Shown: positions 1-64,000 of the stretch, one piece after another
Layout of the letters: each line of letters begins with the position of its first letter
Numbering within the stretch: position 1 is the stretch's first letter
DNA from: Lophium mytilinum
Taxonomy: Eukaryota
Direction: 5' to 3'
Assembly: GCA_010093605.1 (NCBI GenBank)
Contig: MU004182.1
Span: forward strand, 1,769,032 to 1,833,031
DNA length: 64,000 bases
Made by a program: the position numbers and the translations under genes
The notes under the pieces: generated by a model
The model's input: only the letters and a program-made list of their open reading frames with translations
Told to the model about the DNA's origin: nothing
Database searches by the model: none

Positions 1-1050
1 AACTGCGACGTGTTTCAGTGGATTGCAGTGCTCATACGGGTAGAGGTTTGATGAAAAAGAAGTTCAGGCCAAGAGCCGTCGCCAGCTGTTAGGAAAAGAG
101 AAACCCTGTATAAATTACTGTATTGATTCCGTACATAATTTGTTGGGACTACTTTCACGTGTTTTGATGGGTTTGGAGAGGAAGTCCGTTATTGTGAACA
201 GGCTGTAACCTCACCGGCGACCTCAGACGTCTATATCAAAGTATTCGCCGCTCTTGACGCCTGCAGGATTCTAGAAAAAGTGTAGGATTACAGCGAGTCG
301 GAAGAAAGTGCCCAAACCTATCACGTGCTGTTGCAATCGTTGTACCATAGCCTGGAGAAGAAGATGGAGAGGGGGAAGGCTACTATGTGAAGAGGCTTTA
401 GGAAGATAATACTGATATTACTTGTTTTCTCGATGGTTACCTTCTCTATCTAGCTGGAGCTCATTGTCGACCGCCAGCATCAAGTCCTGGACAGCTCACA
501 CCCGTATATACCACTGTCGAGGTGCCACTGTTGTTTGCTAGGGACTACCATCAAGAGCAGTGCTCCCTTCCAGTAGCTGGCCAACGAAGAAGCATTCTGG
601 ACTGGTAGTCCTTATTTTGGATGCATCAAACTCCGCCTTGCGTTCTGGAACTCTGAAGCCTACGGGGCACTCTAAGCGGTGACCATGGAGAGTACTGAAT
701 CTGGCAAAACATTATAACTCACTTACGAAGTACCTAGTCCTTGAATCGACTACGTTGCTCTGAGCAATGAGGGTATTTCTTTGCCGCGATGTCCCTTGGA
801 ACATACGAGCCATAGAGTCGCTGAAGCAGGTGGGGCTGGACATGGCAGTGGCAGTGTAATAGGCAACAGTCCACTAGGCGCAGATACGAGGGTCTTCAGG
901 CTTCATATATTCACGAAAGGCGCAGTGTAGGGCGGCCTCGTTGCAAGGGCGGGGCGGGTTTGGGCGACGAGGTTGGAGTTTGCAAGGCTGACGGCGAAAG
1001 AGGCGCTGGTTGGCCAGAGCGACCCGCCCGGGCCACATCGAGCAGATGCT

Positions 1051-1070
1051 AGAACCTTCCGAACCTTTCC
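1051..1070. promoter_or_regulatory. Candidate heat-shock element upstream of hsp90
   Basis: aGAAc-cTTCc at 1051-1060 (two alternating nGAAn units), followed by a third GAA one base out of register. Further TTCnnGAA cores lie near 270 and 643. Confidence 0.4.
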
Positions 1071-1421
1071 TCAAGGCACAAATCGCAACTATTTCAGCTT
1101 CACCACCAAACTCATCTTCCTTTCTTCTTCCTCACTCGCCCTCCAACACAACCCAAATTCCACAACCTTCACTGCGCGCCCGCTGCTTCAGCCCAGCTTC
1201 CACGCACCCGCAAAGCATCGCTTGCCTCTCAATCGTGAGTCTTCTCGTCCATTACTGCAGCCTCGTCTATCTCTAGGTAGACTACATCCCACACAGCACT
1301 CGAAGGCGACTCCAGCCGTCTGAGTGCACATCCATTTTCTCACGGGCTTCAGCTTAAGGGCCTTGATTTTGAAGCTAACAAAGTCGTCGCAGACACCCTC
1401 GACACCGCCCCTCCTACAATC

Positions 1422-3579
1422 ATGCCTGCGGAAACTTTCGAGTTCCAGGCCGAGATCTCTCAGCTCCTCGGCCTGATCATCAACACTGTCTACTCAAACA
1501 AGGAGATTTTCCTGCGGGAACTGATTTCCAACTGCTCCGATGCTCTTGACAAGATCCGATATGAGGCCCTTTCCGACCCCAGCAAGCTGGACAGTGGCAA
1601 GGACCTCCGCATCGACATCATTCCCGACAAGGAGAACAAGACAATCACAATCCGCGATACTGGTATCGGCATGACCAAGGCTGTAAGTAAATATGGCTCG
1701 TACTACTCAACGCAACTGCTAACGATAATTGCAGGATTTGGTGAACAATCTCGGTACCATCGCCCGTTCCGGTACCAAGCAGTTCATGGAGGCCCTGACC
1801 GCCGGTGCCGACGTGTCCATGATTGGCCAGTTTGGTGTCGGTTTCTACTCCGCCTACCTCGTGGCTGACCGAGTCACTGTCATCTCCAAGCACAACGATG
1901 ACGAGCAATACATCTGGGAGTCGAGTGCCGGTGGCAGCTTCACCATTGCACAAGACACCGACGGTGAGCCGCTAGGCCGCGGCTCCAAGATCATCCTCCA
2001 CCTCAAGGATGAGCAGATGGACTACCTCAACGAGAGCAAGATCAAGGAGGTTGTCAAGAAGCACTCCGAGTTCATCTCCTACCCTATTTACCTCCACGTT
2101 CTCAAGGAGACTGAGACCGAGGTCCCAGACGACGATGCTGAGGAGAAGGAAGAGGATGAGGACAAGAAGGCCAAGATCGAGGAGGTCGACGACGATGAGG
2201 AAGAAAAGAAGGAGAAGAAGACCAAGAAGGTCAAGGAGTCCAAGATTGAGGAGGAGGAACTCAACAAGACCAAGCCAATCTGGACCCGGAACCCGCAGGA
2301 CATCACCCAGGAGGAGTATGCCTCTTTCTACAAGTCCCTCTCCAACGACTGGGAAGACCATCTTGCCGTCAAGCACTTCTCCGTTGAGGGTCAGCTCGAG
2401 TTCCGCGCCATTCTCTTCGTTCCCAAGCGGGCTCCCTTCGACCTCTTCGAGACGAAGAAGACCAAGAACAACATCAAATTGTACGTCCGCCGCGTCTTCA
2501 TCACTGATGATGCTACGGATCTCATTCCCGAGTGGCTCAGCTTCGTCAAGGGTGTTGTTGACTCCGAAGATCTGCCGCTGAACCTGTCTCGTGAGACTCT
2601 TCAGCAGAATAAGATCATGAAGGTCATCCGCAAGAACGTTGTTAAGAAGACCCTGGAGCTGTTCAACGAGATCGCCGAAGATCGTGAGCAGTTCGACAAG
2701 TTCTACACTGCTTTCAGCAAGAACATCAAGCTCGGTATCCACGAGGACTCCCAGAACCGTCAACAGCTGGCTAAGCTGCTCCGATTCAACTCGACCAAGT
2801 CTGGCGACGAGATCACCTCGCTTGCTGACTACATCACCCGCATGCCCGAGCACCAGAAGAACATGTACTACATCACTGGCGAGTCGCTCAAGGCCGTCCA
2901 GAAGTCTCCTTTCCTTGACTCGCTCAAGGAGAAGGGATTCGAGGTCCTATTCCTCGTCGATCCAATCGACGAGTACGCCATGACCCAGCTCAAGGAGTTC
3001 GATGGCAAGAAGCTGGTCGACATCACCAAGGACTTCGAGCTTGAGGAGACCGAAGAGGAGAAGGCTGAGCGTGAGGCCGAGGAGAAGGAATACGAAGGCC
3101 TCGCCAAGAGCCTGAAGAACGTCCTCGGCGAGCGCGTCGAGAAGGTCATCATCAGCCACAAGCTGATTGGCTCTCCATGTGCCATCCGTACCGGCCAGTT
3201 CGGTTGGTCCGCCAACATGGAGCGTATCATGAAGGCCCAGGCTCTCCGCGATACGTCGATGAGCTCGTACATGTCGTCGAAGAAAACTTTCGAGATCTCT
3301 CCCAAGTCTCCCATCATTAAGGAGTTGAAGCGCAAGGTTGAGGCTGACGGTGAGGAAGACCGTACTGTCAAGTCTATCACCCTGCTTCTGTTCGAGACCT
3401 CGCTTCTCGTCTCCGGCTTCACCATCGACGAGCCCGTCCAGTATGCTGAGCGCATCCACAAGCTCGTCTCTCTCGGTCTGAACGTGGACGAGGAGGTTGA
3501 GACTGCGGAAGAGGCGAAGGCGGACGACGCTGCTCCTGCTGAGGCTGCCGGCGAGAGTGCTATGGAGGAGGTTGACTAG
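1422..3579 (+). CDS. HSP90: Heat shock protein 90, cytosolic
   Basis: Exons 1422-1682 and 1735-3579, intron GTAAGT...GCTAAC...CAG. Motifs [22 protein letters not shown] and C-terminal MEEVD. Probable 5'UTR intron ends at 1392. Confidence 0.98.
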
Positions 3580-4174
3580 ACGCATCGATCGGTACAAAAG
3601 TTGGTTTGGCGCTATGATTCCCCCTCCACAGCTCCTCATGTGTTATGTCTCCCTTTTTCTCATGCCCTCCATCCTTTACATATCTGAACTAGTAATGATG
3701 CGATAGATGCGGCGGATGCATCTTTCGTTCTGGATCTGAAGGCGTCTCATTGCTGGCCCGGGGATGACTGGAGGGTTTCAAATCTGTGTACTTTATGAGT
3801 CCTTTACATGCCATTAGATGGGCTACCCTTCGGTAGTTCTTGGTAATGAAAAAACATGAATTCAAATTAAACGTTGATGACAAGGTGCTATATACTTATG
3901 ATATGTATTTAGGTAGGTTAGTGGGTTTATACCTGCTTTGATTACGGTTTGCTAGCTTTCAGACATTGATTCGGACAGCCAAGGAATCCTTCGCGATGTC
4001 ACTAGACCGCTCCGTGCCTATCTATCCTTGTTCGTCTTGCCTCGGAAGTCCCTGCGCAACATCGTCATCTCAAGCTTGCCTTGGCGTCTGCCTACAGCCT
4101 CACCCTTCCTAAATCTCTCCTTAGTCATATGAGTGCTACTTCTCACACTGTATTTAACGGTACATCTTCGCACA

Positions 4175-5922
4175 ATGGGCAGCTGGGATTTTTATTGCGC
4201 CTGCTGTGGAGGCGGTTTCAAACTATGGAGTGCCCTTCCACCCGCCGAAGAATGGGCGCGCATTCGGAAATTGCTCGAAGAAGGAAGTAAGCAGGAGGTC
4301 CCTAGGAAAAAGGATGAAAATGAGGAGGACGGTGAAGAGGAGGAGGAAGATGAAGCTGAGGATGACGATGAAGGATGGCTGGATTGCAGTATTTGCTCAC
4401 ATGAGAGTACGGATTGGATGAAGCATTTGCGGCTGCTGGGGCATAATCCGCACGGGAAGGTGGGCAGAGGGTGAGTGCAGCTTCTAATTGACAATTCTTT
4501 TTCCCAAGGATGAATATTGGGATCTTTCTAATGCGAATGTTGCTCGTAGCGTCTTCCTCACTGGCCTTGGTTATGCACAGGACTATGGCTCAACTGAAGT
4601 GGAGCCTGGTAACCATCCGAATGTCTTGACAGCAGATGGGCCGGACGTTCAGACCTATTACTCTGCTTGGGATGGGAAGTTGCAGCTTTCGGTGTAAGTT
4701 TTTCTGCTTGTTAGATCTTGGGGCTTGCTCTCTCTACCTGCATCCTGGGACTTCCAATTGTCCGATCTTATATGCCAAAATTATGATGAGGCGCTTCTGA
4801 CAGTGATAGGTACGTGAACGTACTCTCAACCGGTGACGAGCTGATCGATTTTCCACTTCCTTTCCACGACCAGTGTTTGCAGATGATTCGGCGCGTGATC
4901 TCCGGGAAGCCTGATGGAGAAATCAGTATTGATACTCTGTATGATGCAATGGGCACAGCACGTGGTGGTCTAGGCACCGAAAGAGATCCTAGGCCGTACA
5001 ACAACTCGAGTTTATTTCTAAACTATTATCAGTTCGCGGGGGCCGCGCGAGAGCAGTACTGGGGCGCGGATAGAGGGTATGAGGTAAGTTTCAGCTCAAC
5101 GTATTCCATCGATTCTCTACCCTCAATTTTCCTGCAATCACGCTTTCGGCCCCTGTTAGAATTGTTTTTTTCTTTTCCAAGCTTCTATATGTTTCTCCCT
5201 CTCTAGCATGTCTTCATATTATCTCTCAGAATTTGTTTTCGGTCGTTCCCTTTGGACTCTCTCTATACATAAACCCTCCCTTGGAATCAGCATGGCTGAC
5301 TACCCAACTAGCCCTGGTATAACGACCCAATCGACATTCCCGCGATTTCAAAGTTCCTAAAAAACCTACCTCGCGCCGCCCCTCCACGAGAGGTGAAGGC
5401 CAGCGATCCCGCCAAAGACCCCTTCGCAAAAATGCCGCTTGAACTCCTCGTCGAGATCATCATGCAACTCCCCCAAGAATCCCTCCTCCCCTTCTTCCTC
5501 TCTTCACGCGCAGCCCGCCTCGCAAGCCAATCGCAGTGGGTGTGGAAGAAGCGGATCCTGGTCGACATGCCATGGATGTGGGAGCTTGATGAAAAGAAGG
5601 ACTATCCGGAGGAAGTGGACTGGCATGCCGTGTATGCAAAATTGGATCGCCTGAGTTTTCCTGAGGAATGGGAGGGTCTTAAAGTTAGCAGCGGGTATGC
5701 TCTCGTTTTCTTTGACACGGGTATAATTCTTTATGGCGACTGACGTTCGAGAGTGGCATCACGCCTGAGCAAAGACTCGACTTGGACCTTTCTGGGCTGG
5801 CAAGCAGGGCTAGGATCTGGAAGTGTGCTGAGCAAGCGTGGGAGTTGTACGAGGAGCAGCCGCGAGACTTAGGAAGGAATCCGGGAAGGCGTAAGGCTAA
5901 GACTCCGGTGGTCGAAGACTAG
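4175..5922 (+). CDS. Multi-exon fungal protein with C-terminal F-box-like motif
   Basis: N-terminus MGSWDFYCACCGG, acidic tract, donors at 4471 (GTGAGT) and ~5083 (GTAAGT), F-box-like DPFAKMPLELLVEII, last exon LSGLASRARIWK...TAG at 5922. Internal exon boundaries are uncertain. Confidence 0.6.
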
Positions 5923-6655
5923 ACGTATGCTCAGCACTCAGCAAGGCTTTTCGTCGTTGAAATGAGGAGCCGATGTGAGGCTCATGTAACACGACAAAAC
6001 AACAAGCAGATCTCTCCCAAGTTTCACCCAAATTGAAACCCTTAAGCGACCTGCTGCACGCCAGATTATGGCTTGAGTTATTTCTAACTTTCAAGAAGGT
6101 TAGCCTAACTTTATGTAAGATTTGTATCGTGGTGCTTGTGCTTTAAATCGGCCGCTTATTTCGATGACGAAGAGCAAGCCCAGCGAAGTGTTCGTTCCCC
6201 ACACGCTAGCCTATTTTAGCTCAAAGTCTATCTTCGCGTTCCCGTCCAGCCTCATCTGATATTCCAAATAGCTTCAAGAGGCAGGCCATTGCGGTAGACT
6301 TGGTGCTCGTCGCTCCCAGGTCCCACGTCTCGGTCCCCATCTGCTCCACTAAACTAACCCCACTACCTACCTAGGTATTCCTTGCGGGGATGAATTAATG
6401 ACGTCGTCGTGAACGCAGCATTATCCTCCGCTTCGCCGAGGAACCTTTGCTACTTGGTTTTGCGCAAAGAAATGATGGCTCTACTTACTATGCGCTCGGT
6501 CGCAATATTCTATAAGCCTCGCCCGATGTGTGATATATAACTCGGCCGCCGTCGTTTGAGGCCGCAGTCTTTCAAAGCTCGGCCGAGGTCGTCGTCCTTC
6601 GTGTTATGAAGGTGTATATAGTCTCCTAACTCTTCTTTACTGCTATATTACTCAC

Positions 6656-6736
6656 ACATCATCTACAAACTTCTAAACAACATCTCCAAACCTCTAAACA
6701 ACATCTCCAAACCTCTGAATAAACATCTCCAAACTC
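6656..6736 (+). repeat. ~21-bp tandem repeat (AAACAACATCTCCAAACCTCT), 3-4 copies, in the GST leader
   Basis: Two identical copies flanked by degenerate copies just upstream of ATG 6762. Confidence 0.8.
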
Positions 6737-6761
6737 AGAAACAACTCCCCAAGCCCCCAAA

Positions 6762-7500
6762 ATGTCCCCAATAACCCTCTGGTTCCTCCAAGCCTCCCGC
6801 TCCATCCGCACCGCCTGGCTCCTCGAAGAGCTCAACCTCCCCTACACCGTCAAATTCTTCGACCGCACCCCAGAAGGCAAAGCGCCACAAGCCCTCAAAG
6901 AGAGCGCCGGCAACCCCCTCGGCAAAGCGCCCACGATCCAAGACGGCGATCTCACCATCTATGAGAGCGGCGCTATCACCGAGTACGCAACGCATTCCCC
7001 AAACATACACCTTAATGAAGGGCGAAAGCTAATGTGTCGATTGCTGTAGGTATCTTTGCGAGAAATACGACAAAGAAAACCGCCTGATCCCATCAAACGC
7101 CAACGAAGCCGCCCGTATTAAAGTGCAGCAATGGATCCACGCCTCCGAAGGCACGTTCGCGCTGCACGGCATTGCGCTCCTCTATGCGCGCATGACCATG
7201 CCCGAGGCCGTGAAAGCCGATGGTAAGACGCTCGCGGAGATGGAGGCGAAGATGGCGGGGAATGTGCAGAATGATATCGACTGGCTGGAGGCGGAGCTGA
7301 AGGCGAGTACGGGGCGGTTTCTGCTAGGCGACGAGGTGACGGCGGCGGACGTTATGATGCATTTTACGCTGAAGTTCTGTCTGAAGCGGGAGCTGGGGAC
7401 GAAAGGGAGGAGTTGGCCGGCGGTGGAGAAGTGGGTGGGGGATTGTGAGGCGACGGAGGGGTATAAGAGGGCGGTGGAGAAGACGGGGCATAAATTTTGA
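6762..7500 (+). CDS. Glutathione S-transferase (fungal GTT1-like)
   Basis: SRSIRTAWLLEEL, PLGKAP, ESGAITEYL. Splicing out intron 6983-7049 restores EYLCEKYD. C-domain contains TAADVMM. Confidence 0.93.
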
Positions 7501-7658
7501 GGAGGGATGTTTTTGGATTGTTGGAGTAGGAGGGGGGTTGAGATGATAGCTGGCGAATGTTCGAGATCGATAGATTTACTTTTGACCGCTATGGAATGAA
7601 TAGATTACTCACTTTACCGGCCGCTCGAATCACCTTGATTCATCCTGCCGCCCACATG

Positions 7659-10279
7659 TTACCACTCCTTCGGACCAAATGTATCGCCAGGTGCCACCCT
7701 TGCTTGGACAGCCGTATTCGCTACATCCATCGTAGTGTGGATGACGGTGTTGCCCCTAAAATCGATCCAAGTCTCAGATTAGCCAAGCTTCCATATTTCA
7801 TACAAAAGGCAACTCATCAAAGCTTCACTCACCACCAGCGCGGCGCATCAATCCGATTAAGCGTAAAAATAGCAAAAATAGTCAGCGTACTCAACGCCAA
7901 CCCAGTCCCCAGCGCCGTAGACGTGATATAGTTCAAGCGCGACCACCATCTCAGATGCCTCGTTCGAATGTACCACTGAAAGATAAAACCGACCGCACCC
8001 CACGTCAAGTAATTCATCGGCGATGCTGGTGGAATGTTGGTGCCGCCTCCGAGGATCACGGGCGCCATGGCGTATTTCAGCGGGGATTTCGGCCAGCGTT
8101 TTGCTGCAAAGTGGAGAATGAGCGATAAAGCAACGCCGAAGGGGAAAAACCATAGCAACGCGGAGTAGGTTTGTCCTAGACTAAACATTCGCTGGGGACC
8201 GAGCAGGCCCCAGATTACGGAGGCGGAGAAGAAGACGCGGCCGCCGGGGCAGGTGAAGCGCTGCTTTTGGTCGATGGTGCAGATGCCTTCGATATGGTTC
8301 AAGGCGAAGTTTAGGGTGTAGACTTGGACGATGCAGGCCAAGGTTGTGGCGACGACTTGGGCCGTGAACATTGTCCTGGGAGGAATCTTCATATAGTGTC
8401 CACTAGATCATCATCAACTTTAGTCAAATTGAACAGAATCTAAAAAGGTCCAAGGGAATGACACACAATTTCAAATCTTCCGTGAAATGAAGGGCTTGGT
8501 TTACGGTGATGTATCCGTACGTCTTAAACATCATCAGAGCTATGGGCTTCCCAGGCTGCATATAGCCCATTATAAACTCGGTGATGACATTCAGAGATAT
8601 GTGCTGAGTCGTGATTGCCTGTTCCGATATTAGTATTGAAAACTTTAAATTCGGCTGGGAGCTAGGAAAACCTACCTGAATTATCCCGCATGGTAATGCC
8701 ATCACAGATGCGAATACGATGCAGAGCAGGAATGCCCACCAAGCGAACTCAGTCGGGTAGGCCAGCACCACGACGAGCGACAGCGCCAGCATGAGCACGA
8801 ACAGAACAACGTACCACCACATGGGCGCCTCCGGGTACTTCAACATCATCTTCATGTGAATATCGGGCTTCTCTTCTTTTGAAGTTCGAAATTGTCTCAT
8901 AATTTCGTGGCGGTGATTCAACCATACGTAAACCACAAGCGATGACGTCGTGGCAAATGACATGCCATACGTGATGGCGAATGTGGTAGATAGGTACAAA
9001 GGCGAGTACGTTTTATACGCAGCTTCGTCCAAAGTAAGGTGGGATGTTGTGACCATCGAAACATTGTAGCGGACTCCGGTATTGTCGTAGGTTGACGAGT
9101 CACTGATGGGAAGGAACTTCGCATACCAAGCACCGCCATAGTGCAAGCCAGCCGTGCCGATAATATAAAAACTTACTACTCCGATCAAGGTGTTGGCAAT
9201 TGCATGCCAGGGCGGGATCAGTGGACTGCCGGTAAAGCCAGTGACGGTGGTCCAATCGAACGTGATAGGAAGAAGTCCAAGGCCAGTCGTTCCTCCGAAT
9301 AATTGGTTTATGACAGGACTCTTAGGGTATATCCAAGTCATGAATGTGCATATGCTGAGGAACTGGGCCAGAAACCCGGGAATCCAGTAATACCTGAAGT
9401 GGGAACGGTTATCTATTAAGACTTTAACGGCATCTTTAGGGGTCCTTACAGATACGACGCAATGGTAATGACACCGAACCACTTGAATCTCGACATATTC
9501 CCACCAAATACGGTCGGGTCTAGCTCTTCGTTATCGTCGTGCATAGCGTGCAGTAGGCTGACGCCGACCAAGGTTTGCGGCCACAGCATGGCTGCCGGGT
9601 ACACCAAGAACTTCCGGAGGAGGCCCGCAATTCCGTACCCAATACTTTGAGTAGTAACGACGAGCAGAATTTGAAATGCTATTCCGAAATTCTGCTTGTA
9701 GAAAACGACTTGGGCAAGTATGATGTCCGTCGCGTAAGCGGTCGAAAAGGATACCCCAGCCATAATACCAATGATGGTGTGCTCCTTGACGTTGAATGGG
9801 CCTGGATTAAGGTTCCACTTGACGCCAAATGTGTTGTTCTCTCTAGAAGGGACAAAGCGAGCCCATGCTTTGCCTAACGCGTATGCAATCAACAGAGCGG
9901 TCATTACACCAATACTGATATGAGGCTGTCTTAACCCAAACACGGTGTTGACCGCTGCGCCAAGCACAGAAAGGAGGATGCCTATAACCCACACTCGAAT
10001 GGTGTTGGCAGGTAGTTCCTTATCAAAATTTGGGACCGCTGCCTTGACCTCTGGGTATGGCGAGTTTTCTTCCTCGGCATCTGGTATCTGCTCAGTGCTT
10101 AACTCTACAGGGCGCGATTTCTCACCACCTGAGCCTGCCAATCCAAGTCCATCTTTGTCATCGGGTAGATTGAGGTCGCATGAGTTCAATCGAATTTGAG
10201 GGATATGCTTGAGAGAAGGATTGTCAGATGCCTGGGGCTGTACACCGGTGGCTTTGATAGCCGCATTTTCGGCATCCAT
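7659..10279 (-). CDS. OPT-family oligopeptide transporter
   Basis: EENSPYPEVKAAV, NPGPFNVKEHT, PIALMMFKTYGY, KIPPRTMF, C-terminus FGPKEW*. Several introns. Confidence 0.95.
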
Positions 10280-11808
10280 CCTCCCAGAACTGATAAGAAC
10301 AAAGGGAATAGAAGAAACTGAAAGTTGAACGATGTGGAGAGAACAGAGTAGTAATGCAACATGATTTTACTATGAACGGGGTCCATGTCGCCATATTGCA
10401 GAAGCCGACTAAAGCATTTCCACCGCATGAAAGCTCCGTCTACGGACCGCGCCGTCGCTAAGTTTTAACAACCTGTGTGAGGAGTAATGACGGGAGATCA
10501 CACCTTAGTAGCACCTTAACTCCCCTATCTCACTTTCAGGAATGATTGCGTGACGAGAAAGAAGACCATCAACACTGGGCCTATCGAATCGCTCGAAGCC
10601 GAAAAGCTTGTTGCATTTAGTATTGGAGGCATTGGTGGACTTGACGGCCGAAGGGCATCTGCGACATGGGCGGCCCACCAGAATGTCTTTTAATAACAAG
10701 GTCGAGACTGAGCCGTTTCTTGGTACTGTGGTGTGGTTGTGGTGACAATGAACTATGACTTCTGATAGGTATCACGCCGGGATTTGGACGCTATCGAAAC
10801 ACTTGACATGGGAATACTTAGAATGCCGTTCAAGACTATCCATGTCCTAAGGTAGTTAGCAGATGTCGGCCGACACGCTCGACGGTATTTGTGGAGGACA
10901 AAGTGGAGAGAGTTAGGTGTGAACCACGGGAGAAACTCCACCAGAGGTCTGAGGCCTTCAGGTAAATCTTTATCTGGATTTAGTAGTGCATCCTATTTAT
11001 AGAGCCTAAGCACGCGATGCCGTGCGATGGCTGTGTGTCGAGAGGGAAAGGTGGAAGGACGTGTGAGATATGAAGGGAGTCAACTGCTCGGAGATGACTC
11101 GGAAATGAGGCTCAAGAAAGGAACATTTCGAGCCCTCGACGTGCCTCTTATTATTACTCTTCGTCATCATCGGATAGCAGGTGCGCTCGCCTTCGACACG
11201 AGTACAGCTATTCCACCCCGAAGCCTCTTTGATAGCTTCGACCGACGTTGATGAACCCTGGAGTTGTGCACCCCCCCAGACTGGCTAATGTTCACAGCGT
11301 TGATGTGCTTCAAGTTTCATGGCCGGACTCACCGGAAGAGCATAAGGATGTCAGAATTTTGCGGTGTCTACATTAACTCATTGACTGGTGGGCCTAATGG
11401 TCTTTCAAAAGGGCGCGAGACTCCCGTTTGGTGTGTAAACTGGATCTTTTACACTCTGTCACAGGGCGACACGGTCTAATTCACGACTGCTTTGAAATCG
11501 CGCTAGAACAATATATTTACTCTAGGATGGCTTCGCAGGTTAGGCAATCATCTAGTCATTCGTAACGGTAAGCCTAGATAACGCTGTCACGAATTTTATA
11601 TTCCGTTTGGATCCTTGAGACCTATGGAAGAACTCAAACAAGAGCAATCGATCGTCAAATTGTGGCAATGAAGTGGGTGTATTTCCTAACGTTCTAGCTT
11701 CCCGCGTTCAAGTAATGAAAAGCGTCAATGAAAGAATACAAAAGCGAACCACAATCTGTGTCCTCTCCAGCGACATTTCCATACCCTTTCCAGTCCATCC
11801 TCGGTCTC

Positions 11809-12420
11809 TCAGTGGTGTCCCGTCTGCGCACTTGGGAGAACCATCTGCCAAATGTCGACCCCAAGCGAAAGGCTAGCCAACACTAAATTTACAACGAGGA
11901 TGATCACCAACCGTTTGGTGATTGGATTAGGTAGGTATCGCGTCTGGACGTAAATAAAGGCCGTGTGGAACAGGATGCTGAGAAACGTATAGCCGAGCAT
12001 GAAACCACGGAAGACGCGATTCCAACCGTCCCCTCGATTCCAACGATCCCTTCCCGTCATGATCATCATTCCAAGTAAGGCGGCCCAAAGGACTGCAGTG
12101 AGTGTACAAACCACGAAAATAATCATCTGAGATGAGTTCGAGACTCTCTCGAGCAGGTTCCTCCAGAAACGAGAGTTTCTTGGCGGCATGGGTGGAGTCA
12201 GCTGCCTTGGAAAATTCGGGAATGAAATGAATCGAGACGACCGCTCCTCGTCTGGCTCTTCTTGGGGCGGCCCGGCTTCATGGACCGTATTGACGAGAGT
12301 TGAACGTTCGGAAAGTGATTCTTCGCGTGGGTTGGGAATATCGCTCTCGATCGGTGCATCATCTGCGAAAGCGACGGACACTTCATCGGCGAAGGTGACA
12401 CGAGATTTGTTTCCAGACAT
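11809..12420 (-). CDS. Hypothetical membrane protein (acidic N-terminus, ~3 TM segments)
   Basis: 203-aa ATG-initiated ORF with three hydrophobic stretches. No recognised family. Confidence 0.55.
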   Translation of the reverse strand: MSGNKSRVTFADEVSVAFADDAPIESDIPNPREESLSERSTLVNTVHEAGPPQEEPDEERSSRFISFPNFPRQLTPPMPPRNSRFWRNLLERVSNSSQMIIFVVCTLTAVLWAALLGMMIMTGRDRWNRGDGWNRVFRGFMLGYTFLSILFHTAFIYVQTRYLPNPITKRLVIILVVNLVLASLSLGVDIWQMVLPSAQTGHH

Positions 12421-12694
12421 TGCGACAATGTTATCCGTGGTTTGGTGAGGTGGGGTGGTCTTCGACGAATTCTCTGGCTGTGGAAAGATAAAAGCAAAGT
12501 ACGCAGTTCAGGTTGCTACAGCAGAAACGATGAGAAATTGATGCAAGCCGGATGGATGCTAGACGGATGTATGGATACGCTGACAACCCCAAGAGCTGTG
12601 TTGGTGATGATGTAAGGAAGAAAGAAAGATGAGCAAGACATTTTCCATCGTAAAGAAGCATGGACCGTCCCTGGCGGAAAGAAGGTCACGCTGA

Positions 12695-12820
12695 AGGCAG
12701 GTAGATTTGAGGTGAGAAGGAGAAGAAGCTTCATGTGATGCAAGCAGGACTCGAAAGGCAGGTAGTTTTCAGGTGAGACGGGGAAGGAAGCTTCATGTAA
12801 TGCGTGTAGAACTCAAAAAG
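12695..12820. repeat. Imperfect 61-bp direct tandem duplication
   Basis: Copies start at 12695 and 12756 and share AGGCAGGTAG, AGGTGAGA and GAAGCTTCATGT.ATGC blocks. Confidence 0.8.
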
Positions 12821-12832
12821 TAGGCAGCATCG

Positions 12833-13297
12833 CCCGGAGCTATAACCGTAGTTTTCCTACGGCGGCCTCACTTAGTCTTTATATTTCCAGTAAAGTTCGA
12901 ACCTCACATTCTACTAATTGCCCAGCAGCTCAGTTGGTCGGCCACACCGAGTGTAAGCCCGCGGCCGAACCCAGGCACTTTTACCTCGCGAGGTGGGTTT
13001 TACCCACCGTCGACAACCTCACCTAGGTTTAGTAGTTGGTCTCGAGTTCGATCCTCGCATCGCCCATTCTCGACTCGGCCTTTGGTGTTGAGAGCTGGCA
13101 GCATTCCTTAGAAAACCGGCTCGGACGGGGACATAGAGAGGTTTGGAAGCCGGTAAAGAGGACGTATGCAGTTGGTGCGTGAGGCTTAGAGTGGCCGGTG
13201 AAGATTCGATGGATTGAACAATTGTGGGCTCCGGACCTCCTGGATGGATTTAAAGAAACCTCTCCGAGGTGGCTACACCCTCTAACGAGGGTGGTGT
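12833..13297. ncRNA. Candidate structured non-coding RNA of unknown class
   Basis: Many local and nested long-range helices. A-box-like AGCTCAGTTGG at 12927 and T-arm/B-box CGAG-TTCGATC-CTCG at 13043-13057 on the + strand. No ORF. Confidence 0.45.
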
Positions 13298-13446
13298 TTT
13301 GCTCCTTAGATATTGTTTTTCTTTTACCCTATATATATTCTATGCGTCGCTCTAGGCCTATTTTGGTTAATTAGCATAGTATAAGCAGTGTTATAAGATA
13401 TTTATTGTGGTAATACTATATGCAACTTTATCGTCAACTTAAAACT

Positions 13447-15432
13447 TCAAACCGGCTCAGCACTCGTTAACGGCCTCTTTCCCTTCCCACTCACACTCTT
13501 CTCCACATCCTCGCTCCCCCTCTCCTCCGCCTCCCCTACCGTCTTACTCTCCACCATAATCGCCTCCTCCTCGACCTCCTCCCCGATACTCAGATTCAGC
13601 AAAATAGCGAGCAGCGCCGTGACCGCAAAGCCCGTCTCCATCACCAACACAATCGCATCATAAAAACCTTGCAAACTCTTATTGTCACCGTGGTACGTAA
13701 ACACATTGCTGAACCACGTCGGCACGAGCGTCGCGCCATAGCCCACCGACAGCGCGGCAGTCAGGATGAACCGATTTCGCCTCGAGAACGGCACACGGGC
13801 TACGATAGCCATACCAGACACGGCGACGGCGCAGAAGAGGAACGTCGTCATGCCACCAAGCACCGACGCGGGGATGGCAACGAGGCTGGCGGCGAATTTG
13901 GAGAAGATACCCATGATGAGGAGGAAGAGGCAGCAGCAGTATCCTGCCTTGCGGTTGGCGCAGCGGGTGAGCGCGATGACACCGTTGTTTTGCGCGAAGG
14001 TCGACATGGGGGTGATGGTGCACAGGGCCGCGAGGAGGCCGTTAAGGCCGTCGGCTAGGATGCCACCTTGAATCCGGGAGTCGAAGATGTCGCCTTCGAC
14101 TTCGAGCTGGGACACGTCGCAGGTGGCGGTGATATCACCGATGGCTTCACAGGCGCAGATGATGTAGATCGTGATCATGGGGAGAACGAGGGGCCCGTAG
14201 ACGGTGAGGGGGAAGGTGTGGACCCAGATGAAGGAGACGGCGGGGGCCTGAGGGGTGCTTCATTAGTGAGGGATTGAGACTAAGGGGGCAAAGGACGTAC
14301 GGAGTCGATGCCTGAGCGGTCGAAGTAGCCGCATGCGCCTGCAATGATGCAGCCTACTAAAAGGCCCATAATGACGGATGCGGATTTCATGATGGGAGAC
14401 CCGAAACGTTCCATGATCAGGATAGTTACGAATACTGAGAAACCGAGGCCTTACAAGCTGTTAGCTCTGAATGCTCAGTTGAGGTTCAAGAACGACATAC
14501 CGATATACTCCGCAGAACCCCAGGCTAAAGCATGCGGTGCCGCAATATTGGGGCATAGAGCAAAGAAGTCAACAGCAGTAGCAGGAACCGCGCAAGGTCC
14601 GCTTCCGCCAGCCCATCCCTCGAACCCAGTACCAATCAAGGACACGCCGATCAACATGACGGTCGGACCAGTGACGATGGGAGGGAAGATCTTTTGGAGA
14701 GTCTTAGGAGGGGCAAATGATAACAAGATTTCAACCAAGGCGCAGACTGCCGCAGTACCAAGGAGGGCGCCGTAAGCCTCTGGGCAAGGTAATTTGCTCC
14801 CGTCTTCGGCTACTTTGCAGTATCCGTTGGCATACATCTGCGAGAAACCTCCTGAAGCGACAGGAATGATGGCAAAGGAAGTTCCAACGACAGAAATGAG
14901 ACCAGTACCGATGTGATACTGTGACCTGTTAGTTACTTCTTCAGATATTTCGTCGAAACCCTTAAGTTCATCGTTTTGCTTTCTCATGGCAGTTGAATGG
15001 TAAGACTGAGAATAGACTCACGGGTGTCTTCATGATGTGAAACCTGGTTATCTGAATGCTCGATAGGATGCCGCAAACGATCAGTGCCGTAGAGACGAGA
15101 TATTGCTGCTGATCCGGTGCGAGGTTGACGCCTGCAGGGCCTCCGAGGATGAGTGACGGAGTTACAACTCCCGCCAGCATCGCGAGCGCGTGCTGTAACC
15201 CAAGTATAAGAGCCAAGAAGACTGGCATGCGGTCGTTCAAGCTGAAGAATGGAGGCGTGACACTTTTTCTACCCATGAAGGGAATATTGGGCATAAAGAG
15301 GTAGGCGTAGTCGTAGTTCCCGAGGAGCCCTTCTCTCGTGAAGAACGTTCTCTTCAGGATCCTGGTGTAGTATCCAAAGTTCTTCTTGGGGCCATGGTCA
15401 GGGCCAATGGTATTTGGTCCTTCGTCCGCCAT
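13447..15432 (-). CDS. Uric acid/xanthine permease, NAT/NCS2 family (UapA/UapC-like)
   Basis: LGLQHALAMLAG, ACEAIGD and NAT signature QNNGVIALTRCA. Multi-exon. Confidence 0.95.
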
Positions 15433-15902
15433 CGTGAGTGGTTCGGCTAGGCGAGAAGGAGGGGGGCAAGTTTCAATGGAAGAGGGTCAAACAACAATGT
15501 CTATGCTTCTGCTCTACCCCCTATAGAATCATGCTGGGTTTTATACATAGCTGCTCGAGCTCCAGAGCTTCATAGCTCTGCTGCAGCGACTTCGGCGACG
15601 GCCGCCCCAGTGGTTCGGTTGTCGCGAGACTCCGGCGCACTGGGGTCGAGCGGGCCAGTGCAGCCAGGAGGCCTTCTGTTCGCGTGGGTGAGAAGCAGTC
15701 CCACGCGCCTGCCCGGGCTTCTAAATGGCGGGAGCTGATATGCTCACGTGGTGTTGGGTGGACATGTTTGGTGATCAAGAAGATAAGGAACGGCGGTTGA
15801 CTCGTGAGAGGCCTGGAGCTGCTTCCAAACCGCCGGTTTTCCTTGCTTGTGATAAATACGCTAAAGACTACTCACCACGGGCCGGTGCGATATGCATGCA
15901 TG

Positions 15903-15916
15903 TCGGCCGTTTCCGA
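15903..15916. promoter_or_regulatory. UaY-type binding site TCGG-N6-CCGA
   Basis: TCGGCCGTTTCCGA is an exact match, in the divergent promoter. HGATAR sites lie at 15781 and 15850. Confidence 0.65.
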
Positions 15917-16356
15917 CGCCATGTTTGTTTGCTGGGCTCAGCTCCCCGGCTTCCCCAAGATCGTGAAGACTTCATCGCGACATTCTCGTGGCTGCAGTAT
16001 TCTAGATGCCGACAACTAAAAACAACTTCAACGAGGCGTCGCTGCGGGCAAATCGCTCTCACTGCACCGAAGCCTTCTCGCTTGTCATGGACTTAATTGG
16101 TGGAGCAAACTTACAGACTTCGTGAATGCGTCGCGAACCTCAAGTGCAGGTGGGTAAGCGGAGGTGCCCGCCACCCCACCGAAAAGAAGCATTTTCGCTG
16201 TAAGACTTTGATATTCGAATATAATGTCGTCGAACCTTGTCATTAGATGCAAATGATCTCTATCTATACATCCCTTGACAAATTGGTCGTTATTTTCGAT
16301 TTTTGTAGTGATATCATCATTTCATCTCTCCGTCACTGCGCTATCAAATTTTGAAA

Positions 16357-17809
16357 ATGTTGTACATCAACGCAACCGTCGTCACGGTCAATGCGAACCG
16401 TGATGTCTTTCTCAATGGTGCAATTCTCGTCTCTGGGAACCTGATTAAAGAAGTCGGTAGAACTGCCGACTTGCTGGAGAAGTATCCAGATGAGCAGACA
16501 CATGATCTCGCTGGTCACATTGTCATCCCTGGCCTGATATCAACACATATGCACACAGCTCAGACTCTTCTAAGGGGTACACGGACCCCTACTTATTCAT
16601 TCAACTGAGTTAGAGCTGACCAACCCTACAGGCGCCGCCGACGACCTCGAGCTAGTCTCCTGGCTCTGCGAACGCATCTGGGTCCTGCAAGGCAACTTCA
16701 CCCCAGAAGACGGCTACGCCGCCGCGCGCATCAGCATCGCCGAGATGCTCAAAACCGGCACCACCTGCTTCCTCGAGAGCATGTTCGCCAACCGCTACGG
16801 CTTCGACGGCCTCTGCAAAGCCGTCAGCGAGTCCGGCATCCGCGGCTGCCTAGGCAAGATAGTCATGGACATCGGCACCTACGCCAAAGACCCAAAATGG
16901 GCCATGCATCCAGGACTCGTCGAAGACCGCGAGGTGTCCCTCTTGGGCGCCCTTGATATGCACGAGAAGTGGGATAGGGCCGCCAACGACCGCATCCGCG
17001 TCTGGTTCGGTGCTCGCACCCCTGGCGGAGTCTCTGAGGCGCTGTATAAAGAGATGACGGCGCTTTCCCGCGAGAAAGACATCCCCATTACGATGCACTG
17101 CGCGGAGGTCAAGGCGGACCGGGAGTTCTTCGCCTCGCTGAGCCCGCCGCAGACGCCCATGTCGTTTTGCGAGAACGTGGGGCTGTTGGGCCCGAGCACG
17201 GTACTGGTTCATATGGTGCACTTGGATGATACGGATATCAAGAAGTTGGCGGAGACGAACACGCATGTGGCGCATTGCCCGACGTCGAATGCGAAGCTAG
17301 CGTCTGGCATCTGCCGTGTGCCGGATCTGTTGGACGCAGGTGTTAATGTGGGCTTGGGAACGGATGGCGCGCCTTGCAACAATACGAATGACTTGATGCA
17401 GGAGATGAAGCTTGCGGGGATTATTCATAAGGCCAAGTCGTATGATCCGACATTGGTACCTGCTGAGACGGTGCTGGAGATGGCGACTATCAATGGTGCT
17501 AAAGCTCTTGGTCTTGAAGACTCGATTGGGAGCATTGAGGTTGGGAAGAAGGCAGATTTCGTGGCTGTGGACATGAGAAAGGTTCATTTGCAGCCTTACT
17601 ACAACCCTGTCAGCGCCATTGTGTATTCGGCGACAGGGGGCGACGTCAAGCTGGTCGTTGTAGACGGCCAGATTGTGGTTGAGGATGGGAAGCTCAAAAC
17701 GATGGATGAAGAGGAGATATGGCAGGAAGGAGAGAAGCGTGGCCACCAGATCGCGGCGAGGGCTGGACTGGTTGATAAGGTAAAGGGAAGATGGCCACTA
17801 ATTTCTTGA
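16357..17809 (+). CDS. Metal-dependent amidohydrolase (AtzA/TRZ, MTA/SAH-deaminase-like)
   Basis: THMHT, MHCAE, VHMVH, HCPTSN, GTDG, GSIEVGKKADF. Intron 16577-16631. Confidence 0.9.
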
Positions 17810-18012
17810 ATTCTAAGGAGATGATTTTCTTCTTTCCTTTCCTCTTTCGTCACTTAAGATACCCATCAGCGCATGGCTACGGAGGCAGTACCCCGACCAA
17901 TTCACATTATTATGATACAACACTTAAAGGTGGTTTGCCTTGACGTCTAGGCAATTATCGCTAATCTTTTCGTCTATTCATGCAACATTCAGACCCCCAA
18001 AGGCCTTTTACT

Positions 18013-19945
18013 TTAATCATGCTTTACTGCGGGATCCCTATCCCTCGTAATCGCACTCCCCATCTCCTTTGGCTTTCCCCTACCCTCCCCTTTCTCCTCC
18101 AACGCCCTGTTTTCGACCTCCTCGAACCCCTTCAGCGCTTCTCCATACTTCTCCCAAACTCCCTCACGGTATCCATCTCCAATCTTCTTGACAAACCCCT
18201 CCTCGTTCCACCTTTCCTCTACAAATGCCTCGAAATCCTCCCCCTTTTCTGCCAGCCCGCTCCACGCAGCCTTGTACGCCGAGCCTAGTGCACAAGCATT
18301 TCCACCAATATCGAGCTTGAAGACTCCCTCTGCCCCTCCTAGGACCTCGCCAGCAAGCTGCGCGATGGCAGGGTTCGCAGCACCTCCACCGACTAGGTAG
18401 ATACGGCGAGGTTGCGGCGGGAGCTTTCCCTGTTTATGGACCAGGTTCTGGCTCCGAAGCCGCAGAGAGAGGAACTGAGACTCTAAGATAGCACGGGCGT
18501 CTGCTTCAGGAATGTCCCAGGAGGAGTCTTCTGTCTTTGTTCGGACTTCCTGTGGCGGGACAGCACTGAGGGAAGACGTTTTCGAGTCGAATAGGTACCG
18601 CCATATGCCTGCTTTGACATTGGGGACGATTTCTGGGCGCGGGAAGAAGAGCCCGAGTCGCATGGGAGACGATGACGATGTTTGGCCGAGCACGGGGGTC
18701 TCAGTGGCGGTTTTATTGAAGGTGTCCCAGCTCTTGGATTTGGAGTCGGAGGACTGGGAGTTCAGGGCATCTCGGATGTGCTCGCGCGCTAGGCCACCGT
18801 TCTTGTAGCAGAGCATGAACATGTAAAGACCTGCCGTTGCGGGGTGGTTCATGAAGTGGTATGCTGGATCTGGTTTGTATTGTGGTGTGGACATGAGGAA
18901 CGTTGTGGAAGTGCCCAGTGACACGATGGCATCCGACGCGCGGAGAGGGAGGGCTAGGATGGTAGACGGGTTGTCGCCGGTGAAGGGAACAATCGAGGTC
19001 GAAGGCGAGAAGTTGTAACGCTTGACGAAGTATGGGGATATATTCCCGAAACTCGCTCCACCATCTTCTGGGACATGGCCCAGCTTCGCCTTGAGGTCTG
19101 CCAGCCCTTTGTCTCCAGCTGCAAGAGCTAGAAGGTCCTCATGCCAGCCCCCTTTCTTGATGTCCCAGAGGTTCATACCGCACACATCCCCAATATCGAT
19201 AGGCGCGACCTTTCCGAGGAATATCGAGGCTAGGAATGATGACACGAGAGAGATTCTAGCCGTAGCCGCATAAGATTTGGGGTACTTCTGGCGAAATCGC
19301 ATGATCTGAGGACCACTGAAGCGCTGTAACACATCAGCATATGCTCAGATCCTACAGCATTCACACCTACATGATGTGCTTTACTCCCTGTAACCTCTGC
19401 CAACCTCTCCTGGCTCCCCAGCTTCCCGTCAAAAGCATCGCATTGCTCCTGGGTACTCGCGTCCTGCCAATTCGGGCTGTATGGATGGCTGAACGCGCTC
19501 TTCTTGCCCTCCAACTGCTCCAACAACGTCTTGCCCGCATCAAGCCCCTCGAGCAGCGTCTCGCCGTCTTTACTCCAGAACACAGTCCCATGCTGCATTC
19601 CCGCTCCTGATAGGCCCTTGACCTTTGAGAAATCGAGTCCTTGCTCTTTCAGCCGCTGAAGCACCAGGTCAATCGCGTCAAGCCACATGGCGACGGGTGC
19701 GAAGATCTCGCCCTCGGCTGGGTTTGTGAGAACGCCCTTTTCGATGCCATATTTAGAGAGGTCGGCATCGAAATCGACTTTTGCTTCGTAGGCAAGTTTG
19801 AGGTCGGCCTTCACGGCTATGCCTGGACAACACGGTGCGGTCAGTAAGTTGCACAATAGTGGGGTAGCTTGGAGCTTGAAGCGGGGCAGGACGGACCTTT
19901 CAATTGCTGGGTGCTGAGGTCGAAGCCCAGGTAGTATTCAGCCAT
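18013..19945 (-). CDS. XKS1: D-xylulose kinase (FGGY family)
   Basis: [44 protein letters not shown]. Two introns. Confidence 0.93.
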
Positions 19946-20018
19946 ATTCGGAGAGGTGGAGGAGGAGGCAGATCTGGGCTGAAAAAGGAGAGTTGAGGGG
20001 TGTCATGGGTGGTTTTGA

Positions 20019-20116
20019 CGGATAATTCATCACGCTATGAAGCTTAGAAAAAACATCGTGAGGTGTGACTGACGTTTCGCCGACGTCCTTATCCGGTAAT
20101 CCGTTCAGTTTATCCG
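20019..20116. promoter_or_regulatory. CGGNTAAW-type pentose-regulator (XlnR/AraR) motifs upstream of xylulokinase
   Basis: CGGATAAT at 20019-20026 (+), CGGATAAA at 20109-20116 (-), and a near match around 20088-20095. Confidence 0.45.
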
Positions 20117-20482
20117 CCAGTCGGGAACAGCGTGGGATGCTCAGCAGTCCCCGGCTTGATCCCGAGTGGTACCTCTCTTATCGATTCAACAGGGGAAATT
20201 TGATCGACGGAAACAATTTTCAATTGGATTGCTAACAAATCTAACCTTCGTAGTATTTCTCCATGCAAAGAATATCGAATACGACACTGCGTTCTTCCTA
20301 TACATGATGAACAGAGAACTGTATCTTCCATTTCGAGATGATCGAAAAGTACGCCATCCAGCCAAGCACAAGCTCCAGAGAATGTGCAAATCGCCCATGC
20401 AAATCACCAGTTCCGACCTTTCATACCCAAGAACTCCCAGAAGTTGGAGATGCGAGACGGGACAAATACATATGATACAAAT

Positions 20483-22063
20483 CTACTTTCTCTTAACCGC
20501 TTTGCCATTGCCGTTTGTATGTTCGTGTCCGTGCTCATGGTCATGATCATGGCTGTGATCGTGTTCGTGATCGTGGTCGTGGTTGTCCTCCGGGCTCGAC
20601 TGAGCACTGATATCCGGCCCGATGAACTCGTCCATGAAGTCTTGCGCATCGTCTTTCGTGACGAAGCGAACTCTGACCCTCTTCACGCCGCGCACTTTGG
20701 CGCCTAGTCGTTCCCGAACCAATTGCTCCACACCTTGTGTCTGCTGGACTGTCCAACTTGCGGGCACTGCTACTATAAGATCCATGAGGTAGTTCTGGCC
20801 GGCCTTCACGCCTTGCACAGAGCGGAGCTCGACGTTATTGGAAGCTGAGCCGATGTTCAAGGTGTCTAATGCCTTTGTAGCTGCCTTGGTGACATTTTCT
20901 CGCATTTCGTCGTCGATGCCGACATCAGATAGCTCGAAGAAAGCGGCCTTGGTGTTACCCCAGCCTGCTTGTATAACCATAAGGGAGATGACCAGACCGC
21001 CGACTGGGTCTAGCCAAGACGCGTTGTTCAGGACATTCGAACCGGCAATGAGGAGGAGGGCAACGAATGCAGTGAGAGAGTCGACGCGGTGATGGTATGC
21101 GTTGGAGGCGAGGACGGAGGACTTTCGCTCTTTGGCGACCTTGAGGGCTGAAAGGAGGTGTTAGCACGGTCTGAAATGAAGGCACTGAACATTCTTACTC
21201 GCACGATATAGCCACTCCTTGATCAGAATCGAACCACCTGCTAGCCATGCGGCGTTGATGTTCGGTCCTAGGTCTGAATGGCTATGACTGTGTCCGTGAT
21301 GATCATGCCCTATCAGCCCCCAATGGGCAGCCTCATGCGCGATCTCGGGGAAGAACTGTTGGAGGAGGGCAACGATCGCGGCTTTGCCCATCAGCACTCC
21401 TCCTAAGAGCAGCAATCCGCTCACGCCTATAGACCCCAAGCTCTCAAACTTGCCGTATCCGCTAGGGAAGCGCTTCGAGGGCGGTTTCAGGGACAGCGAG
21501 ACAGTAGCCAGCGTCATGACATCGCTGACCATATCGGTGAGACTGTGGATGGCGTCCGCAGACAGTGCTGTTGGTATTTAGCTCTGCCCTGAAGTCGCGA
21601 GTATGTGGCCATATTCACCTTGGCTGTTGAAGACGTAGCCTCCGACTCCTTTGCTTATAGCCATCCCGAGGTTGACATAGAGCCCGATCCGCGTTATCCG
21701 CACGCCGGGGTCATTTTTGTTCTTGGAAACCAGATAGGTATTGTCGTGCGCATGGTGGTGGTGGCCGGCGTGGCCGCGAGACTGGGTTGTAGAGGTCATC
21801 GCGGAAGGGGAAATGTGTCGCATGCGATGGGCCGTCGAGGACCAATTGAGGAGCGTTGTTGGGTCTGTTGTGAGGCGGTGTTGGCCTTTTGTAGAGGTCC
21901 TGAGGACTCGAAGCTGCAGTGCGTGGAGGGACGGGGGGTGTGTCGCGGCGCAGGCGTGTGCTGGTGAAGGCAGTGAACGGGGCCCGTAATATAGCTGGCG
22001 GCCAGAAACCACGCGTCCGAAATGGCTGAAGAGGTGCACGCCATTGCTGTTGCGCAGTGACAT
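20483..22063 (-). CDS. Mitochondrial cation diffusion facilitator (Mmt1/Mmt2-like)
   Basis: Presequence-like N-terminus, GHAGHHHH, RITRIGLYVN, ADAIHSLTD, GYGKFESLG, NAYHHRVD, His-rich tail. Two introns. Start codon uncertain. Confidence 0.9.
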
Positions 22064-22872
22064 GAAGAGACGTCGAGCAGGGCGCTGGGGAGGAGGCCTG
22101 CGTCGTCTGAGGGCGGGCTTGGGCGAATCTCTCAATCTTGAAGTCTGATATAAAATGTAGAAAGCCGTGGGCCTCTCACGGGATCTTCCTCATGATCCGG
22201 CGGCACCACTAACTCACCACTCCACTCTACCAAGTTCCAGCACGCCCGCCGGCGATTCCTCGCTCCTTCGCGACCATGCTCCTCCGGTCCAATCACGCCC
22301 CTGCTATTACGATGCTGCTGCGACGCTGTTTACGACGCTTTATTCTATGCTTGTATATACGCGTGGACCTGAGTGTAATTTTGACTTTCTCTACGCAGGC
22401 TGATATGATGCTACTGGCGGCATGGTGTTCGATAGGTGCGAGAGGCTGTGAATGCCAGTCGACACTGCGCAGGACTTTGATAGATGATGCCAGTGATGTT
22501 CGTACTGCCCAAACAATCCAACGTATTCCCATTCTACTCGACGAGCTGACGTTGAAAGCAAGTTACGTGTGCCTAGTGATTTCATGCTGTACGGTGAGTT
22601 GGGTGCTTTTTTATTCTATTATCAAGACCTTGATATCAATATAGTGCTCGTTCCAAGCAAGGCCTCACTCGTGAATTCATCTCTTTACACGTGCTCACGA
22701 AATCACATCTAAATTTGACCAGTAGAAGTCCTGTTCATCATTCGGCTTTATATATTCACTTTGATTGATGCTAGAACCCTACCCCAATGCCCGCAGTCGT
22801 CCGAAGCTCTTCTAATTACACACGAAATGGTTATAACGCTATCTTAAACATGGCCGACACTCATGGTGCCAA

Positions 22873-24034
22873 TTAGAGCTTCGGTTTGGCAGCTTCTTCG
22901 GCGGGCTTGTCTATGCGTGCGAGTATCCAGTTGCCGACATCGTTGATGTAGTTCTCACCATCGGGCTTGGGTTCATCATTTACTGTATAGCTTCTGATCA
23001 GTATGAGCAAGAATAATTGCACGGAGAGAACTTACGCCTGTGATAGTAGCCCTCGTATGGCTTGAATTCCTTGTCATCAGCTTCCAGTTGGCTCGCCAGA
23101 TGTTTTGTCGCTGCAAAGCTGCAGATCCCATCCGCAGTTCCATGTGCAATCGAAATCCTCGTCACTCCTCCCTCGCCAGCCGCCTTTCCCACTCTAATCT
23201 TCCCACCCGATAGTGCCGCTGTGCGATCGAGCATTCCAGCAAGGCCCTCCAGCGTTCCGGTGTTGTGACACAGCGGATCGTCCCTGAAGGTCATTCCCAC
23301 TGTCTGGTCTCGGGATACTAGCTTCCAGTCCAGGGCATTAACCATCTGCCTCTTTGGCATCAGCTTGCCTACCAGTCTCCCTAGCACTACGGTGATAGAT
23401 GATGGTTTGCTTTTTGGGTCGAAGTCTACAAAGGGACTTTCGAGCAGGTATCCCCTGATATGCTTGCGGGTCTCGGCGGGGCCGTTGGCGGCGAAGCAAA
23501 GGACCTCCCCACCGCCCATCGAGTGGCCCATGAGAAATAGAGGCACGGGTGATGGGAGGACGGATTTTATGAAACAGTCAATGTCTGCGAGGACACGAGT
23601 GGTTGGGCCGCTGTCACCCTTTTCTGCGGGCTTGTGAACAGATCGTCCCCATCCTCTACGTTAAGAGGTCAGACTGACGGTTCGTAGCGGTAAGCTGGGG
23701 AAAGGACAAGTTTACCTTTGGTCAAATGAGTACACTTCGACTCCACGTGAAGCTAATGCCGGGAAGAATCCTCCGTATGTGTTGCCTGAAGTCATTAGTT
23801 TCTTAAGGTTTTTGTTGTCGTCTCACATAGTGTCACATGTCAATTACTTACAATGATCACTGAAACCATGTATGAATACAAGTCTCGCTACAGCTGGACC
23901 TGCTGTCTAAGAGCTGTATTAGGGACTAATCCGAGAGACAGAAAAAGGCAATCGACGGGCTTACACACTTTCCAAGTCTTTGTGTACAGCTTAAAGCCGT
24001 CATCGGTGGTGAAGGAACCTTCTTCAGTTGTCAT
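22873..24034 (-). CDS. Alpha/beta hydrolase, monoglyceride lipase (Yju3)-like
   Basis: DGFKLYTKTW, FDQRGWG, GHSMGG nucleophile elbow, HGTAD, ends AKPKL*. Multi-exon. Confidence 0.88.
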
Positions 24035-24282
24035 GTTGACGAAGTATGAAATCAAGTATTGTTCTGGTAACACAGATTTACAGACTAGAACTGAACAGGC
24101 ACGATTCGAGTCTAGGGTGTATACGCAAGGGAAGACGAGGTGAAAGAGATCAGCTCGAGCTGATGAAGGATGGCGAAGGTCAAAGCTCCAGTTCGGCTTG
24201 GCGCTAGAAGATGCCTACCTAGGTTTCGAGGTATCCCTGACGACACCACCTACCCACCACGGGAGGTTTTTGGACCTGTAAG

Positions 24283-25388
24283 ATGCCAATACGGGTCCGA
24301 ACAACTGTATTCGATGCCCTAAGATCGTACCAAGCGCTCAAAGCCCGTCCATTCAGCTTCAATATGGCTCAAACAAGGTCCGCAACAGGATACCTCAGCC
24401 ATGAAGAACGGACAGTAGCGGAAGTCAGAGATCCGAATCTTCATTCTGTCATTCTAGAGAGCATTGAACTTGTAAATGAAAGAATTCGATTGCTAAAACT
24501 AAGCGTCAAAGATCAGCGACGCGGAATTCAGGTATGTAGCACTGTCGCACGTCATACAAGTATTGATCGTGGAATTCTTCAGTGCAGTTTCTTCCTGGAC
24601 AATGGCTTGATGTGCATGTTCCCGGCTTGAAGAAGGCCGGAGGCTTCACAATCACTTCGACTCCAATGAACTCTAGGCCTCAGACGCCAGAATCCACTAC
24701 CGACGAATCCCGCTCTCCATACCTTGAACTTGCGGTACAAGATAGCCCCTCGAATCCTCCCGCCGCGTGGCTTTGGCGAGCGCCAGAGGAAATAATAGGC
24801 AGGGAACTGAAGGTGCGCGCTGGAGGCAGTTTTGTCTGGCCGCCGCCTGGAATCAATCTCGACCAGGTCAAACGCGTGGTCTTCATCGCTGGAGGCGTTG
24901 GAATAAAGTGAGAACAATTACATTGCCCGGAGTGGCCCTGGCTAAATGTTTGGTGACGCAGTCCACTGGTATCGATTCTGTCGCACATTCGCGAAAGCAA
25001 TGTACAACTGGACGAGCTCCGCTTTATCTATGCGACCAAGATATCAAAGCAGGACCCAAAAGAATCGGAGATACTCTTTCTACCAAGATTATTGGACAAC
25101 TTTAAATTGCCCCATACATCAAATGATGGGCCGCGAAAGGAGCGCCTCGACCTGTTCTTTACAGGACACCAGGGTAACTTAGAACTTGCTAAAGATCTTC
25201 CACCACAAACTCAATTTCGGCGACTCGGCGATCGCGATATTGAGGAAGCCGCTGGAACTGTACAGGAGAAACAATCTTCGCTTTTCTACGTATGCGGCCC
25301 CCCGACCATGACGGACCATATCGTCGACTTTCTGAAGAAGCAGGACTCCGTGCGTCCTGACCACGTGCTCTGTGAAAAGTGGTGGTGA
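24283..25388 (+). CDS. FAD/NAD(P)-binding oxidoreductase (FNR-like, OXNAD1-like)
   Basis: FLPGQWLDV, GGFTITS, FIAGGVGINP (spliced), YVCGPP, CEKWW*. Two introns. The start could instead be 24364. Confidence 0.88.
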
Positions 25389-25401
25389 TCTCTGGTGCGA
25401 T

Positions 25402-25448
25402 GTGTTGATTGCAGGCTAATATCAGATGCTACGGCCTGCAATCAACAC
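25402..25448. repeat. Perfect 15-bp inverted repeat, 17-nt loop
   Basis: GTGTTGATTGCAGGC (25402-25416) / GCCTGCAATCAACAC (25434-25448). Confidence 0.9.
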
Positions 25449-26232
25449 GATATCGTAAAAAGCGTATATGTATATAGCACTGTTTGGTCGGCTAGAATGA
25501 CGAGCAGCTACGACACACAGCATCTCCGCTAGATCAAGTCTAATGTATGTCAGCTTACTGGCGCATCTTATAACCGTTTGCGACGCATTGCCAATGCAGT
25601 GCCTACCGTCATTAGGAGTACACACTATGAATACGTTTCCGGTAGATCCGCTTCCCCAGTGACCGAGAGACCGAGCTACCGAAGATCTTACCGTTTCTAG
25701 GAATTTTACCGCTCGTACGAAGTAAGCTCAGCCTCGAGAAGGATTCAGCACCAATAAGTTTAGAACATTTTCTCCAACTATCCCCGCTTGCTTAGCTCTA
25801 TACTTCGTACTTCTCTCATAAACACCTCATAATAGGAAAAGGCAAATTGGCAACACACAACTTGGAGTGGGCTTCGGTCGTAGAACGGTCCATGTGAGTC
25901 CGGGGAGAAACCTACATCTTCACACCGTCTGGAATGGCGTTACCAGAGTATTATGCTTCCTCCGTGATACGAGAACGTTACATAAACTCCCTAGATACTA
26001 TGAGTCGATGTGACGGGGGCACGGCACATTCAGGGGTAGGCCTGTGGGCCTCTATATAATGCAAAGGTGCATTTACTTGCTGATTGATGTTGATTCTGTG
26101 AGATCTATTCAACCTTGCTCGTTCAATTCATTTCCGGTCATCGTCACATTGGTTCAAACCTTACTGCCAAACGTCAAAAGTCTTTTCATTTCTCAACATT
26201 ACTGCCCTTGGAAACTGCCAAGCGCAATCCAA

Positions 26233-27372
26233 ATGGCTTGGATCACATCTGCCCCAGGGCGTTGGCCTTTGAATCTAGGGGTTTTGGTAGCCATTAGTCT
26301 TCTCGTTCAAGCAGACATCCTCATACCGAAGCCCGCGGGCCAATACGAGACGTACCTGAACGCCATGGAACTGGTTGACACGTCACGGAAGGACCCTTAT
26401 GCAACCGATGGATCTGATAGAGCTATCATGATCTCCATGTTTTACCCCATTAGCTCTCAAGACTGCCTCAAGACCTCTCTTGTGGATTATATGCCCGCAA
26501 AGACCGCCGCTTTTGAAGACAACGTCTTCAGCTTCCCAAACGGAAGCTTCGAGTCTTTCAGATTACAAACCTGCACAGAACACCGCAACGCAGTGCAAGA
26601 TCCTCGCCACTTCCCTCTTGTTCTTTTCTCGCCTGGTTTCGGAGGACCGCGTTTCCTGGGCAACGCAATTTCACAATCTATCGCTAGCACAGGCTACGCC
26701 GTCGTCCTTATCGATCATCCCTACGATGCGAATATCGTCGAATTCCCCGGCGGCCGAGTCATCTACGGGGCTAACCTCGCGCAAGATTCACCAGATCCCC
26801 AGAAAGTGGTCGCGACACGTACAGCCGATATGAGCTTCGTGTTGGATCAACTCAGCGACGTTTCAGTGGTGCGGCAACTCATTCCTGGAGCACGCTGTGC
26901 CTTCAATACGGAGAAAGCTGCAGCGGTCGGCCATTCCATTGGTGGTGCTACTGCTGTTGCTGCTCTCCAAAACGAGAGCAGATTAGTGGGTGGCGTTGAT
27001 ATGGACGGTACCTTCTTTTCCGTCAACAGCACCATCGAAAGGCCTGTACTAGTCCTTGGGCGCGAAGACCACAACCGCTCAACGGAAACCACATGGCGGG
27101 ACGCCTGGTCGTTAGTTAGGAGCTGGAAAGAGGAGCTAGACATTGTAGGCTTCGGGCATTTCGCTTATTGTGACGCGCCGATACTTCTGGAGCTGGGTGG
27201 ACTGAGTCTTCCGGCGGCCCTGAAACCGTTTGTCGGAACCATCGAGGGACATCGGGCTTTGGAGATTGTAACGACGTATGTGAAGGCTTTCCTGGGGTTT
27301 GTGCTAAGAAGGGAGCAGGAAAAGATTTTGGAGGGGCCGAGCGACAAGTTTCCAGAGGTCCGATTTTATTAA
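26233..27372 (+). CDS. Secreted alpha/beta hydrolase, PAF-acetylhydrolase-like
   Basis: Signal-like N-terminus, PLVLFSPGFG, IDHPYD, GHSIGG, DMDG, GHFAYCD. Intronless. Confidence 0.85.
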   Translation: MAWITSAPGRWPLNLGVLVAISLLVQADILIPKPAGQYETYLNAMELVDTSRKDPYATDGSDRAIMISMFYPISSQDCLKTSLVDYMPAKTAAFEDNVFSFPNGSFESFRLQTCTEHRNAVQDPRHFPLVLFSPGFGGPRFLGNAISQSIASTGYAVVLIDHPYDANIVEFPGGRVIYGANLAQDSPDPQKVVATRTADMSFVLDQLSDVSVVRQLIPGARCAFNTEKAAAVGHSIGGATAVAALQNESRLVGGVDMDGTFFSVNSTIERPVLVLGREDHNRSTETTWRDAWSLVRSWKEELDIVGFGHFAYCDAPILLELGGLSLPAALKPFVGTIEGHRALEIVTTYVKAFLGFVLRREQEKILEGPSDKFPEVRFY

Positions 27373-28299
27373 TCGAGCAAGCTTGCGGCTAGAGTCACGT
27401 GATATGGGCCCTTCAGGATCAGTGCGGCCTCGCTGACGATGTCAAGTCGCTTACACGTTTAGAGCTTTGTATATACATTATGTACACCTAGATTATAAAC
27501 ATGAAGCATTATATGCGGCGTGGTACTCACAAATTTCCTGCTCTGATTCGAAGATCCATGCCGGCAGAAAACACTTCCACTTTTCTAGCAACGTAAGTAT
27601 CAGATCACTCATTCGATGAGACCAAAGGCTAGAGAAGTATCTCTATGGTGTTAAATATGTTCGAGATGGTCTCGTTGTTTCAAAGACTCTTGCTTCTTGT
27701 CACTCATCTGTCTGACTATACTCCCAATCACCAATGTTCCGGCGACTCCAACCAATCCGGCTCGGCCTCGATATTGAGGGCCTCTGCGGGGATGTCACAA
27801 AGCTCGGCCCTAGCTTGACTAGCCATTGCCGGGATGGCGTGCAATGGTCACATCTAGCTCCCGCATGCCTCGATGTGTAGAAGTGTTTTAATTGGCGGGC
27901 GGCTGCCACATCACATCTTTCCCCTGCGGACGAGAACCCAGTCAGCGGCTGTCTGCCACCTCTCTGCCTCTCACAGAATGCGCAGAACCGCTGCCCCCAG
28001 GCCTGTGAATCGGCTCGTTCGACGGCTCGCCTGACCTGCAGCGGCGGGCGCCATCCGCGAAGACCTCTTAACGGCCGCGTTCTCACCCTTCTCCGTCTGC
28101 ACGTCAAGCTTCATCGCAGCTCCCATCGCGACCCCTCCGCCTTTCTTGTCTGGCAGCCCTGAGACGACGTCCTGTGCAACTATACGCCCCACCAGGCTAC
28201 CCGCCGATATCATAGCCGTGCGATACCGGTCTCTGCTGTGTATCCGGTCTATCTTCCGCAGTAATCCCGCACCGTCAGCTCCTCACCGACGACACCACC

Positions 28300-29268
28300 A
28301 TGGCGAGATTCTTCATTCCTAGACATTGGCGCCTGCACAAAATCATATGGGTGCTTTTGATCCTCGAGTTCCCCTTCACTGTCGCCGTTCTAGCCCTGAC
28401 CGGCATTGCATCACCGAATCTTTACCGTACCAGGCTCTGGCAGGAAGGCGGGGACCTTGGGTTCAATAGCGACCCGACGACGATTCTATACGCCTATGCC
28501 AATTATCGACCCGTCCATATCCCACTCATATGGAGTTCATTGTGAGCTTCCGACGATTTGTCGTCAATGCGGGCCTAGCTAACAATGCCCAGTATCACTC
28601 AATTCAATCTCGTCGTCGGCGTACTGAGCATGTTCATACACCTGACCAAGTTCACCATGTTCATCCTACATGTCTTCTGGCCTATTATCTCCATGCTTGT
28701 CCACTTCCTCCTCATCGGCCTCTGGTCGTATAGCATTTATGCGCAGACCTCTCCAGACACGATCGATCCCAATCGCCAGAATCACGGTGCGCCGTGGTAT
28801 ATCACGAAGAACTGCAACATTGCCTCAAACCACCTGCTGAAGGGATACTGCATGCAAGCGAAGTCGACCTTCGCTGTCAGCTGTGTAATGCTGTCAGTGC
28901 CCGCTCTCATGCTTCTACGATTGCCCTGTTATTCCGAACCTTTGCACTAACTTCTTCATAGCATAATGTTTGTTATTCACGCCCTCGTCAGTATCTGGTC
29001 CATGATTCCTTCCAAGGAACAGAGACTCGCGCACGCGGAGAAGGAAGCGGAGAAGAAGGCTGAGAAGGAAAAGTGGTCGCCTGTCGAAGAGGGGGGTATG
29101 ACTGCTGAACAGCAATGGCAGCATATGTGGGAGCTGCAGCAGTTGCCGCGGACGCCCGGAACAGCGGGAGGTATGAAGAGTCCGATGACCCCTCGGACAC
29201 AGGCGTTCAACAACCTTGGTGGGGGTCTACCTCTGAGGGAGCATGAATACCAGCCGTTCCCGCGGTAA
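28300..29268 (+). CDS. Fungal 4-TM membrane protein of unknown function
   Basis: Three exons with GT-AG introns, hydrophobic segments, APWYITKNC, SPMTPRT tail. Confidence 0.8.
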
Positions 29269-29825
29269 TGAAGATTTGAATTCAAGATGATCGGCGTAAA
29301 TTTTGGGATGATTTCGGATGATATCAGGTACGGAAGCAGGCGCAAATTTGGGCGTTGGCTTGCAGTCGCAATCTTTCAATATCTGCTTGATAGAACTGAG
29401 TTCGGGAGCTTTTCTATGATATGAGTGGGTGAATACAGCGATAGCCTAATTCATGGTTAATGATTGCATTTGATATTAGGATGACCAAAAAGTAACCTGC
29501 AGTGAAGGTGCCAGGAAGGGGTTTGCCTTTGACTATATAGCACTCCGCGCTGCTATGGGCCAATGCAGCTTCTAGGTCACTCGATTTTAGCTCAAGAGTT
29601 CGAACGGGGCTGATATTATGTCATGACCGTGGCATGCGTGGATTGAAAGTGAACTCATTCGGGGCCCGTGCGGGTTGTTGCCAAGGCCCCTAACTGTTTT
29701 GTAAACAGTCGATCTTCAACTCTCCAACACCTCACTTCACAACCACTCTTCTTAATAATGTGTAATTGCCTGCATTTTTGAGGGTTCTGAAGCTCTCGCA
29801 CCACCCAGTCCCTCATTGACGCGCC

Positions 29826-32800
29826 ATGTCAACAGCGAAAGCGTCGGCGCGTGCCCCGGCCGACAGCATCAGAATCGCAGTTACTTCCATCTCAACTTGC
29901 ACCTCCGTCACCATCAGCAGCTTGCAAGAGCTCCTCAGCCCTACACCAAGAACAGAAGACCAGAAAGAGAATGTCAGACTCAAGACCTCGCGATCGGTCA
30001 CGGTCACCGCTACCGCACGAACAAAAGCAGCGACCAGAACGAAGGCTAAGGCTAAGGTAGCCGTGGTTGAAGTCGTGGAAGAAATAGAACAACCCCTATC
30101 GCCGAGGGACAAATTCGTTTTAGCTACAGATGTGGTCAACAGCACTCTCAAATGTCTCAGCGATGCCCTCAAACCTCAGTCTAAGGCCATCAAGAGGGTC
30201 GATTCTGCGAAGAGCCATGCATCAACAACAGCTGCCCATGCACGCAACCCTTCCTCGACTTCACAAGCACATGCGCCGCTATCACGAAGCTCCTCATACT
30301 CTCAGAAGCCACTCCAAGAACGAAGTGCCACCGATCTGACGAATTCACCACGGAAGAAATCATCCCTTCGACGGTCATCCTCATACTCCTCATATTCAAG
30401 ATCAGGGCCTTCGCCTGGTCTCATAGCAATTAGCGAATGCGCAAGGATAGCTTTCCAATATTTGAGGACTCCTGAGGCGGCGAAACTTGCAGGAAAAGGA
30501 ATGCCAGCTTTGCAATTGGAAAGTGGAATGTTGGCCTTGATTGGAAAGCTGCTTGCACATGGGTTAGATAGCGCAGCAATCAAAGAGCTGCGTACTCTGA
30601 AGAGGCGGTTAGAGGCATATATGGGCAATAATGAGGAGGGCACAGCTATAAAAAGTGTGAAGCCCAACACAACGACAAAGACGCCCACCTCCCAGCCCGA
30701 GAAGGAGACACTGGCCACATTGTTGCATTTCGCAAACATTGACACAAGCAGCCCGGCATTATCTGTAGTCGTGAGCTATCAAACACATGTGTTGAGAGCA
30801 ATTGCGGCATCAAAGCGTCCGAATGTTATCAACGCGGTTCTTGAATATCTCGCATTCACCCAACAGTCCTCCCCAGCAAACCTGATAACACACCTCGCGA
30901 CATCAATAGAGTCCGTCAGCAAATCGGCTAGACAGCTTGAGTCCCTAGCTCAGACTATTCTTTCGCTGTGCCCGAGCGTATCTACCTCTGAAGACTCGTT
31001 GGCGTGCAATGAACAGCTAAGACCAAACCCCGATACGACATTCCAGCTACAATCCCTCGCTTTTCAAATTCGTCAAAGATGGTGGAAACTTGCGAAGCAT
31101 CAGGGAGACCTTGGAAAGGAACTTTTGGAGCCATTTGCGAAATGTCTCTCTACTTTTGCGCGACGATCTTCAAGTCCAACATCAGAGAAGTATGATCTGG
31201 CCAGGACCAAATTCCAGGAAATCCAGGACGGAACTTCGATTTCTAGCCACAGTTCATCTGCTTTCGCTGCAGTCACCCGTACGTTAAGCTCGCTTGCGCA
31301 GGCGGCATCTTTGACTGACGAAGCTCTTCAATGGACCGAGTCTCCCTCCCCTCAAAAAGCTGCTTCCATCTCGGCGTCAAGATCAGCTGCACGACTTGTC
31401 CGCTGTGCAGCGTTGTCCTTAGAGTCGAAGCTTTTGCAGGATCAGAATATCGATATTGAGGAGCCGATTGAAAAGGCGCTGGCTTCGCTAGGTGGTAGCT
31501 TGTCAGGCGGCTCCAGTGATCTGGATATCCTTCTCACGGAGGTGGTTGGACTTCGGCGAATAGCCACAAAGGCGTTATCTGCAATCATCCCACCGACTAG
31601 ACCCACCGCGCCTTCGCCATCGACCTCCCTTCAGCTCCTATTTTCTATCGTATCTGCTTGCACTCGGTTTGTGGCTCGGTATGTCGGAAAGGTGCCAGAA
31701 ACTGCGGATTCCAAAGCCCTAATCCGGCATGGCGAGCGGGTCAATATGGCCTTGAAGGTCATTAAAGGAATCACCGAATCGGTCACCTTAGCTTCTAAGC
31801 TATCAGTCTCTTTGCAGACAGTTTCGTGGGATGAGCTCGACACCATGCTCCAAAGCTATACCTCTGTTCTCCTTGACCTCCAAGGGGGACCCGAAACTAA
31901 CAACTCCGGTGCATTGAAATTGCATCGCGATTTGCAGTATCCGCTAGTGCGAATTTCAAATATCTACTGGGCCTACCACATACAATGCAGGAAAAGCGGA
32001 GAAAAGACGAAAGTTTGGCTGAATGCTATGGCACGATCGGTCCAGATTCTAGACGCAAGATCAAAGGAAGAAAAGGATACTGGGCTGCTCGGGATGAAAT
32101 TGGAGAAGATTGGCGAAGTTTTCGAAAGAGAAAATCGCCCCGAGGACGCCGTGTCACACTTCTTGCGGGCCATTGAACACCACATTCAATCCGGGGTGCT
32201 CACAACTGCAGCTGGTTTCATATCAGCAACGTCAGTTCAACGAGTTTTGGAGCTCTCCGATGGGGCCAGTGTTATTGGAAGGCTCTTAAGGTCATTACAC
32301 CTGTCGTTCATCACGCATGGAGTGAAAGGAAGAGATCAAGTGGCGTTCTTTGACAACGTAGACCTCACGCGCGGAGAAAGAGGGTTTCTCCTGGAACTAC
32401 AGCTAGTACTTTTCAGCAAGTATGCTTTGAAGACTCAACATTGGGATCCTACCCTCACGCCTTCTTTCTTGAAGCTGAGCGAGACGCTGCTCGAGTTATA
32501 CACGGCCTGCGATTTTCCAGTCCGGCGGCAAAGGGTAGCAATACTACTCATTCGACTTGCTACAGAGAAACCGGAACTTTCGCCTTTATCAAGACTGGAT
32601 CCTCTGGATCAATTCAAGGTTGCAGCCGATGGAGATCTGGGAGAAGATTCGAATCTGGCAAAATTTCAAGATCATATCCACGAAACACTTAATGTTGAAC
32701 TGAACTTCCGCAAACACTCGCCGTCAATTTCCAAGTTGAAGGCATCCCTGCAGACCTGGCAAACGATTCTTGACTCCGTAGACTCCTGGGTCCCTTTGCT

Positions 32801-35800
32801 CGATAAAGTCGATGACACCACTAAATGGATAACTCAACTCGAGATGATCTCTGATTATCTAGCCGTAAAGGGTGAGGAGTACCTTCGTATTCCGGTCTTG
32901 AATATGATCGTAAGGATCTTGGAGCTTCGGGATGACAGCGACTCGACGCAGGTCGTACTAGCTTTGTCTAAATATGCACTACAACTCCTCGAGCTTGGAT
33001 ATTCCGGAAAAGCTGGCCTCAATCTAGCGAAGGCTCAATCTATCTTATCGAGCACAGAAGCAACAGCAGAGGCTCGGTTGCATTGGCATGTGGCTTATGC
33101 CTTGTACCTGCTTCGGATTGGCAACACAGAGAAGTGGTAAGTAAGCTTACACCTACTAACAGGAGTTTGAGCTGATGATCAAATAGCGAAAACACCCTTG
33201 CTGCTGCAGAACGAATTGTTCTGGATGACGGTGAACAGTTCGTCGCTCTCGTCAAGTCAGCCAACACCATATCTGGACGCGTTCGGTTCAATAGACTCCT
33301 TGCGGATGCAGCTTACATCTACTCACTCTTTGCTATGGAAACTGGCAAACACGACGACGCACTTCGGTATGCAAAACATTGTGTGACCCTAAATAGACGG
33401 TGCTGGGGAACGATTGAGAACAAATCCAACGCGAAGAGACGTCCGGGAGGCACTGATCCCGAGATGGACAGCCTGACAGATGGTGTCGCAAACCTGTCAA
33501 CTTCCGGGCGAGACGTACCTCAGGTTTGGTCAATGACCCACGAGTCACTTAGTGGCACTGCGTTTTGGCCTCATGTGCCCTCGATTTACCGTGGATTGAC
33601 CCATCAATCACAAGTATACGCCCATCAGGGTATGTTTCAAGAGGCCGTATTTTTCGCAGACCAAGCCGAGAAGGTTGCTTCAGCTGTTGGAGCGGGATCT
33701 CTATTGCTGGATAACATAACAAAACGTGTGCATTACTGGGTGAACGGCGGAAGAGCCGATAAGGCACAAGACGTTATGGCATTGGCGGAACCTTTGTTCT
33801 CCCAGAAGCACATAGGTTTGGCATCGTTTCACCTTGCTTCTGCTGCAATCTATCGAGAAACCGGTGAAGTCGATGAGGAAATCGAGGCATACGAAACCAG
33901 CGAGTCGCTCCTCCAAGGTCTCAAACAAAGCTCCTTCATTCAAGAACTGGACAAGATCGTCGATGCAGAAGAATCCTTAGCCAACCAGCTGTCAAAAATG
34001 CACCTAAATGTACCGGAAAAGAAAACGGTAAAGCCAGCAAGACAGCCCCGAGGACGAAAGCCAGCGCCAAAGCCTCCAGCGCGTACCGCACGGAAGACAA
34101 CGACGGCGAAATCACAAACGCCGCAAGCAAGCACTAGTGAGGAATGTACGCCATTGTCCCAGCTCCAAGGGGATATACTTCGACGAAAGGCAACAGCAAA
34201 GCTCATCCAAAACAGATTCACCCTTGCGGTTGAGCTTCTTGAGAAGGCAGAAATGATGCAAATTGGACAGCATAGTACTCTGCAGTATCACCTGGCTAGT
34301 TTTAGAAGACTGGTCGCGCAAAGTATGAAAGAGCTTTCGACTGATTTCACGTTCAATACCCTACCGGAGTCCACCATATCTTTCCCGGCGCTTGCTAGAG
34401 CGGATCGAAAGCTGTCTGAAGGTGCTCGTTCGTCGCTTCTTTCTCCTGCAGCTCGAAGGACGTCACTGTTAGCCGCGTCCGCAAGGGGAAAAGGCGCCGC
34501 AAAGGAACACTTCGGTGCGACGCTTCAAAACGCTCGTGATTGCCTAGCAGATATTCACAACATCGCCCTCCAGACTGGCGCAAACTCGGTCGTGCATGAA
34601 GTCGGTCGTGCGTTGAGCGGTGTCACTGTCCTGCTTTCGGCGGCAAATTGTGGAATTATCAAGGGTTCTCTTCACCCGCTTTACGTTGCTTATTGGTCTG
34701 AGCTACCTAAACAGCACGCACTTCTGCTTGAACAGTCAGCCATCAATGCAGATAAGGAAAATCCGACCCGCGAAGAGCTGCTAAGCTGGCCGCAACTCCA
34801 ATCAAAAGACAAGCCCGCCTATGCGTCACCCGGTCAGTTTCAGAGAGAGTATATTGACATAATCCCGGACTCTTGGACCGCAATTTCCCTGTCCCTAAAC
34901 GAAAACCACGATGAGCTGTATATCACTCGATATCATGCTGGGCAGTCTCCTTTCATCCTTCGACTCCCCATGGCAAGACACAATTCTCGAGATATGGACG
35001 AGGAAGTATTCGGCTTCGAAGATGGGAAACGGGACCTCACGGAAATCATCGACCTATCCGACTTCAGCACCCATAGTGGTCGAGACATGGAAGCAAAGGG
35101 CGCTAAGGTGGAGTGGTGGGCTGAAAGAGAGGCCTTAGACGCTCGCCTTCGCGACTTGCTTGTCAACATTGAAAACATTTGGCTTGGTGGTTTCCGTGGA
35201 ATTTTCTCGCAACATCTCCGTCAACCAAGCCTGCTGGCTCGCTTTCAAAAGTCCTTCCAAAATATTCTCAACCGGCATTTGCCCTCAAGACAAGGACGAG
35301 GCCAACAGAAGAAGCTCAACTTTGATCCTAGGATCTTGGAGCTGTTTATTGGCCTTGGAGACGCGACTGACGAAGAGATTGATCTAGATGAGCCGCTCAT
35401 GGATTTGGTTTACTTCGTAGTGGATATTCTGCAGTTTAATGGCGAGCGAAACGCGTACGATGAAATCGATTTCGATGCCATGGTAATCGATACTCTGGAT
35501 GCTCTTCGCGCTTACCATTCGACTTCCCAGAAGGCCGCCACCGAACAGACGCACACAATTCTCATACTTGATAAGAACCTCCACGCTTTCCCGTGGGAGT
35601 CGCTCCCATCGCTTCAAGCTTTGTCGATCTCGAGACTCCCATCGCTAGCTGCTCTCCGTGAACGATTGCTCACAGCGAGGGCGAGCGCTTCTGATAAACA
35701 AATCCGCCCGGGGCATCACATCTGCTCTAGCGCCGGAGGAGCCAGCATCCTCAACCCGTCCGGCGACCTGACGCACACGCAGAAAACGATTCTCCCGCAT

Positions 35801-36529
35801 CTGGATGGCATGGAAGGGACCTGGAACCACATCATCGGCCGCGCCCCAGAGGAAAAAGAGTTCGAAGCCGCGCTTGGCAAGAAAGACCTCCTCCTCTACT
35901 TCGGCCACGGGAGCGGGGCTCAGTATATTCGCGGACGAACCGTCAAGAAGCTCTACAACGGTCAAGGCTCTGCCAATAACTTCCAATTCTCTTCTTCGAC
36001 AAACTCACACGTTAGTGAGGATATGAGTGGGCAGGCCGGCTGTGCTACCGCGTTGCTTTTTGGTTGTTCGAGCGCGATGGTTAATGAACACGGCATCTAT
36101 GAACCCTCAGGCATGCTCTCGGCCTACATGTCTGCTGGCGCACCTGCTGTGCTGGGTATGCTGTGGGATGTCACGGATAAAGACTGTGATCGGTTTGCCG
36201 TCAGGACGGGCGAGATTTGGGGGTTGTGGCCGGGGCCTTCCTCCGCAGCATCGCCTTCCAAAGAGAAGGGGAAGAAAGAGAAATCTGGAATTGCGGGCAA
36301 GGTCCGTAAGCTTGTTAAGGATGTTGAGAAGGCGAGGGGTGCGGGCATTGGGCGTGGAAAGGGGAAGAAAGTGGACGCGAGCACGGGGGAGGAGGAGGGG
36401 GCTGAGGTAGTCAGGAGGAGGGGTGTGGGATTGGATGAGGCGGTTAGAGGGGGGAGGGAGGCGTGTGTGCTGAGATATCTGAATGGGGCTGCAGCTGTGG
36501 TTTATGGGATTCCGGTGTTCTTGGAATAG
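29826..36529 (+). CDS. ESP1: Separase (peptidase C50; Esp1/BimB/Cut1)
   Basis: ~2200 aa, one intron at ~33137-33186. WWAEREALD, FPWESLP, LNPSGDL, catalytic YFGHGSG and LFGCSS, LWDVTDKDCD. Confidence 0.95.
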
Positions 36530-37439
36530 GGTGGTATTGGAGCGGGTGGTTGAGCTCAGTCCGAAAGGAATAGATCGAATATCAGGTCAACTTCATATAT
36601 AGGCACATCTTCCTCCGAAACACTGATAGCCATTGATGGTCTACCGAAACTGTGGCCTTATCACGTGATGGCCTACAAACAATTGTCCTCCCGCGCGACT
36701 TGCCAATCTCCCTCCAACTTGCGTCCCTTGGGAAGTATTACCAGGCGCCCACTCACTACTTAGATTTAAGGCGCTAGAGGTACGCTACGAAGGCGTTCAT
36801 CAAGGTTATGTCAAGCCATAGAACGAAATACGGGGAAAGGGATATGTTTCGGTATTGGGCCATATTGATAGGATAGGGGCGAGTTGCGCATTTCGTGATG
36901 ATGGTAGGTAGCTGGATTTCAAGACACGAGCAAGGCGGGTCTATGCGTTCTTTGACCATCTAGACAAGCTCTTGAATTAGATGTGTCGAACTTGTATCAT
37001 TTTATTCGTGTCTACTTGCAGTTCCGTCTAGTCTAATATAATCCAGGGCTCGGTTTCTCTGTAGCAAGACCACGGGGCCGATGCTCATTCCACCTGCAAA
37101 CTGTTCACGTCTGAAAGACGGGTCTGCTCGTAGGGGTAAGTAATCCCGCTCTATCTCTTTGCGCACTCTCGGCTGTCCGTCCGCGAAGCCGCCGTTCATT
37201 GCTTCGGGTGCTCTATTCTTCTAGACATCGCACACCCTAACCTGTCCCCGGAACACTCTCGCTACCTTCTACGAGGTTGTAATGAGCGCCACCTTTGCCT
37301 ATTCTTTCAGTTACTTTCAGGGGCCGAGATGTAGGATTGCGCTGCTGTCAATGAGTCCGAAGGGTGTCTAATTGGATTTGTAGTGCGTGGATTCACTCTT
37401 GGAGAAGGCTGGATGCGATTTCCTGATCTCGTAGTAGAC

Positions 37440-40400
37440 TCACGACCCGTATTTGCGGACAAGCTGATACATCTTAGGCTCCAGGTCCGCGACCCGGAAC
37501 GGTTTCGAGATCGCGTCATCCTGTATAAGTTAGCAACAATCCCTTCGCGTGACAGAAGCGCAGTGTTCTCACCATCCCAGCCGACGCTGCTATCTCAATC
37601 TGCTGGCTCCTCGCGTTGGCGGTGACTGAGATTATCGGTATATGCCCTCTCGAGTGTCCTTGACTCTCAGCCTCTCTGATCCGTCTCGCGCACGTCAATC
37701 CATCCATAATCGGCATTTCCGTGTCTAATAAAATGATATCGAGGGGCTCGCCACTGTTGTTGTTCGCTATCCAGTATGTTGACTTCTCCAGGAAATCAAG
37801 AGCTTCTTTACCGTGATTGGCGGCATTGACGATGTGGCCCAAGTTTCGAAGCTGTTTGCACAGCACCTTTTGGTTCACGAGATTATCTTCAACCACCAGG
37901 ATGGCAAGCTTGCGCTGGATTGGCGGCTCTTTCTCCGGGAAAGCCATCTGCGATGGCGTTTCACTTGGCGAGGCCACTTCAAGAACCGGCGGAGATGGCC
38001 GAGGATTGCTGAGCATATGAATCGACCGGTGTTTGGGAAGCGTAATTTTCCGCAGGGACTCCGTGTTTTCCGCAATATCTTTCGCGATATCGAGGTTTGA
38101 TACGGGTGGATCCCGTCGTTGGACGAGTACGTAGAAAGCAAAAGTGCTACCGCGCCCAGGCTCTGATGCGAGACCGATGCCACCACCCTGGAGCTCGCTG
38201 AGTTTCTTGGAGATAAAGAGGCCGAGACCGCTGCCTCCGTACTCGACTTCTGTTTTGGGAGAAGCTGTACGTCGTTGTCAGCATTTTGCGAGTTGGAACA
38301 TTTTTTTTTCGAGAGTAATACCTTGCCCGAAACGTTTGAACAGCCGTTCTCTTTCTGCAGGCTTCAAACCTGGGCCAGTGTCGTGCACAGCAACTCGCAT
38401 GAAACACATGCGACTTCCCGTGCTGGAGCCTTCCATGAATGCGCTCGGTATGATCGTTTCGGCTGGGTGTACGTATTCGATACCACTCTCGGTATCGTTT
38501 GGGATGTGGAGTGAGCCGCCCACTCTGATGGTGACCCTTTTCTCCGCGACGACTCGGGTGAACTTGATGGCGTTGCCCAAGATGTTTACGAGTACTTGTG
38601 TGAGGCGGCTTGGGTCAAGTCGGACATTCTGGAGACCTAACTGGTGGAACGACGGTTCGACGTCTACCGTAACATCAATCCCTTCTTTAGTAGATTCCGT
38701 CTCAAACATTTTAACAGCACTGTGGATAATTTGAAGGGGCTCGACGTCCACCGGTGTAACCAGAAGCATGTCGGAGTCCATCTTGGAAAGCGTAAGTATG
38801 TCGTCCACAACCCTCTTCTGATGCTGAGCACAAAGAGTGATGGTGTCGGCCGCGTCAAGGCTATCTTCTAGAAGCTCTCGTGAGATTGTGACAATTCTGC
38901 CATCCTGAGATACACTAGAAGAAAAGCAACTGGTCAGAGTGGAACTGATAGAATCAGCGCTCTGTATAATAGCAGAGAGTGGATTGCGGATCTCGTGAGA
39001 CGTCATGTCGACAAATGCTTCCTGTTGGCGTTTCATTTCCTGGCAAGGTCAGCATCTTCATGATGGTTATATAGAAGCGACGAACCATGGCCTCCTCCAT
39101 TCGCCGCTTCTGATGTTCTTCAGCCCATTTCTGTTGTGAGATATCTGTTATCATGGCTAGGGAGCCTTTCACAGAGCCGTTCCCATTCTCTTCGACGAAT
39201 GCAGACACGAGAACCCAAGTAGGTCCTCTTAACATCTCGCCTGATCCGATAACCTTTGTCCATGGCTTCTTTAGTGGATATTCAAGTGCTATGGGCTCGC
39301 GAGTCTTGTGAAGTTGATCCCAAGCGGCAGCAAGGGATGGAACAGAGTCTTCCCGGAACAAATCAACCCAAGATCTCATTGTCTTGTCTGAGCGATCGTG
39401 CTTTGTAATGTCGTGGAAGGCCTGATTCGCGTATACAATGTTTCCTTCCGGGTCCGCAGAAACTATACCTACCAAAGAATTATCCGCCATGCGTTGAAAT
39501 TTGGTTTCGCTTTTCATTAGTTCCATCGCTGTCAATTGAAGTTCCTGCGCGACACGCTCTCTGTGCCGGACTTCGTCTTCGAAGAGCATGACTGCTGCCA
39601 CGGCTAACAATTTGGACGGGTAGTTAGAATGAGATGTACGCTGCAATAAATGGTCTCGGGAACTCACAAGTTGCAATTTGCCTGCTCATAATCTCAAGAA
39701 AGCCTCTAAAGTTCTCATCTATGGCCAGGTGTGGGTTCAGACCCATTATGAGGAAGCCAACGGTGGTCCCAGTAGGACAGATAGGCCAAACAACTGTCGT
39801 GTTTACAGGCGCAGTGATGCCCCGGAGATCGATTCCTTGTACAAACTCTGCAGGAAGGGTGCCGTCCTCGATAGACAGAAAAACGGTCTCCCCTTTGAAT
39901 GCCCTGCTCATGGCGGGCCCATAGCCCGGGGAGTCGGCATCAGAGAGATTTAGGTCCGTCACCAAGGTCGGGTGGTCTTCCGGAATTCCAAGATGTCCTT
40001 CTAACATGCAATATCGTCCACTCTCTGATAGATCAGAAGAACTAGTCTGTGAACCACCAGAGAGCGACGCGGATTGCATATCCTGAAACGTGTAGAGCAT
40101 GGCGAATGGCAACGCTTCACTCGTGTCGAAAGCCTCGATTAATAGCTTCCAAAAGTCTGGCAGGTCTTTCGCAACGGAAGAGCAGGTGCTGATTTGCAGT
40201 AAAAGGGACATCCTGCGGGCAGCGTGATTCTGCCTGGTGACGTCTACGAATCCCTCATAAATTCCAAGCACAGCGCCCTTCTCATCGGCGATGGGCTGAT
40301 ATTGGAAGGAAAAGAAGCATTCATCCATGCGTCCGTGTCTTTGAAGCAACATAGGAACATCCTCTACGCGGACAGCTTTGCCAGTCTTCTGTACCTTGTG

Positions 40401-41264
40401 TATGAGTATGGAGATCTGATCCCATACCTCGGGATATACACGTTGGAGTGGAAGTCCCATACATCGCGGATGTCTGTCAAGGATAACCGAAATGGCCGCT
40501 TCGTTGTAGAGGACGTTCAGTTCCGAGCCCCAAAGAACGTATGCGGGCGTAGGATCATTCATGAGAAAATTACACATCTGATGCAATTGCAAAGGCCAAT
40601 CGTCCATGGGTCCTAGAATGGTGGAACCCCAATCCACAGAACGGAAGAACTGTACGAAGCGCGAGAAACGTTTCTCTGGGACTGAAAGGTCGGTACAGCC
40701 AAAAGCATGGCGTTCAGTGGAGGTGATGGAAGCACTATCTCCATCATCATAATCCTCTCCTCTCGATCGCCCATTGGAAGCAGACCGCTCCGACCTAGAG
40801 CTATCTTGCGGTAGCTCTAGCTTTTCTTCTTCCTGGAAGATGGTGCCCGGCCCCCCTGAGCGTGCGTCGTCTTCGGGTTGGCCACTGATGATGCGGAATC
40901 TTGATCTCACTGTGTAGGCGATCCATGAGACGCCAGCGAACGAACGCCGGGGCTGGGCTGACCAGTGGCTCTTGTGCTCTTGCTGGTCCACTGCCCAGTC
41001 TCTAAAGCCGATATAGTCGAGGTCCGTATGGCCGATGGCTCTCCCGGAGATGAGTTCATTGAGAGCGAACTGGCCATGCAAAGCCGGGTTGCGATAGACG
41101 ATGGGCGACGGCTGCGATGCTTGCCTGGAGGATGCAATGTCCAATATAAAAGTCGGACGCGGGTCCTGAGCGAGCAACTCGAGGCTCCCCAGTGTGGCCA
41201 GGCCGTTGCCGCCGTCACTGCCCCTCCGACGGCCCACTCCTCGTGCATGCAGCGACGGGGTCAT
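37440..41264 (-). CDS. Hybrid sensor histidine kinase (PAS/GAF-like sensors, HisKA, HATPase, REC)
   Basis: H-box SHEIRNPL, N-box NILGNAIKF, DTGPGL, GGSGLGL, receiver VEDNLVNQ...LLDTEMPIMDG...ISKPF. Four introns. Confidence 0.93.
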
Positions 41265-43112
41265 GGCCACGACAAGTAGCTATTCGACAGCCACGTCTCG
41301 GAGTTGCAACCGCACGAGTGTGGACAAGGTGTTCTAGGGCTGGGCGATCAGGCGGCTCTGTGGCCCCATGGTGAAAAAGTGCGTTAGAAACGGGAGGGGC
41401 GGTGGCATCGCGGCTCGAGGTTGCAGCTGCTAACGTTAGAGCAGTGCCGCTAATGTGGCTCCGGTAAGGTTGGTGCGCGTCGTTTGGGCGTTTATGCGTG
41501 GCGAAGGACTGACGTCTAGAGTAACACTAACGAAAGCGGCCATCCTTGCCTTGGGTAACTATAGTGCTTCGTTTATTGGTTGAGATGAATGCGTGCACGT
41601 GACTGTCAAATTGCACATGAACTCTAGCAAGGCTAATGGACGCTGCTTGAGTAGTAGGACGCGAAACTAGCTGAGGGAAGCTGCCGGGTCGAGTAAATAG
41701 AAGAGAAAGACACTCAAAAGCATACTTGCAATCACGTGACTTATGCTTCCGCTCCCGAGGAGACACTATGGAAAGAAATAACCCAGGGAGCATCCCAGAA
41801 AGCATCCTCCGAAGCTTTCTAGTAGTATAAAGTGCACAGTAAGCCCCTCAGGCCGTTGTTGCAGCTCAGATGAGCGAAATCGGGTGCAACTTTCGCCGGT
41901 AGTATTGACTCTGTTTGCACTTACTATCTCGCAACAACTGATAGACTTCTTCTTAGAACACTTCTGGAGAGCATGTATAGCTGAAGCAGATGTCGGAGAT
42001 GGAACTGTCCATTGCTCACTGCTGTGGATATCATGCCTCGTGTAGGTAGGTGGTATGGCCCCCAAAGCGGGATGAGAGTTGGAACCCGGTGGAACGGTAA
42101 TACGAGCGGCACCTAGCCACATCCATATGCAAAAACGGGAGCGCTGATGTGTGGCTGTGTCCCTGGTGTGAAGAAGGCGGCCTTTTCAAATGCAAATGTC
42201 GTGATTTGCACGCGCTCGTGACAATTGTGGTACTACAGTGCATTGACGACTCGACCCTCTCCCAGCCTTGGCCGGCATTTGGAGTCGTTAAAGCTTTCTA
42301 AACTAAAGGGCATACGCATGACACATAGAAACAATACAGCTGTGCTGATGAGGGAAGGTAACGGAGATGGAAGATTGAAGGAAAGTGTCTACCGCCCGTG
42401 GATGCTGGAGTCGGTTCCACTATTATTTTAGCGGCGGACGAGCCACCTAGCCACATCATACGCAAGCCTAACAACCTCAAGCCTTGCAATCACCATCCCT
42501 CAACATCCTCACCTATCTTCCATCCCAAACATCGCCTCCATCCTATCTGCGGAGCCGGACGACAGAGCCAAGCACGCTGGACGCGTTGTAATTGGATTAT
42601 CTCCCAGCTTCCAGGACCCGTGGCCCGGAAGCAGTTTGATACCTAGGTAGCCTCCGCTGCGGTTACATCTTTGCCGAGAAATCTTCCCAGGCGAAGTGCA
42701 TGAAGTGGAGTGTCCGAACCCGCCGTGCAGAAGTCTGGTGCGTCAAGACTACATTGTGGTAGAATAGCTTGCCGCAATCTCGAGCAGAAGCGGAGACTAA
42801 GCAGCAACGAGAAGGTGGCAATACCCTCTGCGCCCGCCAGTTCGTTCCGATCAGATCAACCCCACAGTCATTTAGATCCGGGCTTTCCTAGCAAAGGCTA
42901 TCCATGCCACTAGGAGGTCTTTGCTGTCATTGTTGGACGTTCTAGTATCGATCACCGGCAGACCAAAAGTTTGCAATTGACGCCCTCTGCTACCTGCCTC
43001 ACTCGTATCCAACCTGATCTATACTTTCCCCCGACCCGTTACGGTCTCAGTATTGATTGAGAGAGGCATTTCAAAAGGGACAGACCGCAGGCTTTGCGCT
43101 CTGCATTGAAGG

Positions 43113-44664
43113 ATGGACGATCCCGAACCTCCGCCTTTCCTCGCCCTTCCTGCAGAACTGATTCATCATGTCCTCTCATTTCTTGGACCACCTCAGCTTC
43201 TAAAGGTGTCTCAAGTGTGTCGACTGCTGTACGAGCACTCCCGAGCTGATCAATTATGGCTTCCTTTTGTCCAAGCAAACGTTCCTGGACATACTCTGAG
43301 AACCCCAGCCCCATCGTCATCCTGGCGTGAATTATACATAGCCTTCCATCCGTACTGGTTCCTTTCCAAACAGAAAATCTGGTTTTCGGATTCCGCGAAT
43401 ACAGGACATCTCATTGTAGCTCGATATGATCCTCGAATTGGCGCTATAGAAGCGTACGCGTTGAGCGCCGAGCGTAGGAAGCCGGCAATCGCCCACTGGG
43501 AAGCGTACCCCGAGGCCATTATCCACACGTTCTCTCCCCTAATTCGGCTCAACCTCGACCTCCCTACCTTGCATATCGATGCCTCTTCCATTGCACAGGC
43601 TATTGGGGATGGAGCCCGTCTCAGCAAGGAAGTACCAATGGACATTTACGGAGGCAGCAACGCATCTGCCGCCATCTTCTCTCGACTCATTCTGTCGCGG
43701 AAACTACCTCCCGCTGCCATCACGCCAATGACCCAAGTCTGGCCCCCGCATATTCTCCCAGCTGCTGAACGTACGCGAAACGAGAGTGGTAATCAATACA
43801 GGAGTCTTGGTCATCGCCCTTCAAAGCTCTCAGAGGTCAGCGAGAATACTTTCAGACTGCGGCAATGGATGGAATTTAGCAGTCGGCCGCACGGACCGCA
43901 TGGTATGAGTTTACGAGTGGCCGAGGAAGTCAGAACCTTCGCGACACTTCCAGCAGAGGTCTACACGCCCACTAAAGAGAAGCCATGGCAGGGTATTTGG
44001 TGCGGCGACTATGCAGGTCACGGATGCGAGTTCCTTGTTGTCATGCAACCAGATGATCCTGCGCCGCTGCCCGAGGCAGCTGAGATGACATTGTCGGCGA
44101 TGAGGAGCTCTAGCGTTTCAAGTGGGGAACGCTGGGTTACTGCACCGATGGTGAGCGAAACTGATGCGATCGCAGGGGAAGAAACCTCACAGCAAGACGC
44201 TGTTACTGAAGATGTGCAAGAGAACCAGAACGAGAAGATGGAAGCAGACGACGAGCACCTGTATCACGGCCGGATCGAAGCCGTCAAACTGACAGGGGAT
44301 CCAAACATCCCTCGCGGCGAATACACCTTCATTGCTCCTGACATTGGTCGCGATGGCCTTATACAAACTGCTCGAGATGAGATGTTCAAGGGTGCCAGGA
44401 TAGTCCGCAGTGTGGGGCACATTGCTGCGAGAGGGTTCCGCGATGGTACGTGAAGCAACTGCACCGTCCCTTCAATCTGCATTCCTTCCACGAAATGGGT
44501 AATATATGCTATTGGGTGTATGGCTAACGCGTGGACCAGACGACTTCATTGCTTCACAGCTTATCCTCATTTCGCATGATAGGTTGGCTCAGTATTGGGA
44601 GACTTTTGGCCATGTCTCATTCTACGAGAGGGTCGATCTTGATCAGCTCATCAAGATACCATAG
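43113..44664 (+). CDS. F-box protein (FBXO31-like C-terminal domain)
   Basis: LPAELIHHVLSFL F-box, GIWCGDYAGHGCEF, KLTGDPNIPRGE. Intron ~44446-44539, last exon ends LIKIP*. Confidence 0.88.
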
Positions 44665-45667
44665 GTGGCTGCGACTTGCTTCTTCACCACCCTCTACATG
44701 TGTTTCTTTTGCGAGGGAATCTTACCGTTGGCTCTGGTGCTATGGCTGTAGCGAGACTCATTGTTGCGGGTTGGCCCATGTCATTGGCCTTGGGAGCATT
44801 GTTTCTTAGGGATGTTCGATTACTATTTAGATAAATTGGTCTCTCGGAATTTGTCTCCTAGTACTCTACTATTCGATAACAAAGGGGTACTTACAATGTC
44901 GGATGCCTTGGCGATGCTCATGAGGCCCCTTGGTCGCACCTGGCTTCAGGTGATCAAAGCTATATCCCCAGCTCAGCATCCCTGTTGTAAGAAATTTTAG
45001 GGGCATAGGGGGCAGCTTCTAGAGTGAGTGAGCTTGGTCGACGATGTGCACCGTCAATGGACAACGAATCTACAGATTTGCACGTGAATCTAATCTCTGT
45101 AGTACGCCCCTTCATCATGACGAGCGAAGTGATGCTGGGTCGTGTAAACCTGCCGTCTCGGGAAGCAAGGATTGCGGGTGCCCAAAACTCCGATGACGTG
45201 GTGAACTGTACAACTTTAATTCTCCCTGCACAACTACGTCGCCCGCGAAGATTCTGATATTGACGGCGGCCTACCTCTTACTCAAGTAGCACAGTCGTAG
45301 TTACATGCAGTCGCAGCTAAAAGACGCGGTTTTTGTAGAAGAAAACGCGTTGACGTAGTTGCGGCAGAGCAAGCAGGGGAGTTCCCGTGTTGATTTCACT
45401 TTTGGTGCGGGCACAGGCAACCATTCGCTGGTAATTCACCGCTTGGACCTTCTGACGCCGACGTATTCAAAAGCACTTGCCAGCCTCCTCTCGACTACAT
45501 CATCCACGGCTTGCACACCACACCAACCACCGTCATCTACCACCACCTCCAGCCTTTGCTTCTGCAATATTTTGGTTCGGTCCACCTTCTATCATTGCCT
45601 GTCTTGGATCATTCCCGCGCCGCTCTAGAATTTTCTAGACTCCTTTTTGGCTACTGAGCACGACACC

Positions 45668-48600
45668 ATGGCTCGAATCCGGAGCCACCACCAGGGCCCT
45701 GGTGACCCTCCTCCTCGAAGCAGTGGGCGGAAGCGCCGCGCCTCTTCTCTGGCCTCAACGCAAACATCCACAAGATCTGTCGAGGCCTCCCGTGGAGCTA
45801 CCAACGAAGGGCGTTCCGCCTCTCCAGACACCGACAATGAGGCTCACACAAGCCCGAAGAAGCGAATCAAGCGTGCTGTGGTGGACGACCAAGATCAACT
45901 CACGCAGGAGTTGCAAGATGCTGTCAATCATACACAGGACTCTATCGAGTCCCCAACCCGAGACAACGTCCAAGTTGTCATCAACGCAGAGCCCCAAAAG
46001 CGGACTCGCTTCTCAGAGCCGCCACCGGTGACTGAAGTTGAGACTACGACGCCTGACGATACACCACCCCGCCCTGCAAGCCAAGCACCGACGGGCCTCA
46101 CTCCCCATCTCGAGCGAATCGGTGCCTTCCAACCATCAAAGTCTGGTCGCCACGCCCGGTTCTCCTTACCGGCTACATTGGATAGTGGAGAGGTTGGAGC
46201 GGCGAATGGTTCTAGCGAAGTGCGCGAGATCCAATTCACCCCACTGCGAGCTGTCCTCGACACGCGTATGAAGCGTCGTCTTCGGCGTAGCCACCTCAGC
46301 GAAGAGGTGAATGACATCGAGGCGCACAACAAGGACGACGCGAAGGACAAGAAAGAGTTAAGGGAACTTCGCCGCCTGGTCAAGGAGAAGGATGAGAAGG
46401 AGAAGCAATTGATGCTGGACCTGGAATTGCAGCGCCAGATGGGGATTCACATACATGATGACGAAAAGATTACGGAGCTGGAAGCAGAGCTTAACGATGT
46501 CAGGCTTGAGCTGACCGAGCTCAAGGCCCAGAGCATCTTCTCTGGTAGCGAGCGAGCGGCCAGCGAAGACCGCACCTCGGAATTTGGCATGGACCACGCC
46601 GTCGATTTCAATGATGAGGACCCACCTGAGTTCGTGGATCCCGACGATATCAACGTGTCGCAGGAAGATATGCGGCCAGTGCCCCACGCCAATGGGTTCT
46701 ACTCTTCTCAGTCCTCCTTCTCGCTATCTCGGATCACGAATTCACAATCCTTATCAGAGCAAGCTTCCCAAGTTAAGCTTCCGAACCCTGCCCATGAGGC
46801 AGATCTTCGCAACTTCGAGGAAGCTCTGGGAAATTTGAGACGAGAGTTAGCCGACACTCGAAGCAAATTGGAAATATTCAACCTCGAGCTCCAAGGTCTT
46901 GGGTTTGCCAACGACCATGAGGCCTCGGATATCATCCTGGAATCGATCCGTACCTCCTTCCGCGAGGCTCGGCTTCAACTTGAGGTCTTGCTTCCAGGAC
47001 AAACTCCCGCGGATCTTCAGAACGGCGCTTTGCTCCAAGCTCTAACCGACCATATTTATGGCTTGATGGGTGAGCTTAAGGTGAAGACTGAGCTAGCCGA
47101 AAACCACAATCAGATAGAACGAGTACTGCAGATGCAGAACAGTGGTCTACTGAACAAGCTCGCGGATTTCCAAGCACAGAATGAAACTTTGCAAAAAGAA
47201 AAGGTGGACTTGACTACCCAAAACGCGAAGAATGTTTCCGAACTCGAAGATGAGCTCCAAACCGCACACTCTACATTGAATCTCCGCGAGAAGACCGTTT
47301 CCGATCAAGAAATAAAGATCAACGGTCTTGAAGATGAAGTGGAAGACATGAGCATTGACAAGCAGCGTCTTCAGGACGCGTGGAATGCCTCTCGTGATGA
47401 GGTCTCAAAGCTTGAGGCTCTTGTCCTCAGCACGCAACAACGCTATGAGCAGGCAATGGAGCAGATGCAATTGGAACATGCCAACACTGTCGAGGAGCTA
47501 GAGTCTCGGCTCGCGGATGAGACGACAGCTCGCGAGGAGGCAGACAAGGAGATAGATCAGAAGAGGCTATTCATCGACAGCCTGGAGAAGAAGATAACTT
47601 CTGCAGAGGCGCACTTGGAAAACTTTCACGACGAGGTCACGCGTGTGCAACTCTCATCTGACGAAGAGAAGGCGGGCCGCGAGGCTGCTGAGACTCTTGT
47701 TGCTCAGCAGACTACTTTCATCAACACCCTTCAAGAGAAGTTCGAGCGGGCGCAAGAATCGCTAGAGCAGCTCCAATCGGAACTTGAGCAACTTCGCACG
47801 CTCGCTGAGGCCGAGCACAACCAGCGTGAGGCCGCTGAACAAGATCTCGATGGCCGCAACACTCGTATCTCGGAGCTCGAGACCAAGCTTCGTGATGAGG
47901 GCATCCAGGCCAACGAACTTCGCCAGAAGCTTTTCATAAATCAGAAGACGACGGAAGAGCGCATTTCTGAATTAGAGGAGGACAAAAAGGTACGGGACGA
48001 GTACTACAAAGATGTGATGAACACGGAGAGTGATCGAGCCAACGAAGCGGAGAATGAATCCGCTAAACGCAACGTCCTCATTGCCGAGTTAGAGCTCCAG
48101 ATCGCGAAAAAGGACGAGGCCGCTGAGCTTATGAAGACGGAATACGATGACTTGCTCAACGCTCGGGACGAAACGATTGAGCGCCTCACAGAGAACCTCA
48201 AGGAGCTCAACGATGATTACACGACGTTGACGGGGACTACTGACCTCACAATCGCCACCTTACAACTCGAAATCAACGGGTTGCAAGATATCATCGCGGA
48301 GCGTGACAGCACTATTGCCATCTTGCGCGATGAAGCCATTCTCACGACAACGCAAAATCAGAACATCATCGCGCAGCAGGATGCCGAGATTAGCACCCTG
48401 ACCACCGACCTCGACACGGCGCGCATGGAAATCGACCAGTTGACCCAAGAGAAGGCATCCCTCGAGAAACGCGTCGAGGACACAGCCAACGACCTCATCC
48501 GCATCAAGAACGCCCATACCACCGAGGTTGAAGGTCTTGATACGACCATCAGCTCCCTCCACGCGAAGATCACCAACCTCACCACCATGCACCAGCAGCG

Positions 48601-49078
48601 CGCTGACGAGTTCGAGACTACCTTGCAGGAGAAGACGGCTGAGCTCGAGGCCCTGCACTTGGTCGCAGAGGGACGTGCTGTCGATATCACGAAGCTGGTG
48701 GCTCAAGTGGAGGAGCTCAAGGAAGCGTTCCGCAAGCAGCAGGAGGACAGCGAGGAGACGATCAAGGCGCTGCAAGAGGGCATGCGCGCGGCGGTGCAGC
48801 AGGCTGAGACGATGTCTGCAGCATACGGCGATCGTGCTGGCGAGGCGCGGAAGGTCGTTGATGCTTTCAAGTTTGAGGGCGTCAAGGTGACGGGCGCGAA
48901 GCTGGACCTGCAGCGCGTCATTGAGGGACGGGTGGGCAAGGTCAAGGAGAAGGTCCGCGTGTCGAAGAAGGGGCGCAAGGGCAGGCGGGTCTTCGATTCG
49001 GGGATTGGGGTCGAAGACGATGACGAAGCGGAAGCCGTTAGCGGAGCTGCGAATGTAGAGGCTCTGAACGGGTACTAG
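45668..49078 (+). CDS. Large acidic coiled-coil protein
   Basis: ~1136-aa intronless ORF with an S/T-P-rich disordered N-terminus, long E/Q/L/K heptad-rich body and basic C-terminal patch. Confidence 0.85.
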   Translation: MARIRSHHQGPGDPPPRSSGRKRRASSLASTQTSTRSVEASRGATNEGRSASPDTDNEAHTSPKKRIKRAVVDDQDQLTQELQDAVNHTQDSIESPTRDNVQVVINAEPQKRTRFSEPPPVTEVETTTPDDTPPRPASQAPTGLTPHLERIGAFQPSKSGRHARFSLPATLDSGEVGAANGSSEVREIQFTPLRAVLDTRMKRRLRRSHLSEEVNDIEAHNKDDAKDKKELRELRRLVKEKDEKEKQLMLDLELQRQMGIHIHDDEKITELEAELNDVRLELTELKAQSIFSGSERAASEDRTSEFGMDHAVDFNDEDPPEFVDPDDINVSQEDMRPVPHANGFYSSQSSFSLSRITNSQSLSEQASQVKLPNPAHEADLRNFEEALGNLRRELADTRSKLEIFNLELQGLGFANDHEASDIILESIRTSFREARLQLEVLLPGQTPADLQNGALLQALTDHIYGLMGELKVKTELAENHNQIERVLQMQNSGLLNKLADFQAQNETLQKEKVDLTTQNAKNVSELEDELQTAHSTLNLREKTVSDQEIKINGLEDEVEDMSIDKQRLQDAWNASRDEVSKLEALVLSTQQRYEQAMEQMQLEHANTVEELESRLADETTAREEADKEIDQKRLFIDSLEKKITSAEAHLENFHDEVTRVQLSSDEEKAGREAAETLVAQQTTFINTLQEKFERAQESLEQLQSELEQLRTLAEAEHNQREAAEQDLDGRNTRISELETKLRDEGIQANELRQKLFINQKTTEERISELEEDKKVRDEYYKDVMNTESDRANEAENESAKRNVLIAELELQIAKKDEAAELMKTEYDDLLNARDETIERLTENLKELNDDYTTLTGTTDLTIATLQLEINGLQDIIAERDSTIAILRDEAILTTTQNQNIIAQQDAEISTLTTDLDTARMEIDQLTQEKASLEKRVEDTANDLIRIKNAHTTEVEGLDTTISSLHAKITNLTTMHQQRADEFETTLQEKTAELEALHLVAEGRAVDITKLVAQVEELKEAFRKQQEDSEETIKALQEGMRAAVQQAETMSAAYGDRAGEARKVVDAFKFEGVKVTGAKLDLQRVIEGRVGKVKEKVRVSKKGRKGRRVFDSGIGVEDDDEAEAVSGAANVEALNGY

Positions 49079-50189
49079 TAGGTGTGTGTGTGTGTGGTTC
49101 CTGTTGGCTTCAATTTGACGGTACGTCGACTGGATGGATGGCTTGCTGGCTACGAAAGGTATGCTTTGGCTATACGTAGTGGGACTTGGTTGCGGTGGTG
49201 CGATGATGTTCCGACGATTACGACGATGTCTGCTCACAAAGGAGGTTCTGATCTTCTTTTGCGGGTTGTCGTTTTGATACGTTAATGTGCGCGGTATCGA
49301 GTCAGCGGCATTGTTGGGCGCGGCATCAGCGGTAATCTGGGATGCTTCCATTCATTTTCCTTAGGGTAATTCGTAACGATAGCGGGATTGGGAAAATTGA
49401 TTACTCTGTGTTCATTTGGCTTGGTGGTTTCTGTGAGTGTGATGAAGTAATCGTGGTGACACGTGAGGAAGCTGGTTATTTTTGCAGGTGAGATCTAGAA
49501 TTGTGGGTATGAGAACATTGGCGGTCGAGTGGTTCCAGGGTGATTACGCACCCTTAGCGTCCTTGGTAATTGACTTCCTTCTGATACTCGTTCCTCAACG
49601 CTGAAACCCAGGTCGCTGCTCTGAACATACAAAGATCTCGGTGGTACCTCTAACCCGCCCAAATCGGCCCCTTCCATCGCAAATACTTCCCAATCGAACC
49701 GCATCCCACATTCCCCCTTCGAGACGCAGCGTGCTCAACGCCTCCAACCTCTCAGCGCAATCCATTGTAACTATGTCCAATCTGACCGCGAATATACGTT
49801 CTTCTACCCACGCCGTAGCCTAGACGTCTCGCACGCTTCTGTCGCTTGCGTCTCTTATTGGTACACGCGGCGTGTTACGACGCGTATGCAGCGTGTGGTC
49901 GCAATGGTGCACTAGATACGGCGGGACTAATGTGCGATCTTGCCCGACAGCAAGCCCAATGCGGGCGACGAGGTGCTGGCCTGCTCGTTCGAGTTTTCGG
50001 CTGTTTTGTTGCATGTAGTTTCCGATCTAACCGTAGGGATGGGGTTTGGTGGAGGTGGCGTGCTATTATAGCGGACACGACTTGTAGATATGATAAAGCT
50101 TAGAGGGGCTAGATGTAGTAGCAAGCTGCTAAAATTGTTATCGCGGCAGGATGGAGGGTCGCTTCTGAGATAGAGTAGGTAGATTTGTG

Positions 50190-50900
50190 AGAGTGAATTA
50201 CGGATTGGACGGTGGTGAGGGCCCTTTTTGGTAAATGCTGGGTGCCGCTCGGCGTCAACGATATTTGGGTACGAGAGGGGGGGTTTATGGGAGTTTTAGG
50301 GCAAGTACTCACGAGTCGAACCGTTGAAATAGCGGTTTTTTAATATGTCGGGTACCACGCGGCGTCGACGATGTGCGAGTACGATAGAGGTCCTATCGGG
50401 GAGTCTTAGTGCAAGTTCTTACGAGTTGAACTGTAGGGCCTGGTTTTAGCGCAGCTGCTGTGTACCACGCTACGTTAACTTTTTGTGAGTACAAGGAGGG
50501 TTGTTCTAGGGACTTCTCTTATAAGTACTCACGAATCGAACCGTTGAAACAGCATTTTTGTTAGACGCAGGTTACCACGCTGCGTCAACCACCCGTGAAG
50601 TACAAGGAGGGCCGCTCTTGGGAGTCTCAATGCAAGTACTCACCAATCGAACCGTGGAGATGCCTTTTCTTATTATACGCCGTGTACTATACTGCCTCGA
50701 TAACGTCTGCAAAGAACAAGGCCCGTTTTGGGGGCTTTTCGTGCAAGTACTCACGAATCGAACCGTCGAAACAGTGTTTTTTATTAGACGCGAAGTGCCA
50801 CGCTGCGTCAAATAATATGGGAGCACACAGAGGGTCGATTGAGAGACTTTTTGTGGAAGTACTCACGAATTGAACCGTAGAAATAGTATTTTCAGACACT
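50190..50900 (-). repeat. Tandem array of ~110-bp units with Pol III B-box/A-box-like motifs (tRNA-like)
   Basis: Core GCAAGTACTCACGAATCGAACCGT at 50301, 50411, 50521, 50632, 50743 and 50855, plus a degenerate unit at ~50190. Period 110-112 bp. Confidence 0.9.
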
Positions 50901-53057
50901 TTGTATCCTATCGCGTGGGTGGTGCATCGTTGATCTCGGAAACTTAGGTAACGCGATGGCACCTATGCGCTAGCAACTCGGCTTCGTAAGGCCGCACATG
51001 ATTATCTTAGCGGCTGCTTTGCGGCTTCTCATGACAAGGTAACAGTCACTGTTCTAGCTCAGGGATACCGCGTCAAGGCTTGGGGATCCACCGTCTTCGA
51101 TAAAGCCATGTGACGTGATTCTTCATCAGGTAAGCCCGGTCTTGAGACATCAAGATCCATCTACCTGAAGACTCCACTTAAATAGCTTGCTAAGGACGTA
51201 GGCCCTGCGCGTGCATGAATAAGAGGCCCTAAGCAACCTTTGAGAGCGGTGAATCGAAAAGCAGAAAAGAAACATGGTGGGATATCTCGAAGCGTGGCTT
51301 GGTTCATGTGGAGGGACTCCTCATTGCAGAGGTACTTGAACTCCAGCACGCCATAGGTAATTGCTGAATAAGAAGTTGAGAGGAAACTACACGTGAACTT
51401 TCTGAGCTCCACAAGAGCCACGCATTTCAAGATAAAGAATGAGGAAGGGGAAAGTTGGAATTCGGGGGAAGATATGAAGAGACCAGGCACCAGAGTTGTG
51501 CAATCCTGAATAAGAGAAAAGGACCCCGTATGAAAGTAAATTAGCAGATCAGAGAGGTAAATAGCATGTAGCAAGTCCCACAGACTACAAGGATATCGAA
51601 TATCCTGAAGTAGTGTTTGAAAGTGCCTCCGGGAAAGCATAACCGAATTTCAGCTTACAGAATTACCGGACAGATCTCTCCTACGCTTTGCGGAATCTAA
51701 GCTCATGCTTTTATGCCTACTTTACCAAGCATCATCAACCCATGATATCATGACCTACTCATGTAAGTTTTTAGCTGATGAGCTGGCCAAAGTGGATCCA
51801 GCTCCTGTAGGAGCTGGTATGTTTCCCCACGTATAGTATGTACGAGGAATGCTCGGGCATAATATGACATTGAGGTTGGGGATCGACGGTGTCACATGAT
51901 TGCAGATCGAGCCCTGCATTTGCGTACTCGGCTGTAGACGAAGGATCTCCAGCCTCAGCCTCATGCCAACCATGTGCAGAATAGTGAGACACTCGAGGCC
52001 GCTGCCCCTCAATAGCGGTGAGACCTACCGTGAGATTTGGGAACGTTCTTGTACCCAACGCGAGGGGCTATTGCTGCAGCAGCGGCGTGTGCATATACGA
52101 TAGGCGGTGGTGGCATGCAGGGCAACGGTCTAGATGCTAGTCCGTGGTGGGCATAGGACGGCATTGACGAGAAGTGTGACACGGACTTCCGATGCTGGGC
52201 GGAATGAAGTAAGTCGCGGAGGGCGATGATGCGGGATTGCAGCAGCGACGGGGTTGGTGATGGTGTTGACTGGTGCGCAGACGGTGAGTGGTGAAAGGCG
52301 AGCCGGGACGTGCAGCGCTAGAGCAGTCGGCTACTCACCGCCCAAGGAAGAGGCGCTTCGCGTGCATCGGCGCTGGCCAGAGAGGGAAAGTGGGGTGGCA
52401 CGCTGGATCTGATATGTGCACGACCTTTGGTGTTGCAAAGATTTGGGCGATCACTGACCGCGAATCCTATGGCGCCGGATTTGCGATACTGCCGTCGACA
52501 GCCGTGCGGATTGTCAACTGGCGCTATGTTCGGACGAGTATGCAGCTACCTCGGTCACGGCATTGTGATACGAAGTCGTCCATGAGAAGTGGTTCGCGTA
52601 GATGCTGTGGCCGGTGAATATGCGTAGAAGGTGAATTTTACCGAGTGAGCCACACCATCTGCTGAAGGTGCATTGAGGGTTCTCGCAGGAAAACTCAACC
52701 ATGGATGTGCCAATTGATCCGTAGTCGGAAGTGTTGGATCAGTGTGGTCTGATAGGGTACTGGGGGTGTTTGATCGCCTTTTGCCAGCGAGACTCACGCC
52801 AGTCGATGTCATTGCGCAGCACACGGTGGTCCCATAGCAAATAGTATGCTGGGGATGAGCGCGAGGCGGGACCCTTCAGAGGTGTGCGGATAGACAGCCA
52901 TAGCGCCCGAAGGGTCCAGTGGGCGAGGGCGTGAGGCCGCGATAGCCGCATGAGTCGACACCAAGGTCATGCGGGGCACAATGACGAGAATGGCGGGGCA
53001 GACGGTCACGGTGGGAGACTCGTCGGGGACAGTGCCCAGACCGCAGTTCCGTCTGGC

Positions 53058-53101
53058 GGGTCGAGTTGGAGGGTCGAGTTGGAGGGTCGAGTTGGAGGGT
53101 C
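53058..53101. repeat. 13-bp perfect tandem repeat (GGGTCGAGTTGGA) x3.4
   Basis: Directly visible in the sequence. Confidence 0.9.
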
Positions 53102-54724
53102 AGACGTCTGAGCATGTTATACTGAGCATCGCGCGCCACGGCCGTGCAGAAAGAGTGAATGGAAACCCTGACAGCACGGGGTCCCCCGGCAAGCGCGCTT
53201 CAGGGTCCATGTTGCACCGCTAGACATACACACCTGACGATGGTGCCGTGCGACGTGATAAGTCAATCTGCGGATTTTCGAGGGGCGGCGGTCTGGAGAA
53301 GCTCGCAGACATGGTACTCGGCTCCATCTTTGACCACCGCAGGAGGCAGCTTAAGCTCGACCACGGATGCAGAGGGTGGGTTTCGGGCATGGAGGGGCGT
53401 CAAGACAAGCCCTTGGGCTCGAGGCCGGCCTCGGGGAGCGATCCTTGATGGCTCGACAATCGAGCCTCCAACCCAGCCTAGCGCTCTCGCTGCCAAGGGT
53501 CTGAAGTGCAGGGACCTCGACAACGACGCCCGCATTCGGCGTGCTGAGGGCGCTGAGGGACGACTGCTGCCCTGCTCGGCGCGATCCGTGGTGTTGAGGG
53601 GCTCCGTCGCCGGCTGGCGGTGAGCACCCGGGCGGCTGGCATGCTCTCTTTTTCGCGGCTTGGTGGTGAGGAGATGGCTCCTCAGCGCGCGCGGCGAACA
53701 GGGAGGGCGGAGAGGCTGCAATCGCATGCGCCCAGCTGCAGGCCTAGTGTTCTTGCGCCGGGGGTGGTGGTGTGCTCTGCTGGCCTGATTGGCCCTTGTG
53801 ACCTGGACGTCTATCACAACGAGGCGGCCTTTTGCCTCTCTCCCGCGCTCATTCGGCTGCGCAGAGGGTCTGCAATCTTGCCTGCGCGTGTCCTCCTAGT
53901 CCTCCTTGCCTCGTCGACCGATCGTGGAGTTGCTGTTGATTCTCGTCGAGTCCCGAGTCCCATCAAGTCGAGTTTTTGCCGTGTTGTTTGGAGCGAGTGC
54001 CCCGCCAGATCCCGCCGCAGAACATCTAATTTCGCACCCGTAGTCTCCACCGCGCCTACGCATCCAAGACGGGCCTTAGGACGCCGCCGCTATCTCTCTC
54101 CATCGTGCCGTGTGTCTGCCCTCGCCTTGCCTCTCACATCGTCCGGCCTGCGCGTGCCCGGCCTGGCCTGTATTTTGCCTTGTGGGTTTGCTGAGATAGC
54201 ACTGAGGCGCGCTGCAGCAGCTTGCATTGCTCGAACCCTCAAACCCCCCCCCCCAATTGGCCCTCCTCTTTGGCAGAATTTCGCTTGGCTTGCTTCGTTT
54301 CTTGCGACTGGCGCCAGTCGGCCGACACTCCCTGCGTCTCTCTGCATATCATCTCGGCCTCCGCCTCGATCGCTTCACTCCCGGGACCCCCTCGGGCTCT
54401 GTCGCAGACTCACGCTGTACCTCCTTCACCACCCGGCGCCTGCGAGCATCTTCTCGCGCCGTCGCAGAGACGAGCCATCAGTGTCGTTCTCGTCCTTGTT
54501 CGTGCCTTCCCCGCACTTGGCCTTTGACACTTCTGACTGACATTTGCGTGGCAGTGTCGTGTTCTGCTGTCATTCTTCCCACGATCCTTTCAAAGAGCAC
54601 CGTCCCCCTCTTCCTCTTCCTCTCCGGCGACGTCTCCGATTCCTTCTTTCATTTCTCCCCGAACATAATACCCCTCCGGCACGCGAACGCCCTACATGTA
54701 CTCGCGACCAGCGATATTTGAACT

Positions 54725-57247
54725 ATGGACACAGAGGATGGGCAGATATTCATAAAGGTGGGACCACATCGAGAGCCGCGCTCTTTGGCGCTTCAACGAT
54801 ACCTTTCTGTGCCCTCAGTATGTGGCTTGATCAGAACTAATCGTCCACAGAATCTGGCCTACTTTGTACGAACTCACGAAAAAGCACTCGCCAACGCCCT
54901 CCAACTGCAGCGCCAGTCTCCTAAAAATGCAGCCCCCTCGGGTGGAGGCCCCGCCTCCCCGACGCCGAACCCACCCTCCAACTCTGCCTCTACCTTCGCG
55001 GCTGCTCTCTCCCTTCCCTACCTCACTTTTACCTCGCAAACGATAAAGCCCGCAAAGCTGACCCTGACCCCGCACCACCTCTTCTACCTCCTCTCCCGCT
55101 TCGAGGAGCTATCGATTCCTGTGGGACCAATGAATATTAGGCTGGAAAACATACACTCCGAGTCAACAAACTATGTCTCGTTCTTGAGCAAGGCACAGAG
55201 GAACAAAAGCAGGGCTTCCGATCGTGACTCGATGCACTCCGTGTCTAGCATACGCAGTGTAATGTCAGGCATGTCTTCGTTGTGGTCTACACTGGGCCTC
55301 GCTTCCAACAGTGCAGCCAAGGCAGAAAAGCAGAAGGCTGCTATCCAAGAGGACTTGAAATACCTCTATTCTGCCTTTACCAAGATTCCGTGTCTACGCC
55401 TTGCGCCTGACCACAAGGCCCGCCTCATCGCAGGCTACGAGGAGTTCCCCTTTGATAGTGCCGTGCCTCTTTTTGCGTTCAAGAACCTGAGTGCCCTCGA
55501 GATCTACGACGTAGACTTCCGCCAATTTTATGGTTGGGATCGACTAGCTGAGCAACTACGGAGCCTCACTGTCAAAAGAGCTGGAGTGGACGACCCGGCC
55601 GATTTGCTGATAAACGTTGTCCTAGACGATATGGACAAACGGAGAAAGAGGTCTGCGAAGGCGCCACCGTCACCCGTCACGCCATGGACTGCGGCTAATC
55701 CTGCTACCAAAAATGTTGACATTGCAAGGTCGCAGACGCCACCGGCATCGCCAGGCGACAGACTGGGACCAAACAGCCCCCAAAGCGTTCCCATGGCGAG
55801 GAGTGGCTCTAGTGAATCCAAGTCCACACCCCGCGCTAGGCAACGGAGTGCATCACCTACGCGACCTCACAGTTCCAGGCATGGTTCGACCAATGTGTAT
55901 GGCAGAGGTAGTATGGGAAATATCCGACGTTCATCCGGAAGCTCAGGATCTAGCGTTCAGTCGGCGACTCCTCGCAATAGCACATCTAATCTGCTGTCCA
56001 CCGCGTGGTTCCCGTCAACCAAGTGGAGATTTTTGAGGCATCTGAGTCTTGCTGACAATGCCTTGACCAACATCTCAACGGCAAGTCTGGCTCCACTGGC
56101 CAACACTTTGCAGTCTTTTGATCTTTCAGCAAACCTCTTCACAGAGATTCCCGACAGTCTGGCTTCATTGACGTCTCTCCGTGCGCTGAATCTTTCGAAC
56201 TGCATGATTGAGTCGCTGCACTCGCTGGGAAGGAGTCCGTTGCCGGCTATAACTACCCTGAACCTCCGTTCCAACCGTCTGGTCTCGCTTGCCGGCGTAG
56301 AGCGGCTGCTGTCTTTGGAGCGTGTTGACTTGCGTGATAACAAGCTAACAGATCCAACCGAAGTTGCTCGTCTGACAGGCATTCCGGAAATACAGGAGAT
56401 CTACGTCAGTCGCAACCCGTTCTGCAAAACACACAGCAACTACCGTGTTACAATCTTCAACCTGTTCCGAAAAACGCCTGGATTTTCTGAAGATATTGTC
56501 ATTGACACCACCGGGCCAGGCTACAGCGAGCGCAAGCAGCTAGTCGATAGGGCGCCGGAACGTCCCAATGTTCCTGTTATGAAAACACCTCCAGAGGACG
56601 ACGTGCGTCCACCTCCACCTCCGCCCAAGCCGCGCCCAGTCTTTGCGGATGTTCCCGGACAGGGGAATATCGAATCCCAGACTCAACCGGCGAGATCACA
56701 CCACCGTTCGAGAAGTGATTATGGGACAGGGGGAACGGGATCGCAAAGACGGCGCAAACCAAAGCGGCGGATAGTAGAGCTGTCGCAAAGCGAGCACGCA
56801 AAGTCTGCAGCTTTACCACCTCTCCCGCCGCCGCCCCACTTCAGCGAACCGCCGCCATCTGACGATGTATACACCAGCCCGGTCAAGCCGCAGCTCCATA
56901 CAGCACAAACAGTATCTGGCGCTTTAACCACCATACACACCCACCCTGATCAAGGGCAACTTCCTCTCATAAACACCACCCTAGCCACCCATCCTAAAGA
57001 CTCGGCAGTGGAGTTTGGTTCGGACTCGACGGTGGACTTTGACGTTAGCAGCGACCTTTACAAAAAGAAAATTGAAGCCTTGCGGCAGGACTTTGGAAGC
57101 ACCTGGCTTACGGCACTTGGGGACGAGTCGTGGGATTCTCAAACCGTGGGAAGCTTTCCCGAGCCGGGCTTCTCTCCTTCGCTCAAGCCGTCTCTGACCC
57201 GTACGCCCAGTCAAGGCATAGTGTCAGGAGGACGAACGCTCGGCTGA
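54725..57247 (+). CDS. Fungal leucine-rich-repeat protein
   Basis: FVRTHEKALANAL, LTPHHLFYLL, LRRs (LRHLSLADNAL, LRALNLSNCMI, LNLRSNRL, VDLRDNKL). Intron 54758-54850. Confidence 0.9.
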   Translation: MDTEDGQIFIKVGPHREPRSLALQRYLSVPSVCGLIRTNRPQNLAYFVRTHEKALANALQLQRQSPKNAAPSGGGPASPTPNPPSNSASTFAAALSLPYLTFTSQTIKPAKLTLTPHHLFYLLSRFEELSIPVGPMNIRLENIHSESTNYVSFLSKAQRNKSRASDRDSMHSVSSIRSVMSGMSSLWSTLGLASNSAAKAEKQKAAIQEDLKYLYSAFTKIPCLRLAPDHKARLIAGYEEFPFDSAVPLFAFKNLSALEIYDVDFRQFYGWDRLAEQLRSLTVKRAGVDDPADLLINVVLDDMDKRRKRSAKAPPSPVTPWTAANPATKNVDIARSQTPPASPGDRLGPNSPQSVPMARSGSSESKSTPRARQRSASPTRPHSSRHGSTNVYGRGSMGNIRRSSGSSGSSVQSATPRNSTSNLLSTAWFPSTKWRFLRHLSLADNALTNISTASLAPLANTLQSFDLSANLFTEIPDSLASLTSLRALNLSNCMIESLHSLGRSPLPAITTLNLRSNRLVSLAGVERLLSLERVDLRDNKLTDPTEVARLTGIPEIQEIYVSRNPFCKTHSNYRVTIFNLFRKTPGFSEDIVIDTTGPGYSERKQLVDRAPERPNVPVMKTPPEDDVRPPPPPPKPRPVFADVPGQGNIESQTQPARSHHRSRSDYGTGGTGSQRRRKPKRRIVELSQSEHAKSAALPPLPPPPHFSEPPPSDDVYTSPVKPQLHTAQTVSGALTTIHTHPDQGQLPLINTTLATHPKDSAVEFGSDSTVDFDVSSDLYKKKIEALRQDFGSTWLTALGDESWDSQTVGSFPEPGFSPSLKPSLTRTPSQGIVSGGRTLG

Positions 57248-59302
57248 AGCCATATCCCCCTTCAACCACGCCGAGCTATACTCCGAAAGTGTTTCATCCA
57301 GCGAGGCGTCTACGTTTCATCCTTATACCTCCCCTTTCTCTGTCAGTCTCTGCGCGGTTTGTCTCCTCTCGTTCACGGCCATGAATTTACGCATGCATGC
57401 TTTTTGTAGATCATTATGCACGGCGTTGGGGTTCCTTTCGAGCTCGAGCGCCGAGGCTTACCGCTCGCTGTATCCTATTCCTGTTTGCAGCTGTTGATGT
57501 TTCATTCTCTGCCGGTTCTGCTCCTAGTTTTGCTCTAAAACGGTTGCATTGCTTGCATTTGCTTGGTGCTGGAGGGGTTTTATTGGCATGTTTGCGCTGT
57601 TTGCTTGCATTTTTTTCTGGAGAATGTGGTCTGCATGGTTGTATGATAAGGGTTGGGTTTTCCTATGTGTTCTGCAGCGATTCAGCCAGATGATTTCAAG
57701 ACGAGCGATGTGCGGGGGATTGCGTAGAGAAAGGAGACTGGCAGGCTTCCTGGAATGCATATTTAGCTCATTGTTCAGACTGGGGCCGGGCGCTCTAGTT
57801 ATAGTTTGTGTCTGCCCGAATCCAAATGAAGGTTCTTCCAATGTCCCGCTATCTTTTTCACTGTGCATCTCGTATATGATGTCACCGGGCACGTGATCTT
57901 CCCGCGACGACCCCCTCCTCGAACATGAAACCGCCCCTCCGTGGCGACCACGATGGCGCCGCTTCTTCCAGCGGATTCCCAAAGCAGCCGACCGGGAGCC
58001 AGAGCCGCATAAGGCGTGGGCGAGAGTATGTTTCTAGCTAGTTGATGCCTGAAGGGGTCCTCGAAGCGGATCATGCGGACGACGGGCCTCAGGCCTGGCC
58101 TTGCCCGCTGGACACTGAGGCGACACGTAGCGTGGCATTCACGAGGCACGCAGTGTATGTGTATATGTGGATGCGTGTACGTGTATATAAACTGGTGCTT
58201 TGTTCGAGATACAGCTTTGCCACGCAAGTCTAGCGACGTGTAAGACCGGCAGTGTTTCTAAGCTGGCGGGTGCAGCTGGCGGTGCAGCTTTTGTATAGGG
58301 CTCCTTAGCGCCAGCTCCAAGGCCGTTTGTCAGTGAGCAGGGTGAGCGACTGGGGGGCGTCGGGCGTGGGTCGGTCTCTTCTGGCGGCGCTGCTGTCTGT
58401 GCCGGCTGCGATCGCTCTCATCCCTTCACAGCACCGCAGACAACTTTTCTGCTGTCCTCGCTGCCTCTTCTGCTGCCCTGCCTCCATCGAATCCGTTAGC
58501 ATTCCCGCCCTCTGCTGCCGCAAATTGCATCGGTGTCGGCACATTCCTCCCGCACTCGAAATCGCACACTTCCTAAACGAGAGTGGCTCATCGTCCTCAC
58601 TCTGAAACGCAAACTCGACCTCTGCCCAACATCAGCCGCCGCCCACCTCAACACCAACTCCCAACGCCCGCAGTCCTCATTACCCTCCGTCCGGCTCCGC
58701 TGGTCTTGCTGTTGCTCCCTCCGCTGCGACTTTCTGCACCGCAGCCTCCCGCCGCCCGCTGTAGCGGTGAAAGAGCGCATCCCACTCCGTGAGAACCTCG
58801 ACTCTCGCTCCGGTCACAACAACGCCTCCCCACCACCACCGCGCCAGCCTGCCCGCCGCTATCCACAGCGCTGCCGCACACAAACGTTCCCAAATATCCG
58901 CTGCTGAGTCTTCTGTGCTGCACACTCCTGCCAAGTCGCGTGATTCCGGCACCGCCGTTTGGCGTCTTCTGAGGGGCTTCGAGCCAATTCTCTGCACTCG
59001 ACGGCATCGCTGTCCACAGCCTATCTAGAGTTCTGCACATTCACAAGCATCAGAGGTAAGCTATACATCCCAGCGTGTCTTTCTATTCACTCTGCCCGCA
59101 TGTCGCCCAATGACCAGGCTCCCTCCCCATCTGCGTCATCAAAACAGCTCCCGACGCGATTGCTAACCTTTTCTCCTCCCCACCAGGCGGCACACACCAC
59201 ACTTGCACCGCAGCGCAATCTCACCACCCCACCTCTTAACCCCCCGCGAGGCTCACTCGCTTCCTCATACTTACCCGCAACAGCCATCAGCAAGCCCCAG
59301 CG

Positions 59303-60520
<1,218 letters not shown>

Positions 60521-62052
60521 CACACTATAAACAGATGAAAAACAATTACGAACTCCTCGTGCAGCAGGTTCGGGCGTCGATAGACATACCCACAACGTTA
60601 TTACGCGCCACCCCCGATCGTCGCCTACAGATGAGCATCGAAGTATCCGCGTCACTCGCCAATATCGTTCCCTACCTTCCTTCGGCAGACACTGGATTAT
60701 TCGACCCTCGAACCCCGACGACCCTCGAGCTCGGCTGCATGTTTAACGCCCACCCATACCTTCACTATCTGTCAAGTTGCGATTTGTCATCCAAGCCCGC
60801 GAAAATCAACGGTACCACAAACTTTACGATGACGAAGGCGAGAAACTCTCTTGGCTCATTTGTGTGTGTTTTGTTGCCCCTCCTTTCTTTTTCCTCCTTT
60901 TCAACAACTGTTTCTGTGTTATGAGATAAAGGGACTTGGGGGGGCGAAACAATTACGAATTAACTGGTCCCTCGAATTGTTCTTTCTGGACATTCCCCCC
61001 CTTTTTTTAGCTTTTGCGTCCCGTCTTTCTGAGAACTCGCCGGGCGGAAAGAATCGTGACGGGGGGGAGTTCTGTTGTGCTTTCTGTTGAAAATGGAACG
61101 ATGGTTTATTAACTTCCACAAGACTCGTGTGCTTTGCTTTAGTGTCTAACCTGCCCCCTGCCCTGCACGTGTCCGATCTGGGCGCTGCTAGATGGAATTG
61201 TATTGTACCTTCACAATTAAACGGCCTTGACGACGGTAAATGTGTGAGTTGGTATGTCCCTAAACGAATTGCTGCCTCGAAAGCTCCCACACCCTTTTCA
61301 ATAACACAAATCTCCTCATGGCTTTCTCACTGTGTGATATAGTGCAGTGAGGTTTTCTTAAGAGGTCCGGGGTGGCGAGGTGAGTGCCGGTGTTGATGTC
61401 GATACTAGATGGGATCCAGAGGTGGTCTCTGGTATAGTACAAGGGCATACTTCTAGACCGTATGAGTGCTATGAGAGCTATATACTACTATCACGAGCAA
61501 GCTCGTTACTGAACAGGTGGTTAGGCAAGAGGTAATCTATCGTTCGCTGCATGGCACTTTGACATCGCGCTTAGATTGTCAACATCCAAAAGTCTAGGGG
61601 GGGAAACTCTATGCGGTGGCGAATGGGTGTAGGAGGGAGGGCCATGGCCTGTGGCCGTCACGTTGGAGGGGAGCGGGAGAGGTACTTCGATGTCATTGGT
61701 GTCATGGGCGATGTTATTGGCGATGCCATTTCTTGTAAGTCTTCACTGTTCACGGAGAGATGGATGGTTCAGGCTGACTTTACTGGATAGATTGGGGTTC
61801 GAGCTTTAATATGGAATCTAGATGTTTTTTTGCTAGAAAATTCAGGGTTTTACTATTTGTCTACGGTGAATGCAATGCTAAGTCCATTCAAATCCAAAAG
61901 ACTAACCCAACGCGTTGAAGTAAACGACTTCATCCATGCGTATCCTAATGCAGCAGAAGGCTTGTAGCACAACCATTAGCGTCAACAGAGAAAGCTAGCA
62001 GATGCCTCTCGTGATTTATTGACAAGGCATCTTTTGAAGGCCCAGTTGAAGC

Positions 62053-63633
62053 CTAGGTCGGCCGAATGATTTGGAAATCAACATTGACGTCCATGAAAGC
62101 TTTCGCCACATTTTTCTGCTCCAAGCTCCCAGCAAACTCCACCTCCTGAATATCCTCAACCAACCGAACCTCATCGGTAGGCGGATGACGAATCGTAAAC
62201 CTCCGCAGCGCGGGCAGATTCCCGGCACGGACGCTCTCCAGAATCTGCTGCACGCGCATCTCAGCCTTCTTCCGATTCACTCTCGCCCAGAGATCCGTGA
62301 CGACCAACTCCTCCAAACACCGCGGCAGCAGGTCCGGCACACCCTCGACGCTGAAATCATATCCCCACAGCATCGCCGCAGCAATCTCGAAGTGCTTCAA
62401 GTTCCGAAAGCCGGCCAGCGAGCCGATCGTTCGCTGAACCTTGCAAATCGTCCCTCCATGTTTGTCGCGCCCGTCGATGACGAGCGTCTCAAGGGTGCGG
62501 TTCTGCGTCATAAGGGCCTGCATGAAGCGCCGGTTAAGCATGCCGCTCTCGGAGATGTGCAACGAACGAAGTTTCTTGCAGGTTGCGAGCGCCTTGCCAA
62601 AGCCGCGGGACATGGATGCGTCGCCGTTGTCGGAGAGTCGCAAGGTGTGGATTCCGGAGAGGTCCTTGTCTGTGTTGGGAGCTGGCTTGAACGTGTATTC
62701 ATCGCCAGGGCGAAATCCCGCCCGTCGGATGTGCAACACGGACGGTAGGGACATCCACGGGCTATCGGATAGGTCATGATTCAAGCACTGCGGCCCGGCG
62801 ATATCAACCTCCTTCAGCTTCGCGAACGTCTGCCGGAGAGGCGAACAGAGGTCTGAGGCTCCGTCGTGCACCCACGGGGTCCGCGTGGCGAGCAAGGCTG
62901 CTTGCGCCAGCGCGCTGCTCAGATCCGGCCACCCGAAGCGCGTGAAGTGGAGTTTGAGGCGTGAGATGTTGGGGACCATGGAGAGCAGCACGGCGAGGAC
63001 GGCGTCGAGGCTACCCATGCGGAGGGCGTTGACCCAAAAGTTGGTCTGGTAGTAGCCGTATGATGCTTGCCCTGCGTTGCCGGAGGAAGGTTTGCAGAAG
63101 GTGTGGCCGTATGGTAGCGCCGCGGCTATGGCTTCGTCTACGAGTGTCTGGACGGTTTGGGGGTCGATCTCCTCCAGGTCTCGCCATCGATCAAGGTGGT
63201 CTTGGGGTTCGCGACGGGGGTCTTTTAGCGAGCGGAGATCGGTGTACGTGATGGATTTGACGAGGTTGGCCAGGTCGGGATATGTGTGGAGGGTAGTGAT
63301 GAGCTGGGCCATTCGTACCCTGTCGTCGTCAGAGGATGTGAAGGAGATGTCTCGGAAAAGTGCTTCACTTCCGATTGCGTTTATCCGCTTGGATACTAGG
63401 GATAGGTTGGCGAGATCGATGCTTGGTATGCTTTCTGCTACTTGGAGAAGAAGCTCATTGGGGAGTGACAGAAGCGGAGCGAGCGAGGCTGGCTGGGGAT
63501 GCTCGCTGGGTAGCACGGTTGAGCTAGGAGAGCTTTCTAGCACCTCCAGCTCCTCTCGTTCTGGCATATGTAAATCAGGTGCTGTAGGGGCTGTATGAGC
63601 ACCCAAAAGGAGGGACTGAATGTCTGGTAGCAT
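62053..63633 (-). CDS. F-box protein with degenerate LRR-like C-terminus
   Basis: LLSLPNELLLQVAESI...LANLSLVSKRI. Intronless 526-aa ORF. Confidence 0.8.
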   Translation of the reverse strand: MLPDIQSLLLGAHTAPTAPDLHMPEREELEVLESSPSSTVLPSEHPQPASLAPLLSLPNELLLQVAESIPSIDLANLSLVSKRINAIGSEALFRDISFTSSDDDRVRMAQLITTLHTYPDLANLVKSITYTDLRSLKDPRREPQDHLDRWRDLEEIDPQTVQTLVDEAIAAALPYGHTFCKPSSGNAGQASYGYYQTNFWVNALRMGSLDAVLAVLLSMVPNISRLKLHFTRFGWPDLSSALAQAALLATRTPWVHDGASDLCSPLRQTFAKLKEVDIAGPQCLNHDLSDSPWMSLPSVLHIRRAGFRPGDEYTFKPAPNTDKDLSGIHTLRLSDNGDASMSRGFGKALATCKKLRSLHISESGMLNRRFMQALMTQNRTLETLVIDGRDKHGGTICKVQRTIGSLAGFRNLKHFEIAAAMLWGYDFSVEGVPDLLPRCLEELVVTDLWARVNRKKAEMRVQQILESVRAGNLPALRRFTIRHPPTDEVRLVEDIQEVEFAGSLEQKNVAKAFMDVNVDFQIIRPT

Positions 63634-64000
63634 AGAGCCTGATGCTGCCTGAAGTGAATGATATGATGAGTAGGCAATCAGCTAACTTGTTGAGTAGTGG
63701 GTGAGGTAGGTTGTGTGCTGGCAGCTGATGATCCTCAGGTCTATGCAGTGATCGATAGGCTGCTATATAGTGGAAACTTTGTTGTCAGGCTAAGTGTAAG
63801 GACAATGTGAAGTGAAAGTACGTGTAAGTAGAATGTGAATATTATGTGGCTCCAGGCATACACGGCTCTACCTGAACATCACTCTCGGATTGCTTGATGT
63901 CAGCGCAGGATGGAAGCTGTAAGTTCACTCCTTCCGAATCAGGTTCTTGTCCTTTATAAGTTCGCTCTGCTGGATCTCTCGAAGTGCACTGCAACCAGTG

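Follow-up and report, generated by a model that had tools for sequence, protein, structure and literature searches.

The segment at positions 12833–13297 raises the question of whether a stretch of DNA rich in complementary words, lying between two genes, is itself the gene of a structured RNA. The window, meaning the whole 64,000 nucleotides of DNA that were analysed, is eukaryotic and fungus-like, and the segment is located within a 1-kb gap between the stop codon of a permease gene and the start codon of a gene for an HXXEE-domain protein, both on the minus strand. A preliminary description, made from the letters alone, had read the segment as a single large, multi-branched noncoding RNA that loosely recalls RNase P/MRP RNA, and had named a mobile-element origin as a fallback.

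Contigs of three runs were placed on positions 9000–17000 of the window. Two of these runs (X1 and X2) are DNA from one sample, and the third (X3) contains spliced RNA. X3 contains a contig of 6.2 kb that skips four introns with GT..AG or CT..AC ends, and since this one contig is joined across four introns the run is treated as one that contains RNA, its label being only a guess. Introns 14247–14299, 14449–14499 and 14919–15021 have CT..AC ends and belong to the minus-strand permease gene, while intron 16576–16630, skipped by the same contig, has GT..AG ends and lies on the plus strand. The contig over 13254–17000 thus crosses introns of both strands, and therefore spans genes on opposite strands.

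The permease gene lies to the right of the segment. Three of its ORF pieces match Pfam Xan_ur_permease (13447–14178, E 1.8e-32; 14475–14987, E 3.8e-12; 14968–15432, E 8.3e-7), and they are spliced together in the X3 contig, so that the intron bounds of this xanthine/uracil permease gene are now experimental. The last exon occupies 13447–14246 on the minus strand, with the end of the coding sequence at 13447 and with the intron joint 14246/14300 taken from the X3 contig. Over 13254–14246 the contig has zero letters that differ from the window, and its cover extends to at least 13254, about 190 nt past the stop codon. Because the contig of spliced permease mRNA extends this far to the left, the right end of the segment lies probably within the permease mRNA 3′ UTR. 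The segment had been described as intergenic, which is correct for coding sequence but probably not for its right end; the statement that it contains no ORF was essentially right, as there are only mechanical ORFs of 48 and 58 amino acids within it.

The gene on the left flank, at 11809–12420 on the minus strand, matches the HXXEE domain (PF13787) with E 1.6e-5, just above the cut-off, and has its start codon at 12420. X3 contigs lie on 11990–12327 and 12307–12630 in the region of this gene, so that RNA is present for at least 210 nt ahead of the ATG, either because the 5′ UTR is long or because another transcript lies upstream. Also upstream of this gene, and adjoining on the left the sequence that is discussed below as a repeat, are two tandem units of about 61 nt at 12694–12827, which are 78–88% identical. 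The pair is absent from the output of Tandem Repeats Finder at score 30.

A search of the segment against Rfam had been suggested. No family reached the gathering threshold anywhere in the 64-kb window, and no RNase P, MRP, SRP, telomerase or intron model matched even at E 10. With E up to 10 there were only chance snoRNA matches (snoR77 and snoZ188, E 4.5–8.3), and no tRNA match. ARAGORN found no tRNA genes in the window, nor did it find one in the stretch at its default threshold once introns were permitted; lowering the threshold to 80% and 70% produced only mutually overlapping calls on both strands, which were taken as noise. Neither of two exact-pattern scans of metagenome contigs, run with 22-nt pieces of the repeat, returned a locus, and an index of other genomes contained no look-alike of the stretch, either by sequence or by place and relatives. 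BLASTN against a plasmid collection also gave no match, but such a collection is of no relevance to a fungus.

The complementary words on which the RNA reading was built are all present, at the place given for them or at most one base from it. Self-BLAST and the minimum free energy (MFE) helices recovered the long-range pairings CCGGAGC 12834–12840 with GCTCCGG 13228–13234 and CTACTAA 12911 with TTAGTAG 13029, together with the hairpins at 12846–12862, 12938–12968, 12992–13008, 13115–13154 and 13276–13293. However, words of this length are no more frequent than chance: the segment contains 10 perfect inverted 7-mers against 6.9 ± 3.3 in 500 dinucleotide shuffles, 112 of which reach 10, and 2 inverted 8-mers against 1.7. 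Shorter inverted words are moderately enriched, with 42 6-mers against 27.3 (13 of 500 shuffles) and 146 5-mers against 107.7 (1 of 500).

Folding energies gave a divided answer to the z-score check that had been proposed. On the plus strand the segment is unremarkable, with an MFE of −159.7 kcal/mol and a z-score of −0.63 (66 of 300 shuffles were as good, and a separate run gave −0.70). On the minus strand the MFE is −165.3 kcal/mol and the z-score −2.96 (0 of 300 shuffles; −2.87 in a separate run). When 274 strand-windows of 465 nt from the 64 kb were ranked after adjustment for composition, the minus strand came 2nd and the plus strand 62nd. The part of the segment that is identified below as the core of a repeat (12911–13218) has no fold signal, with z-scores of +0.06 on the plus strand and −0.71 on the minus strand. 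The minus-strand value close to −3.0 is therefore tied to the bounds originally drawn for the segment, and is lost on changing them.

Two other places in the window also rank highly in this comparison. The strongest composition-adjusted outlier of the 274 strand-windows is the plus strand of 5858–6322, with a residual z of −3.89 (−2.10 on its minus strand); near it is a 15-nt inverted repeat, 5825–5839 with 5923–5937, that is 87% complementary. The minus strand of 59333–59797 ranks third, with a residual z of −2.77.

The DNA contigs give a different picture of the locus. In both DNA runs the long unique contigs agree with the window letter for letter, but they break off at 12934 and take up again only at 13277; their lengths are 11.8 and 12.2 kb in run X1, and 13.4 and 12.2 kb in run X2. 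From 12934 to 13277 there are contigs of only 73–223 nt, each with 1–7 letter differences and small indels relative to the window. The variant contigs have depths of 134–235 each in X1, compared with 166 for unique DNA in X1 and 137 in X2, and one X2 contig has a depth of 481. At the places listed, depths sum to 743–2800 in X1 and 814–4229 in X2, which is about 4–17 times unique DNA in X1 and up to about 31 times in X2. At 13218 and at 13320 some contigs cease to match the window, and their flanks from there on are unlike the window and unlike each other (agreement 0.57–0.68); at other loose ends the sequence of the window can still be recognized, with further changes. Since the unique contigs break here, many variants of approximately single-copy depth lie between them, and the flanks differ, it is concluded that the stretch is one copy of a dispersed family, with roughly 4–30 diverged copies depending on the segment considered.

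The stretch thus very probably belongs to a dispersed repeat, whatever the class of that repeat, and the multi-copy, dispersed pattern in the DNA contigs favours the earlier fallback of an origin from a mobile element. BLASTN of 12421–13446 against the window found no second copy within the 64 kb, its only matches being the nearby 61-nt duplication and chance words no longer than 18 nt. An origin from mitochondrial DNA (NUMT) or from rDNA was considered and dropped, given a G+C content of 0.51–0.56, variant contigs at approximately single-copy depth, and no match to an rRNA or tRNA model.

The reading with which the analysis began, a single-copy gene for a divergent RNase P/MRP-like or other large structured RNA, is effectively excluded. 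The nested complementary words exist, and the minus strand folds well at the first bounds; the likeness to RNase P/MRP RNA is nevertheless one of size and nested-helix appearance only. Against it are the multi-copy nature of the stretch, the ordinary folding of the plus strand and of the core, the chance rate of inverted 7-mers, and the failure of any RNase P or MRP model to match or of the conserved regions to be found. Genes for RNase P and MRP RNA are not expected to be multi-copy.

The limits of the repeat differ between copies. A core at 12905–13218 is the part found in the largest number of other copies: contigs match from 12905 and differ at 12904, and two copies diverge after 13218. 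(Positions of the repeat are given on the plus strand, which is that of the Pol III-like words described below, and is not meant as the strand of an RNA.) A left extension at 12862–12904 is common to some copies only, and here two contigs from each run have a C in place of the T at 12904 and stop 31 letters to the right of it. The left limit of this extension, about 12862, is an estimate from the depth of bins in X3; in X1 and X2 the bin 12471–12737 has no more than the depth of the unique contig. A right extension at 13219–13320, common to several copies, overlaps the probable 3′ UTR of the minus-strand permease gene. Here the contigs 13189–13267, 13190–13267 and 13201–13283 carry 4–6 other letters, and two or three contigs in each DNA run diverge after 13320.

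Comparison of the copies also bears on the helices. The 7-bp hairpin GGTGGGT/ACCCACC at 12992–13008 is kept, with no differing letters over 12983–13015 despite several variant contigs there. In the 7-bp hairpin CACCCTC/GAGGGTG at 13276–13293, where the summed depth in X1 is 2063 compared with 172 for unique DNA, the listed differences between copies are all in the loop (13284–13286) and none are in the stems. The helices are partly features of the repeat, as these two hairpins appear to be, and partly chance.

As to the kind of repeat, we consider that the stretch is an old and decayed copy of a low-copy, dispersed family of tRNA-related, SINE-like retroposons, and would give this reading a probability of about 0.55. 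The SINE class, transcription by Pol III, its strand, and retroposition are all points that we infer. On the plus strand an A-box/D-loop-like word, AGCTCAGTTGGT, occupies 12927–12938; this exact 12-mer occurs once in the 64 kb, and its likeness was judged against the consensus of the tRNA A box. A piece resembling the 3′ half of a tRNA gene follows at 13037–13066 and consists of a B-box/T-arm word, AGTTCGATCCTC, with a match to the B-box core at 13046, and then an acceptor-like strand. The sequence read contains no complementary 5′ acceptor strand for this piece. A second B-box-like word, AGTTCGAACCTC, lies at 12894–12905, upstream of the A-box word, and has 11 of 12 letters in common with 13045–13056.

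The A-then-B pair (12927 and 13045, 118 nt apart) has no second instance on either strand of the window, using patterns that were written after the sequence had been seen and with the tRNA consensus in mind; one or more pairs of this kind appear in 22 of 300 shuffles. Three copies of the word AGTTGGT fall within 250 nt (12932, 13034 and 13170), and a cluster of this kind was found in 0 of 300 shuffles. The pair thus argues weakly for a tRNA-related origin, and the AGTTGGT cluster argues for it more strongly.

A tRNA gene split by one or more spliceosomal-type introns would also place a D-loop word and a tRNA 3′-half-like piece 118 nt apart on one strand, and there are a GTAAGC word (12953) and several AG words between the two pieces. 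We regard such a gene as very improbable. Each of 29 GT..AG candidates of 36–140 nt was removed in turn, and in none of the 29 cases did ARAGORN then find a tRNA. In addition, the acceptor-like strands do not pair, and the repeat extends far beyond any tRNA.

In the SINE-like reading, an internal Pol III promoter made up of the A-box word at 12927 and the B-box word at 13045 would drive a transcript starting slightly upstream of the A box, near 12905–12915. Similarity to several of the copies begins at 12905–12911, which is 16–22 nt upstream of the A-box word, and a Pol III start is expected at about that distance. Enzymes of a LINE-type element would then copy the transcript back into DNA at another place in the genome. 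The right end of the repeat has T runs at 13296–13299, 13316–13320 and 13322–13325 on the plus strand, which are possible Pol III stops; similarity to the other copies ends at 13320. A TA repeat is found at 13330–13338, and the two copies that leave at 13218 continue A-rich.

The copy in the window also has a TTTT run at 12979–12982 (plus strand) that is absent from most other copies, and which could act as an early Pol III stop. Of 743 depth units in X1, 533 have C at 12980, G or C at 12981 and C at 12982, as do all three of the X3 contigs at this place. With no tRNA fold, no flanking duplication and an acquired TTTT run that is rare in the other copies, the copy in the window looks dead. The X1 contig nearest to this copy (12938–13012) differs from it by one letter and by a 2-nt gap near 12979, within the TTTT run; this difference between window and run may be one of assembly or of homopolymer length.

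Several features count against a SINE. The distance of 118 nt from A to B exceeds that in tRNA genes, where it is about 30–90 nt. The ends are ragged, with copies beginning at about 12862 or at 12905–12911 and ending at 13218 or 13320, so that the repeat unit may be composite. No target-site duplication was detected, in that no direct repeat of at least 7 nt, or of at least 9 nt with one mismatch, links 12738–12925 to 13205–13360. Neither ARAGORN nor Rfam recognizes a head derived from a tRNA, and all that is left to suggest one is the D-loop word and the 3′-half-like piece. Finally, the only fold signal is on the minus strand, opposite to the promoter words.

Some of these features could be explained if the repeat were of another class. 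It might be a solo LTR, a fragment of some longer retroelement or DNA transposon, or a dispersed repeat that fits no class, and the tRNA-like words would then have been captured or have arisen by chance, and would not form a working promoter. We see this as the main alternative, though a less likely one than a SINE. A multi-copy, dispersed pattern suits any class of repeat, as do ragged ends without a target-site duplication or a cloverleaf, and the promoter-word pair is found in some of the shuffles. For a solo LTR, no TG..CA ends with a 4–6-bp duplication were found in the end zones tested, which is a weak test since the true ends are uncertain. For a MITE, there is no terminal inverted repeat longer than 7–8 nt between the end zones, and 7–8 nt is the chance level. 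There is no transposase or gag-pol ORF nearby, and the three AGTTGGT words together with the piece resembling a tRNA 3′ half are hard to obtain by chance.

Other members of the family are present in the run that contains spliced RNA. X3 contigs bearing the letters of other copies cover 12937–13015 and 13136–13217. At 12980–12982 and at 13187 all the X3 contigs have the letters of other copies, and 13219–13253 is without X3 cover, observations that have no bearing on whether the copy in the window is silent. The contigs show neither the strand, the ends nor the level of the RNA, and depths were not used for ranking expression. The copies seen in RNA may be fragments of mRNAs, or of some longer element; RNA contigs of the copies would also be expected from LTR-driven or read-through mRNAs, and to that extent are consistent with the repeat being of another class.

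The presence of copies in RNA raises the further question of whether the family has a function. It might be a small family of functional, tRNA-derived ncRNA genes of Pol III type, possibly structured and not mobile, to which the locus would belong as a member or a pseudogene. In its most novel form this reading would make the family a lineage-specific structured small RNA, with transcripts in the cell that keep at least the hairpins 12992–13008 and 13276–13293, and the locus a decaying member of it. The reading is improbable. The copies in the spliced-RNA run, the low copy number, the two hairpins kept among copies (the second with changes in the loop only) and the folding of the minus strand, which is better than 300 of 300 shuffles, count in favour of a functional family. 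On the other hand, the fold signal is gone in the core on both strands and lies opposite the promoter words, indels and numerous substitutions separate the copies over just a few hundred bases, and neither Rfam, the two metagenome scans nor the index of other genomes contains anything similar.

Fungal SINEs of comparable appearance have been described. Mg-SINE of Magnaporthe grisea measures roughly 0.47 kb, and its 5′ part is tRNA-related. It is reported to fold in a tRNA-like manner (PMC5063351), which the present element does not do, as judged by ARAGORN and Rfam. A closer parallel is provided by the AfuSINE2 families of Aspergillus fumigatus, which are described as low-copy elements of 140–493 bp with degenerate A and B boxes and no cloverleaf (Kanhayuwa & Coutts, 2016; PMC5063351). 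According to the same paper, target-site duplications are partly degraded in some of the families, the elements have a gene-rich location, and some families are transcribed. The element studied here resembles them, by description and not by sequence, in its size (about 310–460 bp), low copy number, degenerate A- and B-box-like words, lack of a cloverleaf and location in gene-rich DNA. It differs from the AfuSINE2 families, as described there, in its A-to-B spacing of 118 nt, in having no target-site duplication at all, in its ragged ends, and in that its transcription by Pol III is only presumed. Published fungal tRNA-related SINEs thus share this loose profile (PMC5063351), which counts in favour of the SINE-like reading. 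Literature listings and the openings of abstracts contained nothing specific on SINEs in Dothideomycetes.

The consequences for the annotation of the locus are simple. A candidate novel structured RNA is removed, and about 12862–13320 is marked as repeat DNA, which in part probably lies within the permease 3′ UTR and ahead of the gene that follows; the significance beyond annotation is small. Fungal SINEs are poorly catalogued, so that describing the family from every copy in the assembly would add modestly to what is known. More generally, a fungal intergenic island that is dense in hairpins and bears promoter boxes calls for a check of its copy number before it is taken for an RNA gene.

One other region of the window contains words of the B-box type. 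It has no BLAST similarity to the repeat at 12862–13320, and consists of an array on the minus strand of 50190–50900 that repeats about every 110 bp, the units of which keep a B-box-like core of the GTTCGA type (at 50313, 50533 and 50755).

Follow-up and report, generated by a model that had tools for sequence, protein, structure and literature searches.

The array at positions 50190-50900 of the window (the whole 64,000-nt stretch of Lophium mytilinum DNA analysed here) is best explained as an old minisatellite at a single locus, in a gap between ascomycete genes, whose units have been taken by point mutation to about 60% identity. A core has been selectively retained while the remainder of each unit decayed. 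The leading, if tentative, interpretation is that the array represents a cluster of extended B-box, TFIIIC-type sites that would act as DNA, of the same kind as the ETC sites of yeast, the IR elements of S. pombe and the extra-TFIIIC sites of C. elegans.

The array consists of six head-to-tail units (50232-50896) with a period of 110-112 bp, each recovered by a six-unit profile in a search of the window (E 2.4e-26 to 3.5e-29 per unit). The six tandem units that had been described at a spacing of about 110 bp are real. The units and the traces found beside them are as follows.

50232-50342, minus strand: unit u1, profile match (the strand is that of the B-box-like words)
50342-50452, minus strand: unit u2, profile match
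50452-50562, minus strand: unit u3, profile match
50563-50673, minus strand: unit u4, profile match
50674-50784, minus strand: unit u5, profile match
50786-50896, minus strand: unit u6, profile match
50122-50231, minus strand: "eroded unit" of the original prediction, with only 15-17-nt blocks in common with the units (families D4 and D5)
49999-50047, minus strand: probable relic of the unit core region (E 0.0086 in a search of the 2.5-kb flank, E 0.22 in the whole window)
49674-49701, minus strand: probable relic core, reading CGGTTCGATTGGGAAGTATTTGC (E 0.027, flank search)
49221-49247, minus strand: probable further relic (E 0.13, flank search)

An additional, eroded unit had also been proposed, but 50122-50231 has short blocks only and gave no match to the unit profile at E<=20. 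In the flank profile search, probable relics were found to the left of the array, on the same strand, and none to the right. The core anchors of the six units lie at 50307, 50417, 50527, 50638, 50749 and 50861 (period values 110, 110, 110, 111, 111 and 112). Pairwise identity between units is 0.56-0.68, and the six are roughly equidistant from one another. Repeat families detected in the array include one of 75 nt (5 copies, 68-76% identical to the reference) and one of 134 nt (3 copies, 65-70%). Tandem Repeats Finder (TRF), at a minimum score of 30, reported 34 rows in all, none of them within 50190-50900. With copies of one unit arranged head to tail at a single locus, the array is a minisatellite. 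The unit alignment contains 51 transitions versus 30 transversions, and RIP was ruled out as the source of this divergence, the C>T/G>A skew being absent.

Conservation along the aligned units, scored per column, is distributed in blocks. The peak over 20 columns is 0.88 compared with a mean shuffle maximum of 0.74, and was reached by 2 of 20,000 column shuffles. The majority fraction is highest in the 10 columns of a 3′ extension (0.97), followed by a B-box-like word (0.91) and an A-like block (0.85), the unit mean being 0.77. The claim that conservation is concentrated on promoter-like motifs is half correct: the peak reaches significance, but one half of it lies outside the B-box, and the A-like block is only moderately kept. 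The conserved core spans about 21-28 nt and so exceeds the B-like word; further blocks that are kept are a GGAGGG-like one and a plus-strand run of T4-6 at each unit end. Since the units are equidistant and lack the C>T/G>A skew, the core seems to have been kept separately in each unit and not to have been copied recently. The evidence for retention comes from paralogues of one locus in one genome, and gene conversion in short tracts around the core could produce the same pattern.

On the minus strand, the most constant block is a 21-nt core made up of a B-box-like 11-mer and a 10-nt 3′ extension (TGAGTACTTG).

50302-50322, minus strand: u1 core, B-like GGTTCGACTCG and extension TGAGTACTTG
50412-50432, minus strand: u2 core, the most eroded of the six, AGTTCAACTCG and TAAGAACTTG
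50522-50542, minus strand: u3 core, GGTTCGATTCG and TGAGTACTTA
50633-50653, minus strand: u4 core, GGTTCGATTGG and TGAGTACTTG, with the last C of GWTCRANNC missing
50744-50764, minus strand: u5 core, GGTTCGATTCG and TGAGTACTTG
50856-50876, minus strand: u6 core, GGTTCAATTCG and TGAGTACTTC, without an upstream A-like block

All six B-box words quoted in the original prediction occur exactly as written, and GTTCRA is constant across the units (6/6), as had been stated. The B-box consensus GWTCRANNC (PMC4228148) is present in 5/6 units, every match being on the minus strand. The same consensus has 44 matches across the window versus 42 expected, so that this minimal form is uninformative. The stricter GGTTCRANTC is present in 4/6 units and has 5 matches in the window versus 1.21 expected, a likeness that was spotted post hoc. 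A 22-nt core allowing up to 3 mismatches occurs 5 times compared with an expectation of 0.00, and the extended motif of B-like word plus extension (TTCRANTCGTGAGTACTT) has no copy elsewhere in the window.

Within the B-like word, the internal C is found in 6/6 units; according to the available text of PMC3395662, mutation of this base abolishes TFIIIC binding. Variation within the word falls mostly at positions that are degenerate in the published consensus. The fixed GGTTCGANTCC positions contain a minority base in 1 of 36 cells, whereas degenerate or weak positions do so in 5 of 30. At the unit-wide rate the probability of at most 1 in 36 is 0.0011, and the comparison of constrained with free positions inside the word gives a Fisher p of 0.084, which alone is not significant. 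The 3′ extension has minority bases in 4/60 cells versus 14/60 in the 5′ flank. It also resembles a fungal 5′ splice site, so that the core may serve another purpose.

The A-like block had been placed about 45 nt upstream of most B-boxes, and TGACGCAGCGTGG or a variant is indeed found 45-46 nt upstream of 5/6 B-like words, with none for u6.

50575-50587, minus strand: best-kept A-like block, TGACGCAGCGTGG (palindrome, majority fraction 0.85)
50810, minus-strand start: sister A-like copy
50477, minus-strand start: sister A-like copy
50367, minus-strand start: sister A-like copy
50257, minus-strand start: sister A-like copy
50699, minus-strand start: sister A-like copy, eroded

Two units carry this block unchanged, two more show it with 2-3 changes, and one has it in badly eroded form. 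The block supplies the loop and one arm of a short palindrome, GACGCAG..CTGCGTC, and differs at the third position from the A-box consensus given in the original prediction, a comparison made by letters. The spacing of 45-46 nt falls within the 32-93 bp reported for yeast A and B boxes in the available text of PMC12409998.

The array sits in a 5.6-kb gap between ascomycete genes, bounded by a coiled-coil ORF that ends at 49078 and an LRR gene whose ORF starts at 54722, and it therefore has the intergenic position expected of ETC/COC-type sites. No Pfam domain was detected in any of the 14 ORFs tested in this gap. A coding function of the array itself was ruled out: the open frames of 96-102 aa that run across u3-u5 exist only because the 111-bp period there is divisible by 3. 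The other periods, 110 and 112, shift the reading frame, and Pfam gave no match. A spliced minus-strand transcript without a conserved ORF neighbours the array.

49495-49551, minus strand: 57-nt intron of this transcript (CT..AC on the plus strand; splice joint in record 7 of assembly X3)
50313-53087, no strand assigned: joint-free X3 contig (record 8) that includes u2-u6, of possible RNA or DNA origin

X3 was taken to be RNA-like on account of three joints whose ends read GT..AG or CT..AC, an assignment that is a guess. The X3 contig carrying the minus-strand joint extends to 50237, at the edge of the array. The peptide of exon 2 of the spliced minus-strand ORF gave no homologue in a near-length search. 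Contigs of X4, a run from a related species, align on the flanking genes only. Stretches without contig cover (50238-50312 and about 53321-53621 for X3, 49408-53600 for X4) were not counted as evidence, whether for a transcript start at 50237, for silence or for absence from the related species.

Judged by these sequence features, the units more likely act as protein-binding DNA than as tRNA-like genes. The clustered TFIIIC element, one of the options originally raised, is in our view the leading single candidate, sites for another factor being nearly as likely. The B-box-like word, the variation at its degenerate positions and the 3′ extension support this part of the prediction, with binding itself putative. 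The array would then function at the DNA level, and its units would not be small-RNA genes: a phased cluster of extended B-boxes, of the ETC/COC kind, would hold TFIIIC without productive Pol III transcription, and the occupied array might serve as a boundary or roadblock, or as a promoter organiser, close to the 5′ portion of the spliced Pol II transcript on the minus strand. A roadblock role of TFIIIC has been proposed in yeast (PMC4228148). We infer that retention of the core reflects binding of a protein, that this protein is TFIIIC, and that the role is one of a boundary.

Several observations are consistent with a TFIIIC-site cluster. The core is kept in each unit at a level that column shuffling rarely reaches, the two consensus forms and the internal C recur across the units, and variation spares the fixed positions of the word. 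The constant 3′ extension recalls yeast ETC sites, the A-like spacing lies inside the yeast range, clustered precedents exist in S. pombe and C. elegans, features of Pol III output are absent, and the setting is intergenic. However, the minimal consensus occurs at chance frequency and the stricter match was noticed post hoc, u4 departs from the consensus at the last C, and the Fisher comparison falls short of significance. The yeast extension is matched by length and side alone, and the likeness of the extension in the array to a 5′ splice site means that the core may have another use. TFIIIC binding would not account for the GGAGGG-like block and the plus-strand T4-6 runs, and short-tract gene conversion among paralogues of this one locus could imitate retention. 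Because the RNA-like contig spans 5/6 units, there is no obvious sign that the array blocks transcription tightly.

Among known systems, yeast ETC sites are described in the available text of PMC3395662 and PMC12409998 as a B-box-like word with a conserved 3′ extension of about 10 nt, within a 23-bp consensus. As far as that text goes, S. cerevisiae ETC sites and the array share a B-box-like word with a 3′ extension (the extension being compared by length and side only), an intergenic position, the lack of a tRNA body and no expected Pol III product. They differ in that ETC sites are single, number eight per genome and have no A-box, whereas the array has six phased 110-bp copies and an A-like palindrome. 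The IR boundaries of S. pombe contain multiple untranscribed B boxes that, in the available part of PMC3395662, are said to bind TFIIIC without Pol III. Like IR/COC sites, the array has several B boxes in a short non-coding stretch, with putative binding in its case. By contrast, the IRs are inverted repeats flanking heterochromatin, for which the available part of that source mentions no regular period, while the array is a direct tandem, with a period of 110-112, in a gene-dense region. In C. elegans, extra-TFIIIC sites have Box-A and Box-B, lie in repeats in 44.6% of cases and form clusters in cis (PMC6950938, available text). The CeRep3 sites of that description resemble the array in having both boxes (A-like and B-like words in the array) and in being clustered in cis, and their units are thought to be like tRNA pseudogenes without Pol III. 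CeRep3 is, in the same account, a dispersed family whose members lie a median 1207 bp apart on heterochromatic arms, whereas the array is one tight tandem in one gene gap. Within the literature searched, no ETC/COC-type element has been described in filamentous ascomycetes. If TFIIIC binds, the array would be a natural six-fold phased set of extended B-boxes in such a fungus; its six paralogous replicates would reveal which positions are needed in an extended TFIIIC site, and the locus would be a compact one for the boundary and roadblock roles proposed in yeast, with a spliced non-coding transcript alongside.

The array might instead be a repeated Pol II cis-regulatory module, a minisatellite that serves the neighbouring minus-strand transcript as promoter or UAS. 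The core and the palindrome would then be bound by ordinary transcription factors, and the B-box likeness would be coincidental. We regard this as a real though doubtful possibility, and the best placed of the rivals. The contig with the minus-strand splice joint runs to the edge of the array, although the contigs do not locate the start of the transcript. The core contains more than the B-like word, and the units keep the palindrome GACGCAG..CTGCGTC, a purine block and a poly(dA:dT) run, all of which are typical promoter elements; however, no known Pol II factor motif was identified. Likewise, GWTCRANNC is frequent by chance, but the strict GGTTCRANTC is rare, and the variable positions are mostly those left free in the published B-box consensus. 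Fungal promoter minisatellites, in the available text of PMC3516485, are like the array in consisting of tandem units, tens to about 100 bp long, that adjoin a Pol II transcript. Most such minisatellites are young, with uniform units and a copy number that varies, whereas the array is old, with about 60% identity and a kept core. Should another factor bind, the locus would be a clean example of a minisatellite with a kept core and a decayed remainder.

It is improbable that the array is a functionless decaying minisatellite, its constant core resulting from uneven mutation or from short gene-conversion tracts at the longest identical stretch. Restriction to one locus, erosion on one side (relics on the left only), the loss of any TRF score, and variable parts rich in slippage-prone G and T runs are all in keeping with simple decay. 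A metagenome scan with the core AAGTACTCACSARTYGAACCGT also gave no homologous array; its single lone match, in unrelated and densely coding DNA, was rejected as chance. Against decay alone, only 2/20,000 column shuffles match the conservation peak, the units are equidistant without the neighbour effect expected from conversion, and the longest common stretch is 22 nt, which is short for gene conversion. The probable relic at 49674-49701 has moreover retained the core while the rest of the unit was lost. If nothing binds, the array would be an ordinary dying repeat, and its B-box likeness a warning about short consensus motifs, GWTCRANNC being found 44 times in the window.

Somewhat harder to credit is a role of the repeats as RNA modules in a long non-coding transcript, either as 5′-splice-site-like, U1-binding words or as protein-binding hairpins of the plus strand. 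The 5′-splice-site-like word GTGAGTAC is present on the minus strand in 5/6 units, and the extension resembles such a site. The joint-free RNA-like contig spans u2-u6, but X3 cover is strandless and DNA carry-over is possible. The spliced neighbour has no conserved ORF, with neither a homologue in the near-length search nor a Pfam domain; the array itself has no splice joint, with the proviso that contigs lose rare forms. On the plus strand, two of the six units give better folds than shuffled versions (z -2.55 and -2.29), compared with 0/6 minus-strand units at z<=-2. Averaged over the units, however, z comes to -0.9 (plus strand) and -0.3 (minus strand), and the folds vary from unit to unit. 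A fold shared across the units was not found: consensus energies are -5.7 and -5.5 kcal/mol, and compensatory changes affect 2/15 and 1/13 pairs.

The original prediction of tRNA-like Pol III cassettes on the minus strand, in which each unit is a type-2 cassette yielding small RNAs with variable internal segments, appears very unlikely. As in tRNA genes, which have type-2 promoters, A-like and B-like words occur in the correct order on one strand, 45-46 nt apart, and the BLV miRNA cluster is a precedent for tandem type-2 units that yield small RNAs (PMC12498455, available text). Unlike tRNA genes, the array has no cloverleaf, tRNA model match or same-strand terminator. ARAGORN found 0 tRNA genes in the window, and Rfam gave 0 matches at gathering thresholds over the whole window. 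At E<=10, no tRNA was found on 45000-56000, and no tRNA or other Pol III family on the array alone. Weak Rfam matches of the array to sR43 (14.8 bits versus 45), MNV_3UTR and DUF805b were rejected as far under gathering. The unit sequences do not allow a T-stem or acceptor pairing to be drawn, the units lack a shared fold, and none of the minus-strand units reaches z<=-2. Within 50190-50900, no run of T>=4 occurs on the minus strand, versus 12 on the plus strand; the first such minus-strand run is at 50134, past the array, and the units have no terminator of their own.

A variant with an equally slight chance treats the units as terminator-less promoter modules (A-like hairpin plus extended B-box), from which Pol III would read the minus strand to the T4 at 50134, small RNAs of about 110 nt then being processed out. 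If true, this terminator-less readthrough would constitute a novel kind of Pol III polycistron in fungi, and the released RNAs of about 110 nt would be unrelated to tRNA, with a common core and different variable segments.

Least likely of all is a mobile-element remnant, either a tandemised head of a tRNA-derived SINE or the subterminal repeats of a DNA transposon. SINEs related to tRNA, with target-site duplications, are known in a filamentous ascomycete (PMC5063351, available text), and AfuSINE2 of that source would share with the array the character of an ascomycete repeat bearing a Pol III promoter. AfuSINE2-type SINEs are, according to that text, dispersed and have target-site duplications and a tRNA-related head, whereas neither such a head nor dispersed copies were found for the array. 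A search of X1, a source-like DNA assembly, with 47000-56000 at >=80% likeness gave 4 contigs, all of this locus; copy number outside the window is judged at this threshold, the units themselves being 56-68% alike. The extended motif does not occur elsewhere in the window, and the SINE head proposed earlier is not supported. The region lies between the arms of a 23-nt inverted repeat (87%), at 49948-49970 and 53524-53546, but the bases flanking this repeat do not match as a target-site duplication, and the gap ORFs have no transposase or any Pfam domain, which argues against the transposon alternative as well.

Two further classes of RNA signal were considered. As an intron 5′ splice site, the core was rejected, with no consistent AG acceptor seen by eye and no joint in the array; some units carry a branch-point-like word. 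A cluster of C/D-box snoRNAs was ruled out, as TGATGA is absent from both strands of the array and no pair of C and D boxes was found there. In 49100-54700, TGATGA occurs only at 49440, 51776, 51737 and 51128, and two weak minus-strand C/D candidates lie outside the array, at 51737-51650 and 51128-51059.

At 50232-50896, six units (u1-u6) lie in head-to-tail order, with core anchors at 50307, 50417, 50527, 50638, 50749 and 50861 and periods of 110, 110, 110, 111, 111 and 112. Unit identity is 65-76% to the reference copies in the repeat search and 0.56-0.68 pairwise in a MAFFT alignment; none of the 34 rows returned by Tandem Repeats Finder (minimum score 30) falls within the array span. With a profile HMM built from the six units, every one of them is found again, at E 2.4e-26 to 3.5e-29. 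Units, anchors and profile matches confirm the array of the original prediction as an observation, and its six minus-strand words were all verified letter for letter. The eroded unit that it placed below 50232 is weaker than claimed: blocks of 15-17 nt are held in common, but no profile match was obtained at E<=20. Probable relics on the same strand lie below the array at 49999-50047 (E 0.0086), 49674-49701 (E 0.027, still legible as CGGTTCGATTGGGAAGTATTTGC on the minus strand) and 49221-49247 (E 0.13), these E values being those of a profile search limited to the two 1.2-kb flanks; the right 1.2-kb flank yielded no relic.

The units are roughly equidistant from one another and differ by 51 transitions and 30 transversions with no C>T/G>A excess; neither repeat-induced point mutation nor recent homogenisation is apparent among the six aligned units. 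In the simplest reading, the units arose in an old burst of duplication and would since have decayed independently, each keeping its core. Because the local period is 111 (37 codons), open frames of 96-102 aa run across u3-u5 on both strands (50525-50873); they have no Pfam match and, in our reading, are non-coding.

On the minus strand, the core consists of a B-box-like 11-mer and, directly 3' of it, a 10-nt extension, TGAGTACTTG. The minimal published B-box consensus GWTCRANNC (as given in PMC4228148) is uninformative, with 44 matches in the window where 42.1 are expected; 5 of the 6 units carry it, always on the minus strand. For the stricter GGTTCRANTC the window has 5 matches where 1.21 are expected, a count reached by 2 of 100 shuffles. 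Four of these words fall in the array, and the remaining one, at 21226, lacks an array-type extension. Scored against the consensus GGTTCGANTCC (used in PMC3395662), minority cells make up 1/36 at fixed positions versus 5/30 at degenerate or weak positions (Fisher p 0.084); at the unit-wide rate, one minority cell or fewer in 36 would have a probability of 0.0011. All six units keep the internal C, mutation of which is described as abolishing TFIIIC binding (PMC3395662). An A-box-like block lies 45-46 nt upstream of five of the six B-like words (starting at 50367 in u1); it is exact in two units, eroded in one, and belongs to a short palindrome, GACGCAG..CTGCGTC.

We tentatively suggest that the array might be a DNA repeat that binds protein, TFIIIC being the leading candidate, every functional reading being based on six paralogues at one locus. 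Yeast ETC sites are described as intergenic and bound by TFIIIC without Pol III (PMC3395662; PMC12409998), and the IR boundaries of S. pombe as carrying multiple, untranscribed B boxes (PMC3395662). Extra-TFIIIC sites of C. elegans are reported to have both boxes and to cluster in cis; repeats hold 44.6% of them, and of those in repeats 95.1% are in CeRep3, putative tRNA pseudogenes (PMC6950938). TFIIIC-bound sites are also reported to be able to stop neighbouring Pol II transcripts (PMC4228148). The array resembles these elements in form: it is intergenic, lacks Pol III features and has a strict B-like word with an extension on the 3' side, which is compared with that of yeast ETC sites in length and side. 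Unlike them, it repeats in tandem at a regular 110 bp and includes an A-like palindrome.

Conservation within the unit is uneven. Mean pairwise identity reaches 0.88 in the best 20-column stretch, versus 0.62 for the unit, a peak matched by only 2 of 20,000 column shuffles. It had been proposed that conservation is concentrated on promoter-like motifs; the peak is significant, but only half of it (plus-strand AAGTACTCACGAATCGAACC) is B-box-like, the other half being other sequence. By majority fraction, AAGTACTCAC stands highest (0.97), ahead of the B-like 11-mer (0.91), the A-like block (0.85) and the unit as a whole (0.77); minority cells number 4/60 in the 3' extension versus 14/60 in the 10-nt 5' flank. 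Repeated sites for a factor other than TFIIIC are a nearly as likely alternative, in keeping with a core that extends beyond the B-like word. The combined word TTCRANTCGTGAGTACTT, at up to 3 mismatches, is found in all six units and nowhere else in the window (0.23 expected). Neutral decay, with the core unevenly kept, appears rather improbable in view of the shuffles and of the equidistant units. A metagenome scan with the 22-nt core gave a single match (L001, 3001-3022), lone, without an array and in unrelated, densely coding DNA, which shows the chance rate for a pattern of this kind when the collection is very large.

The array lies within a gap of 5.6 kb, bounded by a coiled-coil ORF of 1149 aa that ends at 49078 and by the ORF of an LRR gene, which starts at 54722; no Pfam domain was found among the 14 gap ORFs examined. 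The nearest Atlas clusters of a flanking F-box/Cyclin_D1_bind protein are in Ascomycota, which places the window in an ascomycete. A public run (X3) is identical to the window and behaves as an RNA assembly. Joints in its contigs mark the following introns:

54498-54554, LRR gene intron, GT..AG, joint 54497/54555
54756-54848, LRR gene intron, GT..AG, joint 54755/54849, also present in a related-species run (X4)
49495-49551, minus strand, 57-nt intron, CT..AC, joint 49494/49552

The LRR gene introns sit at the 5' end of the gene, and the RNA-like contig begins by 53645. The contig bearing the 49494/49552 joint extends as far as the array's lower edge, at 50237, and a second, joint-free contig (50313-53087) spans u2-u6; X3 contigs are uninformative on strand, level, starts and ends, and DNA carry-over is possible. 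The spliced minus-strand transcript (49040-50237) looks unannotated and converges on the coiled-coil gene. Several upstream ATGs occur in it, and X4 shows 1-nt indels in its exon 2. Since its sole spliced ORF (~121 aa, unconvincing) has no homologue of near length and no Pfam domain, as searched with the exon-2 peptide, the transcript is probably long non-coding RNA. Two weak pairs resembling C/D boxes (TGATGA ... CTGA) occur on the minus strand at 51737-51650 and 51128-51059 (88 and 70 nt; terminal stems of 5 and 3 bp), both inside the stretch under a low-depth RNA-like contig and without Rfam support.

RNA-level modules, which the contig across u2-u6 would allow, seem unlikely. The RNAalifold consensus energy is -5.73 kcal/mol for the plus strand and -5.51 kcal/mol for the minus strand, where 2/15 and 1/13 pairs, respectively, show compensatory change; z-scores of unit folds are -0.73, +1.21, -2.55, -0.73, -0.46 and -2.29 on the plus strand and -1.20, +0.98, -0.34, -0.61, -0.69 and -0.04 on the minus strand, and single-unit structures differ from unit to unit. 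Minus-strand, tRNA-like Pol III small-RNA cassettes, as originally predicted from the boxes, are very doubtful: besides the weak consensus fold, ARAGORN found no tRNA in the window, Rfam gave no match there at gathering threshold and, at E<=10, no tRNA, 5S or other Pol III family in 45000-56000 or in the array alone. The sole Rfam matches on the array at E<=10 (sR43, MNV_3UTR and DUF805b) were all far under gathering scores. At 50190-50900, the minus strand, that of the proposed cassettes, has no run of T>=4 (the first T4 is at 50134), and the plus strand carries 12 such runs, each unit ending in one. The array therefore has type-2 word order without a tRNA body or terminator.

At >=80% likeness over 47000-56000, a source-like DNA assembly (X1) gave only 4 contigs, all of this locus; there is therefore no close second copy at that level, copies of ~60% identity lying below the cut-off, and a mobile-element remnant is scarcely credible. 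The array lies between the arms, 3.5 kb apart, of the one long inverted repeat around this region (23 nt, 49948-49970 / 53524-53546, 87% complementary), at which no target-site duplication was found, the flanking bases disagreeing. A 13-nt tandem repeat, TGGAGGGTCGAGT, at 53054-53101 (3.7 copies, 97% matches) lies in 58-63% G+C, and contigs of DNA-like and RNA-like runs both break there. Away from the array, a 21-nt tandem repeat, ACAACATCTCCAAACCTCTAA, occupies 6656-6752 (3.7 copies, 89% matches).
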